A DNA stretch of 64,000 nt from the NCBI GenBank assembly GCA_009859145.1, contig VRVR01000056.1, positions 85 through 64,084 of the forward strand. The letters run 5' to 3'. The stretch's first letter is position 1. Each line of letters opens with the position of its first letter. The notes under the pieces are model-generated. The model was given only the letters and a program-made list of their open reading frames with translations, had not been told where the DNA came from and did no database searches. Below, piece after piece: positions 1 through 64,000 of this stretch. The position numbers and the translations under genes are program-made. Origin of the DNA: Andalucia godoyi And28 (Eukaryota; Protista; Jakobida).

Positions 1-48
1 CCTTGAGTGCGATTATCAGCAGACCGGCCTACCGGCTTGCACTCTTCC

Positions 49-2916
49 TCAAATGATGTTTCCTACAGTTCCAGGAGGTGCTGGAGTGAACCGGTCTGGA
101 TGGAAAGAGCACGCGGCTTGTTGCGGCTGCCGCAGGTTGCGGAAGTATTTGAAAGTTAGCTTGCGCAACATCTCAAGTCGAACAGGTTTCGAAATGTAAT
201 CCTCCATTCCTGCGTCCAAGCACCGTTCGCGGTCTTCATCCATAGCACACGCCGTCACAGCCAAGATTGGCAGTCTCCCGGTCTGGTGCGACGTCTCCCA
301 TTCGCGGATGCTGGCTGCTGCCGCAACCCCGTCCATCTCTGGCATTTGGACGTCCATTAAGACCATGCCGTACGCGTCGTGATTTGCTTCGACAAGGGCA
401 CACGCCTCCTTTCCTGTCGATGCAATATCCACGCGGAAGCCAAGCTTGGAGAGCAATACAGACATTACACGTTGGTTGATCGTGTTGTCTTCGGCAACCA
501 GCAATTTCCCATAGCATGCGTCCGGCTCACGAGCCGCATTCAACTGTTCAGGCCCGAACTGGCGCGTGTCGTGATCCTGGCATTCCAGAACCGTGGATCG
601 TCGGTCCTTAGAACACCGCTGCAGCGCGTCAGCAAACTGGGACTGCTTGCACGGAAACACCAACCTGTCGTTCTCTGGCAAGCTTTGAGCCAGGCCTGTG
701 TCCCGTACGCGATACAAGATGATCACACGTGCGCTTTCGGCGCTCTGTAAACGCCCGGCAAGGATCGAAACGGCCGCAGGTGTTGAAGACAGCAGCGCTG
801 TACAGATGACATCCATTTCCTGTGTGCCGGAAGACACTTCCGTCGTTTCCTCCAATGCAGTTATCGGTATCTCTAGCGCTCTTGCATACTCGGCAACCAT
901 GGTCTGCATGTCATCCGGAAGGCCGAAAATACCTATATGCTTGCATGAACAAGTCGTATCGATTCTGCGGTCCTGAAACAGATCGAGGGTGTAGTGCGGG
1001 ATTGTAAACGGAAGCATTACCGTGAACCGTGACCCATGGTGCAGTTTGCTCTCCAAATTAACCGTGCCACCCATGACTTCTATAAACTTTGATGCGATTG
1101 TAAGGCCAAGCCCCGAACCTCCAAATCTTCTTGTTGAACTGGCATCCGCTTGCCAGAATGGAAGGAAAATATTCGCCATCACGTCTTCTGTCATTCCAAT
1201 TCCAGTATCCGTGATCTCAAACGTAACATTCACTGACCCGGAATCATCCATGAGGCTTGTACGTGAGGTATATGCTCTCAACTGCACCGTACCGCTGTCT
1301 GTATATTTGACGGCGTTTCCCAGGATATTTGTGATGATTGACGACAGCTTCTGTGCATCTCCGCACAATGTTCCAACGTCAACGAGAGGCTTGGATACAC
1401 TCAGCAGCATTTGTACATTCTTCTGACGGGCAAGCTCTCCAACGATGTCACCGCAATTTTCCACGACAGACAACAGGTGAAATTCTGCATTCTTCACCAG
1501 GACCTCGCCAGACTCCACTTTCGTCAAATCCAGTATATCATTAATCAACTCCAAAAGAATGAACCCTGATCGCCGAAGAATGGTCAATGCCTCTCGATGC
1601 TGCGGCAAAAGGGAGTCGTCTTCCAGAATGGCGTCCGAAATGCCCAAGATTGCATTGAGAGGAGTTCGTGTTTCGTGACTGATGTTCGCCAGAAACTGAG
1701 TTTTCGCCCTCGCTGCTTTGATTGCCTCATCTCGTGCTTTCCGGAGATCGTCAGATTGCTTCAGCTTGTCAGTGATGTCTCGAACGAACGCACAGAAGCG
1801 AACGCGATTTCTAAAGTGCAGTGGTGTCACGGATAACTCCATTTGCACAACATTCCCGCTCTTCGTCACTCCAGAAACCTGGACAAACCGACCAAACAAC
1901 GGTGCTATTCCAGTTTTCAAGTATCGTTTAATGCCTTCCGCGTGGGCTTTTCGGAATTGAACAGGAACAATGAGGTCGTCCAGTTCTCTGCCGACGGTCT
2001 CCATAGCAGTCCACTCAAAGATCCGCGTTGCTTGTTCGTTCCAGTATCGGACAACACCATCCTCATCAATCACGATAAAGGCTTCGAACGATTTGCCCAT
2101 TAGCCGTTCAAAATGGAGGTCCGGACTATCGAAATAAGCAGCGAGCTGGCGGCAACCCTCAATCCCAAGACGCAGCCAGATCGGAACGGATAGAAGAAGA
2201 AAATGCCCTGCATGCCACTCTTGATCATACGCAGACCATGAGAGGAAGGCAACGAAACCAGAGAGAGGGGCAATAAATTGGATCCGATGGGAGGCGTCCG
2301 GGAACGAAGTCCGTGTCGAGAGCCAGAACAGAACGACCAGCCGACCGACCTGTTGAAGCATGCGAGATTGCCACACTCCATTTGAACAGATTCCATGCAA
2401 TTGCACGGCCGTTAGCAAGACTGATACGGTGACAATCACGGTTTGTACCGATGTGTGCGAACGCAATGTAGACGCCGGGCTGCACGCTCGAGCCACAATC
2501 ACAAAGAAGAGCGCTAGCGTGGTGACAGTGGAGCTCCACGCCGGTGCAAGTCCGATGCCAGGGACAAAGGCTGTTGCGAAATACACCGAGGATGCGAACA
2601 GAGATTGTCTGATGGACAGGATCGGGAAAGATACCGACATTGAGCATGAAAGACTGTGAACGAGGATACTCAATGAGCGTGCATGCATTGAAAAGCCATG
2701 AAAGAAGAGGGGAGAAACAGGGTTTCGCAATTTGTAGGTGTTTTGTGATGTTGGCGGAACTGGCACAACGTATCGCATCGCGTATGGGCAGATCCGAGGA
2801 GAGTCCCCAACCACCCCCATCGCAGGCTGCTTGCAAAACAAAAACAAAAAAAAAAATTCTTTCCCAGAGCGCACGAGGGCCTGGTCTCGCGGGTGTCCTC
2901 TGCTATGAGCGTTCAC
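49..2916 (-). CDS. Hybrid sensor histidine kinase (TM region-PAS-HisKA-HATPase_c-receiver)
   Basis: PAS (AFIVIDEDGVVRYWNEQATRIF), H-box FLANISHETRTPLNAILG, N-box NILGNAVKYT, G1 DTGIGM, G2 GGSGLGL, receiver LVAEDN...LMDVQMPEMDG...KP. True start probably downstream of the ORF start (e.g. ATG 2688). Confidence 0.93.
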   Translation of the reverse strand: MNAHSRGHPRDQALVRSGKEFFFLFLFCKQPAMGVVGDSPRICPYAMRYVVPVPPTSQNTYKLRNPVSPLFFHGFSMHARSLSILVHSLSCSMSVSFPILSIRQSLFASSVYFATAFVPGIGLAPAWSSTVTTLALFFVIVARACSPASTLRSHTSVQTVIVTVSVLLTAVQLHGICSNGVWQSRMLQQVGRLVVLFWLSTRTSFPDASHRIQFIAPLSGFVAFLSWSAYDQEWHAGHFLLLSVPIWLRLGIEGCRQLAAYFDSPDLHFERLMGKSFEAFIVIDEDGVVRYWNEQATRIFEWTAMETVGRELDDLIVPVQFRKAHAEGIKRYLKTGIAPLFGRFVQVSGVTKSGNVVQMELSVTPLHFRNRVRFCAFVRDITDKLKQSDDLRKARDEAIKAARAKTQFLANISHETRTPLNAILGISDAILEDDSLLPQHREALTILRRSGFILLELINDILDLTKVESGEVLVKNAEFHLLSVVENCGDIVGELARQKNVQMLLSVSKPLVDVGTLCGDAQKLSSIITNILGNAVKYTDSGTVQLRAYTSRTSLMDDSGSVNVTFEITDTGIGMTEDVMANIFLPFWQADASSTRRFGGSGLGLTIASKFIEVMGGTVNLESKLHHGSRFTVMLPFTIPHYTLDLFQDRRIDTTCSCKHIGIFGLPDDMQTMVAEYARALEIPITALEETTEVSSGTQEMDVICTALLSSTPAAVSILAGRLQSAESARVIILYRVRDTGLAQSLPENDRLVFPCKQSQFADALQRCSKDRRSTVLECQDHDTRQFGPEQLNAAREPDACYGKLLVAEDNTINQRVMSVLLSKLGFRVDIASTGKEACALVEANHDAYGMVLMDVQMPEMDGVAAAASIREWETSHQTGRLPILAVTACAMDEDRERCLDAGMEDYISKPVRLEMLRKLTFKYFRNLRQPQQAACSFHPDRFTPAPPGTVGNII

Positions 2917-3162
2917 GTGTACTGACTACCGGCCTGGTGCTCCGAATGGCCTTGCCATCAAGCCGGCAACATGAAAATCTTTATTGATAAAATTGAAAAC
3001 ACGATCAAGCAGACGACTCCGCTACCAAGGATGCACTTTCTCCAGCCACGCAACTTGGATCTGATCTGTGACGATGGCGAATTTCGTCGTACGGGGGGCG
3101 TCGTCGATTCCATCCACACTGATCCGACAGAACCGGCGGACTCCCGCTTATCAGTGTTTATT

Positions 3163-3801
3163 TCAGGAACCGCTGGTGGCTTTCGGAGTGGCAGCGTCTA
3201 GTGCAGTGTGGAGGGACTCTCGGATGGTGGGCCATTCGTGTGCAAGAATGCTGTACATTGCCATGCTCAAGAATCCGGTGGGCGGACCGCCAGGGAGCTT
3301 TAAAAAGTCTCGGAAAACGCCTTCGTGGACGACAGCATTTTTGTCGTAAAACGACCGCATGGCCTGGTTCTCGATCCCCGTGCGAAACTCGACGCGGTGC
3401 ACACCGACTCGAGATGAGAATGCGAGATCCAGAATCGCAAGATGGATCTCGGTCCCATACGCACATCGCTGAAACTTTGGCGCGATGACGATCCCAAACT
3501 CTCCGTGAAGGTTCGTTTCAACATCGAGTGTTCGGAACCCAGCGCCACCAACCCACTCAAGTGTGTGCTTGTCTCTCGCCACAAAGGACCATCCTCGGTT
3601 CGCATAAAAGTCGCGCTCTTGCCCCTCGCGACGTTTTTGCACCTGCTCTAGTGTCCAGCCTCCACTCGAGTTGCAGTTCAGATGCGGCAGATGTTTCACA
3701 ATTTCCGCGTCCGAAAATAAGGACTGAATGAACATATCGCTATCAACAGGCGGAGGCGACAACAGCTCCAATCGCACCGTCTCGATCCTTCCAGGCAGCA
3801 T
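3163..3801 (-). CDS. GNAT N-acetyltransferase, RimJ/RimL-like
   Basis: IETVRLEL start, WVGGAGF, GEFGIVIAPKFQRCAYGTE, VHRVEFRTGIENQAMRSFYDK, HEGVFRD, YSILAHEW pattern. Confidence 0.85.
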   Translation of the reverse strand: MLPGRIETVRLELLSPPPVDSDMFIQSLFSDAEIVKHLPHLNCNSSGGWTLEQVQKRREGQERDFYANRGWSFVARDKHTLEWVGGAGFRTLDVETNLHGEFGIVIAPKFQRCAYGTEIHLAILDLAFSSRVGVHRVEFRTGIENQAMRSFYDKNAVVHEGVFRDFLKLPGGPPTGFLSMAMYSILAHEWPTIRESLHTALDAATPKATSGS

Positions 3802-4006
3802 TTCCTTATTTCCTTATTTCCTTATTTCCTTATTTCCTTATTTCCTTATTTCCTTATTTCCTTATTTCCTTATTTCCTTATTTCCTTATTTCCTTATTTC
3901 CTTATTTCCTTATTTCCTTATTTCCTTATTTCCTTATTTCCTTATTTCCTTATTTCCTTATTTCCTTATTTCCTTATTTCCTTATTTCCTTATTTCCTTA
4001 TTTCCT
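3800..4006. repeat. Perfect tandem array (ATTTCCTT)x25 plus a partial unit
   Basis: Read directly; 8-bp period from 3800 to 4006. Confidence 0.98.
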
Positions 4007-4145
4007 CCGCTTCTCTTGCAGGCGTCCCGTCTTGCAGATGCATAATTTAAATAATTTTTTATTATAAATGAATAGATTAATTTTTAAAAAGCCCAATAGA
4101 AGCAGTACACAGCGTTCCATTGTGGTTGTTCGACTGTAGTTCCGC

Positions 4146-4745
4146 ATGAGCAGCAGCAACATCTGCGCTTGGTGCATGATGTCGTACTTTTCTTTCCTTT
4201 ACATTTTCATCCAGGTTTTCTCGGTTGTTCTCGGTTGCGCTGTGGGAGCATATTGTGTCTGGGAGATGAGCAGCAAGGGTTCGGTCGAGTACAGCTGGAC
4301 AAGGGTTCTTCCAGGAGCGTGGAAGCGGAGTATGGAATGGCGGCAATTTGGATCGTCGTTTCAGCATCTGAAAGTGTCCAATATGATCGTACTGATTGAG
4401 GCGTTGCAAAAGTCGTCTGCGGATGTGAACGAGACGGTTCTGAAGTGGTCGTTTGGACACTCGTTGGCAAAGCAGGATCTGCAGTATGGATATGAAATGA
4501 AGGTACATAAGAACCCAAAGGCCCGCGACTCGGGAATTGACGTGACGTATTCGGGAACGCTGTGCCATGGAGTGTATGCCCAGGCAACCAACACGTGCGT
4601 CATGAACTTTTTTCTTCCAAACGCAACTGTGACGACAACATACCACATTGTGGACAATGACACCATCACAGTTTGTGTTTCCGAAGTCGACGAGCGTCAG
4701 ATGCCAACCATCCAGTATGGCACAATGTTTCGCATCAAGCAGTGA
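4146..4745 (+). CDS. Hypothetical protein with N-terminal hydrophobic segment and beta-rich C-terminal part
   Basis: 199-aa ATG-initiated ORF, hydrophobic residues ~12-39, AT-rich flanks; no family recognised. Confidence 0.6.
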   Translation: MSSSNICAWCMMSYFSFLYIFIQVFSVVLGCAVGAYCVWEMSSKGSVEYSWTRVLPGAWKRSMEWRQFGSSFQHLKVSNMIVLIEALQKSSADVNETVLKWSFGHSLAKQDLQYGYEMKVHKNPKARDSGIDVTYSGTLCHGVYAQATNTCVMNFFLPNATVTTTYHIVDNDTITVCVSEVDERQMPTIQYGTMFRIKQ

Positions 4746-4938
4746 GTCACAAGAATGTGCGAAACCCGGAATGTACAGCATTGTTTTGTTTCTTTCCCCC
4801 CACCCTTTTTTTTATCTTGTGTGTGCATGTGTTGTTTCGGCTCTGAGCCGCCTCTTGATCTTTTGAAACAAAGTAAACCCGAAATTGTATAGAATCCAGA
4901 AAGCGAAAGAGGCGAAGGAGAAGAAATAGTTGAAGTTT

Positions 4939-5844
4939 TTACAGCATGAAACCAATGTCGAGATTCTTGAGACCGTTTCCAGCATAGAACGAGCCGAAGA
5001 TCGAGGATTGTGGGACATGGTATGCGACGAACCCGGGCCACAGCAGCGATCGCAGAACGACGGCTCCCGAGATGGAGTCTCTGACAATAGACCACGAACC
5101 CCGTGGAATGTCGTCTGCGATGCTGGGCAGAAAGTCGATTGACTTGTCCAGATGGTGCTGCTCCAGCAACGATCCCATCTTGTCTGCGTCTGCACACGCA
5201 TGCAGATACGACAGCAGTTTTCCTGCATCTTCGCTTGTCAATCCTACGAACAGCTTATTCGCGACGACCTCCTGCAGCGAATTCAGCACAAACGCGCCTC
5301 GCGGAACAACCAAACACTCTCTTAGCAGCGATTCCACGGCCAGTGAAAGACGGTTCAGCTCCGGAACCTTTGCACTTGGCACTCCACCCGCGCCCGCACC
5401 ATCGCCTCCTTCACCTGCTTCTGCAGCCGGCTCTTCGGAGCCGTCTTCATTGACGGTTCTCGGTGCAGGAACCGGCGGCGGCGTAATGTCGTCTTCCACC
5501 GTGTACACAAAGTCGGGTTTTCCCAGCAGCGGCCCGCGGATCTTCCGTGCATGATGCTTGTCGGCCTCCGAGAGCACAGGTAGCAACGCCCACTCCGCAG
5601 CAGTGTCGGACGCAGTGAACCAGGCTCGGGACGGATACGCCTGGTTCACCGCGTCATACCCAAGCGCAACAAGATAGTCGCGCTCAATGCCATTGATCTT
5701 CCCAAACAACCGAACCGCATACGACGCAGAATTCGACTGTAGAAGCGTCAGCGAAGACGCCACAAGCACACGCTCCTCCGTGGACAGAAACTGACCGGCA
5801 CTCGACACATACGCAGCGTTCGTAACTAGAGAGTGAACATCCAT
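4939..5844 (-). CDS. RSPH9: Radial spoke head protein 9 homologue
   Basis: MDVHSL...LFGKINGIERDYLVA, VVPRGAF, IADDIPRGSWS, LRSLLWPGFVAYH, FGSFYAGNGLKNLDIGFML match the family as recalled; start moved to ATG 5844. Confidence 0.9.
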   Translation of the reverse strand: MDVHSLVTNAAYVSSAGQFLSTEERVLVASSLTLLQSNSASYAVRLFGKINGIERDYLVALGYDAVNQAYPSRAWFTASDTAAEWALLPVLSEADKHHARKIRGPLLGKPDFVYTVEDDITPPPVPAPRTVNEDGSEEPAAEAGEGGDGAGAGGVPSAKVPELNRLSLAVESLLRECLVVPRGAFVLNSLQEVVANKLFVGLTSEDAGKLLSYLHACADADKMGSLLEQHHLDKSIDFLPSIADDIPRGSWSIVRDSISGAVVLRSLLWPGFVAYHVPQSSIFGSFYAGNGLKNLDIGFML

Positions 5845-5909
5845 CGTGGAAAACACACGCACCACCTACTGCAATGTATATTATAACAACCAATAAATTA
5901 ATACTTTTT

Positions 5910-6221
5910 TTAAAAAGGTAGAAAAGCAGAAGAAAAAATAGCAGGGAACTTGAAAGGATGAAAAAGAAATGTTTTATTCAAACAAAGGAATTGGGAAAAC
6001 TGAGAAGAAAAGCATTTCGGGAAGAAAGCCGGAAAACCGTTGAATAATGACACGTCATTGTCATGCATATGGAAGCATCCATAAACAGACACGGTCAAAA
6101 CTGGCCGACACGAGCACGTTTGTTTCACAGGGAATTCGTGCTTACGCACGCTCGGCCAGAATTCATCCGGTGACACGGGCTCTGCATTTTCGACACTCTT
6201 TAACGCAGCATCCGTAGCCAT
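5910..6221 (-). CDS. Small hypothetical protein
   Basis: 103-aa ATG ORF; N-terminal half looks coding, C-terminal half runs into AT-rich low-complexity sequence. Confidence 0.3.
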   Translation of the reverse strand: MATDAALKSVENAEPVSPDEFWPSVRKHEFPVKQTCSCRPVLTVSVYGCFHMHDNDVSLFNGFPAFFPKCFSSQFSQFLCLNKTFLFHPFKFPAIFSSAFLPF

Positions 6222-6274
6222 CTATTCTATCATTCGTTGATTTGGTTTTTTGGTTTCACTTTTTTAATTCAAAT

Positions 6275-6781
6275 ATGGGCGTGCTTAGGTGCGCTGGGAT
6301 GACGCCTACGCCGCTCGATGCAGGGCCTCCTAGGTCCCGCAGACCTCCTAAGAGACCACGTGTCACTACGCCTGCCGCCTCTTCCTCTCGTATCTCCAGG
6401 TGCATCAATCGCTGCAGCTGAGGACACGAAAGCGCCTGCTGCCAGGGCCGTCAGAATCAAAATGCACCCTTCTCAGGAACAACGTGTCATGCTGAGAAAG
6501 TGGCTCACCGATGGATCGAGATTGGGAACGGAGCGCGGAGCATTTATCTGAAGAACGCCGTGAGGCGTGTTGGGGCCTATCCCCTTCCCAGCAACGGGAT
6601 GCAAGACTGAATATGCATGTCCGTTCGTAGATATGCATGGTCAGTGGGTAATGTAGGCGTTGGCAGAGCAGCTTCGGCTTGATGCATTGATTCTATAAAC
6701 CAAAAGGTCCTCCGACTGGAGAAGGAAGTCCAAAGCCCGAAAAAGAGCGCTTCCTGCATTGGACTGTGGAGCCGAGTTCAG
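6275..6781 (+). mobile_element. Internally deleted TnpB/Fanzor(2)-like non-autonomous element with candidate omegaRNA tail
   Basis: 6444-6503 encodes RAVRIKMHPSQEQRVMLRKW (IS605/IS607 OrfB N-terminal motif). 6511-6525 MDRDW, one extra G at 6526, then 6527-6610 NGARSIYLKNAVRRVGAYPLPSNGMQD* (RuvC-III motif). Several hairpins follow. Element ends are tentative. Confidence 0.82.
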
Positions 6782-6895
6782 TTTTCGTGCATCATTTCTT
6801 ATACAGAAAAAAGGACGGATTCAAAAACAAAAAGACAAAAACAGGAGAAAAAGAAGAAAAAAGAAAAGAAACTAGCAAAGCAGGCATAGGAACAG

Positions 6896-8259
6896 ATGAA
6901 GCTGAAACGGTTTCTTTTGCGGTACTATCCACCAGGAATCATTCTAGAATACGAGCACTCCACGGGCGAAGTGGGAACCAAGACGATTGACCTGCTGGAT
7001 CTGACTCCCGAGTATGCATTCTGAGACATTTATTCTACATTTCATGTTTTTTTTTTCCAGCTTCTGTGGGGTTGCCGTAGTGAACTGCTGTGTGGGATTA
7101 ATGAATGTGATTGGTGTGTAGGTCTAGTTTAGAGTTGATGGCAACGCAGCTGATTCGAACGGAGTCGATGATTTCCGAGTCGCGGAGGCCGCAAGTGCTG
7201 CGATTACTTGAGAAACTCGTTGAAAAGATGGTTACGGACCGTGACCAGTCGTTTTATCTGTTCAAGGTTTTGCGAGCGCACATCCTTCCTCTTACAAACT
7301 GCGCGTTCAACAAGGGTGGTGACCGATTCATTACGGGATCGTATGACCGGACGTGCAAAGTGTGGGATACACTGACCGGCGATGAGCTTCTTTCGCTGGA
7401 AGGGCACAAGAACGTCGTGTATGCAATTGCATTCAACAATCCGTACGGAGACAAGATCATCACGGGGTCGTTTGATAAGACGTGCAAGCTGTGGGACGCA
7501 AATACGGGACAGTTGTACTACACACTTCGCGGGCACTCGACGGAAATTGTGTGTCTGTCGTTTGATCCGCAGTCGACCCAGATCGCTACGGGATCGATGG
7601 ATCATACGTCTCGCTTGTGGGATGTCGAGACGGGTGTGGAGACACACACGCTCAGTGGGCATGCAGCAGAAATCGTCTCGCTCAACTTCTCCCAGGATGG
7701 CACGATGCTGATTACGGGGTCGTTTGATCACTCTGTCAAGCTGTGGGATACGAGAACCGGCGCGTGTGTTCATACGTTTACGGGACACCAAGGCGAGGTC
7801 TCGTCAACGCAGTTTAGCTACACTGCAGAAATTTGCATTTCCGGATCCATCGACAAGAGCTGCAAGGTGTGGGATGTGCGCACTGGACGAGCGCTGTTCA
7901 CGCTTCGAGGGCATGAAGACGAGGTTCTTGATGTGGGGTTCAATGCTACGGGATCGAGGATTGTGACTGCGAGCGCGGATGCAACTGCGCGAGTATTCAA
8001 CGCAAGGACCGGAACGTGTACGTCCGTGCTGTACGGCCATGAAGGGGAAATTTCAAAAGTGTCATTCAACACACAGGGCACTAAGATCATCACTGCAAGT
8101 GCAGACAAGTCGTGCAGGTTGTGGGAGGCTGACACTGGCGAACTATTGCAAACATTGGAAGGCCACTCCGACGAAATATTCAGCTGTGCGTTCAACTATG
8201 AAGGCGACACCATCATCACCGGGTCAAAGGACAACACCTGCCGCATCTGGAAAAGCTGA
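6896..8259 (+). CDS. DAW1: Dynein assembly factor with WD repeats 1 (WDR69/ODA16); exons 6896-7011 and 7122-8259
   Basis: Exon 1 [38 protein letters not shown] joins in frame through a GTATGC...TAG intron (7012-7121) to [16 protein letters not shown]...[13 protein letters not shown]40 repeats. Confidence 0.95.
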
Positions 8260-8571
8260 AAGAAGGAACCGACTCACATGAACACGGAAGGAAATGACTT
8301 GGTTGTGCCATACTCGGCAGGCACAGCCATTCCCTTTTCTTTTCATGCGGAGGACCGGGTTTTTGCCTATTTTCTTTCACGATTGTTGCTGCTGCTGCGG
8401 CTGTTGTTGTTGTTGGCGTTGTTTGGTTGGTGGCCGTGGCCGTGTCCGTTGTCACACGCATGCACCTTTCGCCTCTCTTTTTTCCAAAACATTCATGTTT
8501 CTCAACGCTGTCTGTCACATAAAATCCAGAACATTGACCAAGAATCCTGGACACTGTGGTGTGCTGTTTTG

Positions 8572-8602
<31 letters not shown>

Positions 8603-8648
8603 TTTTGTTTTTTTTGGGCCTTTGTGCAGAGGGTGTGAAATACTCGTT

Positions 8649-9455
8649 TTACAATTTTGATTTTCGTGTCATGAACTGCTGGAACTTTCCGATGCATTCG
8701 GGCGACCGCAGCTGAGCCGCAAAGTCGAACAGCTCTCTTTCGAACGTGACTCTGAGCTGCTCTGTCGAGAGCGCGTCCAACATGAGTTTCTTGGACTTTC
8801 TCATAGCGACGGGATCCAGTGCTGCAAATTCTTCAGCGACCTTGGTGGCTCTTTCCATGAGGGACTGCTGCGAAGTCACGACTTCATTCACGAGACCGCA
8901 CTCCACGGACTGCTGCGCATTGAACGACCTTCCCAGAATCAGCATTTCCGTCGCCTTCCGCTGGCCAATCAGTCTCGGGAACAGCAGCGTAGAGCAGCCC
9001 TCGGGTACCAGGGAGAGCTGCAAAAACGGCGTCTGGAACCGTGCAGTCGTTGTGCACACTGCATACTCGCAAAACGCGAGCAGCGTCACCGCCATTCCAA
9101 TCGCAGGCCCGTTGACCGCCGCGATCACAGGCTTCTGGAAGTTCCACAGACATGAGAAGAACCGGCCAACGCCGAGAGTCCGCATATCCACAGGCGGGTT
9201 CGCTTGCGATCGCATGAAATCCTTGATGTCGTAGCCCGTCGAAAAGCTGTCCCCGTCTGCAGTCAGCAACACTGACCGTATGCGGTCGTCCGCCCCGCAG
9301 TGCGTCAAAACCGCTACAATTTCATCGCACAGTCGGTCCGAAAACGCATTCTGCACTCGTTCGCGAGCAAGCGTAAGCACCAACACACCCGAAGGCAGCA
9401 CGCACACCCGGCTCTGCGCAAGCGATATCTCCGACTCCCACCCCTTTCCACTCAT
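8649..9455 (-). CDS. Peroxisomal enoyl-CoA delta-isomerase/hydratase (crotonase fold, ECI2-like)
   Basis: FSTGYDI, KPVIAAVNGPAIG, FQTPFLQLSLVPEGCST, EMLILG motifs; C-terminal -SKL PTS1. Confidence 0.9.
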   Translation of the reverse strand: MSGKGWESEISLAQSRVCVLPSGVLVLTLARERVQNAFSDRLCDEIVAVLTHCGADDRIRSVLLTADGDSFSTGYDIKDFMRSQANPPVDMRTLGVGRFFSCLWNFQKPVIAAVNGPAIGMAVTLLAFCEYAVCTTTARFQTPFLQLSLVPEGCSTLLFPRLIGQRKATEMLILGRSFNAQQSVECGLVNEVVTSQQSLMERATKVAEEFAALDPVAMRKSKKLMLDALSTEQLRVTFERELFDFAAQLRSPECIGKFQQFMTRKSKL

Positions 9456-10081
9456 TTCAGTTACCTGCTCCTGTTGACGGCAACCCTCTCTCTTTGAACA
9501 CTCTTAAACGGTACAGCACACGTGGGTGGGTGTGTTTTTTCTTTTTATTTTCTGCATCGTTTTGAACGGACTCCGTTGACCCTTCGGACTCGTCTGCTTC
9601 GTCTTTCAAGTTCCCCCAGCCCAACTGTTTTTTTCTACTGTACGGCACTGTAGATGGGGAGGCGGCGATTCCTTTTTTTTACGACGGGTAAGGCAGCAGA
9701 AAGCCCGCCTCCCCCGGAAAATGCGGTAAGGAGTGGGGAGGATTCGGGCCACTGTTGTCGGGAAAATGCGGCACCCAAAAAAGGATAAAGCCTGGTCTGT
9801 TTTAAGCCGTCAATCGAGCCGCTTTTGACAGAGCTCATCAATCCGCTGATGCCATTTCGCCATCATCAACTATATAGGTCCCAAAACTGGAACTCGAGCG
9901 CTTTCCATCAGTGCTTTGATCTTCTTTCCGTTTCACAGCTTTCGTGTTCGTCTGTCTGTTTGTTGCTGTTGTTGTTGTTGTTGTTGTTGTTGTTTTTTTT
10001 TGGGGGGGTTGTTACGTAATTTACGGATTCAGCATTGTGTGTTGTGTATTTGGGATTAGTGGTGGAGTGAGCGAGGGAGAG

Positions 10082-10759
10082 ATGGAAGCTGTGATTTTTG
10101 ATCTTGATGGGACGCTGGTGAACAGCGAACCGACTGCAATTGCGGCTGTGGTGTCGTGTTTCCAAGAGTGGAATTTGCATATATCAGAGGCGGATGCGGA
10201 CTACGTAACGGGCCGAACATGGGGTGCGGCGCTGGACTACTTTTACGCAAAGTACTCGATTCCGCTGAGCCGGTCCGAGGCAGAGCAGCAGCTGGTAGAG
10301 CGATACCGGAAGCTGCTGCCGGACACGATATCACCAGTAAAGGGCGCAGCAGAGTTTGTGCGGCTTGTGGCGCAGTTCTATCCGGTGGCGCTCGTTACGG
10401 GGTCGCAGGGTGTCGATGCAGAGTATGTGCTGAAGACCATGGGGATTCGAGAGTGTTTTGGGGATCGTGTGTTTGCGGCAGAGACGTATCCCCGGTCCAA
10501 GCCGGACCCGATTGGGTTCCTGACTGCGGCAAAGTCGTTCAATGTCGATCCGTCCAAATGCCTCGTGTTTGAAGACTCGACGGCTGGCATTGCAGCAGCC
10601 AAGGCAGCAGGAATGACCGTCGTCGTCATTACGAGCACGAATCTCATGGGACAGGACCAGAGTGCGGCAGACCGCCTCATTGCAGACTTTACAGACATCC
10701 CCGTCGAGCCACGAACGTTCATCAGCCAGTTTAGCAATACCATCAGCAATGCCGCATGA
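10082..10759 (+). CDS. HAD-superfamily phosphatase (beta-phosphoglucomutase/CbbY-like)
   Basis: MEAVIFDLDGTL motif I, LVTGS motif II, SKPDP motif III, VFEDS motif IV; start set at ATG 10082. Confidence 0.92.
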   Translation: MEAVIFDLDGTLVNSEPTAIAAVVSCFQEWNLHISEADADYVTGRTWGAALDYFYAKYSIPLSRSEAEQQLVERYRKLLPDTISPVKGAAEFVRLVAQFYPVALVTGSQGVDAEYVLKTMGIRECFGDRVFAAETYPRSKPDPIGFLTAAKSFNVDPSKCLVFEDSTAGIAAAKAAGMTVVVITSTNLMGQDQSAADRLIADFTDIPVEPRTFISQFSNTISNAA

Positions 10760-10801
10760 GCTTCCCCCGCGCTACAGTGTTAATATTATTACAAGCCCCC
10801 G

Positions 10802-10803
<2 letters not shown>

Positions 10804-10856
<53 letters not shown>

Positions 10857-10863
10857 GAGTGTG

Positions 10864-10902
<39 letters not shown>
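10804..10902. repeat. Compound microsatellite (CT)n(AT)n(GT)n
   Basis: Read directly, between convergent genes. Confidence 0.95.
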
Positions 10903-10905
<3 letters not shown>

Positions 10906-11146
10906 ATGAAATGAACGGAAATTGCCTCTCTCTCTCTCACTCTCTTTTTTTTTTTTCTCTTTTTGGTTTTAATGAGTTCTTAGCCGTGTGTTATTGGCTA
11001 TGTATGGCTGTATGTTGTTGGTTGTATGCCGATGTATGTTGATGTTGGTTGCTGCTTGAGTTTGCTTGCAGCACATCACAACATTGGTGGGTCTTTCTAG
11101 GTGCGTGCAGGTGTAGGGAGACGGATGTAGGGTGAGGGTGAGACGG

Positions 11147-13006
11147 CTATGATACAGGCATGGCTTCAAAGGAGACTTTCGTAGAGAAGAGACCGTTGTT
11201 GAAGCGTTCTTCCAGAAGAGCTTCGACAGTCGAGGAAAGCATCGTGCGATCCGCTTCGCTGATTGCGGTGGACAAATAGACACGGGACGGGAATGCAGTG
11301 AGGACCATCTCTTTCAGCGAGTACGCAGATTCTGCAAGACCGTCCGTTGCTCCATCACCGGGGGTCAGAAGAAACAGACCCGCGCAGTTTGCGTGGCAGC
11401 TGTCGACATGCAAAAACCACTTGTGCTCCTCGTTCAGCGGAGACAGCCACGACGTCAGTGAATCTTCGGTTATTCGATATCCGACAAAGGCAGGCATGCG
11501 CGAACGGTCAAGACTGGACTCGCCTGCCTCCGCAGAATTGGAGGAGGACGACGACGACGACAGAACTCGAGCAACCGCAGCGCGTTCATTGTCTTCCCCT
11601 GTAATAATGAACAGGTCCGTGGCAAGCGACGCTCCCCTCTTTTTCCACATTGGCCCCCAGGCATGGGACGCGCCGTGCATGAGATAATGGCCAAATATTC
11701 TCTGGCGGACATCATCCACTGCACCGAACGTGGTACCGTCGTGCCATGAAAGACGATGATCTGTATCGCCCCATGTATCGAGATTGTTTCGGTCTACAGG
11801 CATCACAAAAGAAGGAAGATCGAGATACTTGCGGACGTTCCTGGATAGAAAGAAGTCCTCCGCAGTCTCCTTCGTCAGCGGGGCTTCGCGAAACAACGTT
11901 CGGATCCACGAGGTTTCAAAGAACCACTGCGAGCAGAGGAAATCAGCGGGTAAGATCTGAGAATGCGCAACTCCAAGCCATGTCTCCGGAAAGTACACGC
12001 CGTGCTGCAAGTAGAACGGCAACGAATTGTTGAAGTTCTCTGGTGCCTGAAGTCGGGGCTCGCTGGAGGCTTCTGACTCCGATGAACTTGACGAGCCGTT
12101 GGTGCGGGATTCAGACTGCGGGACTTCTTTGAAAGGATACGCAGGGGGAGGAAGTATCCACCCAATCGACCCTAGAACGCCTCGATACTGTCGAGTACGA
12201 ATCGTGCGAACCATCCCAGCCAGAAAGTGGATCCCTGGAACAATATCATCGTCCACAACCCATGTGTACGCAGACGCAACACCAAGCGCAACTTGGAACC
12301 GTCCATAGTACCCGAGGTTGTGAGCAGAACGGAACAGCTGGAAATCAATGTGCTGGAATTTGTGCTGAAACTCGTGCAATACGGGTTCGTAGAACCGAGT
12401 GACACCCAGAGTTCCAAATGCGCACACCCATATGGCAGCCGGCTGATGCGACTGAGAAACAATGGACAAGAGCTGGTTCGTGAACGAATATGGGCGCTTC
12501 CAGATATTCAAAATGACGGTCACAGACGTTGTGGCAGGGATTGTCGCCTTCTTGGAAGGAATCATCTCTGGCAAATGCAACAACTCATAGTACTCCAGAC
12601 CGGGAAACACAGAAGCATGTTCGTTCAGCTCGGACTGCCGTTTCCACGCCACCTTCTTGTCTCCGTCTGGTTTCATTCTATAGTTTCGATCATATGCTCG
12701 AAAAGGAACATCATCCATGGTGTAGCACGTGTGTTCGGCTTCCAGACAAAAGCTGTATCGGGTCTGATGACGAGGATGAAAACTGAGTTTGACCACAAGC
12801 ATGATGAGCGACAGGAGCGAAACCAAGCACAGCAGCACAGTCATGCGACCCACAAGTGGCTTGATAAGAATGGAGCGTTTCGAAAACAGCCACATGAAAT
12901 TGCTTGCAGAACACACGGTCAGAAACGGTTTGCACAACAGACTCCAAAAGCTGCGCACGTGATTCCGCCGCCCGCTGGCCATTGACGCTTCGCCGTTTTC
13001 AATCAT
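11147..13006 (-). CDS. Type II membrane glycosyltransferase, family 2-like (resembles plant At5g60700 type)
   Basis: TM anchor LLCLVSLLSLIMLVV; VTVILNIWKR, YYGRFQVAL, WVVDDDIVPG (DxD), VLGSIGWILP, DFLCSQWFF, TAEDFFLS, TWGDTDHRL. Confidence 0.8.
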   Translation of the reverse strand: MIENGEASMASGRRNHVRSFWSLLCKPFLTVCSASNFMWLFSKRSILIKPLVGRMTVLLCLVSLLSLIMLVVKLSFHPRHQTRYSFCLEAEHTCYTMDDVPFRAYDRNYRMKPDGDKKVAWKRQSELNEHASVFPGLEYYELLHLPEMIPSKKATIPATTSVTVILNIWKRPYSFTNQLLSIVSQSHQPAAIWVCAFGTLGVTRFYEPVLHEFQHKFQHIDFQLFRSAHNLGYYGRFQVALGVASAYTWVVDDDIVPGIHFLAGMVRTIRTRQYRGVLGSIGWILPPPAYPFKEVPQSESRTNGSSSSSESEASSEPRLQAPENFNNSLPFYLQHGVYFPETWLGVAHSQILPADFLCSQWFFETSWIRTLFREAPLTKETAEDFFLSRNVRKYLDLPSFVMPVDRNNLDTWGDTDHRLSWHDGTTFGAVDDVRQRIFGHYLMHGASHAWGPMWKKRGASLATDLFIITGEDNERAAVARVLSSSSSSSNSAEAGESSLDRSRMPAFVGYRITEDSLTSWLSPLNEEHKWFLHVDSCHANCAGLFLLTPGDGATDGLAESAYSLKEMVLTAFPSRVYLSTAISEADRTMLSSTVEALLEERFNNGLFSTKVSFEAMPVS

Positions 13007-13626
13007 GCGTAAGAACGACCACGCAAAAGGTACGCAAAGCCGATAAGAAGAACGTGGCTTAGCACAGGAAGGCTACGACACCAAGTGACGTCTGAACAGG
13101 AAACGGAACGCAAGCAGCACAAAATTAGAATTGTCCGTGATCGTCTCTGTGATTGTTATAGTAACCGCCCACGATTTGCACGTGCAATCAGGGGGAGAGC
13201 GTGTATTACTTTGCGAATTCGATCTTACCTTGGCAGTGGTATGTGTGCGTGTGTGGGTCTTGGAACTGAGACAAAACAAAAGCAAAACGAAAAAGTTGCA
13301 CTAAAAGAAGCTGGAAACGCGGGACGTTGAGCCATCGGACTCGTCGTGTTTCAGTCGGAGGGAAATGAATGGAAAGAAGAGGTGGGCGTATTGTAGAAGC
13401 AGAACTGTAGAAGCACGACGAACTTTGACAGCTGCAGAGCTACTGGTATCCCCCTTGTTTTTCATAATGCAAACAACTGCAACCACGGCAGCTTCTACTG
13501 ATGCTACAACAAAAAGACAGAGACAGAGACAGAGAATATGGATTGTATAATGCATAAAGTTAAAATGTACAACACGGAGAAGCTGAATAGGTGAGCGGGA
13601 GGGAGGAGAGGGTTTGGCGGTTTGGA

Positions 13627-14178
13627 TCAGACACGAAGCGCACCAGAGGCCTGGATAAAGTCGTCGTACATTTGAGAGAAAGCTTGTGCGGTGTAGTTGA
13701 ACGGAGCATCGACGTCTTTGCCGATTGCGGCAGACGTGACAAAGCACGGAATGCCGTGCGTCTCTGCCAGCGCCTGTGTCTCCGCGACGTTGCGATCCGA
13801 CACGTCCGACTTTGTGGCGACGAGGATCGCCGAGGATGCCGCAGACTGATGCTTGTCGAACCAGCTGTACGCATAGTCCATTGACGCACTCGTCGTGTCC
13901 ACGCACAGCAGGTAGAAGGTCGGAGGACAGGCATCTCCGGACGTCAACGATGTCGTAACGCTGTCGTAAATCGCCTGGGCGCCTAAATCCTGGATCAAAA
14001 GCTCAACTACAACCGGTGAGTCCGGAATTCGGACTTCCTTGAGCACAAGCTCGGCGCCCATCGTCATCAAATACGACTTTGGAAATGCCGACTGCGACGA
14101 GTGGAATACTTGCAGCAATGCACTCTTTCCACTCGCTGCAGACCCAATCAGCGCAACTTTGCACCGAAGAAACAGCAT
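13627..14178 (-). CDS. IFT27: Intraflagellar transport protein 27 (Rab-like 4)
   Basis: RCKVALIGSAASGKS P-loop, FPKSYLMTMGAELVLKEV, VELLIQD, VATKSD; no C-terminal prenylation motif. Confidence 0.88.
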   Translation of the reverse strand: MLFLRCKVALIGSAASGKSALLQVFHSSQSAFPKSYLMTMGAELVLKEVRIPDSPVVVELLIQDLGAQAIYDSVTTSLTSGDACPPTFYLLCVDTTSASMDYAYSWFDKHQSAASSAILVATKSDVSDRNVAETQALAETHGIPCFVTSAAIGKDVDAPFNYTAQAFSQMYDDFIQASGALRV

Positions 14179-15175
14179 GCTTTTCTGTTAAATACGAAGG
14201 ATCGCAGATGCATTTTCACCAAAAAAAAGGGGATCCGAAAACCCCCAATTAGCCCTTGTCCGTCTTCATAAAAGTGCTGGAAAACCGGGAAAACCAGAAA
14301 TACGCAGGGATGGTAACGTGCAATGCATAACGTGCAGCATCTGCTTTTGTTTTGAGTCTTCTTCTTTCTTTTTTTTGTTTTTACAGTCGCTGCAGTGGGG
14401 AAAGCCGGGGAAGCGGGCGCATCGGCTTCCTCGCGGTCCAAACGAGAGGGATTTGGTGCGGTCAACGGCAGAAGCGCCAAAGGATGGATCAGGGCCAAAC
14501 GTAGACTGCTGCTGTATAACAGCATCGCATTCAATTTCTGAGACCCGTGTACTCCGTTGCGGTTGTGCAGCAGTCGCTGAGCAGAATTGGAAGTGGCCCC
14601 ACGTCGGCATCTGGCGTGCAGTTTTGCATCGAATGCGACGTTGGCCACGACACACCATGTTGGACGTCTCGGATTTCGGAAAGTAGGATGCAGGCAATAC
14701 CCTCACACAGCCATGTTTCACTTTGGTTTTCTTTTTTTTTTTTTTAATTTAAATTTCTGTTTGTTTGTTTGTGTTTGTTTGTCAAGACGACGAAAACAAA
14801 ATAAACCACGGTAAGAAACAGTTCAAAAGCTGCTACCGGGAGAGGAGAGAAACCAGAGAGGGCAGTCGCGATGCGAGCAACGGAGGACTGGTGCACGGAG
14901 TCACGCAGACTTTGGCCAATCCGCAGAAGGACTGTGGTGGCTCGCGGTATGTGTGAGGCGGAGCATTTGGTTTCCATTCTTCTGATCCCAAAAAGGGGAA
15001 ACAGGCACGGGAGAACACGGCGTCGAAGGAAAGAAGTCAAGAAAGACCGACAGGGGTGACTTCGGAGAGTCTGACAAGTGACGTGCGGAACAGAGTGGAT
15101 TGGAACAGTTGATCTCTCCAGAAAGGAGTTTTCGCGGCTGCAGCTCGCGTTGTGAGCAGACCACGTCCCTTTCTG

Positions 15176-15820
15176 TCACGCGCACTCGACGGAATTTTCC
15201 ATTGTGGTAAGCTTCGGGCCCGCACTTCTGTAACTTTTGCAACTGGAGAGGGCCAGTTTCGGAGACAACCCCATCAACAACCGTCGGCAAATGCAAATTC
15301 TGAGGGACAGAACATGACCGCATGTCCCGCCCAAGATCTCTTCTGCTCTTGCACAAAGGCACCGTCCTAGCACGCTAAGCACCGCTGGACCCAGCAACAA
15401 CAACAAGATTAGACAATGCTCTGCAGTCCCCACCACCACCCGGAGACGTGGGTGGGCATGAAACATCGAAAACCGCGTTTTCTTGCTGAGATTGCGCGCT
15501 CCTTCCTGCCCAAGGACAACCACAGCCTCTTTTTCCAGGCCCAGCAGCATATGCTTTGCAGCAGCTCCTCTGCAGCACTGCGTACTGTTTGATTTTCTTC
15601 CTCCTATTCCGGCTTGTTTCATTTTCTTCCTCTCCTCCATACTTTTCCTGATTCTGTCCCACTGACCCGGGCATCGATCACAGTCAGTACAAACGGCCAG
15701 CGGCACCTTGTCTTCGTATTTTGTTTCGGCGTTCTCTGGCGGTTCTTTTGCTGTCCCTGTCGTTTTCGGGTGCTTTGGGGTGATTTCTGGTCTGTCTGCG
15801 GAATGACTCGCAACAGACAT
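15176..15820 (-). CDS. Hypothetical protein
   Basis: Long ORF from ATG 15820 (MSVASHSADRPE...), divergent from the Zn-cluster gene; no family recognised. Confidence 0.35.
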   Translation of the reverse strand: MSVASHSADRPEITPKHPKTTGTAKEPPENAETKYEDKVPLAVCTDCDRCPGQWDRIRKSMEERKKMKQAGIGGRKSNSTQCCRGAAAKHMLLGLEKEAVVVLGQEGARNLSKKTRFSMFHAHPRLRVVVGTAEHCLILLLLLGPAVLSVLGRCLCARAEEILGGTCGHVLSLRICICRRLLMGLSPKLALSSCKSYRSAGPKLTTMENSVECA

Positions 15821-15893
15821 GTTGGAAGTATGTCTTCTTTTGTTTTGTTTTGTTTTGTTTTGTTTTGTTTTGTTTTGCTGTTCATCTGTTGAC

Positions 15894-17288
15894 ATGCCCC
15901 CCAGGCTGCCCCGTCTTTTCTTTTTTTCCCCCTCCTCTTATAATCATGTTATTGTTATACTATATTTGTTTTTTCCCGTTAAATTCACTCACATCCTTTA
16001 TCGGCTCCCCTCCCAAGAAGCTGCGTCTCGGTTTCGTGCAACGTCTTGTGCAATGTGTCGCATACGTCATTCCAGATGTGACAAGTCAGGACCTCCTTGC
16101 GAGTTTTGCATTCGGATGGGGACCCAGAGTGAGTGCATCTACCCTTCTTCTGCTTCCCCTCGTGACACCGATCATCAGCACCAGCACGAGTCTCCCGCTT
16201 CTTCCGCTTCTTCCGCTTCTTCCGTGTCGGCATCGTCATCTCCGATGTCGGCATCCCATAAGCCGTCGCCTGAATCTGAAGCTGGCGCCATACCATCACA
16301 CTCTCCACAGAGCGCCACTGCGAGCAACAGCAACATGCAAAGTGGCCCGTTTTTCCAGTCCTCGTCGACCCACCGAGGTTCTATGTCCAATTCTTCTGTT
16401 TCTCCTCACAACCCTTCCACCAAAGACTCGCATTTTACTCCAGCACACTATGCGCCTCGCATGACCGCTTTCCAGACCAACCCGGTGCTCCCCTTTCCAT
16501 CTCACGTCTCTGCGAATAGCTCTGCAGTCGATCACCACGAATCTGCTCCTCCAAGTCAGTATCGAGCGTACCATCTGCCGTCGAACACCAGCAGCACACC
16601 CACACCGGCATCCGCAACCTTTCCTCCTGCTGCACGGTTTCCTCTGCAGCACGCATCGAATGTTTCCGGGAGCGCTTCGATTCCTCGGCTAAGTGCGCAC
16701 AGTGCAGCAAGCTTTCCAAACGTGATGTCAGAGGGTACGGCGTACCTCCTCCCTTCTCTGGAGTTCGCACAAGGGCAAAATGCAGCGCTGGTCAACAATT
16801 CCAGACGTCCCTCTTCGAACGCATCTGCGGCGGAAACTTTTCAGACTGTCTCACTGCACAACTTCAGTTCAACCAGTCCCTACCAGCTTCTCTCTTCGCA
16901 GGCACACAGTGCCAATCCAGCAAACGGTATGATGTTTTATAGCGCGCATATGTACAATTCCGGAGGATTTCCTGGAACTCGGGAAACGCAATGGCAGCAT
17001 CCGTTCGCAGGCTCGAATGCTTCGATTGTACACGGGGGAGGCACGCACTATGATCGTACGGGTCTCGGTGATGCATACCATGCACCTCCTCCGCTGCCGC
17101 CACCGCCACCGCCACCATTGGGATGGGATCCTGTGGCCGTGTACGTCAATCAGGTGATGCACAGTGCTCGAGCACACGGGTACACGGAAGAGATGCTATT
17201 TCAGTTGCGGAAACGGATTCACGACATGTGTTCGACCATCGAAAGCTTGGTCTTGCAGAATCCAGGAAGCTTGGTCGCCCCGAAATAA
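15894..17288 (+). CDS. Zn(II)2Cys6 binuclear-cluster transcription factor
   Basis: RATSCAMCRIRHSRCDKSGPPCEFCIRMGTQSECIYP fits C-x2-C-x6-C-x6-C-x2-C-x8-C; S/P-rich body. Start or 5' exon uncertain. Confidence 0.8.
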   Translation: MPPRLPRLFFFSPSSYNHVIVILYLFFPVKFTHILYRLPSQEAASRFRATSCAMCRIRHSRCDKSGPPCEFCIRMGTQSECIYPSSASPRDTDHQHQHESPASSASSASSVSASSSPMSASHKPSPESEAGAIPSHSPQSATASNSNMQSGPFFQSSSTHRGSMSNSSVSPHNPSTKDSHFTPAHYAPRMTAFQTNPVLPFPSHVSANSSAVDHHESAPPSQYRAYHLPSNTSSTPTPASATFPPAARFPLQHASNVSGSASIPRLSAHSAASFPNVMSEGTAYLLPSLEFAQGQNAALVNNSRRPSSNASAAETFQTVSLHNFSSTSPYQLLSSQAHSANPANGMMFYSAHMYNSGGFPGTRETQWQHPFAGSNASIVHGGGTHYDRTGLGDAYHAPPPLPPPPPPPLGWDPVAVYVNQVMHSARAHGYTEEMLFQLRKRIHDMCSTIESLVLQNPGSLVAPK

Positions 17289-17334
17289 CTACACATTTCG
17301 ACCTAGAAGTACAGAATAGAACATCGCTGACGAT

Positions 17335-17600
17335 GCACCATCAGTGGTGCTGCCTGGACCGCATTGTGCAGTACTGGGAAGGGGGGTGGGGGGGGGGGGG
17401 GGATAGGCCCCAACACGCACTTCGGCGTTCGTAAGATAAATGTTGTGCGCATCGTTCCGTAATCACGCTCGATCCGTCAAACCACAGCATGTGGCGCACG
17501 GTCTGCTTCGGATCCGCCGCTTGCCTTTCAAAGCCATCCTCGACGTCTCGTACGTTTTCCGTAGTGTACCGGGCGTCGCGCACACCAGGACCCGCGTGTG
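17335..17600 (-). mobile_element. Second, more decayed TnpB/Fanzor-like relic (zinc-finger/RuvC-III fragment and start of 3' tail)
   Basis: With frameshifts reads ...YTT/KTYETSRMALKGKRRIRSRPCATCCGLT/IERDY/NDAHNIYLTNAEVRVGAYP; 17399-17442 is 38/44 identical to the reverse complement of 6541-6584. Confidence 0.72.
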
Positions 17601-18032
17601 ACAAGACAGGAAAGCAATGCGTCACATGTAAGAATTAAAACACAGGATGCTATTTTGCTGGCCTAGCAAAAGATGAGCATCCAAAAATATATGCAGCAAT
17701 TCACTCTCCATTCTGTGGACAATGATGCATGTGAAGAACATTTAGTGGTTGGAGGTCCTCTTGCATGCAGTCCCGTTTTTTACATTTTCCCGTTTGCACT
17801 TGTTCCTTTAATATTTAAATTTAAAAAAATCCGAACATGCTTTATCAACGCACAACTAAAACAAAAACAAAAAAACAAAACAAAAACAAAAAAAGATACT
17901 ACTTCTCTTCCGTGTCTATACATTGGAGGAAAACACCTATTCTTGTTTCCTGTTCTCTGCTTGCGTTTTTGACGGTGGTGGTGATGGGGTGTTGGTGGAA
18001 ATGAGAGAGGTGGGAAGGGGGGAGCGTGCGCT

Positions 18033-20024
18033 CTAATTCAGAAGTCGAGATAGTGCCATTCGATCTGCACTGGCAGTACGAGAAGCCAACATGGACGATA
18101 TCCTCGCCATCTCGGAACTCATAATATCATCATCGGAAGCAGACACTCCACAAGCCAACGAATCTGTCATGGAGATCGGCGGCCGGCCCCTCGTTCGAAG
18201 GCGTCCGTTGTCGTCCTCGACAATGTCGCCATCGCAATCATCAACATCATCGTCGTCGTCAAGACACATCGGTTGGTCCTCGCCATTGTTGCTGTTGTTG
18301 TTGCTGCTGCTGCTGTTACTTTTGATGTTGATGTTGGCATTACTGTTGCTGTTGCTGGGGGTGGTGTGGTCCTCGTCGCCATCAGAGAGATCTGCAAGAA
18401 GGCGATTTGACGGAGGTGGCGGTTGACTGAGATACGACTCGGAGATAATACTGAATTGCGAGCCAAATGGTACCGTATCAAGAACGCCGCACGAATAGAC
18501 CACCAATACCACGCACTCGGCATCAGACAGTTCCGACGAACTGGCACATCGCTCCACGCTCGTCAGCTCAGGAATGACACCAAGAACGGACTGAATAATG
18601 GGGATCACAATTGGATTGATGCTCCAGACGTATCCATCCGGTCCCTCCTCCTCGTGTCGACGAATAATATTGGAGGGATATAGCATAAAAGAAGAGCCCA
18701 GAAACCGCTCTGTAAAAGCTTCCGATCGCTTGACGATCGTCAGCCATCGAAAACGTATGGCGGTGTCATGCCTGCCGTGAAGATATCGTGCAATGGAAGA
18801 CCACTGGATGTGCCAGCCAACCGCCGATGTCGCATTCACAGCTTGCGTCGTCTTTCCACCCGAGCGGTTTGCAATGATACCACCTGCCAAATCTGGGACT
18901 GGGTCGTATACGCTGCCACGGCCGGCTAATGCATTGGAAACCAGAGATGACGATGCACTTGGACCGCAATACGAGTTCGAGGGCAGCACTGACGGGACAG
19001 ATGCCGCGCGAGGAACGGCATACTGGACAGCGGATCCATAGCGGTGCCCGTACGATGGTAACGACGGGAGCGGCATGTTGGGAAGACTGTTGGAATGCCG
19101 AGGTGGTGGAACAACAAACGGCAAGGATGACGATGCTGCTGGTATTGCTGTTGAAGCAGCGGAAGTGGGCCCCGGGGCCGAAGAAGAATTCGGCAACAGC
19201 GAGTCGTGCTGAACACGGGGGAATTCCGGACCAATGCCAAGAACAGTGTTGGGTACCGAGTATCGACCACCAGAGCCGCTGAGGTGTGTAAATGCCGAAG
19301 AAGGCGCCAGCGAGTCTGATCGAAGGAGCGTGCTAGGATGCGACTGGTCGACCTTGGACCCAGAACCTAGCGGCGAGGCAGGAGATCGGAAGTAAAGATT
19401 CGGTGACGACGACGATGAAGACGACGATGATGTCGAGGCTGATGACGACGAAGAAGAAGACGGGGGTGGTGGTAACGTCGAAGCATACGGCCTGAAAGGG
19501 TGGAAAGGATTTGAAAGCTGCGCCGGCAAGGGCGGCATGTGAAGGTACTTCTGGCTCGTCGAGACATTGGCGGTGCAGAGATGCGACGGAGGGACGAGGC
19601 CGCTATGCAGCAGCTGACCTCGAATGAGAGATGCCAAAGCGATGGATTCCGACACCGTCCATTTTCTGTCTCGCGTCAATCGGGGGTCGAGGACCCTGCG
19701 GTAGCGCTGGGAACAAGCATTCGCAGGTCTAAGGGCATATTGCGAAGGAAGAGAATGACGTGAACGATGGTGGTTTTCGTTAGTTTCCACTGATCGACCA
19801 TCCACCCGCGCAACTGACTCTTCGCAATGAGGTGGAGATGTCGTGTCGGGACCTTGGGAAACGTATCGCGCGATGGCCGTCCAGTTCGAATCTCCATAGA
19901 TTCTCACGGCCGACAGCAGCCTATGATCCTCTTCTTTCGACCACCGAACTGAACGAGACCGCGTTCGCGCTCGCAACTGGCTCCGTCCCCCATGCGCGCC
20001 ATGAACACCAGTTCCAGCTTGCAT
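18033..20024 (-). CDS. Myb-domain transcription factor (two repeats, each with an insertion)
   Basis: WSKEEDHRLLSAVRIYGDSNWTAIARY...NACSQRYRRVLDPRL; RKWTVSES...QWSSIARYLHGRHDTAIRFRW. Start set at ATG 20024. Confidence 0.85.
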   Translation of the reverse strand: MQAGTGVHGAHGGRSQLRARTRSRSVRWSKEEDHRLLSAVRIYGDSNWTAIARYVSQGPDTTSPPHCEESVARVDGRSVETNENHHRSRHSLPSQYALRPANACSQRYRRVLDPRLTRDRKWTVSESIALASLIRGQLLHSGLVPPSHLCTANVSTSQKYLHMPPLPAQLSNPFHPFRPYASTLPPPPSSSSSSSASTSSSSSSSSSPNLYFRSPASPLGSGSKVDQSHPSTLLRSDSLAPSSAFTHLSGSGGRYSVPNTVLGIGPEFPRVQHDSLLPNSSSAPGPTSAASTAIPAASSSLPFVVPPPRHSNSLPNMPLPSLPSYGHRYGSAVQYAVPRAASVPSVLPSNSYCGPSASSSLVSNALAGRGSVYDPVPDLAGGIIANRSGGKTTQAVNATSAVGWHIQWSSIARYLHGRHDTAIRFRWLTIVKRSEAFTERFLGSSFMLYPSNIIRRHEEEGPDGYVWSINPIVIPIIQSVLGVIPELTSVERCASSSELSDAECVVLVVYSCGVLDTVPFGSQFSIISESYLSQPPPPSNRLLADLSDGDEDHTTPSNSNSNANINIKSNSSSSNNNSNNGEDQPMCLDDDDDVDDCDGDIVEDDNGRLRTRGRPPISMTDSLACGVSASDDDIMSSEMARISSMLASRTASADRMALSRLLN

Positions 20025-21485
20025 GCCCCTCAACACGACGGAACAAGAAAACAAAAACCCAGCAGTGAAAGGGAGGAAGAAGAAGAAGAAGAAGAAGAAG
20101 AAGAAGAAGAGCAAACCAATCAAAAACAAATAAGCGACGGTCTGCGCGTGCCTTTTCTTTTCCCCTCCTGATGCCGACGAAACCGCGTCTACTAAAACCG
20201 AGAATGTACGATGTAGTATAGACAGGACTCTGAAAGAAAAGGTTTTCAGAGAATAGTCAGCAAAGATGTATGTAGTCAAAAAGTTGGGGAAGGGAATCGA
20301 GCGTCGTGTTCAGAAAGAGAAAAACGCGAGAATACGATTCGTTTCCATCAACTCGGGACAAGAACGCAAGCCTTCCTATAGGCGGCTTGACCTGAATTAG
20401 ACATGCTGGTTCCGCAGGCAGCAGAAAAATGTCCTGACTGCACTGGGCGTTCCGAGTCGACGGTAGCAGACTATTCTGTCTTGTTTTGACTCGCGCTGCA
20501 GACACGGGAGTGCGAAAATGACGAGCTGTGCGGTCGGATCACTTTAAATGTGGAAATGGCAGCAACTGTCCACCGGGAATACGAGCAAAAACGGATTCAG
20601 CGAGTTTGAAAAAGTGTAACTCGAATTCTGCATCGTGATGGATTCAGGATGGCAGCATCGAGTGGGTGGTTCCTAGAACAGCAGCGGAAGGCAGGTGTTT
20701 CGAGACATCGTCCAAGCAGAACGGATCTCCTTTGTCATGCCGGTCGTCCTGCGGAGGCAAAAATCGTCACCAGCGTAACAGAAGTGGGATCTTCAAGCGT
20801 ACCAAACGGCGGAAACCGAGAAACCCCTGTCGCATCTTGCGAGCAGCCCGTTGCTCTCGCACATCGAAGCAGAATGTTCATTGCTCCTTTTATGTGCACT
20901 GCCGTCGCAGCAATCCGTAACTGACTCCGATCACATCGCACGATCAGAACCCCGGCAGGTGCAGCGCATCATAGCACACTTCCACTGGAAAAGCCCCCAG
21001 TCGCCATTTTCGACAGGGTGAAAAGACGCTGATGCTTGTGTGTCTGGCGGGCGGGTGGAGGCGTTCTCGCAAGACGCAAAACCTCCGTGTCTCTCCTTCT
21101 TGGGATGGTGCGGGAAGGGGGGGCTCCTTTTGTCGATTTTCCTGCACCTCCGTGGAGGGGGGATCGAAAAACACATGACTGCCGCACTCGAAGCGCTGTT
21201 GAATGCGCCACCTCTTTTCCTGGTTTGCTGTAGAAAACACAGTTTGAAACACGGAAGTTTCCCAGAAGTTTACGCACCTTGTGCTGTCTTCCACTTTCTA
21301 CGCTGTCTTAATTCACGCCCGCAGCCACATGCGCTAACTAGGACGTCAATTCGCTGTCGTCGTCGGCAGGCACAGAGAAAAAATGCAGCCCCCTCGACGA
21401 CTTTGAATATGTAATAAAATTTATTATCGCAACAGCACGGCCGACGAAGGCGCTCTATGACCAGACCATCATCGATCAATCGTGG

Positions 21486-22133
21486 TTAGAAATGGTGGTG
21501 GTGGTGGTGGTAGCCGTGAGGTCCACAAAATCCACCACCCCAGCCTCCGTGGTGGTGATGTCCACCACCGAAACCAAAACCAAGCCCTGGACCGATCCCA
21601 AGGCCAAAACCCGGGCGTCCACATCCGTAGTACCCTCCCCCATAGCCATACCTCGATCCACCAAGCATCATGCCACCGAGCATGCCTCCCAACAGGCCAG
21701 CCCCCATGCCCATACCCATACCCATACCGGAGCCGCTCGAAGAAGAAGAAGAAGCGGAATCGTACTGGGGGGTTCGACTGACGACGTATACAGGTCTTTC
21801 TTGCAGCGTGTCTTCGTAAACATACTGCGGTCTTGCACGGACGGCTCTGGAGCCATACACAGGCGGAACACGACTGTCCATGTACTGAGGGGACTCGTAC
21901 CGAGCTGAATCCTCGTCGCTGTGGACTACACGGTAATTCGCCGGGGTCGCGGTTCCTGGGCCATAATACTCTACTGGAGGATCCGATGCTACACGGCCCA
22001 GTCTCTGGCCGTACTGGGCAGGCTCTTCCAGCGGCGGCGCAGTTGGTGGTGGCGGCAGCGGATATGCAGCAGTCGCGCCGCTGCTATTGTTGTTGTTGTT
22101 ATACGGATAACCAACAGGATACGGATTTGACAT
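21486..22133 (-). CDS. Pro/Tyr-rich, Gly/His-rich low-complexity protein
   Basis: MSNPYPVGYPY start, PPVY motif, GMGMGAGLLGGMLGGMML glycine zipper, terminal HHHHHHF*. Confidence 0.7.
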   Translation of the reverse strand: MSNPYPVGYPYNNNNNSSGATAAYPLPPPPTAPPLEEPAQYGQRLGRVASDPPVEYYGPGTATPANYRVVHSDEDSARYESPQYMDSRVPPVYGSRAVRARPQYVYEDTLQERPVYVVSRTPQYDSASSSSSSGSGMGMGMGMGAGLLGGMLGGMMLGGSRYGYGGGYYGCGRPGFGLGIGPGLGFGFGGGHHHHGGWGGGFCGPHGYHHHHHHF

Positions 22134-22418
22134 TGTGATTATTATACTATTATGGTTATAATTATTATTATTTTTTTGAGAAACCTTTTTTTTTTGCTGT
22201 AGCAACGCAAAAAAGAAGAGGCGAACAGGGGGAATTCGATCGCCGCCATTTGAAAAAGCCCAAAACTGGCCCACCACGGGCATACAATAAGCAGTGCGCA
22301 TGATACAAGAAAAAAGAAACTCGGCAGTTTCTTGTATGACTTTTCACTGCACATCACTGGAAGACCTGCCGGTACTTCAAGGATGGATGCAGAACTTCGT
22401 CGAGACAGTGCTGGCGGC

Positions 22419-23381
22419 CTATGCAGAGTCGACTTGTGCCATTTCATCCAGATCTGTCATGTCTTCCGGCAATCCCGAGCAGAACCAAAGCACTCCACCG
22501 ACAACAAAGGATCCCATCACCGCAGTTGTTTGAATCCACACGATGTACAACACATAATACGACACAGGGCGCTTGTCAGAGCAATTCCAAGTGGAAAACA
22601 AGCATATTGCGCCACCAATCATGACGATCGCAGACGAAAAGACGCAGTACAGCCATATTGCAAGGGGAAGCCCCGACCGGAACGCAGCAGAATCGAGCAC
22701 CGCTGGGCGTTTGCTTTGAGAAGCATCCAGCATTTTCCGCTGCACAAGCCGTCGGAACCCGTAAAAACAAACCAGCAAGACGCTGTACAGGAGCGAGAAG
22801 ACCAGAAATGCAACCACCGGTCGGTCGCAAGCGTCTGCATCCCTTTCGTGTACCAGCGCAACAAAACACAAAAGCGCGTTCAGCAGCGACACTCCAAAAG
22901 TGAATGGAGACCACGGGGCAAACAGCGCTCCCCCACAGATCATGTAGCACGACGCAACCTGTCGAACTGCTTGGACAACCGACAGGCAGCACAGCTGGAA
23001 GACAAGCAGCGAGCCAATTCCTACCTCGCGACCATCATCTGGACTACTTCTGCTATAGTACGCAGGATGCGGGTGCTGAGGAGAACGAAAAGTGGAAGGC
23101 GTGGTCGCTGCAGTCTTTGGAACCGGCGACAGTGAAGTCAGTGGATATGTCGAGCGGTCCGGAGCTGGTTGGATCCCCGCCATTGGCCGAACTCGACTGT
23201 GGTCGGCACTGTCTGCACTACTGTTACTGTTACCAGAGCCATGCTGCCGGTTGGGAGTACTCTCGAGAGGAGCCAAGAGGGAAGATCTCGCAAACGGTGA
23301 GCTGGTCGAAGTGAATAGGTGGTTCGGTCGCTTAACAACCGGTGCAGGCCGCGTTTCAGGATACTCAATGTCGTCGTTCAT
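22419..23381 (-). CDS. Multi-pass membrane protein
   Basis: S/P-rich N-terminus followed by ~5 hydrophobic segments including ACDRPVVAFLVFSLL; start set at ATG 23381. Confidence 0.7.
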   Translation of the reverse strand: MNDDIEYPETRPAPVVKRPNHLFTSTSSPFARSSLLAPLESTPNRQHGSGNSNSSADSADHSRVRPMAGIQPAPDRSTYPLTSLSPVPKTAATTPSTFRSPQHPHPAYYSRSSPDDGREVGIGSLLVFQLCCLSVVQAVRQVASCYMICGGALFAPWSPFTFGVSLLNALLCFVALVHERDADACDRPVVAFLVFSLLYSVLLVCFYGFRRLVQRKMLDASQSKRPAVLDSAAFRSGLPLAIWLYCVFSSAIVMIGGAICLFSTWNCSDKRPVSYYVLYIVWIQTTAVMGSFVVGGVLWFCSGLPEDMTDLDEMAQVDSA

Positions 23382-23439
23382 ATCTAGATCTGGGATCGGC
23401 GTCAATTGACAACGCATGCATATATGTACAGTGAAAGAT

Positions 23440-24038
23440 GGCTGACAGCTTTGTGTATCAAAACGCTGAACATCAAACAATACGAATTTTCTTACCGTAG
23501 TCAAGTCTACTATTTCTTATTTTTTCTTCGCTTTCCTTTCTGTGTGTTGGTGTCTTCAATAATCGAACCTTCAAGCAGCACCTTTCATCAGAGACAAAGA
23601 CAAAGACAAAAACATCTCATGGCTCCAAAGAGGGGGTCTTCTTGACAAACGCAAACCGGCCGTGTTCAAAGATGCCGAGAACGAAGAAACCCGTTGATCC
23701 CCTCTTGTCGAAGGCGGAGAGCAAGAAGATGGTCATCGTCAGACGGCTGGGCAAGATATTTTTAAATTCCCGAAGATGTGATCGATTACGTTCGGAAATG
23801 CGCTCTAAGCTAGAGAACAAGAAGGAGCAAAGACAAAAGCGCCGTTCGCCGACGACATTCTGTTTCCTCCAACGTTCAATTTTGAATGTCGAGTCGACTG
23901 CGGAGTATGCTGGTTGCGAGGACCCTTTGATGTAGAATTGACGCTCGCCGCAAATAAAAACAACACGTGGCTTGGATCTGTCTTCGGTGACAGCATAGCC
24001 GATGATGACCAATAATGATTCATGTTTTTGGCGAGCGG
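23440..24038. repeat. 599-bp dispersed repeat, copy 1
   Basis: Same orientation and length as 42374-42972 (offset 18934); only one substitution seen (T23553 vs G42487). Confidence 0.95.
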
Positions 24039-24320
24039 AATCGTAAAAGAAAAAAGAAAAAAGACATGGGAATTATCAGTATCGCGGAATTAACGAAACA
24101 TCAGCGGATGCCGTTTCAAGAAGCGTGCGGAATCACGGAGTACCGATACCGTCGTGTGGAGTGGCGTGGCGTAGGGTTTATAGCATAGGCCATCCGACGC
24201 GCGCAAACCACTATTAGTATGGTTGTGGGTTGCGCGGTGGTGGAGGAGGAAGGGAGAGTGCAGCCGCGGAAATACTGCGATCGTTTGTACATGCAGGAGG
24301 GAGTGTGGTGCTCCCTTCGC

Positions 24321-25826
24321 CTATGATTCGTCGTTGTGAAGCAAGGAGGCGAGTGAGACTCGGGAAAACGGAGATCGCGAGTCGAGTGCGGTGCCGAGAG
24401 TCGTCGCTGCGGGTGAGGAAGAGGAATGTCGACTGTTCCCGGGACAGCCTTCTTCGATCGATACTTGTTGACCGCCAAGCGTTGAGGGACAGGAGATGGC
24501 ACGAGGACTGCCGGTGACGCTGGACGACGGCTCGCCTGGTATTCTGTCAACCAGTACTTTTCTGCGTTTCGAGGATGTTGAGAGAGTGGTAGGCCGGTAA
24601 TCACAGACGATGCGTGCATTCGTGCTAGCCGTGGGCCCATCGTTGTCATCACCACATCCACAGTCATCCTCGTCCCCATCTTCATGACCACCATCACCGT
24701 TGTCGGGATCGTTGTCGGGAACGTTGCCAAGGCTGTGATTATGAGTCAGGATGTCTTCGTTGGATTGAAGCGACCCGAGAGAATGTTGTCGTTTCCTTCG
24801 TTTCAGCGAAGAGCCGGTTGGCAATGGTGTTGGCCCGGTGAGCGAAGCAATTGCATCGAGCTTCGAAACAAGAGAGTCCGGAATATCTGGCAACGAATGG
24901 CCACATGACGATAATATGATGCAGAACAGTTCAGTGGGCTCCGGATCCTGCGCAAGCCGTTCTTTGGCATCGCAAAGGAACCGTTCGATCCAACAGTGCT
25001 CGTCGGTGGGCTCCGAGGGATGCTGCGAGTCGGTCTGTGCGCAGATAAGCGGATGCTTGACGCCTGCTCGAATTGCAGCTTTCGCTCGCTTGCTAATGGA
25101 AAGCCAGCGAAACCGAACTGCGGTGTCGTGGCGGCCAGGAAGATGTGCACTCAATACCGACCATCGCGGGCCGTACGTTCGAAACAGAACAGCCAGCTTC
25201 ACATACTCTCCAAAGGTCCAGCGCTGGTCTCTCACCAGCTTTGGATCGAGGACTCGACGGAATCGCTGCGAACACGCATTCGGAGGGCGGTGTGTTCCGA
25301 TGTATTGTGCAATGGCGGTCCACGAATTCTCGCCAAACATCCGAACGCCGTCCAGGAGCTTTGCATCTTCTTCTGCATTCCAGCGTTTGGAAGGTTGACG
25401 AAGCAAACTCGCATTGCGATCCGCATCCGATTGCGTCATCTCCGCATCCAGCATGCAGCTCCGGAGCGCGGAGGTGCTCGATTCATTGCTGATTTGCGGC
25501 AGCCTCGGGAGAGTAGCTAGTGTCAGTGCGCTGCTGCTCACCAAGTGTCCGCCGTAGAGCGAAGTGTACGAGTGGCTTGGGAACTGCGACTGCTGTGAAT
25601 GTTGAGGGTGTTGCGGATGAGACGGCGGTGGCAGTGGAGGTGATAGATGTGCTGTTAGTGGAAGTGAAGAGTGTGTCGGAAGCGAACGGAACGCATCGGT
25701 TGTGAAGAAAGGGCTCCGCTGCGCAGCACTTCGAACGCCGAGATGGGGAGCAGAGCTTGCCGAAGACGTACTCCGTGAGTCCTGGGCAGCAGGAGGGACA
25801 TTCCATTTCTGCTGCTGTTGGTTCAT
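24321..25826 (-). CDS. R2R3-type Myb transcription factor
   Basis: RWNAEEDAKLLDGVRMFGENSWTAIAQYI...NACSQRFRRVLDPKL-RDQRWTFGEY...RWSVLSAHLPGRHDTAVRFRW; start set at ATG 25826. Confidence 0.9.
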   Translation of the reverse strand: MNQQQQKWNVPPAAQDSRSTSSASSAPHLGVRSAAQRSPFFTTDAFRSLPTHSSLPLTAHLSPPLPPPSHPQHPQHSQQSQFPSHSYTSLYGGHLVSSSALTLATLPRLPQISNESSTSALRSCMLDAEMTQSDADRNASLLRQPSKRWNAEEDAKLLDGVRMFGENSWTAIAQYIGTHRPPNACSQRFRRVLDPKLVRDQRWTFGEYVKLAVLFRTYGPRWSVLSAHLPGRHDTAVRFRWLSISKRAKAAIRAGVKHPLICAQTDSQHPSEPTDEHCWIERFLCDAKERLAQDPEPTELFCIILSSCGHSLPDIPDSLVSKLDAIASLTGPTPLPTGSSLKRRKRQHSLGSLQSNEDILTHNHSLGNVPDNDPDNGDGGHEDGDEDDCGCGDDNDGPTASTNARIVCDYRPTTLSTSSKRRKVLVDRIPGEPSSSVTGSPRAISCPSTLGGQQVSIEEGCPGNSRHSSSSPAATTLGTALDSRSPFSRVSLASLLHNDES

Positions 25827-26647
25827 GACTGAAGTGAAGAACAGCAACAAAAAGAACAAGAACAAGAACAAGAAGAACCAGAAGGAGTTATCGTTTTGAG
25901 AGCTTCGCAGGAAGAATGCAAAAAAAATGCAAAAGAGAGAAACGGCATACTGGTAGGACGACGAGTGCTTTCTACGCGGATCCGCAGCGCTTTTCTGTTT
26001 AGAGTCCTTTTTCCCCCTTGTTTCCGTGCGCGCTCTCACTGAGTTTTTCTGTTTTCCGTTTTCTGTCCCTAGTTTTTGAGATTGAAACTCCATGCAGCTA
26101 CGGCATCGAAACAGCATGAGCAAAAACGCCAATATGTTGTAGCGGGCATGTGAGCGCATCCGAACGCCCTGCTCCACAGCGGATAGGTGTATTACGAGAT
26201 GCATAAGTTGAACGTTCTGAGAGCGGGCTTCAAAGGCCTCAAAAGGTAATACATTGCAGGTTTGGATCCCACAGCGGTCGAAAGCGTTCTTGGAAAGCCG
26301 AGGGTGATGGGGAAATTCTTCTTGCATGCCGTCCGAGCAGGAGCAGCAAAGCATACCAGCATCGCTTGTGTTTTCCAAGGAGACTTCCAAGTTCCAACCA
26401 GTAGCGCCCACGTTCTGCTGATATGCAGGGATTTGTCAAATTGTGTGGTACCAGTAATTGCTCGCGCGGCTGCGGGCCATTCGTGCATGCCCCTTTCGTT
26501 TACTGTGTTTGTTTGCAGCGGATTGGGTTGCGGTTGGGTGTCGAGGATGGTGAATGGCGAATGGCGAATGGCGGTGGGGAGAAAAATGGAGGAGGTGGGA
26601 GTAGCCGAGTGCGTGACAAGATCCCCAGCCGCTACGAGCCATACTCT

Positions 26648-28015
26648 CTAGAGGTTGCGTCCCTTGAGCGGTCGGAGTTCCATAAACTTCCTAACGACCT
26701 CGTCCGTCTGCAGCTCGCGGTTCTTCTGGTGGGCTTCGACAATGGCCTGGACTTTTTTGATGAGGATCGCCTTGACCTCGCCCGAGAACATCTTGCCAGA
26801 CCCGTACCGTTCTGCAACATCCCTAAGGACCTCGTCGTCATGCTCCAGGAACCGCAACCACTGGTATGCAACATCGATATCCAAGTTTGCGCCATTTGCA
26901 ATTTGCTCTTCCTTTGTCTTTCCGCCTCCCGAAAACGCATGCTTGTTGATTTTCTTTTCGATCTCCTTTGCTGTGTCTGTCAGAAACACTGCAGATGCGG
27001 TGTTCGACGAGGACATCTTTCCAGCAACTCCTTGCAACGGAGGGAAGAACATCGAGTGGACCAAGCTGGGCTTGTGAAACCCAAGCTTGGGCGCAATGTC
27101 CCGCGTCATTCTAAAGTACGGATCCTGGTCAATGCCGCATGGAATCAAGCACCGAACATCTCTTCGAAGACCAAAGATGTGCGGAAATGCGCTTGGGAAC
27201 GAGGGTGCCGCCTGAATCGCAGGAAATGCAATCTTTCCAATCGCATCCGCATCCGTAAACCCGAATATCGAACGCACGGTCGTGGTCGTAACCGACCTCT
27301 GGATGTCGATGATTGTCGGGTACATATGGCCAATGTAGTCCGAGTCTCGGAACACAAACGTGCGCTCCATCTCAAAGCCGAGCGCAAGGATGTCTCGTGC
27401 ATTCTCAATGCCCAACGCCCGCGTCTCGCTCAAGTCAATGTTTTTCCAAATTGTCTTTTCGTCATCGGTAAGCTGGATGACAAGCGGGCACTGAAGTGCA
27501 TCGTGCAGCCACTTTGTAAACATGAACGGAACCAAGTGCCCCAAGTGCATCCCATTCGACGGACCCCGGCCGGTATACAGATACACCGGCTTCCCGGCTT
27601 CCAATGCATCCAAGATCGCCTGCAGATCGCGGTGCGAAAAGAAGATTCCTCTGCGCAACCACGGATGCGGCGCAACCCCCGTCACCTTCTCAAACCGCTC
27701 CAGCAGCGCAGTCGTTATGCGCGATGACCCAAAATCCGCAACCAGCTTGTCGTAGTCCACCGTCCCGCCCACATCCCACGGTGTCACGACAGCAGCATCA
27801 CTTGACGCCGCCGCATCTTCCACCACCTTCTTCGGTCCCGCCACCGTCGTAGCATCACTTGATGCACCATGGTCCAGCTGCTCCAGCTGCTGCTTGAGTT
27901 CTTTGAGCACAAACACCGCCTTCTCGATCGTCACGGAATCACTCTTGGCTTGTTTCAGCGATCGAACCGTTTCTCGCTGTGCATCAAGCCGCCTCACCAC
28001 TTCCGAACGGTCCAT
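26648..28015 (-). CDS. WARS1: Cytosolic tryptophanyl-tRNA synthetase with N-terminal WHEP-like domain
   Basis: VVTPWDV, LYTGRGPS, HLGH (HIGH), IQLTDDEK, CLIPCGIDQDPYFRMTRD, KMSSS (KMSKS), HAFSGG; start at ATG 28015. Confidence 0.96.
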   Translation of the reverse strand: MDRSEVVRRLDAQRETVRSLKQAKSDSVTIEKAVFVLKELKQQLEQLDHGASSDATTVAGPKKVVEDAAASSDAAVVTPWDVGGTVDYDKLVADFGSSRITTALLERFEKVTGVAPHPWLRRGIFFSHRDLQAILDALEAGKPVYLYTGRGPSNGMHLGHLVPFMFTKWLHDALQCPLVIQLTDDEKTIWKNIDLSETRALGIENARDILALGFEMERTFVFRDSDYIGHMYPTIIDIQRSVTTTTVRSIFGFTDADAIGKIAFPAIQAAPSFPSAFPHIFGLRRDVRCLIPCGIDQDPYFRMTRDIAPKLGFHKPSLVHSMFFPPLQGVAGKMSSSNTASAVFLTDTAKEIEKKINKHAFSGGGKTKEEQIANGANLDIDVAYQWLRFLEHDDEVLRDVAERYGSGKMFSGEVKAILIKKVQAIVEAHQKNRELQTDEVVRKFMELRPLKGRNL

Positions 28016-29060
28016 ATGCAACGCTTCTGCTTTCTGCTGGTTATGTTTTTTTTTTTTTGTTTTTTTTTTGTTCAAGCGTGTGGGGAAAAAAGGAGAAGCG
28101 AGAATTAAAATAAAGCGTCACAGCATCAAATACTTTTTTGAAAAAAAGAAAACGAAAAAGTAAAAGGGAAAAATAATATGGATGCAGACAAGCCTGCAGG
28201 AGAAGTGGACTACAGTCGATGAGCGAACATCCATGAGCTTCGAGTTTTTCGGTTGCATTCTGTTTTCGTACAGTCGCTGCAGACTCGCTGCTGGCGAAGG
28301 GGAGGGGTTGGGAGAAGGGGCGGTTGTGGCATGTGCGAGCAGAGCATGAGCACCATCGGCGGAAGTCTGGCAAGAATTTCACGCTTCGGGGAAGCCTCAG
28401 GGAAGGGTTCCGTGGCTGCTCATACGTCGGGTGTTGGTGTTGGTTTCGTAAATGGATAATGCACAGAGTTTGCGGCGTTTGCCGAATGCTTGCTGACAGG
28501 TTTCGGGCACTGACTTTCCATTTCTACGCTAACGGGAGGACGGGGTCACGGGGTGCTACGCACGGGACAACCGGCTTGGGAACGGGTGCTTCGGGGTCGG
28601 TGTGAGCAACCGGAAGAACTGGGCCAATGATCTGCTTTGAACGTCACGGATCCCCGTTCCCCATGCCGACTGGACCAACAAGTGGCCGAGCAGACAAGGA
28701 GCGGACGTATGAGCTGTGCGCTAACCGCTCAGAACTTCTTGGTTCAGCATATCCCGTTATGCGAGCACAAAGAGGTGAACTTTGGGTGAGCGCTGGCTTG
28801 TTTTTCAATTGTTCTGAGGCTTCTGTTTTCCTCTGGGATTCGCCGCTGGTCATCGTCATCATCATCATATAGTTGCGGTTTACTTCTTTTCCGTCTTTTA
28901 TTTTTCTTTTCCTTTTTCCTTTTTCCTTTTTCCTTTTCCTTTTTCCTCTCGTCTTCTTTCCTTCCGTGTTTCCCAAAGCAGAAAAAAAAAAAGAACAGTT
29001 CCCGAGAGAAGAGAAAGAAGAAGAAGCAGAAGAAGCAGAAAAGACGAAAAAGCAAGGCAG

Positions 29061-30158
29061 ATGGGAAGTTGTCAGTCAGCATCCTCGAAGCATACCGCAG
29101 CAATCACTCCGATCATCCCTTTGAAGATCTCCTCTAGTCCTGCCTTACCAGCTGCACAAGTGTCTAGCGAAAAGTTCTCAAGCATGGCCACCGTACCCGT
29201 GCATCTTGCGAAATTCGACGCTCCTGTCCGCAGAACCGTGTCGGAAGTCAATGTCTACCGCAGCAGTACCCCGTCCACGAATGCTGCTGCTTGCAGCACC
29301 AGTAGCACGGCCAGCAGTAGCAGTAGCAGTTCGGCACCAGTGGACTGCATTGTGCATAACAATTTGCAATTTCCAGTACGGCTTGTGGTTCAGTACACGG
29401 CCCAAGCGAATGGACCGGATGGCGAGCGTGGAAAGGAGACGACGCATGTTCGCGAGTTCATGTCGTTTCCTCGGACGAAGAAGGTGCTTCGGTTCCGAGC
29501 CGGCGTTCGTATTGTGGCCGTCGAAGCCAACCAAGGATGGAGCCGCGCATCCGTTCGCAACCCGATCGTCATCTCTGCAGACTCCAGCATTCTGCTGAAC
29601 TTGATGTACGGAGACGAAGCGCTGGATGAAATCGAGCATTTCCGAGCCACAAGCTCCAAACGGCAAGTCACTGTCTCGCAAACAGTTCTGGAGCCCGCCG
29701 TCCACGGGATCTCACACATGACCCGCAGCGCCCTTTCTTCGATGGGCCTTTTCAAACCGTTGATCCCCTTGTTTCCGGGCCAACCGCAACACAACCAGAG
29801 TTTCCACGTTGCCAACAACCTGCATCATGTCCACAAGGAGCACGAACAAGGACATGGACATGGACATGAACAGGAACAGGAGCAGGAGCAGGAGCAGGAG
29901 GATGAGGATGAGGATGAAACGTGCTATGACACGGACAGCAAGTGCTCGTCCATCAGCCTTGAAAGCGCTCTGTGCGGTGATGACGACGACTTTGGATCGA
30001 ATCCTTACTGGTGCCCATCGTCCGACGTCGGAAACGCCCCGTTCTGCATCTGCGGATACGACATTGCTGTCTCGCACAAGACGAGGGAACGCAGACCGGT
30101 CCTCTACGGAGTATGCGCTGCAACGCGACACCCTGGCAACGACTCGGATCTCTACTAG
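29061..30158 (+). CDS. Hypothetical protein, putatively N-myristoylated (MGSCQS)
   Basis: 365-aa ATG ORF; shares the NNLQFPVRL...EF...GW pattern with two other ORFs in the window. Confidence 0.7.
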   Translation: MGSCQSASSKHTAAITPIIPLKISSSPALPAAQVSSEKFSSMATVPVHLAKFDAPVRRTVSEVNVYRSSTPSTNAAACSTSSTASSSSSSSAPVDCIVHNNLQFPVRLVVQYTAQANGPDGERGKETTHVREFMSFPRTKKVLRFRAGVRIVAVEANQGWSRASVRNPIVISADSSILLNLMYGDEALDEIEHFRATSSKRQVTVSQTVLEPAVHGISHMTRSALSSMGLFKPLIPLFPGQPQHNQSFHVANNLHHVHKEHEQGHGHGHEQEQEQEQEQEDEDEDETCYDTDSKCSSISLESALCGDDDDFGSNPYWCPSSDVGNAPFCICGYDIAVSHKTRERRPVLYGVCAATRHPGNDSDLY

Positions 30159-30432
30159 GTCCTCCCCACGCTCTCCCGATCCCCGGTCCCTCCTTCATGT
30201 GCAGAGAAAAATGTATGACGATGAATATTACTGCACTGTACTGTATGATATGTATTATATTTGTAATTTAAATTTAAAAAATTAGAAGAGAGATTTCCTT
30301 CCGTGCAACGAAAAACGGTGATGCTGGTGAGCAAGCAGCAGCAACGCGTATCCATTGGGTAACTTTATCCTTATTTAACATGTCAATGTTGTCGATGGTG
30401 TCTCTGTTGATTCAATCATTCTTCATTGTCTT

Positions 30433-30852
30433 TTAACGCGCAAACTGGAGGCAGCGGTTGAGCATCTTATCCTCCTCGATTTCTGCGGCGTCTGTCGCCT
30501 GGAGCTCGATCTGGATGCCGTCGAGCGCCTTCTTGATGTTGTCCTTTGAAGCTGCATAGAGCATCTTTGACTTGATCTTTGCATTATCCGGCGACCACAT
30601 GACGAACACAAGCTTGTTTCTCGGGTTTCCCTCATAGTCAAAGTTGTAGTCATAGACTGCATATCGGCAGTCGTCCTTGGGAAGCTTCTCTACAAAGTCT
30701 GCATAAGTCGCATCCGTCGGCGCAATATGCTCAGGAACAATCTCCTTGTTGCCTTCCGCCATCGTGTAGATCACGAAGCGCGAAGCATGCTTCTGCTTGA
30801 GGTCAAGGAACGCAATGACCGATTCCTGTGCAGGTGCAACTCCAGTAGACAT
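30433..30852 (-). CDS. Cofilin / actin-depolymerising factor
   Basis: LPKDDCRYAVYDY, RNKLVFVMWSPDNAKIKSKMLYAASKD, ELQATD; 139 aa. Confidence 0.97.
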   Translation of the reverse strand: MSTGVAPAQESVIAFLDLKQKHASRFVIYTMAEGNKEIVPEHIAPTDATYADFVEKLPKDDCRYAVYDYNFDYEGNPRNKLVFVMWSPDNAKIKSKMLYAASKDNIKKALDGIQIELQATDAAEIEEDKMLNRCLQFAR

Positions 30853-31327
30853 CTTGGAAGGACAAAAAAACCAACAAAGACAAATTATAATAAGAATTAT
30901 TATAAATCAAAAACAAAAAAGAGACAGAGACAGAGACAGACAGAGAGGGAAACCAAGAAGAAAAATCCAGGAAAATCTTCTTGGGCACAAAAGGCGGAGA
31001 CACAAGGTTGGAAGAGTTTTAGGAGAAATAGCACAGGTTGGGTTGAAGGCAAGAAGACGCTGGGGGGTGGGTGGGTGTCAGTCTGGTCACGGAAAACAGG
31101 GTCACGTCACTCCAGAAGGGAAACACCGAGTTGAGCACAGGGCAAGTTGCCATCAACAAGCTCGAGCATTCGGATGTTAGACTTACACTTGATAGATGCA
31201 TAGCGGGTATTTCGACGGTGAGGAAAAGGGCCAAAAAACGCGCGGTGGGTGAGGTTTGGGCCGGACTACGGTGGGTGATGTACAGTGGTCAGAAAAATGC
31301 GTGGTGAGCTTGGGGAGCGAGCGGTGA

Positions 31328-33424
31328 TTAGGAGTCGGAGGGTGCGTTCTGGTGGACTGGGGCTCGAAAGACTCGAATGCGGCCTGCATCGGTTCCGGCA
31401 GCAAGTAAGCCGCCTTGTGCAGCCGAGTATCGAACGTCCAGCACACAGCCGCCTTCGCAATCGAGCTTCGCAACGGTGTCGCCGGACGCTACATCCCAGA
31501 TTCTGACGGAGCCGTCTTCCGACCCGGCAATGACCGTTTTATCGTCGCATGCAAACCGTGCACGGATGTGGTTCTTGGCAGTATTTTGATGGCCGCGGAA
31601 CCGGTTGAGCATTTTCCATGTTCGAATGTCCCACAGGCGAACGGAATTGTCCTTGCTGGCACTCAGCACGTACCTCCCGCACCGAGATGCTTCAATCGAG
31701 GACAGCTCTCCGAGATGCTGCGAGATTGTGCGCAGACATGTTCCAGAAGACATGTCCCAGAACTTGATGTTGGAGTCACGGGCACCAGAGACGATAAGCT
31801 TTCCGCCTGCTGACCCAATGCCGGAACCTGCATGAACGACATCAACGCACGTGACGGCTGCTGCATGCGACCAGTTTCGAAGAAGCGTCTGCTGCGTGTT
31901 CGCATCAATCAGCTGCACCTTTCGGTCAAAGCCTCCAGAAACAAGAAGCAGCGGTGACGAGCAGGACGATATAAACCGGCATGCATACACGTCACGCATG
32001 TGAACGCTCGCAAACCGATGCACCAGTCGAAGCTGAACTCGGCTGCTCTTCCCGCTCTTTTCCTTTTCATTGTCCATATTTTCTTGATCCCGCCCCACCC
32101 CTCCTCCTTCGTCGTCCTGTTCTTCGCTATCCTCCTGTGGCAGAGCTTGTTGAGGTGATTGCGACGGCAGCTGTTGCCCAGAGTCTCGCCGACTGGACAA
32201 GTGTCGATCCTTAGCAAAAGGATGGGCAATGCTCATGATTCCGCTCCTTTCCACAAACTCAAACACGCCTTGCGACCCCAGTATCCCTGGTCCCTCTTCA
32301 TACACCGGCCCCGGACCTGGTTGTTCGAGAAACAAACTACTATCGCTGCTGCCACTGGAGATTCCTGAGCTAGATGGCGATGAAGAAATCGAGTAGAGGC
32401 ACACGGAGCCATCTGCGTGCGCCGATGACACAAGAGGATAAGGATGCCACGAAGCATACGGAGCGGTGGCCAAGTCCCAGCATCGAGATTTTGCAGTGTA
32501 TGAGAACATGACAGACGAAAGCGGCCGCGCGTACACCGGCACGAAGCACACTGCCTTGACAGCAGCCGGCAACAGCCCTTCGCCAAGCTGTTCCATGTCT
32601 TTCAGCGTCGCCGCTGCTCGATAGCTCGTATTCGGCATCGACATCCCACTCGGCATCCCACTTGACAGGGAAGGCGAAAACGCGCAAGACGCAAACGAAA
32701 AGGACGGAAGGTGGCATGTGTACGACAGCAAAGGATCAAATATTTGTGGAATGACGCTTGGCTGGTAGTCCATCAGCAGCGACACGTTTCCAGACTCAAC
32801 AAGGCTTCGCGGACAGCCTTGATATGCAAGCGCCTGCTGCAGCAAGTGCTCCAGTCGATGTTCCGGAACCCTATCCACATCCAGCGTCACCTCCAAGCCA
32901 CCACCGCTCGCACCACCACCTGCGCCGCTACCAATGCCTGTACTGCTGACGCTCTGGTTGGAGAAAAACGTGTCGAAAGGCTCAATAGTGAGCATCTCGT
33001 CAAGCGATTCACACAGATCCTCCCGCGGCGGCGCGACAACTCCTCTGGCAGTGATCAATGCGCACAGCCTCTGAAACTCTGTTTCATGGACCACGGACTC
33101 CAAAGGCTTGATCCGCCGCACAAGAACCTGCAGAGCCTTCGCATGGTCTCCCGCCTCGCACAGCTCCAAAAACTGCTGTCGATACACTGCAAACAGGAAC
33201 ACGCGCTGTGGCTTAAACACCGGCTTTGCGCACAGCCGCTCAACTTCAACCCAGTCTCCAGCCTTGAGGGAATTCCGCACCCGCGACGCTTGGCTCCACA
33301 GCGTTCGCGATGTCTGGCCCCGGTCATGAAGCTCTGAACTCAGCGTCAGCAGCGTACCCGTTAAGTTGTGTGATGAAAGGTACTCAGCAATTAGCGAGAG
33401 AACCTCTGATGAGTGTAGCGACAT
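31328..33424 (-). CDS. LisH-CTLH-WD40 protein (WDR47/WDR26/SMU1-like architecture)
   Basis: VLSLIAEYLSSHNLTGTLLTL (LisH), LKAGDWVEV...YRQQFLEL (CTLH), VPEHRLEHLLQQALAYQ, C-terminal WD40 repeats; start at ATG 33424. Exact orthology unresolved. Confidence 0.8.
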   Translation of the reverse strand: MSLHSSEVLSLIAEYLSSHNLTGTLLTLSSELHDRGQTSRTLWSQASRVRNSLKAGDWVEVERLCAKPVFKPQRVFLFAVYRQQFLELCEAGDHAKALQVLVRRIKPLESVVHETEFQRLCALITARGVVAPPREDLCESLDEMLTIEPFDTFFSNQSVSSTGIGSGAGGGASGGGLEVTLDVDRVPEHRLEHLLQQALAYQGCPRSLVESGNVSLLMDYQPSVIPQIFDPLLSYTCHLPSFSFASCAFSPSLSSGMPSGMSMPNTSYRAAATLKDMEQLGEGLLPAAVKAVCFVPVYARPLSSVMFSYTAKSRCWDLATAPYASWHPYPLVSSAHADGSVCLYSISSSPSSSGISSGSSDSSLFLEQPGPGPVYEEGPGILGSQGVFEFVERSGIMSIAHPFAKDRHLSSRRDSGQQLPSQSPQQALPQEDSEEQDDEGGGVGRDQENMDNEKEKSGKSSRVQLRLVHRFASVHMRDVYACRFISSCSSPLLLVSGGFDRKVQLIDANTQQTLLRNWSHAAAVTCVDVVHAGSGIGSAGGKLIVSGARDSNIKFWDMSSGTCLRTISQHLGELSSIEASRCGRYVLSASKDNSVRLWDIRTWKMLNRFRGHQNTAKNHIRARFACDDKTVIAGSEDGSVRIWDVASGDTVAKLDCEGGCVLDVRYSAAQGGLLAAGTDAGRIRVFRAPVHQNAPSDS

Positions 33425-33428
33425 CGTT

Positions 33429-33533
<105 letters not shown>

Positions 33534-33841
33534 CTCTCTATCTCTCTTTCACTCACAGACACACACACAGAGAGATACACAGACACCGTCTCCGCCTCTG
33601 CCTCGCTCCGTATGCCCTGTCCCGTAAAATCCTCCACAAAATTGAACTTCTGCAAGTATAATAATAATAATAATAATAATGATAATAATAACTATAGCAA
33701 TAATTATAATAACACAAAATGGGTCGTGCACAACGTGAAACGCAATGACAGAATGAGGAGATATACGAAATTTCACATCATTAGACCCGCAGACTACGAG
33801 CGGCAGAGTGTGGACCACGGAGGGAGCGGGGGCTGCGAGGG

Positions 33842-35482
33842 CTAGGAAATCTCGACGATTCTGCTCGATCTCGAGTCCCCATCATCCTTCTCGGCTTGTG
33901 GCTGTTCTCGTTGTTGTTCTCGCTGTGCTTGCTGAGATGATTCTGCGATGAGATTGCACACGGGCTTGTGCTTCTTCCAGGCGCTCTTCTGGCATTCTTT
34001 TGAGCAGTACCACTCCGTTCGACATCGGGAGCATCGATACGCGGCAACCAGACCACAAACGGCACACCGGGGGTCTTCGGCAACGACTGTCTCTTCATAG
34101 ACATCAGAGGCAAAAAGACTTGCAAGCCTTCCAAGCCCGTCTTTTCCATCGGCGCTCGCATCTTCTTCATCTCGGAAGAACCAAAGCTGGATCTGCGCTG
34201 CAAGAGCTGCGAAATCAGTACGTAGAAGCGTGTCGCGGATCACGGAAACTTCTTCAATCACTGCGCGGCGCATCATCGACGATATCGAGCCAGATGTATT
34301 CACCGCACCGCCACTGCTGTTGCTGTTGCTGTCCATGAGAAGAATCTGCTCAAGGACACGCTGAAGAGCAGATAGCAATGGAAGCTGGTCCAGAAGCACC
34401 TCTGAAAAGTACCGTTTCAGACGAAGCAGCGTCTCTCGGCGCGCTGAACTGAGTTCGTATCGCGACGCAAACACACTCACATTCGAACTTGCCGATCCTG
34501 ATCCGCAAAGCAAGTTCAGCAAGATTAGCCACACTTGCCCCTCGGACTGCGTCAAGACAAACCGGTCCGACTCTTCGCGAAGCCCACTCCACTCTGCATT
34601 CACCCACCGCTCCCACACGCTTTGACTGCTCTTCTTTTCACTCTTTTGGTTCTTTTCGTTCTTTTGAGACGACGACGACGACGACGACGACGAAGAAGAA
34701 GAAGAAGAAGAAGAAGAAGAAGAAGAAGAAGAAGAAGAAGAAGAAATGGGTCGCTTGCGAAGCCAAGGTTTGCGGTCCAGCACAGACACCAGCAAGCACG
34801 GAATATCATACTTGTCGCAGACGATCCCCGCAACTCCGACAGGCAGCTTTTCACCGAGATCCGTGATGAATCGAAGGATTGAAAGACAAGACATTGCAAT
34901 TGCAAATTCATGCGTCACAAGATACTCACCGTCGTCACTGCCAGACCCAGCAGCACTTTCCCCATCAGTGTGCCTGTGCGTATGACTGCTGGAGTGGCTG
35001 CCGGGGCGCTGATAAAAGATGTTGGAATTGAAATAGTCGGTTTCGAAGAGCGCGATTTTCCGGCAGCAGTACTCGGCTAGCTCGATTGCGGAAGGGCCGA
35101 GCGCCAGGACCGCGTGCGGCTGGTACAGAACGCACTCGAGAAAGTTGACGAGAACGCATTCGTGATATGAGACCAGAAACGGCCGTACGGATTTCTTCTC
35201 CAGCTCGGCAAGCTTCGACGCAGGAAGCAGCGGTCGTATCCGTGCCTTCCAGATTTCAATCGTCAGCAGATCTGCTACGACAGTTGGAAGCTTGTCATGC
35301 AGAATCAGCGACTCGGTCACGTGCTCGTCTGCATGTGCCAGCGCACAGTGGTGCGAAGTGATGTTCAGCTGATGCATTGATGCATGATGCGACAAAAACA
35401 ACGACGATCCCACTTGAGACAACAACGGAGCCTCCAGACTTGAGACTATCCGCTCCGATTCCAATGCACTCAACACACTCAT
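33842..35482 (-). CDS. ZMYND10: Zinc finger MYND domain-containing protein 10 (dynein arm assembly factor)
   Basis: HDKLPTVVADLLTIEIWK, YHECVLVNFLE, EGQVWL, LLDQLPLL, MYND finger CAVCG...CSRC...YCSKECQ...W..HKPVC; start at ATG 35482. Confidence 0.93.
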   Translation of the reverse strand: MSVLSALESERIVSSLEAPLLSQVGSSLFLSHHASMHQLNITSHHCALAHADEHVTESLILHDKLPTVVADLLTIEIWKARIRPLLPASKLAELEKKSVRPFLVSYHECVLVNFLECVLYQPHAVLALGPSAIELAEYCCRKIALFETDYFNSNIFYQRPGSHSSSHTHRHTDGESAAGSGSDDGEYLVTHEFAIAMSCLSILRFITDLGEKLPVGVAGIVCDKYDIPCLLVSVLDRKPWLRKRPISSSSSSSSSSSSSSSSSSSSSSSSSSQKNEKNQKSEKKSSQSVWERWVNAEWSGLREESDRFVLTQSEGQVWLILLNLLCGSGSASSNVSVFASRYELSSARRETLLRLKRYFSEVLLDQLPLLSALQRVLEQILLMDSNSNSSGGAVNTSGSISSMMRRAVIEEVSVIRDTLLRTDFAALAAQIQLWFFRDEEDASADGKDGLGRLASLFASDVYEETVVAEDPRCAVCGLVAAYRCSRCRTEWYCSKECQKSAWKKHKPVCNLIAESSQQAQREQQREQPQAEKDDGDSRSSRIVEIS

Positions 35483-35930
35483 TCTCGTACAAGGAAAACC
35501 CAAACCCCCTCTCTCGTCCGCAGAGAAGATCTAAAAGGCGGAAACACAAAAAAAAGAGAAATTTAATTAATCAATTAATAAAAACCAAAGAAGATTCACG
35601 CATCAACCCACAGGGAAACACAAAGAGAAACAAAACCAAACAGAACGAATATTTAAAATAATACAAGAGCAAAAAAAATCCGGTTTGCAAGTACGAGCGC
35701 TTCTTCAGAGTTTCTGCTCACGAGTCGTGTGATGAACCATCAATTGATTCTACCCTTTTTTTTTTCGATTTCTTTCTTTCATTCGCTCTTCTCTGTTGAG
35801 TATGTCGACTCGTGTCTCCGACGTCTTTCTCGCTTTGTTTTCCTCTTCAAAGTTTTTCTCTTTTGAATTTGCTTTTGTGTTTTGTCGTTAGTGTGTTTTG
35901 TTTTGTTTGGTAGAGGTGTGAAATCAAAGG

Positions 35931-37308
35931 ATGGCTTCTCGAAAGCGGTATCTCGCGGATGTCATCTCGGATTACTTGGACCCGACTCCAAAAGGTATGA
36001 TGACCTTTCTTTCCTTGCTTTCTTTAAAAATGCGATTGGCGTTTGTCTGACTGTGAGCCTATGTGGTTTGTAGATTTTGATCCGGTGGACGAATTGGACG
36101 CGTCTGTGAATTTCCAGTCCAGTGAAGCACATGATGGCGGCAATGACGATGCAGGAAGTGCAGGTCGCGTGTTGAAGAAAAAGAAGCTTGGCTTGAAGGC
36201 GTCGATTGTGGATGATCAAAATGCGAAATATGCCGGGAAAAAGACATCTCGGAAGGAGATATTCGAGCAGAGTACGTCAATTCATCAGGATGATCACCAT
36301 CAACGGTTTGGCACTGACGATGGCAGTAGGGATGATGATGATGACGACGATGATGGTGGTGAAAGTGAGATTGAGGATGATATGAGCATTGGGGATATGA
36401 GTGATGATGAAGATGATGCGATGAAGACTCGAATTCTGCAAATGTTTGGCTCGTCCAATCAGAAACACTCTGATGAGAACGACGGGAGAAATGGCAATAA
36501 GGGAGAGAGAGAGGACGAAAATCAAGAAGGAGGTGGAGAAGGGGAAATCACAGTATTGTCAGCGCACCGAGAAAAGGAAGTGGAGAAGGGAAAAGCAGTG
36601 GAACGACAAACGCAGTATGTGGCTGCATTGACTGCGACTCGAATTCGGCTTCAGAGACCGCTTTCGATCCTGCAGCAAGTATCGTCCTCGTTGTCGTCCT
36701 CGTTGTCGTCCTCGCGGTCGCGGGTTCTGCGGAGGCAGTCGATTGCAAAGCAGCTTCGGTCGTTGCTGGTCCAGTTGCTGCAGCTTTCGAATGCGCACGT
36801 GGGCGTGCAGATTGATGGGTCCTCCGAGTCGCTTGAGGAACTTTACAAGGTGATTGCGGCGCGTGAAGAGGAACAGGAGGGGTGGAGATGGGATGTTGCA
36901 GAGAAGTGGAATACCCGTGTCGGGCTTGCGGCCGGAGGTGTGTCGAACGCGACTTTCCGAGCCATCCATCAGTCGGTCAAGGGACAGGTTGAGAATGAAC
37001 TGCGGATGATGAATGTGCTCAAGAAACAAGCGACGGAAGTAGAGGGAAAGGATGGAGACTACTACGATGATGGAGAATTTTACGCCGTGTTGCTAAAGAC
37101 CGTGCTTGGAGATGCAGAGTCCGCAAGGAGAGTCAAGGATGACGGGCTGACGAAGAAAAGCAAAAAGATCGTCGATCGAAGAGCGTCAAAAGGAAGGAAA
37201 ATCAGATTCCATACCATCGAAAAACTCGTTTCGTTTATGGTCCCCCGCGCAGAACCGGCCGTCCAGGAACAAGCATTGTACATTGCCGAACACTTGTTTG
37301 GAAAATAA
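35931..37308 (+). CDS. AATF: AATF/Bfr2 ribosome-biogenesis protein; exons 35931-35994 and 36074-37308
   Basis: Exon 1 MASRKRYLADVISDYLDPTPK spliced (GTATGA...TAG) to DFDPVD; acidic region; YYDDGEFYAVLLK and VDRRASKGRKIRFHTIEKLVSFMVP (TRAUB domain). Confidence 0.88.
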
Positions 37309-37537
37309 TAGACAGAGTGTCGTCTGGATTTTCTTGTAATTGATTGACTAAAAGAAAAGAAAACGCGCATATATGCAAAGAATGTGTGCTTCATAAACTG
37401 GTTTTTCTATTATTATTTTTGATTTACTGTGTCTTTTTAATTAAAACATGCTAGCCTACCGGCATGCGATGGTATTCGCGGCTCTCATCGTGTTTCTACT
37501 TCGTCACTCTCGACATAAAGACTGACTGACTGACGCA

Positions 37538-38593
37538 TCAGTCCATGTTTCCATTGTGCGGTTCAGAGATAAACACGCTGGATTTGCAGTTTGCGCGGTA
37601 CAGCGCAAGCTCAAAGGGACACTGCAAACACGAATCCGTTGCACTAGACGACTCCGTCGCATTCTCCGACCACCGGACGCGGAGGTAGTAGTCATTCAGT
37701 GTCTCGGCTACACAATCTGGGCTTTGAAGCGGAGGTAGATCAACGTACCGCGCTGGCAAGATCAGCAAGTCTTCTTTCAGCAGAGTAAGACAGTGCCAGC
37801 CAAACACAATGCAGATGTTGGTGACCTTGGCCTCGATTGGAAATGTCATCCTTCGGTTTTCTTGGACTAGCTGAATCCCTGCGGGCTGTGGCGCTTTTGT
37901 CCCGTCCCCATCACAATCGCCATCACAATTGCCATGGCTCCCTGCAGCCGCAGAGGGAAAGCAGTTCACAAGGCGACAACGTTCCTTTCGAAGCGACGAG
38001 TGCTCGTTGGCGGCATGCTCCCGCGGTAATACCATGAATTCCTTGGACTGCGACGACTGCGTTGCGGAATTCCACCAGGAGACGATGATGCGAACGGGCA
38101 TTGGAAGTCGGTTGCTCAGTTCAATGGAAAACGGGTACTCTCCAGGACTTTGAACGTACACGCTCTCCGTCTGCACGCACTCGTTCTTTCGCGGAAGCGG
38201 CTCAACGGCAGTAGCATCATCGACTGGCGCATCGAGGCACGGAGCAGCGGACAAAGCATTGGCAATCGGAGAAGCGACAGGCACCCGTCGATCAAGATCC
38301 TGCTCGTCAGGATACTTCAGCTTGCGGCCTCGCGGGCGCAATGAATACGGAATGCGATTTTCCTTGTCTCGTTCGTCACTGCCGTCATGCATGTCGTCAT
38401 CGTCGACAGGTACGACTCTCCGCAAGCCGTATCTGTTGACTGTTGTTTGCAGAGGACTGGGGTACTCGAGCGCGGATGCAAACGGGACAAATCGTGCAGG
38501 AAACACATTCGGCCGTCTGTCGAACGGTCCGCAAGGTTCACTGACGCCCTGCTGAGAAGACTGTTGCAAGTGCTTAGAGTGTTCAACTCCCAT
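37538..38593 (-). CDS. Hypothetical protein, putatively N-myristoylated (MGVEHS)
   Basis: First ATG is 38593 (the track start is TTG); shares SNRLPMPVRI...EF...GW pattern. Confidence 0.7.
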   Translation of the reverse strand: MGVEHSKHLQQSSQQGVSEPCGPFDRRPNVFPARFVPFASALEYPSPLQTTVNRYGLRRVVPVDDDDMHDGSDERDKENRIPYSLRPRGRKLKYPDEQDLDRRVPVASPIANALSAAPCLDAPVDDATAVEPLPRKNECVQTESVYVQSPGEYPFSIELSNRLPMPVRIIVSWWNSATQSSQSKEFMVLPREHAANEHSSLRKERCRLVNCFPSAAAGSHGNCDGDCDGDGTKAPQPAGIQLVQENRRMTFPIEAKVTNICIVFGWHCLTLLKEDLLILPARYVDLPPLQSPDCVAETLNDYYLRVRWSENATESSSATDSCLQCPFELALYRANCKSSVFISEPHNGNMD

Positions 38594-39109
38594 GAAACCC
38601 AAGCCGTATTGTTGCTTCGTCAGCCCCTTGCGCGTTCGTAATGCACTGAGGCAGGGAGACAGGAGTAATTGAGACAGGTGTTATGCAAGGGGACAGCCGT
38701 GTTCACAACGAATGAATGAATGAAATGAATGAATGAAAAGAAAGAGAATGGACAACTATATGTTCCGTTTACTTGTCTATTGAATCTAAAGAGGGGTATT
38801 TTTTGCTGTTTGTTGCTGTTTCTTGTGTTTTGAAGTACCCATCATGGTGATTGGAGAAGAAAAGGTCGTGATTGGACCTCGATGGATGGATGGATGAGAC
38901 AGATGATGGGCGGATGATGGGTCATGAACAGATTATGAACGTGAATGCCATCATTCCGCGCATCGCATTTGCGCAGCTGTTTTTTGGCGTTGCAATTCTA
39001 TCGGATCTGCGAGTGTTGTTCAAATGGAACACTTGGAATAGGTATGGTTGAGGGAGGGGAACGGTCGATTCCTTAACGAATTTTGCAGTTCGCACCTCAG
39101 CACAGATTG

Positions 39110-40585
39110 CTAGCACACATTGATCCCCATTCCAGTATGCTCATGCGACTTTTGTTTTGAAATGGTCTGGCACTCGTCGCCTCCGTGAATCGATCGGAAC
39201 CCTGAGGACAGGCAGCAGACAAAGGGTTTCTGCAAATCGCACATGGAGAACAAGACAGCTGCACCTCTGTGGCGTCTGCGATCCATGTGAATCGCATGAT
39301 CTTCCAAATCATCTGCAGGATCTATCATTGGACCATCTGTTGTTGGGGTGGAAAATGCATCATGGCCTCCACCTGTGCACGATGGATGGATCATGGAAAT
39401 ATCGGGAAGAATAGGTGTGGAGGGTGTGGTTGGCGGCATTCCACACAGCTTCACTGCAACCGAATATCGATCGTGGGAGCGCACTCCGGGCGCCCGCAGC
39501 ATGGTTCCGTCGAATACACATTCGTGCCAACCGCAGATGACCTGAATACCCACGATATCGACACATCGAATGGATATAAACTGGACCACAGACCGCGTGC
39601 AAAGGATTGTAAATTCTGCAGACTCGTAGTACACGCCGTGGCCCGTTCGCTTGAGCACTGTCCGCTCACCGAGCAGATCTTCTGCTGGCTCGCCGGGAAG
39701 TTCCAGGTGGGAATCACAGCTGCGCGAGCTGGAGCGCTTGGTATTCACAGCGGAGATCGCGAGAGGACCCGCAGGGTCTTCCATGCTGGCATCGGAGTCG
39801 CTGGTTCGGATTCCCACTCGAGTTCCTGCGGCATCCAACGTTGTTTCTTCTTTGCGGCGAAGCAAGAGAGTGAGACGGTAAGGGAACGTCAAAAAGTTCA
39901 GAGCTTCAAACACGACTTCGTGCTCCACGAGGACGATGGTCGGAGCAGACAGTCTTCGCTTGGCCTCGTGTTGGAAGCGCGATCGAACGACTGGTGCTGG
40001 CATTCGCCCCGTTGCGCTCTCGATCGATGCGACGGAGCCCTCTCGAGAATCAAAGGAAGACAGCGACGACTTCGCCTTGGAGCGCGGTGAGGAGCCATTA
40101 TGATCGCTGTTGTTCATGGACCCAGAGCTGCGTCGAGTGGTGAATGCATTCGGGTACGTCGTTTCATCCGGAGTGCACACTTCTGGAGTGAGCAGGGAAT
40201 CCATCTGACCGGACGACCGCTTGCGGTGCAAGACGAAGCGAGATGGAGGCGGAGACGCAGTTGTTCGATGCTGCTCTGCAATGCCAAACATAAACGGAGG
40301 CTTCTTTTGGATCTCGAGGATTCGGGGGTGTTCGTCAACAGAAGGCGTCGTCGTGACTGGCGGCTCGACAGCTGTGGAAGCAACAGAAGCATACGCCGAG
40401 TTGGCAATCGGTAGGCGAGGATCTGCAATCTTTGAGCAACTCGAAGGATGCGGAGGATGCTTCCCTGGTGTTTCAGGTAGATCCAGTTGTAGGGATTTTG
40501 TGGAGATGCACGTCTCCCCAACGGGCACTTGCATTTGCTGCCGCGACGCAATCTTGCCTGACGATCGCGATGACGACGATCCCAT
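39110..40585 (-). CDS. Hypothetical protein, putatively N-myristoylated (MGSSSS)
   Basis: 491-aa ATG ORF; shares LNFLTFPYRL...EF...GW pattern. Confidence 0.7.
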   Translation of the reverse strand: MGSSSSRSSGKIASRQQMQVPVGETCISTKSLQLDLPETPGKHPPHPSSCSKIADPRLPIANSAYASVASTAVEPPVTTTPSVDEHPRILEIQKKPPFMFGIAEQHRTTASPPPSRFVLHRKRSSGQMDSLLTPEVCTPDETTYPNAFTTRRSSGSMNNSDHNGSSPRSKAKSSLSSFDSREGSVASIESATGRMPAPVVRSRFQHEAKRRLSAPTIVLVEHEVVFEALNFLTFPYRLTLLLRRKEETTLDAAGTRVGIRTSDSDASMEDPAGPLAISAVNTKRSSSRSCDSHLELPGEPAEDLLGERTVLKRTGHGVYYESAEFTILCTRSVVQFISIRCVDIVGIQVICGWHECVFDGTMLRAPGVRSHDRYSVAVKLCGMPPTTPSTPILPDISMIHPSCTGGGHDAFSTPTTDGPMIDPADDLEDHAIHMDRRRHRGAAVLFSMCDLQKPFVCCLSSGFRSIHGGDECQTISKQKSHEHTGMGINVC

Positions 40586-41498
40586 GATGGTAATGGTGAT
40601 GATGATATTTGGAAAGCAATCCTAGAATGAAAGTACGAACGTGACTCTGTGTGTGTGTGTGTGTGTGTGTTTGTTGTTGTTGTTGTTGTTGTATGAATCA
40701 CAAAATCGCCCAAGCCATGGAGGAGAGAAAAAGAGAAAAAGTAGTGGATCGCGCAAAAAAAGGACGAATGGAAGAGTACAGACAGACCGACGGCTTGGCA
40801 ACTCACAGCCCACACACACACACACACACACAGACAAACAACCCGAACAGACGCTCTTCGGAGATCGGTCATCCTCACAAACACGAAGGATCGTTTACAC
40901 ATATTCAGCCCGGTACGTATATGCGTCTGCGGCAAAGGCGAGGGCACACGAACCTCTAGTAGAAGTGCTTTGTTCGTATGACGAAGTTTTCAGGTTTACA
41001 GACTGCTCACACACGGCCACTGTCGTGGAAATGTTTTTGCATCCTCGCCAGGCTTTCCGATGGACGGCCGACTGACAGCGCGGCATGACTACAATCCCCG
41101 AACAGGCAGAATTCGGCGATCGTCCACTTCGACCAGTGCAGGCCTACAAACGTGAACATGTGCACTGGTGATCGTACAGTAAAAGCCGGAACAATCGTTT
41201 GCTAGCGTGCGCATTTACACGCTCGAGCTCCGATTGTGTGCGTCTCCCGAGTCGGAATAGGTGCGATTCAGGAAGATTCATTTCCGAAACGGATGAAAAC
41301 ATGCCGCAGTTTTTTCCCCAGGAAACTGAGCTGGCTCGGCAAGTCATCAGCAGCCTGATTCTCATCTCAAAACCCGGATGTCGTTTCCCCCCAGCTCCCC
41401 CCAACTCCCCCGTCCCTTCAGCTCCCCCGTCCTCAGCCGCAAATGAATGACCCAGGAAGTACTGTGACGTCGTCAACTTGTACGCCCTCTCCCTTTTT

Positions 41499-42269
41499 TC
41501 ATCTGTTGGAACTGCTGCTGCTCAGCTGGCCGGCCGCTGCAGTCTTTATTTTCTGCATCATGCATGCGACCATTTCCTTGTAATGCTCGACTTGACTCAG
41601 CGCGTCGTCTCGCTCGGCGGTTACGCGATCCAGCTCCACGGACATTCGGTCCAACATGACTTGCTGCGCATCAAATTTTGCGCTCCGCTCTTCCAAGAAC
41701 AAATCGAGTGACCTTCGCGAATTCGTCACCTTTCGAAACTCGTCAAGTCTGTTTAGGTCTTCTTTCGAAGGCGCATATGCACTGAGGTTACCGTCGACTC
41801 GAACAGGCGAGCAAGGCGACATGTACCGAAACACCCTTGGGTCACTTGTTGCAGCAGAATTTCCAATCCACGATGGATCCACGCATGCTGGATACTCTGT
41901 TTGAATATCCGAGTGTTTAACTTCCGATCGCACTGTTTGTGAATCTGCGTTCTCTAATCGCTGCGCAGCATGAAGTCCCTTTTCCAGCGTCGGAGTCTTT
42001 GCCAATGCGGATGTCTCGTGTGCAGCTGACCCACCGCACTGCGTCTTTTTGTTTCGATGCCTTGGATTTTTCCATATCCGCTGAACCTGTGATGACGACG
42101 ACGACGAAATCGATGAGTAACTGCCATGATTGTGATGCGAAGAAGAATCGGGACTGCTCATCGAAGACGCCCGCTGCACGTAGGTCGAAAAGTAGGAGGA
42201 CCTCGCTGACTCGTTCGGTTGCATTCGTGCAGCCTCCGCATTGTTGTTCTTGCCAATCATGCGCTCCAT
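41499..42269 (-). CDS. Hypothetical protein with C-terminal coiled coil
   Basis: 256-aa ATG ORF; heptad-like QQVMLDRMSVELDRVTAERDDALSQVEHYKEM. Confidence 0.6.
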   Translation of the reverse strand: MERMIGKNNNAEAARMQPNESARSSYFSTYVQRASSMSSPDSSSHHNHGSYSSISSSSSSQVQRIWKNPRHRNKKTQCGGSAAHETSALAKTPTLEKGLHAAQRLENADSQTVRSEVKHSDIQTEYPACVDPSWIGNSAATSDPRVFRYMSPCSPVRVDGNLSAYAPSKEDLNRLDEFRKVTNSRRSLDLFLEERSAKFDAQQVMLDRMSVELDRVTAERDDALSQVEHYKEMVACMMQKIKTAAAGQLSSSSSNR

Positions 42270-42373
42270 TCCTCCATACCTGTCTATTAGCTACTTTCAG
42301 GTTGTCCATCAGAAGAACTTGCGGGTCTCACTTCCCCGACTTTCCTAGTAGCTGGCTTACTGTACTCGTCAAC

Positions 42374-42972
42374 GGCTGACAGCTTTGTGTATCAAAACGC
42401 TGAACATCAAACAATACGAATTTTCTTACCGTAGTCAAGTCTACTATTTCTTATTTTTTCTTCGCTTTCCTTTCTGTGTGTTGGTGGCTTCAATAATCGA
42501 ACCTTCAAGCAGCACCTTTCATCAGAGACAAAGACAAAGACAAAAACATCTCATGGCTCCAAAGAGGGGGTCTTCTTGACAAACGCAAACCGGCCGTGTT
42601 CAAAGATGCCGAGAACGAAGAAACCCGTTGATCCCCTCTTGTCGAAGGCGGAGAGCAAGAAGATGGTCATCGTCAGACGGCTGGGCAAGATATTTTTAAA
42701 TTCCCGAAGATGTGATCGATTACGTTCGGAAATGCGCTCTAAGCTAGAGAACAAGAAGGAGCAAAGACAAAAGCGCCGTTCGCCGACGACATTCTGTTTC
42801 CTCCAACGTTCAATTTTGAATGTCGAGTCGACTGCGGAGTATGCTGGTTGCGAGGACCCTTTGATGTAGAATTGACGCTCGCCGCAAATAAAAACAACAC
42901 GTGGCTTGGATCTGTCTTCGGTGACAGCATAGCCGATGATGACCAATAATGATTCATGTTTTTGGCGAGCGG
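42374..42972. repeat. 599-bp dispersed repeat, copy 2
   Basis: Direct repeat of 23440-24038. Confidence 0.95.
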
Positions 42973-43158
42973 CCCGAGCACTTTGACAGAAGGTTCGGTA
43001 ACGTAACTTCCGACTGCGGTCGTAAAATACACTGTCGCAACTCAGAGCCTCCTTTCCTTTCATACAAGGAACCCGGAAGGAAGGTTTTTTCGAGAAGGTT
43101 ACCGAGTTAAAAGAAGCAACTAGCTAGTAGTAAACGGCCTTGTCGTGGGAGACGGAGA

Positions 43159-44007
43159 ATGTCGAGCAGCACGGAGGATGAGCAGGTTGAGATGACTGAA
43201 GGATACAAAGCTCCAACGAAAGTAGGAGTGAATGATCTTCTGTCAAAGGACTCGGACGACGAGTCACTCCGCGTATGCATTGTTTTTTGTTGTTTTGTTT
43301 TTTTTAAATTTAAAATCCTGTTATCGAAAGATGAACGGCTAGCGTGTATGTGTAATTTTCTTGGGGAGATGCAGGGACTTACTTGTAACTCTTTATTATT
43401 ATTATCATTATTATTATTATTATTATTATTGGAATGTGTTGCATGATGCAGAAATACAAGGAGCAGCTGCTTGGAAAGGGAGGCGCGACTCCGTTTCCCA
43501 ATGATGCTCGACAAGTCATTTTCGAAAAGTTCGAGTATGTACTTCTGACTCTGTGTGCGCGCGCGTGTGTGTTGAATTGCGAATGGATTACTAAGATGAA
43601 TGTCGGGTTGTGGTTGTAGAGTGTTATTCCGGGATCGTGATGCGCTTGTGTTCTCGCTAAAGACGGAAGCTGATATTGCAAAGCTGAAGGAGACGACATT
43701 TACGCTAAAGGAGGACTGCGAATATCAGTTCCGCGTGACGTTTTATGTGCAGCGAGAGATTGTGTCGGGGCTTACGTACTTGAACGTTGTGAAGCGCAAA
43801 GGAATCCGTGTGGACAAGTCCCAGACAATGATTGGATCGTACGGACCTGCGAATACCCCTCATTCGTATACGTTCCCGTGGGAACAGTGTCCTTCGGGAC
43901 TGCTTGCCCGAGGACACTATGCTGCCAAAACGACGTTCCTGGACGTTGACAACCAAAAGCACCTCGAGATGGAGTATGCGTTCGACATCAAGAAGGACTG
44001 GGCGTAG
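43159..44007 (+). CDS. Rho GDP-dissociation inhibitor; exons 43159-43272, 43452-43534, 43620-44007
   Basis: GYKAP, DSDDESLR|KYKEQLLG, FTLKEDCEY, EIVSGL, MIGSYGP, PSGLLARGHY; two GT-AG introns (GTATGC, GTATGT) restore one frame. Confidence 0.95.
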
Positions 44008-44390
44008 CGCGTTCTCCTCTTTTTCTTGTTTCTTCAAGCGCTGGTGTTCCTTTGGATCGTTCTCCCAAGCTTTGCGCCAGATAGTACCGATACCACTAGT
44101 CTACCGCTACTCGTAAACTGATTGTTCTTTTTTCGGATCACGCAAACGGTGAACCCCTCGTTGAATTTCCCATGTGTTATCGTTTATAATTCTACAAAGC
44201 CAAAATAACAACATCTCGTACTCTACGGGGAACATTTCTATCTACGCAACTACTAAAAGAGAAACTGGGGAGGGAACGGGGGATTCCAGAGCAACTTCAT
44301 ACTTTTCTTGTTGCTTGTACAATTTACACGCGCGCGCAGCACCCATGGATGCCTCTACGAAGATGAACTGCGTGCGCGAGTGCGCAAGTA

Positions 44391-44440
44391 GGTGGCTGGG
44401 TGGCTGGGTGGCTGGGTGGCTGGGTGGCTGGGTGGCTGGG
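44391..44440. repeat. (GGTGGCTG)x6 minisatellite
   Basis: Read directly. Confidence 0.9.
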
Positions 44441-44458
44441 ATGAGAGAATAAAAATGA

Positions 44459-45640
44459 CTACGAGTCGTACGGAACAAAGAACATGAGCTTGGCACCCGT
44501 AGACTTGCACGAAGAATCAACGATATCGAGCATCCCAATGGCGTACATGTTGCAGCGGCTCTCGGAACCGCTGGACCTGAACAGAAAGTGCGGAATGCCG
44601 ACTGCTTCGCCACGGAAAGGATATGATTCTGCAGAAGTGTAATAGTGGGTGGCAAACAAGGTCTCCATGACCCGTCTCAACGATTGTTCATTCGCGACGG
44701 ACGATGCTTGGAAGCCGGGTGTGCGAAGCTCTGCCTCTGTAAACACCCCGGAAACCGCCTGTGCGAATGGACAATTGAAGCACATCAGCGAGTTGTGATG
44801 GCCAAAAACTGCGCACGGAAATGGAAAGCTTTGCATCCACATGCAGCAACGCGAGAACGTCTCGTATCCCTCTCGATCTCGCTGAACGGAGTCCCACGGT
44901 GACACAAAGAACGTCTCTTGAATCGCAGAGCTCGAGGCCCAGGCGTTGGACAACCGTCGAATGTGCCCAATCATTTCCCGCGTCACAAGATGTGGACAGC
45001 GAATCAAAAAGTCGAAATACATTGATTTTTGAAAGGCCCACGCGGTGCGATGCGGCGACAAGATCTCTGCAATCTCACTTGCAACTAACGGGTCCACCAT
45101 AGGATTCAGGTCTGGCAAGATCCACGGAAATTTGAACGGATTCATCTTTTCGAGGATCATGATGGTCAGCTGCTGGCTCAAGCCGAGAGAAGGACTGAAT
45201 GAGAATGCACTGTTGCTGCTGCCGCCTCCGCTGCCACCATGCAAGGAAGACTGTGCGCCTGGAAGGAGATCAGGATGTCGCAAGGGATTCGCACATGCGT
45301 ATGCACTGAGAACTGAGGATCGCCAAAGATGCTGAAACCGCGAATTGGCACCCAGTGTCTGCGTCATGGAGCTGAATGTTGGAGAAAAGACAGGAAACGA
45401 TCCGTCAAAACTGGTGGAACGCAAAGGCGCAAACAGTCTCCTGCGAAGAAATTCGGAGTCCGATAAAGACCGGTTCATAGAAGACGCATCCTCACCAGTG
45501 TCGCCTGGGATCGGCCCTTCGGAGCTGAAAATGGGAGACGTGGCAGCCAAGCTGTCCGATGAATTTGCGGTGGCTGTTCCATCGATCATGGATACTGGAT
45601 GGCATTGGCATTGGCATTGGCATTGGCATGTGCATCGCAC
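44459..45640 (-). CDS. PAS-like domain ORF, probably the C-terminal half of the Zn-cluster gene upstream
   Basis: C-terminal MQSFPFPCAVFGHHNSLMCFNCPFAQAVSGVFTEAELR...FRSSGSESRC resembles a PAS fold; overlaps the 45492-46514 ORF in another frame. Confidence 0.55.
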   Translation of the reverse strand: MRCTCQCQCQCQCHPVSMIDGTATANSSDSLAATSPIFSSEGPIPGDTGEDASSMNRSLSDSEFLRRRLFAPLRSTSFDGSFPVFSPTFSSMTQTLGANSRFQHLWRSSVLSAYACANPLRHPDLLPGAQSSLHGGSGGGSSNSAFSFSPSLGLSQQLTIMILEKMNPFKFPWILPDLNPMVDPLVASEIAEILSPHRTAWAFQKSMYFDFLIRCPHLVTREMIGHIRRLSNAWASSSAIQETFFVSPWDSVQRDREGYETFSRCCMWMQSFPFPCAVFGHHNSLMCFNCPFAQAVSGVFTEAELRTPGFQASSVANEQSLRRVMETLFATHYYTSAESYPFRGEAVGIPHFLFRSSGSESRCNMYAIGMLDIVDSSCKSTGAKLMFFVPYDS

Positions 45641-46514
45641 TCGGCACTTGAACTCGCATTTGCACTGTCATCTGTGGTGACATCTGCCCAGAAGCAGCCG
45701 CAGGAGGGGCTGAAGTGGAAATTCTTGGTGGAAGGATTCCAGGGGCCAGTTCCGGATGAGACATGCCTTCCGTCGGCACTGCATTCTTTGCAGCAGCACT
45801 GTTGTCCTGGTCCAGGAGCGAAATTGCAACCAACTCGTGCCACTTTTGACGTTGAGGATACACACATAGGTGTTCAGTTTTTCTTTTGATGCACGATTCA
45901 CAAGGATGGCCACCGGAACATCTTTTTCGCTGGCGATGGCACTCGGTGCACGCTCGTCTTTTCTTTCCTTGGAAGACGGAAAGTGCTGCCGCCGATGCAG
46001 TCCACTGAGAAGAGTGAGCAGAAGCTCCGTGATGTGGCCTTGCCGGATCCTGAATCGACGTTTCTCGGGTCTCGGATGCGTCCGCCCCGCCGCCATCCGC
46101 TGCGACACGGACTTCACGAGGCCACGACAACCGAGCAGAGTCGAATTGCAGGGAAGTTCTGACGACTTCATCCAAAAACACGTTGATGGGGTTCGAATCG
46201 GATGGGGTGCTGGGACAAGATGATGCGACTGACGACGACGATGCTGATGATGAAGAGGACGACGACACTGCTGCTGCTGCTGATGCTGCTGATGCTGATG
46301 CTGCTGATGCTGATGCTGCTGATGCTGATGATGATGATGATGATGATGCTGATGATGCTGATGATGATGATGATGATGGAGGGGCCGGTTGCATTGTATG
46401 GGAGCAGAATCGGTTGTATGCTTCTAGAAATTGGGTGATGCGATATGCGGAACAACGTCCTCCAAATCGAGGGGGGAGGCGTAAAGGTCGTGTTGTTGTC
46501 AAAGAAGAAGCCAT
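45492..46514 (-). CDS. Zn(II)2Cys6 binuclear-cluster transcription factor (N-terminal half)
   Basis: KKRRACTECHRQRKRCSGGHPCESCIKRKTEHLCVYP is a canonical fungal-type Zn2Cys6 motif; start at ATG 46514. Confidence 0.88.
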   Translation of the reverse strand: MASSLTTTRPLRLPPRFGGRCSAYRITQFLEAYNRFCSHTMQPAPPSSSSSSASSASSSSSSSASAASASAASASAASAAAAVSSSSSSSASSSSVASSCPSTPSDSNPINVFLDEVVRTSLQFDSARLSWPREVRVAADGGGADASETRETSIQDPARPHHGASAHSSQWTASAAALSVFQGKKRRACTECHRQRKRCSGGHPCESCIKRKTEHLCVYPQRQKWHELVAISLLDQDNSAAAKNAVPTEGMSHPELAPGILPPRISTSAPPAAASGQMSPQMTVQMRVQVPSAMHMPMPMPMPMPSSIHDRWNSHRKFIGQLGCHVSHFQLRRADPRRHW

Positions 46515-47713
46515 GCGGTCCGACAGTATCGAAACGCGGTCTAAGAGAGAAGGAGAGAGACAGAAGAAAAGAAAAAGAGAAAGACAACGGAAGAACGAAC
46601 GAAGAAGAATAGAAGGAATATGACGGTGAAAAGGCAGAAAAAACGATGTGTACCCAAACGGGTATAATTGAACTGCCACGTACTTTCCGGACACACGCGA
46701 AAACCCCAATCCATTCGTGACTGAACAACGGAACAATATATCAATTCCCAGAAAACCCCGGCCCATCACAAATCGCCAGAATAAGGCAGCGGGGCAAGTT
46801 GGAGAAATGTGTCATGAGAACACTACGGAGCCTGAAACACGTGCGAGCAGTCTGGGCGGCGGGTTTTCTTCTTGAAGAGGCGAGTTCCGAGAACTGCCTA
46901 GAGAAGACGCGCCTGTCTGAGCACTGCAAGAGGCAGGAAAAAGAGGAAACGTGCTTCCACATTGCATCAGATCGCCGAGTGCTCGCACCCTCGTTCTGTT
47001 CTGTGTTTAACACGGTAGACCGCGTGTCAATCTCGATGAGACATCAAGAAGAGCAGCAAGTGGTGCTGCACAGCTCATACCCCGTCGGCGAAACTTTTCT
47101 GGAAACTTCTCCTTCCTCTTTTTCCATCCACGCTTCCATAGGGCTCTGCTCGGTCGCTGCGAATTGCTGCTTGCGGAACATCGAAGTGCTCGACAAATTC
47201 GGTGCTCTCGAATTAGGTGCTCCGCTCTCCGAAGGATTTTTGCATCTCGTTGCACGGCGTATCAAAAGGTTGTATGGGGACCGCGCTTCTCGTACACAGC
47301 GACACGTGCAGCGAATACAATCCAGGAAGTTTTATAGAACTACCCCTTCTTGATGATTGACTGTTTGAGATGCTTGACTTTATCGCGTAAAAGAAGATCG
47401 TAACACAATACGGATCGAGCGTACGGGCTGAACGCCCTCGTCCAAGCGTCAGTTGCACTGCAAAATCGCGACAGATTTGTTGACTGTCCGCAGGTTTCAC
47501 GCAGTCCCGGCGAACAAGTTTTGACCAAAGGGCAGGCAAGGTTACATGTTCCCCCGTGAGACCTCCGGGGGGTCTCCCCTGGTTCACAAACTTGCCGTTC
47601 TGGAACAACCACAAAAAACAAAATTAAATTAAATTAATTCATTAAAAAAAAAAAGACGGAGACAAAGGAGACGCTGCTCGCTAGTCGCAGGTCCCAGCCG
47701 CGGCCACGTCACG

Positions 47714-49495
47714 TTATGAACACAACATTTTGAGAAAGCTTGCTGCCTGTGGGTCAGCTGCATTGCACAGTTGATCCAGTGCAAGCAGAAAATCAAACGT
47801 GAACTTCAACAGGAGGTCGACATGGGGCTGCAAGCACATCGGAACTTCGTATAAGAATTCTACCAACGCAAGGAGAGAAGACGAAATGGGAGCGGAGTTC
47901 TTGAGCCGTTGTGCAATTGGAATCGGGAAGCTCCAAATTCTTGCCGACAAGGAATCTTGCTTGGCGGCCCCGGCAGCAGCAGTGGGCGACGGCAGCAGCG
48001 GTTTCCGATGAATAACGTAGCTTTCCATGAGAGACCGCATTTGCGCAACAGGCAATGGTCTGCACGTAATGGACAATGGGCGCTTTCCAAACAGCAATGA
48101 AATGTCCTCGGCAAGGACCTGGACTTCTGGAGTAGTGATGGTTGCGGCGACATTGATCTGCACTTTCGCTTCCACTTTCGCCCCTCTTTTCCGACGCTGG
48201 TCATGCTCAATAGAACCTTTTTCCAGCGAGACTCGGATCCCTGCATACGCAGTCCCCGCTTCGCCACCACCAATTGGCCTGCGAATCTTTTTCGACTGTG
48301 CATTCTCATCATCATCAGCAGCAGCAGGCCCAGCAGGCCCAACATCGTCTGCATCTCGTAGCGTGCCTGAATCCCGCTCCATCTTGGCTGGAGCTTGAAG
48401 AAGCGCAGGGAATTCGATTGCGGTTTGCCGATCTTGGTACAATCGTCCCCGCAAGACCGGTTCTATTGCGTGCACCACGCCAAAAGCCCCGTTTTCAGAA
48501 AGCTCGGAGTGGTTGATGACGTACGGAGTCACTGCTACGTAATCTCTGTTTTCAGCATCGAGCTCCGCGAATGGGACCGATACAATGTCGGCATGCGCGT
48601 CTTGCATTTCATACTTTAAGGAAACCAGCTGCGTGATTTCGTCGTATGCTTTTGCGGCGGAAATCCAGTCCCGCGAATCGCAGGAACAATCCAGCAGGAC
48701 TCGCAGCGACGACACGTGCGACTGCGAATCGTGAATGGCCCCCTCATACGAAAATAAATCAAAGGATCGAATGGGCACATGCATGGCCTTCGTCCACTGA
48801 TAACGGCTTCTTGCGGCCTCGAATTCCTTAATGTATTGATGCTCCTTTTCCAGGTCCTCGTTTTGGCGAAGTGCATCTTGAAACTTGCGGTGCAATTCGG
48901 AATACGTCAGAAACTGTGCACGATCTGCAATGGTGGGATTCTCAACTTGCACCGCGACGGACAGCGTTTGGACCGGTGGCAGCCGAGGGACTGGCTCATC
49001 CGCGGGGCTCATTGCAGATCCGCGTCTGCCCCGGCCGCTGCCAGTCGGTAATCCCCTCGGTCTCCCACCACCGGCCCCAGTAGACCCCGTTTCAAGGCTC
49101 GACAATCGCAAGACGTCCACATGCACACCATGCTGCGCCGGGCCGCTGAGAGAGCCCGATCGGCTTGTCGCAACAGACCGATCAAGCTCTTGCAACCTCT
49201 CGAAGAACGTGACGTTTCGCACACGCAAATCTTCATCCGACGTCAGCCCACTTTCAGAAAACACTAGACTTCGCATCGTATGATTCAGCATTAGAAAGAG
49301 CTTGGAGTAGTCTCCCAGAAGAAAATGCTCGGTCAGCTCATCCAGTGTTTCAAACATGACGCTACAAAGCTCCACATACGCTTCGACATCTGGACTTAGT
49401 GTTTCCGCGTGGCGCATCGCACACAGACTCTGAAAGTTGGTCATCGCAGCAGAGAGTCTCATTTCCATCTCCACAACGGACGAAGAAAACACCAT
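47714..49495 (-). CDS. Hypothetical protein (~593 aa)
   Basis: Long ORF with natural composition; first ATG 49495; no family recognised. Confidence 0.65.
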   Translation of the reverse strand: MVFSSSVVEMEMRLSAAMTNFQSLCAMRHAETLSPDVEAYVELCSVMFETLDELTEHFLLGDYSKLFLMLNHTMRSLVFSESGLTSDEDLRVRNVTFFERLQELDRSVATSRSGSLSGPAQHGVHVDVLRLSSLETGSTGAGGGRPRGLPTGSGRGRRGSAMSPADEPVPRLPPVQTLSVAVQVENPTIADRAQFLTYSELHRKFQDALRQNEDLEKEHQYIKEFEAARSRYQWTKAMHVPIRSFDLFSYEGAIHDSQSHVSSLRVLLDCSCDSRDWISAAKAYDEITQLVSLKYEMQDAHADIVSVPFAELDAENRDYVAVTPYVINHSELSENGAFGVVHAIEPVLRGRLYQDRQTAIEFPALLQAPAKMERDSGTLRDADDVGPAGPAAADDDENAQSKKIRRPIGGGEAGTAYAGIRVSLEKGSIEHDQRRKRGAKVEAKVQINVAATITTPEVQVLAEDISLLFGKRPLSITCRPLPVAQMRSLMESYVIHRKPLLPSPTAAAGAAKQDSLSARIWSFPIPIAQRLKNSAPISSSLLALVEFLYEVPMCLQPHVDLLLKFTFDFLLALDQLCNAADPQAASFLKMLCS

Positions 49496-50268
49496 GATCA
49501 CTGTCGTCGTTGTTGTTGTCGTTGCCGTCGTTCTTGCAGACTATTTTCTTGATCGTGGGTTTGGTGCCCTTCTGTTGTGGGGTGACACTGGAAAAAGCAA
49601 CAATCGCAAACATAAAAACTGGATGATAGAGAAGATGACGATGACGACAGGGACGAATGAAACCAAGTTTGGCACTGGCGTGCTGTGCTGTGCTTTTTCA
49701 TGTTTGTTTGCTCCTACACTTTGAGACGTTTTCCCAAATTCTGCTCATATGGGCAACAGCCGAGACAGCGCGCAGCTGGTGGCGTTGAGCAACAGGGACG
49801 CGCGCTCCTGTTGACAGATTCCCCGTCTTTATGTATGCATCACAGCTTCGATCTTGCCGGGGCTCTGTACAGAAAAAGTGGGGGAGGAACGCGGAAGGGT
49901 ATTCAATGTTTTATGATACCTATTAGCAGAGGGTTTCATCTTTGGAAGAGTCTCACAAGGACACAGTTTCCCGGGCGAGGGGGAAACGTGGAATTCATCA
50001 TTCCTCTTATTATTATTTTTTTTTTCTCTTTTAGAAAGCCACAACACAGAAACACAAGGACAAGGAGGGAACATCTCCGTAGAACACAATAGATCACACA
50101 CATACAAGGACATACGAGAACAAGGGGAAGACGACGCACTGAAACACAAAAAAGGGCACACTGAACCGCTGGCACAGAAGAAACAAACAGACAAACAGAA
50201 GAAGAAGAAGAAGAAGAAGAAGAAGAAGAAGAAGAAGAAGAAAGGGTGGAGTGTTGCATGGGCAGTGC

Positions 50269-51297
50269 TTACGTCGAGGCAAGAAGGGAGCGGCGACGTT
50301 GAAGCTGAACATCTCCAGAGGACACTGCGCCATTTGAATCATTAAGAGGTGCAGTGTACATGGTTTGCTGCTGGACATGCTTATCCTGCTGGACAGGCGC
50401 TGACAGTGGCTTAAAGTCCACGGTGAACTCGAAATCATTCGGGAGCTTCTTCCCCTTGTCGCAGTCTCCCTTTTTGAACACCAGTCGGTTGCTGGCATCG
50501 TCCACAAAGTACGTATTGAACCAGACATGTGCAAGCTTCTTGTACTCCTGTTTCGCTGCGCAGCCCTTTGCTTCCTTGCGCTGCATCAGCTCAATCTTCA
50601 CGTCTCCTTGGACCGTCACGCCCTTTCCAGAAAGCGCATCCGTGATGCCCTCCCACAAAACGGTGTTATCCGGTCCCAGAATCTTCACGTACTCGCCTCG
50701 CGAGATTCCCGTGATCTCCCGCGACGGAGCCTCCGGGGCGTTATCCATGTGCATTACCTGGAAAAAGTACCGTACATATCTCTGTTGCGAGGCAATCGTG
50801 ACTCCCTTTCCATTATGCGTTCGTTTTTCGCCGTAGAACTTGAGCGCCTCCTCCACCGTTGGAAACTGCTTGTCAAAGAGCATGAACGCCGTAATCATCA
50901 ATCCCGTCCTCCCTTTCCCGGCTTTGCAGTGAATAATCACCACATTCAGCGGATCTTCGCGCAGAAACGCCTGCACAGACCTGCACAGATCGAATATCAT
51001 TTGCAGTGGACATGCCTGGTGGTCATAAAACGGAAAACACTCCACACGCCCATTGAAAAAACACGCATCATATCGCCGCTCAGCACACAGGTTGTACACC
51101 TTGTAGTGGTCCTTGTGCCGAGTCTCTGCAAACCGCTGGCACTCTGCCATTGGATTCCGGAACATTGCCTCGCGCCCCTGAGACGGAAATCCCATCGCAA
51201 TGATCTGAGGCGTTATATACGCCAGATCAAGCTTGAACCCTTCCTGATCAAACCGACGCTTCTTCTTCGACACCAGCTTTCTCAAAAAATGCGGCAT
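50269..51297 (-). CDS. PTEN: PTEN/TPTE-family lipid phosphatase (phosphatase + C2)
   Basis: LVSKKKRRF, DLAYITPQIIAMGFP, VYNLCAERRY, PFYDH, catalytic HCKAGKGRTG, GVTIASQQRYVRY; start at ATG 51297. Confidence 0.95.
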   Translation of the reverse strand: MPHFLRKLVSKKKRRFDQEGFKLDLAYITPQIIAMGFPSQGREAMFRNPMAECQRFAETRHKDHYKVYNLCAERRYDACFFNGRVECFPFYDHQACPLQMIFDLCRSVQAFLREDPLNVVIIHCKAGKGRTGLMITAFMLFDKQFPTVEEALKFYGEKRTHNGKGVTIASQQRYVRYFFQVMHMDNAPEAPSREITGISRGEYVKILGPDNTVLWEGITDALSGKGVTVQGDVKIELMQRKEAKGCAAKQEYKKLAHVWFNTYFVDDASNRLVFKKGDCDKGKKLPNDFEFTVDFKPLSAPVQQDKHVQQQTMYTAPLNDSNGAVSSGDVQLQRRRSLLAST

Positions 51298-51308
51298 CTC
51301 TCTCTCTC

Positions 51309-51342
<34 letters not shown>

Positions 51343-52451
51343 CTCCGCTCTACGTCTCTCTGTGCGTGTGAGAGTCTGTCTCGTTAAAGAGGGAAAAAAA
51401 GAAGTTTTGAAATTTAAAAAACTCTGATTAAAAAATAATGAAATCAATGAAATCAAAGACAATAATGAAATCAAAGACAAAAATGAAATCAAAGACAGCA
51501 AAGAATAAAAAGTCTGAAGCAGTGAAGTCGACCATAAAAAGGCTTGGATTATGTGCGGAGAATTTGGGGACTAATTCATTTTGGATTTGGTACAACGGCA
51601 AACCGCCACTACGACAGCGCACGGGGCCAGTTTCGACATTTCGGCGGTCGCCTCGTTCCAATGCTCATCAGTGTTGATCAGTACTGGCAACACTTCCCTT
51701 GCTTTCATGAGGATTTATGCTTACAACTCCCTCCACGAGAAGCGCCGAGGCAGCCATCGCGCACTTCGCTTAAAGCAAAAAGGCGCTCAGAATGATTGAA
51801 TAATGCTTCAAACACGCATTTCGAGAACCAAAGCCAAGCGCGATCCATTTCGAACTCCACAGCGTTTGTACTCTTCAGTTGCTTCGTCGTGGACTACAAC
51901 ATCTCCGCATTCAGCAGCTTTGATGATCAGATGCTCCATGGCAATATCAGATTCCATCTTGTCTAAATGAAGAGTCTCTCTTTGCATTCTTTTTCCGTGG
52001 CAGTTGTGCCGGAGCGGCTTGCGGGGTTCTTTCGGATGGATTCGATGGAACAGAGGCGTCCACGATTTACTCGATCTTTCCAGAGGAACCGCCCCATCAT
52101 CTTCTGAGCGTGATAGGAAGAGAGATATCCAAGTGTTTTGGCTTTAACCGCGCTCGCTTCGAGATACTTTAAAATACGGGATTCCGAATTTTGCATCTCA
52201 TTCGGTTCCTTATCATATTATATAAATCTAAATCTCAGTTCGAAAAACTGCAGTCCGCAAGCTGTCGTAGACGCTCTGCGAAACCAACGGACCTTTTTTA
52301 CTTGGTTGTTTCTTCGATCTCGGGTTTTTCCCGATCGAGATAGTGTTGAAGAAGGTGGATGGACGTGCAGTGCATTCGACGCTTGGATAGATAGTTGATC
52401 GGAATCAGAGTTTGGAATTGCGTGTGTGGAAGGGTGAGAGAGCGTGTGAGA

Positions 52452-54035
52452 ATGTCGCATTCGTACTCTTCGCTGTTTCTTGATTCGAAGGGAATGGACG
52501 ATATTGTGACGCTGCGGGTCCGGGAGCTTGAGATGGCTCGAAACATGCTTTCGACGAAGATCCAGTCGTACGCTGAAGAATTGCATCAGCTTCTGAATGG
52601 TGCTGATCTTGATCCGCGGTCGGTGGTTGCATTGGAGTCGGGAGAACTGCACGGGATGTTCCAGTCTGCAAACTCGCAACTGGCGAACATGACGCTGAAA
52701 ATCCGCACGCTGAAAGAGTCGATCCAGGCAATTGTGGCGGTTAAGTGCCAGGTGTTGCACGACTTGCTGCCTTTGCTGGAGCTTGCAAAGGCTCAGGAGC
52801 GCCAGAAGCGGTCTGCGTTCGTCAGAGATTTGGAAGAAAAGACCGTGGCGGCAGAGTCGCATTTGCGGGCCAAGAAGTCCCAGTTTGCATCTCTTGCAAC
52901 GTACTTGTCGCGGTTGCACGAAGAAATGATTGGAAAGGCTGTCCGAAACGGCTGGTCAAGCTACTCGCCAGAAAGTGCCATGAACAACACCTCAGCCTTG
53001 AGCAGCGGCCAAACAAAGGCGCAACTCTTGGAAGCCGAGATTTCCGTGCTTGATCGAACCATTTTCTTGTTTCTTCCAAATATTACAAGGCCCGACACTC
53101 AGTCAGTGTCAGACGATGGTCATGGTGGCGGTGGCGATGTCGATGTGACAACGAATAGTGAATTGCGGCAGGACACTTCAGAGACTCACTTGGCATCGTC
53201 AGACTTGTCAGACTCGTCTGCCCACAGTCACAGCGTGTTCGTCGGCACTCCGCTTCAGAACCATCGACTGGGATACGGAAAGGATGCTAGCATGGGTGCT
53301 GCCCAGCGTGAACGAATTGGACAAATGTACGAAGACGTGAGCGAAGGAAGGGAGATGGCACGCTCAATCTTCCTCGGCTTCTGTTTTGATGCAGGAATCT
53401 TTGACACACATTTTGGACTGCATGATGCAGATCGATGCTTTGACATGGCCCTCGCTGGAACAGCATCGGCATCGACGGTGCTGAACGGAGACAGCTTTAG
53501 GGCTGCGTTGGAAATGGTTGCCCGCGAGAAGTACTCATTGCTGAGTTTGTCGATTGCGGATTTCTCCCTCGAAAGAGCCATCCAAAAGCTGTTGACCAGA
53601 TGCGCCCTGTCACTTTCTCTTTGCAAGAAGAAAACTGTGTTGAAACCAAGGTGGGCAGAATTGCTTGCGCCGTCTCTCGTGGGCGTTTATAATGGATTTG
53701 AGCGGTCACTGTCGTTGGTGTTTTCTGCTTTTTCCAAGGCGGGGGAGATGGACGTGCACCAGTTTCTGCTCATGGGATCCAGCTTCCAGATTCCCGTGCC
53801 TGATTCGGAGGCAGTGAGGATATTCAGAGAGGGCTCTGTGTACAATCGCGAAAAGATTTGCTACTCTGAGTTTCTGATCGTTGTCGGCTTGTGCTGCGCT
53901 GTTTCCACCAAGACACGGGGGTCCATGAGAGAACGCATCGAACGGTGGCTGACTATTCGATGGTGTTGCAACGACTATGAAAAGGTTCGACAGTTGCTTA
54001 GCGACAAGTGCCCACCTACCGCAAAGCCCGAGTAG
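52452..54035 (+). CDS. Coiled-coil protein with p25alpha/EF-hand-like C-terminal region
   Basis: N-terminal heptads; FCFDAGIFD...DADRCFD...FRAALEMVAREKY and MDVHQFL...ICYSEFL patterns; start at ATG 52452. Confidence 0.55.
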   Translation: MSHSYSSLFLDSKGMDDIVTLRVRELEMARNMLSTKIQSYAEELHQLLNGADLDPRSVVALESGELHGMFQSANSQLANMTLKIRTLKESIQAIVAVKCQVLHDLLPLLELAKAQERQKRSAFVRDLEEKTVAAESHLRAKKSQFASLATYLSRLHEEMIGKAVRNGWSSYSPESAMNNTSALSSGQTKAQLLEAEISVLDRTIFLFLPNITRPDTQSVSDDGHGGGGDVDVTTNSELRQDTSETHLASSDLSDSSAHSHSVFVGTPLQNHRLGYGKDASMGAAQRERIGQMYEDVSEGREMARSIFLGFCFDAGIFDTHFGLHDADRCFDMALAGTASASTVLNGDSFRAALEMVAREKYSLLSLSIADFSLERAIQKLLTRCALSLSLCKKKTVLKPRWAELLAPSLVGVYNGFERSLSLVFSAFSKAGEMDVHQFLLMGSSFQIPVPDSEAVRIFREGSVYNREKICYSEFLIVVGLCCAVSTKTRGSMRERIERWLTIRWCCNDYEKVRQLLSDKCPPTAKPE

Positions 54036-54229
54036 GTGGCTGTGTGTGCGTGTGGATGGCTGGGTGCCTGCAAGAAAAGGCAATTAACTTTGTACAGATT
54101 TTACTATTGCCGTGCCCTGCGTAGGATGTATAAACAGTAATTGGAGATTGAAAGAAAAATGACGTACCTCTGGTCGACTTGCTCTCAACATTTGCTTGGA
54201 AAAAAACCAATCATAATTATCATCGTCTG

Positions 54230-57080
54230 TCACCCTTTCAATAGATCAGAGAGAGACATGACTTCCACGCCGGTGTCCTTGTCCTTGGCTTTTCCGCCCG
54301 GCTTGACAATCTGCGGAGGTGCTGCTGCTGCCTTGGACTCCACCTTCTTCTCGTCCTTTTTCTCGTCCTTCTTTTCCTCCTTCTTTGCCTCCTTCTTCGT
54401 CTCTTTCTTGCCCCCACGGATGTCCGGTAATCCTGGAATCGACACTTCACCATTGATGTACGAAATGTACATACCAAAAATCGAATTGGCATCCTTTCGC
54501 TTCTGTTCATAGTCCGGAAGACTGGCCATCTTGTTGAAATACTCCTTGCACATTTCGTTGCTCTCGTTGCGCACCTTCTTGTCAAAGACTCCCTCTTTCC
54601 AGTTCGCGATCAACTTTTCAACAATAAGGGGAGTCACATCCGGATAGTCTTTGAGCAACTCTCGGAACGTATAGATAACTTCTTCTCCGTCCTGCACTTC
54701 GGCAAGATCCGCTACAGAAATGAGCTGTCCCAGTTCTTTGTCCAGCACCTGCTCCTTGAGGTAAGAACCAAAGATATCGTGAAGCCTGTTCATCTGGGAT
54801 TCGATAAAATCAAACGAAACCAAAGATGGCTTGGCAGCTTTGTACGTGAGCATTGAGAAGAGGTAAAAGAAGCAAACCTTGTGCAGCAAAAGATGGCTTA
54901 GTGTCCGCAGGAAATTGTCAAACAGCAGGGCGTCGAGATCGCCGTAAAAGTCCTCCAACGTCGCACACAGCGAGTTCCAGCGCTGCTCAGAATCGGAAAA
55001 ATGAATCGGACCAGCAGAAAAAACTGGCAAGATATCATTCATGACTGTGTCCACGAGTTTCTTCAGAGCAGCATCCTTGACAATCACCCATGAGGCAGAT
55101 ATTTCGTCGTACGCCACCTCCCAACCTTGAGGACCCATCTCTTCTTCTTCTTCGTCCTCGTCGTAGTCCATGCCGTAGGCACCATCATCATCATCATCGT
55201 CGTCGTCGTTGTCGTTGTCATTGTCGTTGGCGTCGTCGTCGCCATCATCATCATGATTATCGTAATTGTCATCATCACGATGATCACGACGCCTGCGGGA
55301 TTTGTTATCCATATCCTTTTCGGATCTCTTTGATCTTGGATTTGACTTTGACTTTGACTTTGACTTTGGCTTTGGCTTTGGCTTTGGCTTATTGGCATCT
55401 CCAAATGATTCCAAACTCGTTGCATACATTTCACAAAACTCTTGCGAATACTCATTTAGCTGAACGTTGTTGTTGCAGAACGCGCACAAGTGCTCCAACG
55501 AATACGTGTTTGTCGGGTTCAACAACAAGGCGTCGCTGACCAACGAGGAAGTCTCAACAAGCATTTCCACACACGTAACAGCAACCTTTCGCTCGATTTC
55601 TTCGTTTTGCGACCTCCGTGCCAGCCCCATCTGCTGATGGAGCATGCGAAACAAGAACGCTGGAAACGTCGACTGGATCTTGCCGTCTTCGTCGCGTTCC
55701 TCCAGAGTCTTCTCGTCGTTCCTTTCCTGTTGGAACAGATTATGAATCCACTCCCGAAGCTTGTCTCCAATTTTTGAGAGAAAGAACGATTCCAGTTCCT
55801 CGACTATTGGGGTGACGTCTGGGACTGAAAAGTGCTGCATTCGATCATCGTCACCTTCCTCTTCCGCAAACCGCATCGCTTCATCATGCACAACTTGCAG
55901 TTCCGAGGCATAGCTTCGCAGAAACCCAATAAGTTCCAAAATGGAGACGTTTTCGCTCGTCAGCTCGTTTGCGCCCGTTCCCAAAAGCGGCGCCTTGAGA
56001 TTGTCAATCACTTCGACAAGCTGACAGTGAGCGATCATCACAAACTTGTCAAGCACTCTCCACTCGCGCGGGAAGCACAATTCAACGTAGTTTTGAACGC
56101 TGTAGAACACGTCTCGGAAAAGATTCAACTGCTTGTCAAGATCGCCCTCGCAGCCTAGAATCTGCGACTTGAGCCATGCTTGCCACACATCGAAACACCA
56201 CATTTGAGATGCATCCGTGTTTCCTTTGGTGTTCTTGACATTTGTAGGAACCGGGCAATCCACGAGAATTCGAACCACCTTCACCAAGATGTTGGGTGCA
56301 TTCTCTGCATAGTCAAGACATTCTGCCATGATAGTCCGCAGCACATGATTGTAAAACTCGTCAACGAGCCGGTCGACCTCTTCGAGCAGCTCCAAGAACT
56401 GCTTCTTCTTTTGATTCTCCGAGATCGATGCATTAAAAGACTCCTTGACGGCCATCAGCTCACGCAGCTTAACGTAAGTATCAAGAAGCCTGTTTTCGTC
56501 CGCAAAAGAGTCGCGAAGTCGTTCGATTTCCGTCGGCAGATGAACGAGATGTGCTGCGGTCTCCAGGACTGACCGCACGTTGGTCTTTGCATTCTGCGAC
56601 TTTTCAAAGAGCGTCCGAATTGACTCGTCTGAAATCGACTTTCTCGACTGCTCCGCAAACTGATCAATCGATGCAAAATCACTGCGAAAATTGACAAACA
56701 GCAGCTGTGTATCCAGAAGCACAAGCGAAAGCCGGGCATCTTCAATTCTCGAATGTGCCAGCGTAGAAAGATTGTTCTCGATCGCAGCCTTTTTCAACGT
56801 GTACTCTTCCGAAAATTTCTTGATCTATCAGCAGCAGCAACATACACCCAACAACATCATCATCATCATCACAACAACAACAATAATAATAATAATAATA
56901 AAAACAGCAATAATGTGAGCCAATCCGTGGGTCAGAGAGGGAGGAAGACAGCGCGTTATTCGCTTGGGTGGATGGGGAAAAGAAACGTACATTTGATAAG
57001 GCATCCGCAGATACGAGCATTTTCGCTACTTCCTGGATAGCATGGTCGCGAACCTCGGATTCTCGATCGGACAGATCCAT
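54230..57080 (-). CDS. EXOC3: Exocyst complex component Sec6; exons 57080-56991 and 56824-54230
   Basis: Exon 1 MDLSDRESEVRDHAIQEVAKMLVSADALSN spliced (GTACGT...TAG) to IKKFSEEYTLKKAAIENNL; LFRMLHQQM, LCAFCNNN, LCATLEDFYGD, DYPDV motifs. Confidence 0.85.
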
Positions 57081-57139
57081 GTCTTTAAAGATGCTTCCTT
57101 CTGTTTCTATGCCGTATATATATATGTGTGTGTGTATGT

Positions 57140-57171
<32 letters not shown>

Positions 57172-57337
57172 GTGGGAAGGTGTAGGAGTGTTGTGAATCG
57201 CCCCTTTTGAAGCGAGAGTGTGTGAACGTAAAACTCTGTAGTATTGACAAAACAATAAGCAGAAACTCTCGAGAAGAAAACCTGTGGGCTTTTTGGGGGG
57301 GAAAGGAAGCAAAACACTGCAAAGCCAAAACTAAATA

Positions 57338-57456
57338 AAAGTACAGCACTGGGAATTCCCGAGTGGTCACCCACCTCAGTACTACTCCAGCCTGAGAGCA
57401 CTTGACTTCGCAAATCGGACGGGATGCGGTATTTTCACTCTAGTATGGCCGTACCT
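57338..57456 (-). rRNA. 5S ribosomal RNA, single copy
   Basis: Minus strand reads GGTACGGCCATACT...CCCGTCCGAT...GAAGTCAAG...AGTAGTACTGAGGTGGGTGACCACTCGGGAA...GCTGTAC then TTTT; 5'/3' ends pair (GGUACGGC/GCUGUACU). Ends +/-2 nt. Confidence 0.96.
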
Positions 57457-57631
57457 ACCAAGGTGTTTGTTGCATTTCATTTTGGGATCAACGCGGTCTG
57501 AGCTACCTGCAGATGCAATAACGTCTTGTGGGATCGTGGGATCGTGGGATCGTGGCTCGTGGCTCGTGTGAAGAAAATGTTCAATTTATGAGTACATGAT
57601 GATGATGATGATGATGATGATGAGAGCGCAT

Positions 57632-59446
57632 CTAATATCTTTTTGATCGCTCGCGGTCCTTGACAACGGGGTTGTTGCTTGCTGCCGGCTGCATGTGCAT
57701 CGTCTGAACAGAGGGCTTTGGAATCCTTGGAGGCGGTTGCTTTGGCTTGTCCTTCTTGTCGGCCTGTACAGATGGCAAACTTACCTTGACATTGGATACT
57801 CCGCCTCCCGAGGCTGTTGTCCCCATCATCGAGTTGCCATACAAACTCTGCGCATTTGACAGAGACCCACTCATTTGCATGGATGAAGACGACGAAAACG
57901 TGGACAGCCCAGTACCACCGCCGAATGATCCCGAATTTGTGAGGGACGGAGGAGCGGCATTCGCGTGGGTGGGCTTCCGAGCTGCTCCAATGGACGGCAA
58001 ACTTGTGGATCCTGAGGTGGAACCGTAGATGAACTCGTTGTTCGAGTTGATTGCGACATCGCCAGAAGCATGCTCCGTGCCATGCGCATGGCTCACAACG
58101 GCAAGCCCGGAACCCTGGGGATTAGCTGCTGGCCCGTGTGCGTGACCCAGCGCAGGATGAAATCCTCCGGAATGGACTGATGGCTTGTCCTTGCGGAGCA
58201 CGCCAGAGGGGGCAAGACCTGGGGGCGGCCCCGAAACCGGAATCCCGTGAGTGTGTCCTGCACCACCGCCACCACCACCGGCAGCGTTTGCAGCTGCTTT
58301 GGACGACAGCGCATTTGCTCCTTTGCCACCAGCAACACCAAGCGAAGCCGGCCCGAAGCCAGACCCGACTGCGTGCGCAGCTGGTTCACCCTCATTTTCC
58401 CAATCGTCGTCATCGTCGTCGTCATGACGTCCACCTGGGCCGTGATGGAACTCGGAGGCCATGCTTTTGGGAGTGTGCATTCCCCGAGGAGAGCCAACCT
58501 CGGAACCGGCGTCCGACTTGCGCGTAGAATTCGGATTGGCAGCCCGTTGCTTGGCTCGCATCCGCTTTTCCGCTTCTCGCAAGTCTCGGAAATACTCGTG
58601 GCGAAGGGCCTGCCGAGCAGAGAACCGCTCGTCTGGGTTGTAGGCCAACAGCGATTTGATCAGATCCACGCAGAGAGGAGAAGCATGCGAAAGTAGCTTA
58701 TCAATTCCTGTGCCTTCTTTCGCAGGGAAATTGAAGTCGATGTGAGACGACAATCTCTTAAACTTTTCCAGCAAATCCGGAGGCGGAGTTCCGCAAATAT
58801 TGTGGATTTTGTGGATTTGATCGAGCTCGTTGGTGCCTGGGAACAGCGGATACAGACTTAAAATTTCGAAAAAGACGCATCCCACGCCCCACATGTCCAT
58901 CTTATAGTTGTAATAGCCATCGGTCAGCAGGCACTCCGGGGCGCGGTACCAACGAGTACTGATATACTCAGTGAACGGTTGCTTGGAATAAATCCCTCGA
59001 CACGATCCGAAATCCGCAAGTTTCAGCTGGTCCTCCGTAATCAGAATGTTCTCTGGCTTGATATCTCGATGGAAAATTCCATTCCTGTGCATATGGTCCA
59101 TTGATTTCAGCAGTTGATACATGTAGAGTCGAATCTTCTCTTCCGGGAGATAATGCCGTCTCCCGCGGATTAACTCGTACACATTCATATCCATCAACTC
59201 AAACACAAGAGCCAATCGGCCCGTCGGCCGGTCATACAAAACCTCGTATAGCTTGACGATATTTGGATGCGGCGAAAGCCTTCTCAACGCCTGAATCTCG
59301 CGCAGCCGATTCACTTGCTCAATGGATTCAAACCGATTCTTCATGCATTTGATGGCGACATATTTTGAATTCTTTGTGGATTGAGCTTTCAGAACTTCAG
59401 AAAAGGTACCTTCGCCCTTCTTTCCCAACAATCGATACTTGTTCAT
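57632..59446 (-). CDS. MOK: MAPK/MAK/MRK-overlapping kinase
   Basis: KKGEGTFSEV, FESIEQVNRLREIQALRRL, HRDIKPEN, DFGSCRGIYSKQPFTEYISTRWYRAPECLLTDG; start at ATG 59446. Confidence 0.93.
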   Translation of the reverse strand: MNKYRLLGKKGEGTFSEVLKAQSTKNSKYVAIKCMKNRFESIEQVNRLREIQALRRLSPHPNIVKLYEVLYDRPTGRLALVFELMDMNVYELIRGRRHYLPEEKIRLYMYQLLKSMDHMHRNGIFHRDIKPENILITEDQLKLADFGSCRGIYSKQPFTEYISTRWYRAPECLLTDGYYNYKMDMWGVGCVFFEILSLYPLFPGTNELDQIHKIHNICGTPPPDLLEKFKRLSSHIDFNFPAKEGTGIDKLLSHASPLCVDLIKSLLAYNPDERFSARQALRHEYFRDLREAEKRMRAKQRAANPNSTRKSDAGSEVGSPRGMHTPKSMASEFHHGPGGRHDDDDDDDWENEGEPAAHAVGSGFGPASLGVAGGKGANALSSKAAANAAGGGGGGAGHTHGIPVSGPPPGLAPSGVLRKDKPSVHSGGFHPALGHAHGPAANPQGSGLAVVSHAHGTEHASGDVAINSNNEFIYGSTSGSTSLPSIGAARKPTHANAAPPSLTNSGSFGGGTGLSTFSSSSSMQMSGSLSNAQSLYGNSMMGTTASGGGVSNVKVSLPSVQADKKDKPKQPPPRIPKPSVQTMHMQPAASNNPVVKDRERSKRY

Positions 59447-59996
59447 TCCGAGCAAAAGCCTTTCAGAAACAGAAAATCCGACTCAGATTGCCCCCAAGAA
59501 GAAATGAATGACGTGAAATCAGCGAATCGTCTCGATACAAAAATAGAGACGTTATTGCAATGCACGATTTTCTTTTTGTTGTGTTTGTGTTTGTGTTTTG
59601 TGTTCTTCAGGAAACAAACACCCAATCTGAGGATTCCGCACGATCTGAAACTGTACACGTGACGCCTGTAAAAACACGCAACGAAAAGAGAGACAGAGAG
59701 ACAGAGACAGAGACAGAGGGAGACAGAGAAAGAGAGACAGAGACAGAGAGAGACAGAGACAGAGAGAGACAAAGAGAGATGGAGGAAATGTGCTCTGCAT
59801 TAAGACGTCTCAGAAACAAAAGGAAGCCAAGTCGGTTGGGAAAAAGAAAGGACCACTGCGTACCCTCAAGGGCTCAAGCGGGGTGGGAGCCCAAAAAGGA
59901 GGCAGTTGTTGCACAAAACAATTGTGCAATTTATTGTGCAATGGGAGGAAAGGAAAAGAGGGGTCCATTTTTTTGGTTTAATTACAGCAGGTTGCG

Positions 59997-62060
59997 TCAG
60001 CTTGAAGGGAACTGCAGGAACGGGTAGGAGCGAAACATTCGCTGGACAACATTGAGTCTTTGCGTCACAGTGAGTGCTGGGGAAACGATTTCGTGCAAAT
60101 CATCGAGGAGCAACTCGCGACCACCTTCCTTTTCAAAATACTCGCTGACATCGGTTTCCCAGGTAATCAGTAGACGGACTCGGTGAAAACCGAGAATCAC
60201 AATGCCTTGGTCATGCTCCGACAGACCTGAATGAAGACTGCGATTCAGCACGCGCTCTATGGACAATAAAGATACCCGAATCATTTCAAACACGCGACGG
60301 TCTGTTTTCCGGCGGTACGTCAATACTTGGTACATCAAGAAGGAGACAACCAAAAAGGCAGGGGTCATCGCAACGAGTTCCAAATTAATTTCATTGTTTC
60401 GCAGCAGGTGATCCAAAGCCAGCAATGTTCGTTCAACATCCAGTTTCTGCTTTTGGATCTGGATCAAAATCAATCGTGGAAGATCCCCAAATGCCAGGTT
60501 CCGAATCGGATGCCTGATTTCACCTTCGTAGGCCTCCACAATTGGCGCAAGCAACTGGCCTTCCGAGACGGAATTTTCGACACTCTCAACAGTAAACTTC
60601 ACTTGCTTGAGCGGATCAGATGAGTCGCGCACGAAATCCTTGACCATATTTCGCAGTGCTTCTTCGCTCAAGTCGACACTGCTCTGATCAATTAGGGCCT
60701 TGTGTTTGTCATAGCGCACAAACTCGTAAAGATTGTGCAGCGGATCATATACGTGCTCGCGGAAGAACCGAGATAGCGCCTCTTTCGCTTCTTGAGTCCA
60801 AGATTGCAGCTGCTCGGCGTGCTTGTATGCCTGGCATATTCCGTAAGTCGCAGTGCCAAAGAAGACCACATAAAACAACCAATGCCTCCTGAAATGACTT
60901 GGCGGACGATGCACGTGAAGCAACTCTCTCGTCACATCGAGCACTTTGTCCACCTCGTCCAGCAGCAGCACAAGTTGTCCAACCTCCACCGGCGGTTCAC
61001 TATGACTATGATTCCTATCCTGCGAGCCATTCGCCTTCTGGGCAATCAACGAAGCAGCAGCGGCCGCAGGAACCGCGAGCGAATCAGAAGGATCACTGCT
61101 GTCGACGCCGAAATCAACGTCCGGCATCGCTGCACTGCTGTCCGATGCATGCAGTCCATGTGTCGCATGCTCGTGCAACTTGCTCCAAAGCTCCTGCAAT
61201 CGTGTCAAGGACACCAGAAGCATAGATTGGTACGCCTGCAGCTGTCGAGTGATGCGGTCTGCTTGTGTCGTTGGCCAAACCCACTTGCCATGAAGTGCGT
61301 TGCGAATGTAAAACATCGGACCTATGTGAACAGCAAGTGTGTACGGGCGGACCTTCATGGCGTGCCAATATGCAATCGTCTTTTCCAAAACAAACAAGGC
61401 GCGAACAGTCGACGACAGACCGACAAACACGCCAAGAACCACGCATCCTCTCATTTCCGGCAACTGCTCGTGAATCTCGCTCAGTCCAGACAACGACTCC
61501 ACTCGAAATGGGTCTTTCAGCACTCCTATCACTTGCGATAGCGATGAAAACGGACTCAGGACATCCCCGGTCACGAGCGGCAACGAACAGTGCGAAGAAG
61601 CAAACGGCAGCGCTGCTCCGCTGGGCAGTGCAAAATGCTGCTGCAACCGTCGATCCAAGTATGGAAACTCTGAAAACGGCGATTGAAAGTACGACGATCG
61701 GATCAGCTGGTTCACAAATCGAAGCATTCTGAATCCGTCGTCTCCGCTCTTCCTATCCGCTCTTCTTATCCGCTCTTCCTCTCCTCCTTGTTGTTGTGGT
61801 GGTTGCTGCCTCCAAAGCCTCGTCAGCAACTCAGTACCCCAATAACCTACTGACGCACACAGCCCTCCGTCCAAGTACAGTCCCCCGTCTTCGTCGCGAG
61901 CTTCTCTTTTTTCCTTTCTTTCTTTCTTTTTGGCGGTTCCCAGGCATTCCTGTTGTATGCGGACTTCTCTTTGATCTGGAACTTTCGCTTGACTCTCTGC
62001 TTGATTGGCCAATGCCACTTCCAGTAGACAGACGAGGAAAAAGCAACAGGAAAATCGCAA
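59997..62060 (-). CDS. Nuclear control of ATPase protein 2 (NCA2)-domain protein
   Basis: FFREHVYDPL, YEGEIRHPIRNL..GDLPRLILIQIQKQKLDV, LLRNNEINL..VAMTPA. Track start is TTG; first in-frame ATG is 61727, so the 5' end is uncertain. Confidence 0.75.
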   Translation of the reverse strand: MRFSCCFFLVCLLEVALANQAESQAKVPDQREVRIQQECLGTAKKKERKEKREARDEDGGLYLDGGLCASVGYWGTELLTRLWRQQPPQQQGGEEERIRRADRKSGDDGFRMLRFVNQLIRSSYFQSPFSEFPYLDRRLQQHFALPSGAALPFASSHCSLPLVTGDVLSPFSSLSQVIGVLKDPFRVESLSGLSEIHEQLPEMRGCVVLGVFVGLSSTVRALFVLEKTIAYWHAMKVRPYTLAVHIGPMFYIRNALHGKWVWPTTQADRITRQLQAYQSMLLVSLTRLQELWSKLHEHATHGLHASDSSAAMPDVDFGVDSSDPSDSLAVPAAAAASLIAQKANGSQDRNHSHSEPPVEVGQLVLLLDEVDKVLDVTRELLHVHRPPSHFRRHWLFYVVFFGTATYGICQAYKHAEQLQSWTQEAKEALSRFFREHVYDPLHNLYEFVRYDKHKALIDQSSVDLSEEALRNMVKDFVRDSSDPLKQVKFTVESVENSVSEGQLLAPIVEAYEGEIRHPIRNLAFGDLPRLILIQIQKQKLDVERTLLALDHLLRNNEINLELVAMTPAFLVVSFLMYQVLTYRRKTDRRVFEMIRVSLLSIERVLNRSLHSGLSEHDQGIVILGFHRVRLLITWETDVSEYFEKEGGRELLLDDLHEIVSPALTVTQRLNVVQRMFRSYPFLQFPSS

Positions 62061-62214
62061 GCATCAAGGTGCAGCGTCAAATTGCCAAACGTTTCGCAGA
62101 GCCTTTACTGTACTCTTTTCCCTAATAATTGCTTTTGGGTTTGTTTTTTTTGTTTTTCATGACGATGACTGCTAGCTCGGTCTTTGTTTCTTGTTGAACA
62201 GACGAACGTGTAAC

Positions 62215-64000
62215 ATGTTGCGTGCAGCTCGTTATTTCTCGAGTGCAACAGGCGGGTCACCCAATGTGACTGCGCGGCTGGTTGCAATGTCGGATGCTTT
62301 TCGCAGAAACGGACATTTGCGAGCTGACTTGGATCCCTTGAAGCGCTGGTCTCCGTCCGTTCGTGGGGTTCCTGCTGCACAGTCTGTGTCTTTCGACATT
62401 TCCCATTACGGACTGAGCGGCACTGAGCCGGTGGACTCGAGTGTCCATCCGTTTGCAAAGAGTGCTGCTGAGCTGCTGGATGTTTTGAAGAAGTCGTACT
62501 GCGGTACTCTGACAGTTCAGGCTCAGCATCTTGCGAACCCTGCCGAGCGAGAGTGGTTCGTGACTCGATTGGAAACTACTGCACGGCAGAAGACCTCTCC
62601 AGCTCTCAGGTCTCTTCTTTTGGAATCCATTGCGCAGTGCGAAGCGGTGGACCATTACCTCGCAAAGAAGTTTCCGGGAGTGAAGCGCTACGGGTGCGAG
62701 GGTGCCGAGGCGATGATGCCTGCGCTGGAGTTCTTGTTCGATGTGGCCGCACGTCAGTATGGTGTGCAGGACATCGTGCTGGGAATGCCCCATCGAGGAC
62801 GCATCAACTTGCTGCTCAACAGCTTTCAGTATCCTGCGGCAAAGTTGTTTGCAAAGTTGCTCAAGGGGTATTCGGAGTCTGGCTTGACCCTGGAAAGCGG
62901 CACTGGTGATGTGATTTCCCACCTTGCAGCTTCTTATGATCACAAGTCTGGTGCACACATTTCGATGATCCACAATCCTTCGCATTTGGAGACTGCAGAT
63001 GCTGTTGCCGTGGGCAAGGCACGCGCAAAGATGGATCGCGACTCGAAGGCACTCTGCTTGGTGCTGCACGGAGATGCTGCCTACGCCGGGCAGGGTATTG
63101 TTGCAGAGTGCTTCCAAATGATGAACTTGCCGTCGTTCTCCGTCAAGGGTGTGATCCACATGATCGTGAACAACCAGCTGGGTTTCACAACTGAGAATGC
63201 GATTGCTCGATCTACGCCCCATGCTGCAGATGTTGCCAAGTTTGCGGAAGTGCCTATCATTCACGTCAATGCTGATGACCCAGAGGCAGTTGTCTCTGCA
63301 ATGCGACTTGCCCTCGAGTACAAGTTCACGTTCGACAAGGATGTCGTCCTCGATTTGATCGGTTATCGTCGTCATGGCCACAACGAACTTGATGAGCCAG
63401 CATTCACCCAACCACAAATGTACTCGAAGATCCGTGCTCAGCCGTCTGTTGTTTCGCAGTATGCCGAAAAACTGCATGGGTCCAAGGAGAAGGCTGTCGA
63501 GTACGTCAAGTCTGTCCAGGAGTCCGTGTTCCAGCGATTGGACGACGCGTATAATCAGGCCACTTCACTGTCAGAACAGGAGCTTTTGTCGAAGTACCCA
63601 TACGACGCCCTCGCTAAAGGATCTCAGTGGGAGAATGTCCGATCTCCTTCATATGACTCTCCATCAAAGCCGATCATCACTGGTTTGTCGTCCATCAAAG
63701 AAGTCGCGGATGTCATTCGCGCCTCAGTCTCCTTGCCATCAAGCGACTTCACCCCTCATGAGCGACTTTTGCGAACTCACATTCAGGCGCGCCTGAAGCG
63801 TCTGGAACAGGACAAGCTTGATTGGGCAACCGCAGAGGCCCTCGCTTTTGGATCTCTAGTTGGACAGGGGTTCCGCGTACGCATCACAGGACAGGATGTT
63901 GAGCGTGGAACGTTCTCGCATCGCCATTTGGTTCTATATGACGTGAACAATGGTAAGGCGCATCATCCATTTGGAAAGGAGAATGTCATGTTGTGCAATT
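62215..64000 (+). CDS. DHTKD1: 2-oxoadipate/2-oxoglutarate dehydrogenase E1, DHTKD1-type (runs off window end)
   Basis: Absent from the ORF track (no stop in window). MLRAARYFSSA transit peptide, AFRRNGHLRADLDPL, KRYGCEGAEAMMP, GMPHRGR, GDVISHL, NPSHLE, HGDAAYAGQG, NNQLGFTT, YRRHGHNELDEP, GQDVERGTFSHRH. Confidence 0.88.
   Translation, partial: MLRAARYFSSATGGSPNVTARLVAMSDAFRRNGHLRADLDPLKRWSPSVRGVPAAQSVSFDISHYGLSGTEPVDSSVHPFAKSAAELLDVLKKSYCGTLTVQAQHLANPAEREWFVTRLETTARQKTSPALRSLLLESIAQCEAVDHYLAKKFPGVKRYGCEGAEAMMPALEFLFDVAARQYGVQDIVLGMPHRGRINLLLNSFQYPAAKLFAKLLKGYSESGLTLESGTGDVISHLAASYDHKSGAHISMIHNPSHLETADAVAVGKARAKMDRDSKALCLVLHGDAAYAGQGIVAECFQMMNLPSFSVKGVIHMIVNNQLGFTTENAIARSTPHAADVAKFAEVPIIHVNADDPEAVVSAMRLALEYKFTFDKDVVLDLIGYRRHGHNELDEPAFTQPQMYSKIRAQPSVVSQYAEKLHGSKEKAVEYVKSVQESVFQRLDDAYNQATSLSEQELLSKYPYDALAKGSQWENVRSPSYDSPSKPIITGLSSIKEVADVIRASVSLPSSDFTPHERLLRTHIQARLKRLEQDKLDWATAEALAFGSLVGQGFRVRITGQDVERGTFSHRHLVLYDVNNGKAHHPFGKENVMLCN

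Follow-up and report, generated by a model that had tools for sequence, protein, structure and literature searches.

A Fanzor-type remnant in the spacer upstream of DAW1

The window analyzed here, by which we mean the whole 64-kb stretch of DNA, contains at positions 6429-6610 of the forward strand a Fanzor-type remnant of ~180 bases, hereafter copy 1. It lies in a spacer of ~1 kb flanked by a minus-strand radial-spoke-head gene (4939-5865, PF04712) and by DAW1, the first exon of which starts from the ATG at 6896; the best named matches of this second gene are DAW1 proteins, with top identities of 72% (Cryptomonas) and 71% (Pythium). Copy 1 is located upstream of DAW1, its end is separated from the start codon by 286 bases, and it is not expected to affect that gene. 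A Pfam scan of 15 of the longer ORFs of the window also identified neighbouring genes of fungal appearance, like those of a flagellated fungus, coding for a Zn2Cys6 factor and for a hybrid histidine kinase.

The segment 6444-6503, read in the frame of the ORF 6318-6551, translates as RAVRIKMHPSQEQRVMLRKW, reproducing base for base the translation given in an initial annotation of this DNA. The frame of 6318-6551 runs out in unrelated sequence. Upstream of the first conserved motif it is free of stops from 6303, and the stretch 6318-6428 on the forward strand (MQGLLGPADLL...AAAE), in frame with the motif, may represent the remains of a variable N-terminal extension; its sole match was a weak, proline-rich, low-complexity likeness to the N-terminus of the relative P0145. 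An NLS-like basic stretch (RRPPKRPRV), found in another frame upstream of the motif, gave no significant match and was discarded.

The first and last conserved blocks are retained

We built PSSMs from a profile that comprised 98 Fanzor-type proteins of full length. Their best scores were compared with the maxima obtained after shuffling the entire window 150 times with its dinucleotides preserved, both strands being read; for the C-terminal motif a frameshift was allowed anywhere at a penalty of 3 bits. The sequence of copy 1 was kept out of the search profile that retrieved the relatives, and 4 of the 20 seed proteins were chosen for their likeness to its C-terminal peptide. A first set of C-terminal proteins had been fetched with a synthetic motif probe that included a row derived from the relic; this set was excluded as evidence and a later, independent one was used.

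The N-terminal core motif, with which the HTH_OrfB_IS605 region opens (profile positions 88-112), occupies 6429-6503 on the forward strand and reads DTKAPAARAVRIKMHPSQEQRVMLRKW. Its PSSM reached 28.9 bits at +6429, the best score in the 64-kb window (the runner-up scored 15.7), and the maxima of the shuffles averaged 13.4 bits (sd 1.7) and peaked at 19.3. A six-frame hmmsearch placed the same block second among 2413 fragments (12.2 bits, E 0.008, profile positions 84-114). In blastp, the peptide matched this motif in more than 12 independent full-length relatives, with every alignment stopping at KW; it was 52% identical to residues 196-220 of P0128 (KIPAEKAIRIKLYPNQSQKETLLKW) and also aligned with P0145 (KPPAARARKIRVYPTKEERQTLLRW). 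In the relatives, Pfam locates PF12323 (HTH_OrfB_IS605) exactly at the aligned place, and the motif R/K-I-R-L-Y-P-x-x-E-Q-x-x-x-L-x-x-W of this region is present in copy 1. Past KW, the in-frame run LTDGSRLGTER bears a weak likeness to the family sequence KWxGxxRxTYN, far weaker than that of the C-terminal reading of the same bases. The initial annotation had stated that TnpB/Fanzor proteins begin with this motif. The motif stands but the start position does not, since the K of KIRLYP is found at median residue 120 of the relatives, after a variable and often lysine-rich N-terminal extension. The N-terminal halves of these proteins have been described as highly variable (Bao and Jurka, PMC3627910).

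The C-terminal block is split in two parts. The first, at 6502-6525 on the forward strand, reads G-SPM-DRD-W and corresponds to the RuvC-III DRD together with the glycine that comes after the final cysteine of the zinc finger; it was recognized by the C-terminal PSSM and matches P0026 (CGSKHDRDWNGARNILL), and P0130 and P0159 read IDRDWNGARNI at this place. The second, at 6527-6610 on the same strand, reads NGARSIYLKNAVRRVGAYPLPSNGMQD followed by a stop codon, and is matched by P0130, P0228 and P0252; its GAYPL is common to P0179 and P0237. Between them lies an extra G (6526, forward strand) that separates DRDW from NGA, and the relatives read DRDWNGAR uninterrupted. The reading GSPMDRDW in the next frame, the single surplus base at 6526 and the NGARSI reading that resumes at 6527 and continues to the stop had all been proposed before, and we confirmed the three of them. 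Copy 1 consequently carries the C-terminal RD motif and N-x-A-x-N-I, as DRD (6514-6522) and NGARSI (6527-6544), with one base interposed.

With one frameshift allowed, the C-terminal PSSM scored 30.0 bits at +6499, again the best value in the window (runner-up 19.4), and the shuffle maxima had a mean of 15.0 bits, an sd of 2.0 and a maximum of 21.6. A match of this motif at +11264 (19.4 bits) fell inside the null range, antisense to a long ORF, and was rejected. The C-terminal peptide was identical to P0130 (IDRDWNGARNIYLK) at 12 of 14 residues. The stop after NGARSIYLKNAVRRVGAYPLPSNGMQD probably marks where the protein naturally ends, judging from the sequences of the relatives: P0237 finishes in GAYPL like copy 1, and the residues that follow NILL number 19 in copy 1 and a median of 17 in the relatives.

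The two blocks abut at GTGG and the middle of the gene is missing

The N- and C-terminal matches lie on the same strand, in the right order and directly adjacent to each other. They meet at GTGG (6500-6503, forward strand), an apparent microhomology in which the N-terminal reading ends with AAG TGG and the C-terminal reading starts with (A)GT GGC. Within individual relatives, ~334 residues separate the places to which the two peptides align, as in P0228, where they align with residues 33-60 and 394-407. Across 90 relatives, the distance from the W to the glycine of the Cys-Gly pair had a median of 342 residues, or ~1.03 kb. Profile positions ~114-450 are missing from 6429-6610, and with them the RuvC-I aspartate (DPG block). 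The [TS][TS]xx signature and the C4 zinc finger (EEYTSKTCGxCG...CPxCG) are deleted as well, at most the final glycine being left (GGC, 6502-6504). With ~340 codons gone and a frameshift at 6526, copy 1 has no intact nuclease reading frame and is unable to encode a nuclease; it derives from a TnpB/Fanzor member and is not itself a complete member.

These results agree with the initial annotation, which had described an internally deleted Fanzor/TnpB gene with its first and last motifs fused at GTGG (a description now supported by the PSSMs and by the alignments with the relatives) and had put the loss at about 1 kb, a size borne out by the median distance in the 90 relatives. Its placement of the breakpoint, between the K-W codons and an ancestral C-G pair, is plausible but not unique, as a second copy in the window joins the same 3' block to L-W at GTGG. 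We infer, rather than observe, where the break fell, the role of GTGG as a microhomology and the order of the changes.

Two further remnants lie within the window

Two other remnants were identified on the minus strand. Copy 2 has a 3' block at 17374-17484, homologous to 6507-6591 of copy 1, which reads (C)GLTDRA-stop-LR NDAHNIYLTNAEVRVGAYP, after which come a poly-C insertion and TTCCCAG. The two copies are 78% identical in DNA over 79 nt (E 4e-12 in blastn against the window; E 6e-10 in a self-comparison). Their homology begins at 6507 and was not detected beyond ~6591, and copy 2 is disrupted at the same DRD/NGA spot at which copy 1 has G6526. The stretch from GTGG to GATCGAG is poorly conserved between them, with 3 of 7 bases shared and a 3-nt indel; therefore, a common 3' breakpoint can be claimed only to within ~10 nt.

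Straight onto this 3' block, at CTGTGG, copy 2 has fused a RuvC-II block (17479-17576, minus strand), so that it carries an internal deletion of its own. The block reads GTLRKTYETSRMALKGKRRIRS(K)TVRHMLW, contains a 1-nt deletion and is truncated at its 5' end. A frameshift-tolerant PSSM for profile positions 368-396 gave it 36.3 bits at -17564, compared with a null maximum of 22.5, and its DNA resembles that of the third remnant. An alternative reading of copy 2 as a zinc finger (C-A-T-C-C-G) was dropped: with the 1-nt deletion restored, the bases read KTVRHMLW, equivalent to KTARAMLTW in the family.

The third remnant, fragment 3 (14578-14706, minus strand), reads VRVLPASYFPKSETSNMVCRGQRRIRCKTARQMPTWGHFQF and also derives from the RuvC-II region. 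Its 5' side is cut off at an A-rich tract, and downstream its frame is shifted. Searched with the full-length profile, it gave 42 bits in hmmsearch (E 7.5e-12, profile positions 369-403); its PSSM score was 53.7 bits, and its identity to P0180 and P0171 was 59-72%. A fourth candidate at ~20840-20920 (minus strand, IKGAMNILLR) was rejected, with an E-value of 0.13 in the first profile and a PSSM score of 14.8 bits, equal to the null mean.

The initial annotation had taken the locus to imply an active or recently active family. The remnants do not support this: the copies are only 78% alike, frameshifted and truncated, and the window holds no intact one.

The nearest relatives are Fanzor2-like

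The full-length relatives carry the Pfam domains PF12323, PF01385 and PF07282. A profile of the 40 nearest of them matched the mimivirus protein L79/ApmFz2 (PDB 9B0L) over almost its whole length with an E-value of 7e-62, and ISDra2 TnpB with an E-value of ~4e-17; SpuFz1 (8GKH) was not among its PDB matches at E <= 1e-3. By sequence, the family is Fanzor2-like, of the mimivirus L79 type, and not Fanzor1, an assignment that is judged on the nearest full-length relatives and not on the relic itself. The generic TnpB/Fanzor label used before holds at the level of the superfamily, and the match to L79 narrows the family to Fanzor2-like. The superfamily is defined by the motif D-X(125,275)-[TS]-[TS]-X-X-[C4 zinc finger]-X(5,50)-RD (Bao and Jurka, 2013, PMC3627910).

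Searches with the relic peptides themselves were less productive. Pfam and NCBIfam returned nothing at E <= 10 except a spurious GroEL match, and phmmer against the PDB returned nothing relevant; the shortness of the peptides, the speed filters of the programs, or both may explain these outcomes. A word-indexed search of 5.8 billion proteins with a composite query of the relic yielded no candidates. The searches with the short peptides were blank in Pfam, NCBIfam and the PDB, and related copies, whose absence the initial annotation had named as counting against its reading, are present in the window. We also obtained eight exact 18-mer matches in metagenome contigs, which we attribute to chance: identity extended over only 18-22 bases and there was no Fanzor signal.

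Proposed history of the remnant and alternative explanations

We consider it very probable that 6429-6610 is what remains of a dead Fanzor2-like nuclease gene that lost its middle ~340 codons by a deletion at GTGG, and that it is common debris associated with transposons. A mobile element or a giant-virus-derived insertion would have placed the nuclease gene in the spacer between the radial-spoke gene and DAW1. REC, the RuvC-I Asp, the RuvC-II Glu and most of the zinc finger would then have been lost through a deletion at the 4-base repeat GTGG; microhomology-mediated end joining, replication slippage or abortive gap repair of a DNA transposon could each leave such a junction. One surviving piece would be the opening ~25 residues of the conserved core, where HTH_OrfB_IS605 begins with a beta strand and helix; the other would be the last ~35 residues, comprising the post-cysteine glycine, the RuvC-III DRD, the NGARNI helix and, up to the stop codon, the C-terminal tail. 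A 1-base insertion would have broken the remaining frame, either before or after the deletion. The three remnants form a small local group of one family. The shared 3' block, its junction at GTGG and the disruption at the same DRD/NGA spot suggest that copies 1 and 2 may go back to one progenitor, defective before it spread to several sites, with a further loss in copy 1 between the KW and LW codon pairs.

This last step belongs to a variant history, in which the deletions were sequential. The progenitor would have lacked the zinc-finger region (profile positions ~397-450), as copy 2 would still do, and copy 1 would then have lost the sequence from AAGTGG (K-W) to CTGTGG (L-W). Copy 1 may on this view have arisen when a progenitor with one deletion underwent another: in both copies a W codon is joined to the same 3' block at GTGG, the upstream block of copy 2 reaches RHMLW, equivalent to AMLTW in the family, and both frames are disrupted at DRD[W/Y]/NGA, where the relatives read through. 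Against this stand the existence of two copies only, the poor conservation of the 7-10 bases after GTGG (3/7), the chance that the shared disruption is an ambiguity of the alignment, and the possibility that each copy was deleted independently, both times into one TGTGG (Cys-Gly) site. We regard the sequential scheme as a tentative option, somewhat doubtful on balance. It alters the history of the breakpoint, not the identity of copy 1.

Another possibility is that the copies retain a function in trans. Copies 1 and 2 would be a propagating, defective Fanzor2-type family, the Fz2 counterpart of the Fz1 "ghost" loci, with a 3' block used as guide-RNA or right-end module by an intact Fanzor elsewhere, a proposal that we find unlikely; the specific version in which that block is an ωRNA/right-end module still loaded by the intact protein, or the element is still mobilizable, appears quite improbable. 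Precedents exist in Spizellomyces, where ghost loci devoid of an ORF keep conserved ωRNA regions (PMC10432273). An overlap of ωRNAs with the 3' end of the Fanzor ORF has been described as well (PMC10432273). Moreover, a 20-nt stretch, GCGTGTTGGGGCCTATCCCC, is identical in the two copies, whose overall identity is 78%; this 20-mer, however, encodes the conserved tail RVGAYP. The copies share no conserved block downstream of ~6591, where the scaffold or right end would be expected, and the conserved stretch is shorter than the ApmFz2 scaffold of ~205 nt (PMC11832414). The predicted RNA fold of copy 1 was no better than that of shuffles (z-score -0.89), and Rfam gave no match at the locus. No convincing inverted repeats were found around copy 1 (6000-6900), nor any target-site duplication marking its boundary, and the flanks of copies 1 and 2 could not be aligned above shuffles and showed no shared ends. 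Fanzor2 proteins have been linked to IS607-type elements with a serine-recombinase TnpA (Bao and Jurka, 2013, PMC3627910); no serine recombinase was found in the 15 Pfam-scanned ORFs of the window or beside the relatives P0130 and P0210, and no transposase among those ORFs.

It is very unlikely that unrelated 5' and 3' fragments were juxtaposed by separate insertions or rearrangements, with no deletion within a gene. Truncated remnants do exist nearby, namely fragment 3 and copy 2, which lacks its 5' part, but the two blocks of copy 1 share strand and order, abut at a common GTGG with no foreign sequence between them, and have a parallel in the internal fusion of copy 2. A chance likeness of short peptides obtained by reading several frames is effectively refuted: although the peptides are short, one frameshift is assumed and the peptide searches of curated libraries were negative, both adjacent motifs are window maxima that exceed all 150 shuffle maxima by 7-10 bits in a null that permitted frameshifts everywhere, and the paralogue of the 3' block (E 4e-12) itself carries a 36-bit RuvC-II block.

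Implications

The presence of a dead Fanzor2-like gene means that Fanzor2-type elements once colonized this genome, and it illustrates a mode of decay in which internal deletion at tiny repeats leaves "first plus last motif" scars in the spacers between genes. Three remnants in 11 kb hint at many more genome-wide. The fused-motif signature, together with a frameshift-tolerant matrix, is usable as a finder of such scars, and a genome-wide census could uncover intact nucleases of a little-studied Fz2 branch along with their guide RNAs.

Comparison with known systems

The closest counterpart is Fanzor2 L79/ApmFz2, of the Fz2 clade (Saito et al., 2023), with which the relatives share a disordered N-terminal extension, the HTH/WED start KIRLYPTxEQxxxLxxWF, the RuvC-I DPG, the zinc finger and DRDxNxAxNI. 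At the RuvC-II position the relatives read LLPxFETSQM and L79 reads GKLNVKS. Unlike L79, copy 1 keeps only the first and last blocks, frameshifted, and lacks all the catalytic and RNA-binding parts; it has no assignable ωRNA or TAM. Fz2 proteins are widespread in fungi and giant viruses (PMC10432273).

The prokaryotic TnpB proteins of IS200/IS605 and IS607 (ISDra2, PDB 8H1J/8EXA) belong to the same superfamily; the N-terminal motif of copy 1 corresponds to their RxYPxxEQ and its C-terminal motif to C..CG...DRD.NAA.NI. Identity to them is, however, much lower than to L79, and the relatives have an N-terminal extension of the eukaryotic type. Copy 1 lies between eukaryotic cilia genes, and no TnpA was found in the scan of 15 of the longer ORFs.

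Internal deletion derivatives are familiar among DNA transposons: Ds elements derived from Ac, as well as defective P and mariner elements, keep both ends of the gene, have junctions with microhomology of a few bases and can be propagated in trans. In copy 1 no element termini were found, and any mobilization would be conjectural.

Fanzor1 (SpuFz1, PDB 8GKH) likewise belongs to the TnpB homologues of eukaryotes and shares the superfamily motif D...[TS][TS]xx-Zn finger...RD (PMC3627910), but it has enlarged REC/RuvC regions (PMC10432273). In Spizellomyces punctatus, 42 full-length or partial Fz loci and 134 ORF-less "ghost" loci have been reported (Saito et al., 2023, PMC10432273), and the partial and ghost loci resemble the remnants described here in being scattered, defective derivatives of Fanzor loci. 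Those loci belong to Fanzor1 and carry inverted repeats of 30 nt as well as a conserved ωRNA region; here, in contrast, the family is Fz2-like, repeats and ωRNA were not detected, and coding pieces of both ends of the gene are kept.

An internally deleted Fanzor gene upstream of DAW1

The relic that we call copy 1 (6429-6610, plus strand) lies in a ~1-kb spacer between a radial-spoke-head gene (4939-5865, minus strand, PF04712) and DAW1 (6896-8259, ATG at 6896, one intron), whose best named homologues are DAW1 proteins (72% for Cryptomonas paramaecium and 71% for Pythium). The two genes are divergent, with the remnant between them, and together with a Ras-family small GTPase at ~13650-14200, which may be IFT27/RABL4-like, they make three cilia/flagellum-related genes within 10 kb. 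Beside these flagellar genes stand a Zn2Cys6 factor of fungal type, Myb factors and a hybrid histidine kinase, a mixture that hints at, but does not prove, a zoosporic fungus or comparable protist. Direct reading and three-frame translation confirmed the initial annotation of copy 1 base by base: 6444-6503 encodes RAVRIKMHPSQEQRVMLRKW within the frame of a 77-codon ORF (6318-6551), 6502-6525 reads GSPMDRDW in the next frame over, and after a single surplus base, G6526, the stretch 6527-6610 encodes NGARSIYLKNAVRRVGAYPLPSNGMQD and a stop codon.

Recognition of the two ends by relatives and by motif statistics

Direct searches with the short relic peptides gave no match in Pfam or NCBIfam, nothing relevant among PDB sequences and zero candidates in a word-indexed protein search. 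These blanks, taken at face value, would go halfway to refuting the initial reading, but for peptides of 20-35 residues they may reflect pre-filtering of weak matches by the tools. Family members were retrieved with a four-row motif probe, one row of it derived from the relic, whose sole use was the retrieval of real proteins. It brought up 120, all of them carrying PF07282 (Cas12f1-like TNB) and several being Glomeromycota fragments. When a local HMM of these proteins was applied, with filters disabled, to all six frames of the window, the top rank went to a third locus, the minus-strand fragment at 14748-14269 (YFPKSETSNMVCRGQRRIRCKTARQMPTWGHFQF, 21.9 bits, E 1.8e-5).

A retrieval profile was then made from 20 real proteins, the remnant at this third locus (fragment 3, 14578-14706, minus strand) and a piece of copy 2 (17374-17576, minus strand), with the caveat that 4 of the 20 seeds had been picked for likeness to the C peptide of copy 1. 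Since this profile spans only the C-terminal ~117 positions, holds no N-terminal information and excludes the copy-1 sequence, the N-peptide test is independent of it. Run against 1.84 billion representatives, it gave 26,879 matches at E <= 1e-3, and 98 of the best 150 were proteins of >= 380 residues.

With blastp, the N peptide KAPAARAVRIKMHPSQEQRVMLRKW aligned to the same motif in >12 of these relatives, every alignment stopping at KW, as in P0128 (196-220, KIPAEKAIRIKLYPNQSQKETLLKW, 52%), P0145 (41-65, KPPAARARKIRVYPTKEERQTLLRW) and P0210 (RARKIRIHPTEEQRIVLDKW). In Pfam, HTH_OrfB_IS605 (PF12323) sits exactly at this position in the relatives, which also carry PF01385 and PF07282. The frameshift-corrected C peptide GSPMDRDWNGARSIYLKNAVRRVGAYPL matched the C-termini of relatives such as P0130 (IDRDWNGARNIYLK, 12/14), P0159 (IDRDWNGARNIFLKN) and P0228 (DRDWNAARNIYLKN). 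The end of the relic shares GAYPL with P0179 and P0237, in the latter as the final residues. Beyond the NILL helix, a median of 17 residues follows in the relatives and 19 in the relic before its stop, so the natural stop codon was probably kept.

A 512-position HMM made from these 98 full-length proteins and applied without filters to the six-frame translation matched fragment 3 (positions 369-403, 42 bits, E 7.5e-12), the N piece of copy 1 (positions 84-114, 12.2 bits, E 0.008, rank 2 of 2413) and copy 2 (positions 371-388, 8.6 bits). Because HMMER cannot cross frameshifts, we derived matrices from the profile columns and ran them over both strands at every base, allowing one frameshift (+/-1 or 2) at any column at a 3-bit penalty; the null was the identical scan of 150 whole-window shuffles that preserved dinucleotides. 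The N motif (88-113) scored best at +6429 with 28.9 bits (second, 15.7; null maxima mean 13.4, sd 1.7, max 19.3) and the C motif (450-472) at +6499 with 30.0 bits (second, 19.4; null maxima mean 15.0, sd 2.0, max 21.6). The two window-wide maxima adjoin on one strand, and their overlap is GTGG (6500-6503). The in-frame reading after KW, 6504-6548 (LTDGSRLGTERGAFI and a stop), weakly resembles the family's KW(F/I)GxxR(W/L)TYN (compare RWI-EGARLTYNR in P0125); this is probably coincidence, because DNA homology with copy 2 clearly marks these bases as C-terminal.

Extent of the deletion

In 90 relatives, the distance from the KW tryptophan to the last Cys-Gly glycine has a median of 342 residues (range 309-412), or ~1.03 kb, which bears out the ~1 kb first estimated. 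Both peptides occur ~334 residues apart within single proteins (for example, P0228, 33-60 and 394-407). The lost part comprises REC, the RuvC-I DPG aspartate (position 278), the RuvC-II FETSQM block (372) and the zinc finger (422-451). The KIRLYP lysine lies at a median residue 120 (range 0-289), after a variable extension, so the N motif does not begin the protein in this family. This agrees with the highly variable N-terminal halves described by Bao and Jurka (PMC3627910) and with the disordered NLS region of ApmFz2 (PMC11832414).

Two further remnants and the history of the junction

When 6200-6700 was compared with the window by blastn, the 3' part turned up a second time, at 17399-17477 on the minus strand (78% over 79 nt, E 4e-12), independent evidence that the 3' block of copy 1 is a repeated element rather than chance. 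Copy 2 lies in the convergent spacer that separates the Zn2Cys6 gene from a Myb gene, and its RuvC-II block is joined at CTGTGG to the copy-1-type 3' block. Its minus strand reads GTLRKTYETSRMALKGKRRIRS and, once a 1-nt deletion is restored, goes on as KTVRHMLW (family equivalent, LLPKFETSQMVKKGKRKIRSKTARAMLTW); its other lesions are an in-frame stop and a poly-C insertion at about 17382-17405. Copy 2, too, is therefore internally deleted (positions ~397-450), and it is 5'-truncated. Fragment 3 (VRVLPASYFPKSETSNMVCRGQRRIRCKTARQMPTWGHFQF) has lost its 5' part at an A-rich tract. With the matrix for the RuvC-II block (368-396), fragment 3 scored 53.7 bits and copy 2 36.3, the next being 14.3 and the maximum of 60 mononucleotide shuffles 22.5. 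Downstream of fragment 3, the frameshifted pieces SAQRLLHNR and TEYTGLRN may continue towards the zinc finger. A DRDxNGARNILLR-like reading at ~20840-20920 on the minus strand (...AVHIKGAMNILLRCARATG) is unsupported as a fourth remnant, its 14.8 bits equalling the mean of shuffle maxima.

The fusion to the common 3' block reads ...ATGCTGTGG|TTTGACGGATCGAG... in copy 2 and ...AGAAAGTGG|CTCACCGATGGATCGAG... in copy 1. Both junctions hold GTGG, their 3' breakpoints agree within about 10 nt, and the DRD[W/Y] | NGA boundary, uninterrupted in relatives, is disrupted in both. This shared junction and disruption slightly favour a history in which a copy-2-like defective progenitor spread by copying to several sites, after which copy 1 suffered a further loss from AAGTGG (K-W) to CTGTGG (L-W), although conservation is poor over the 7-10 bases that follow GTGG and the comparison involves only two copies. 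Two independent deletions into the TGTGG of Cys-Gly codons, the model originally proposed for copy 1, also fit, so a unique assignment of the breakpoint to K-W and Cys-Gly is unsupported.

Features of the locus and of the window

No convincing inverted repeats were found in 6000-6900, the RNA fold of 6500-6700 was no better than shuffles (z -0.89), and Rfam had no match at the copy 1 locus. No flanking sequence could be aligned between copies 1 and 2, whether on the upstream side or past ~6591 on the downstream side. The 15 ORFs scanned in the window included no recombinase or transposase. The active or recently active family initially suggested is unsupported, as is a function for copy 1.

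Elsewhere in the window, a 599-bp direct repeat (23440-24038 and 42374-42972, 99.8% identical, 19 kb apart), with small ORFs that match nothing in Pfam, could stem from recent duplication or gene conversion, or be a young repeat. The only 5S rRNA gene, a dispersed one, lies at 57338-57456 (minus strand, Rfam RF00001, 100.8 bits), and the window yielded no tRNA genes. Spacers hold recurrent (CAAAA/CAAAC)n-type microsatellites and long A/T-rich tracts (14760-14800, 15830-15890, 17870-17900), also directly upstream of fragment 3. An 18-mer scan also hit, by chance, a metagenome contig (MKWU01005086.1, 9200-13100) with a long array of 61-nt period and a common 12-14-nt core, unrelated to copy 1.

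Comparison with known Fanzor and TnpB systems

The main reading is upheld: copy 1 is a dead, internally deleted Fz2-like Fanzor gene remnant, and the window has at least three such remnants. Copy 1 is of value chiefly because it points to an unexplored and possibly large family of Fz2 type in this genome. A profile of 40 full-length relatives matched the mimivirus 'TnpB-like protein L79' (PDB 9B0L) over nearly its whole length at E 7e-62; this protein is ApmFz2, a Fanzor2 (PMC11832414). ISDra2 TnpB (8H1J, 8EXA) came next at ~4e-17, with Cas12f-type proteins, and SpuFz1 (8GKH) was absent from the PDB matches at E <= 1e-3. By these profile matches, the remnant derives from a Fanzor2-like, TnpB-proximal lineage. 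The nearest relatives are metagenomic proteins, and the contexts of P0130 (a 715-kb contig whose small genes almost all lack Pfam matches) and P0210 (adjoining ankyrin-repeat genes) both resemble those of giant viruses. According to Saito et al., Fz2 occurs 'broadly in fungi' as well as in giant viruses (PMC10432273). Two public proteins, P0101 (125 aa) and P0104 (103 aa), carry PF12323 and PF07282 in only 103-125 residues and look like TnpB genes in which a natural internal deletion has fused the two ends, a copy-1-type scar in prokaryote-like sequences. From Spizellomyces, Saito et al. also describe Fz genes that are partial and ghost loci that lack an ORF (PMC10432273), so defective Fanzor loci are already known from a genome of the kind that the neighbouring genes suggest.
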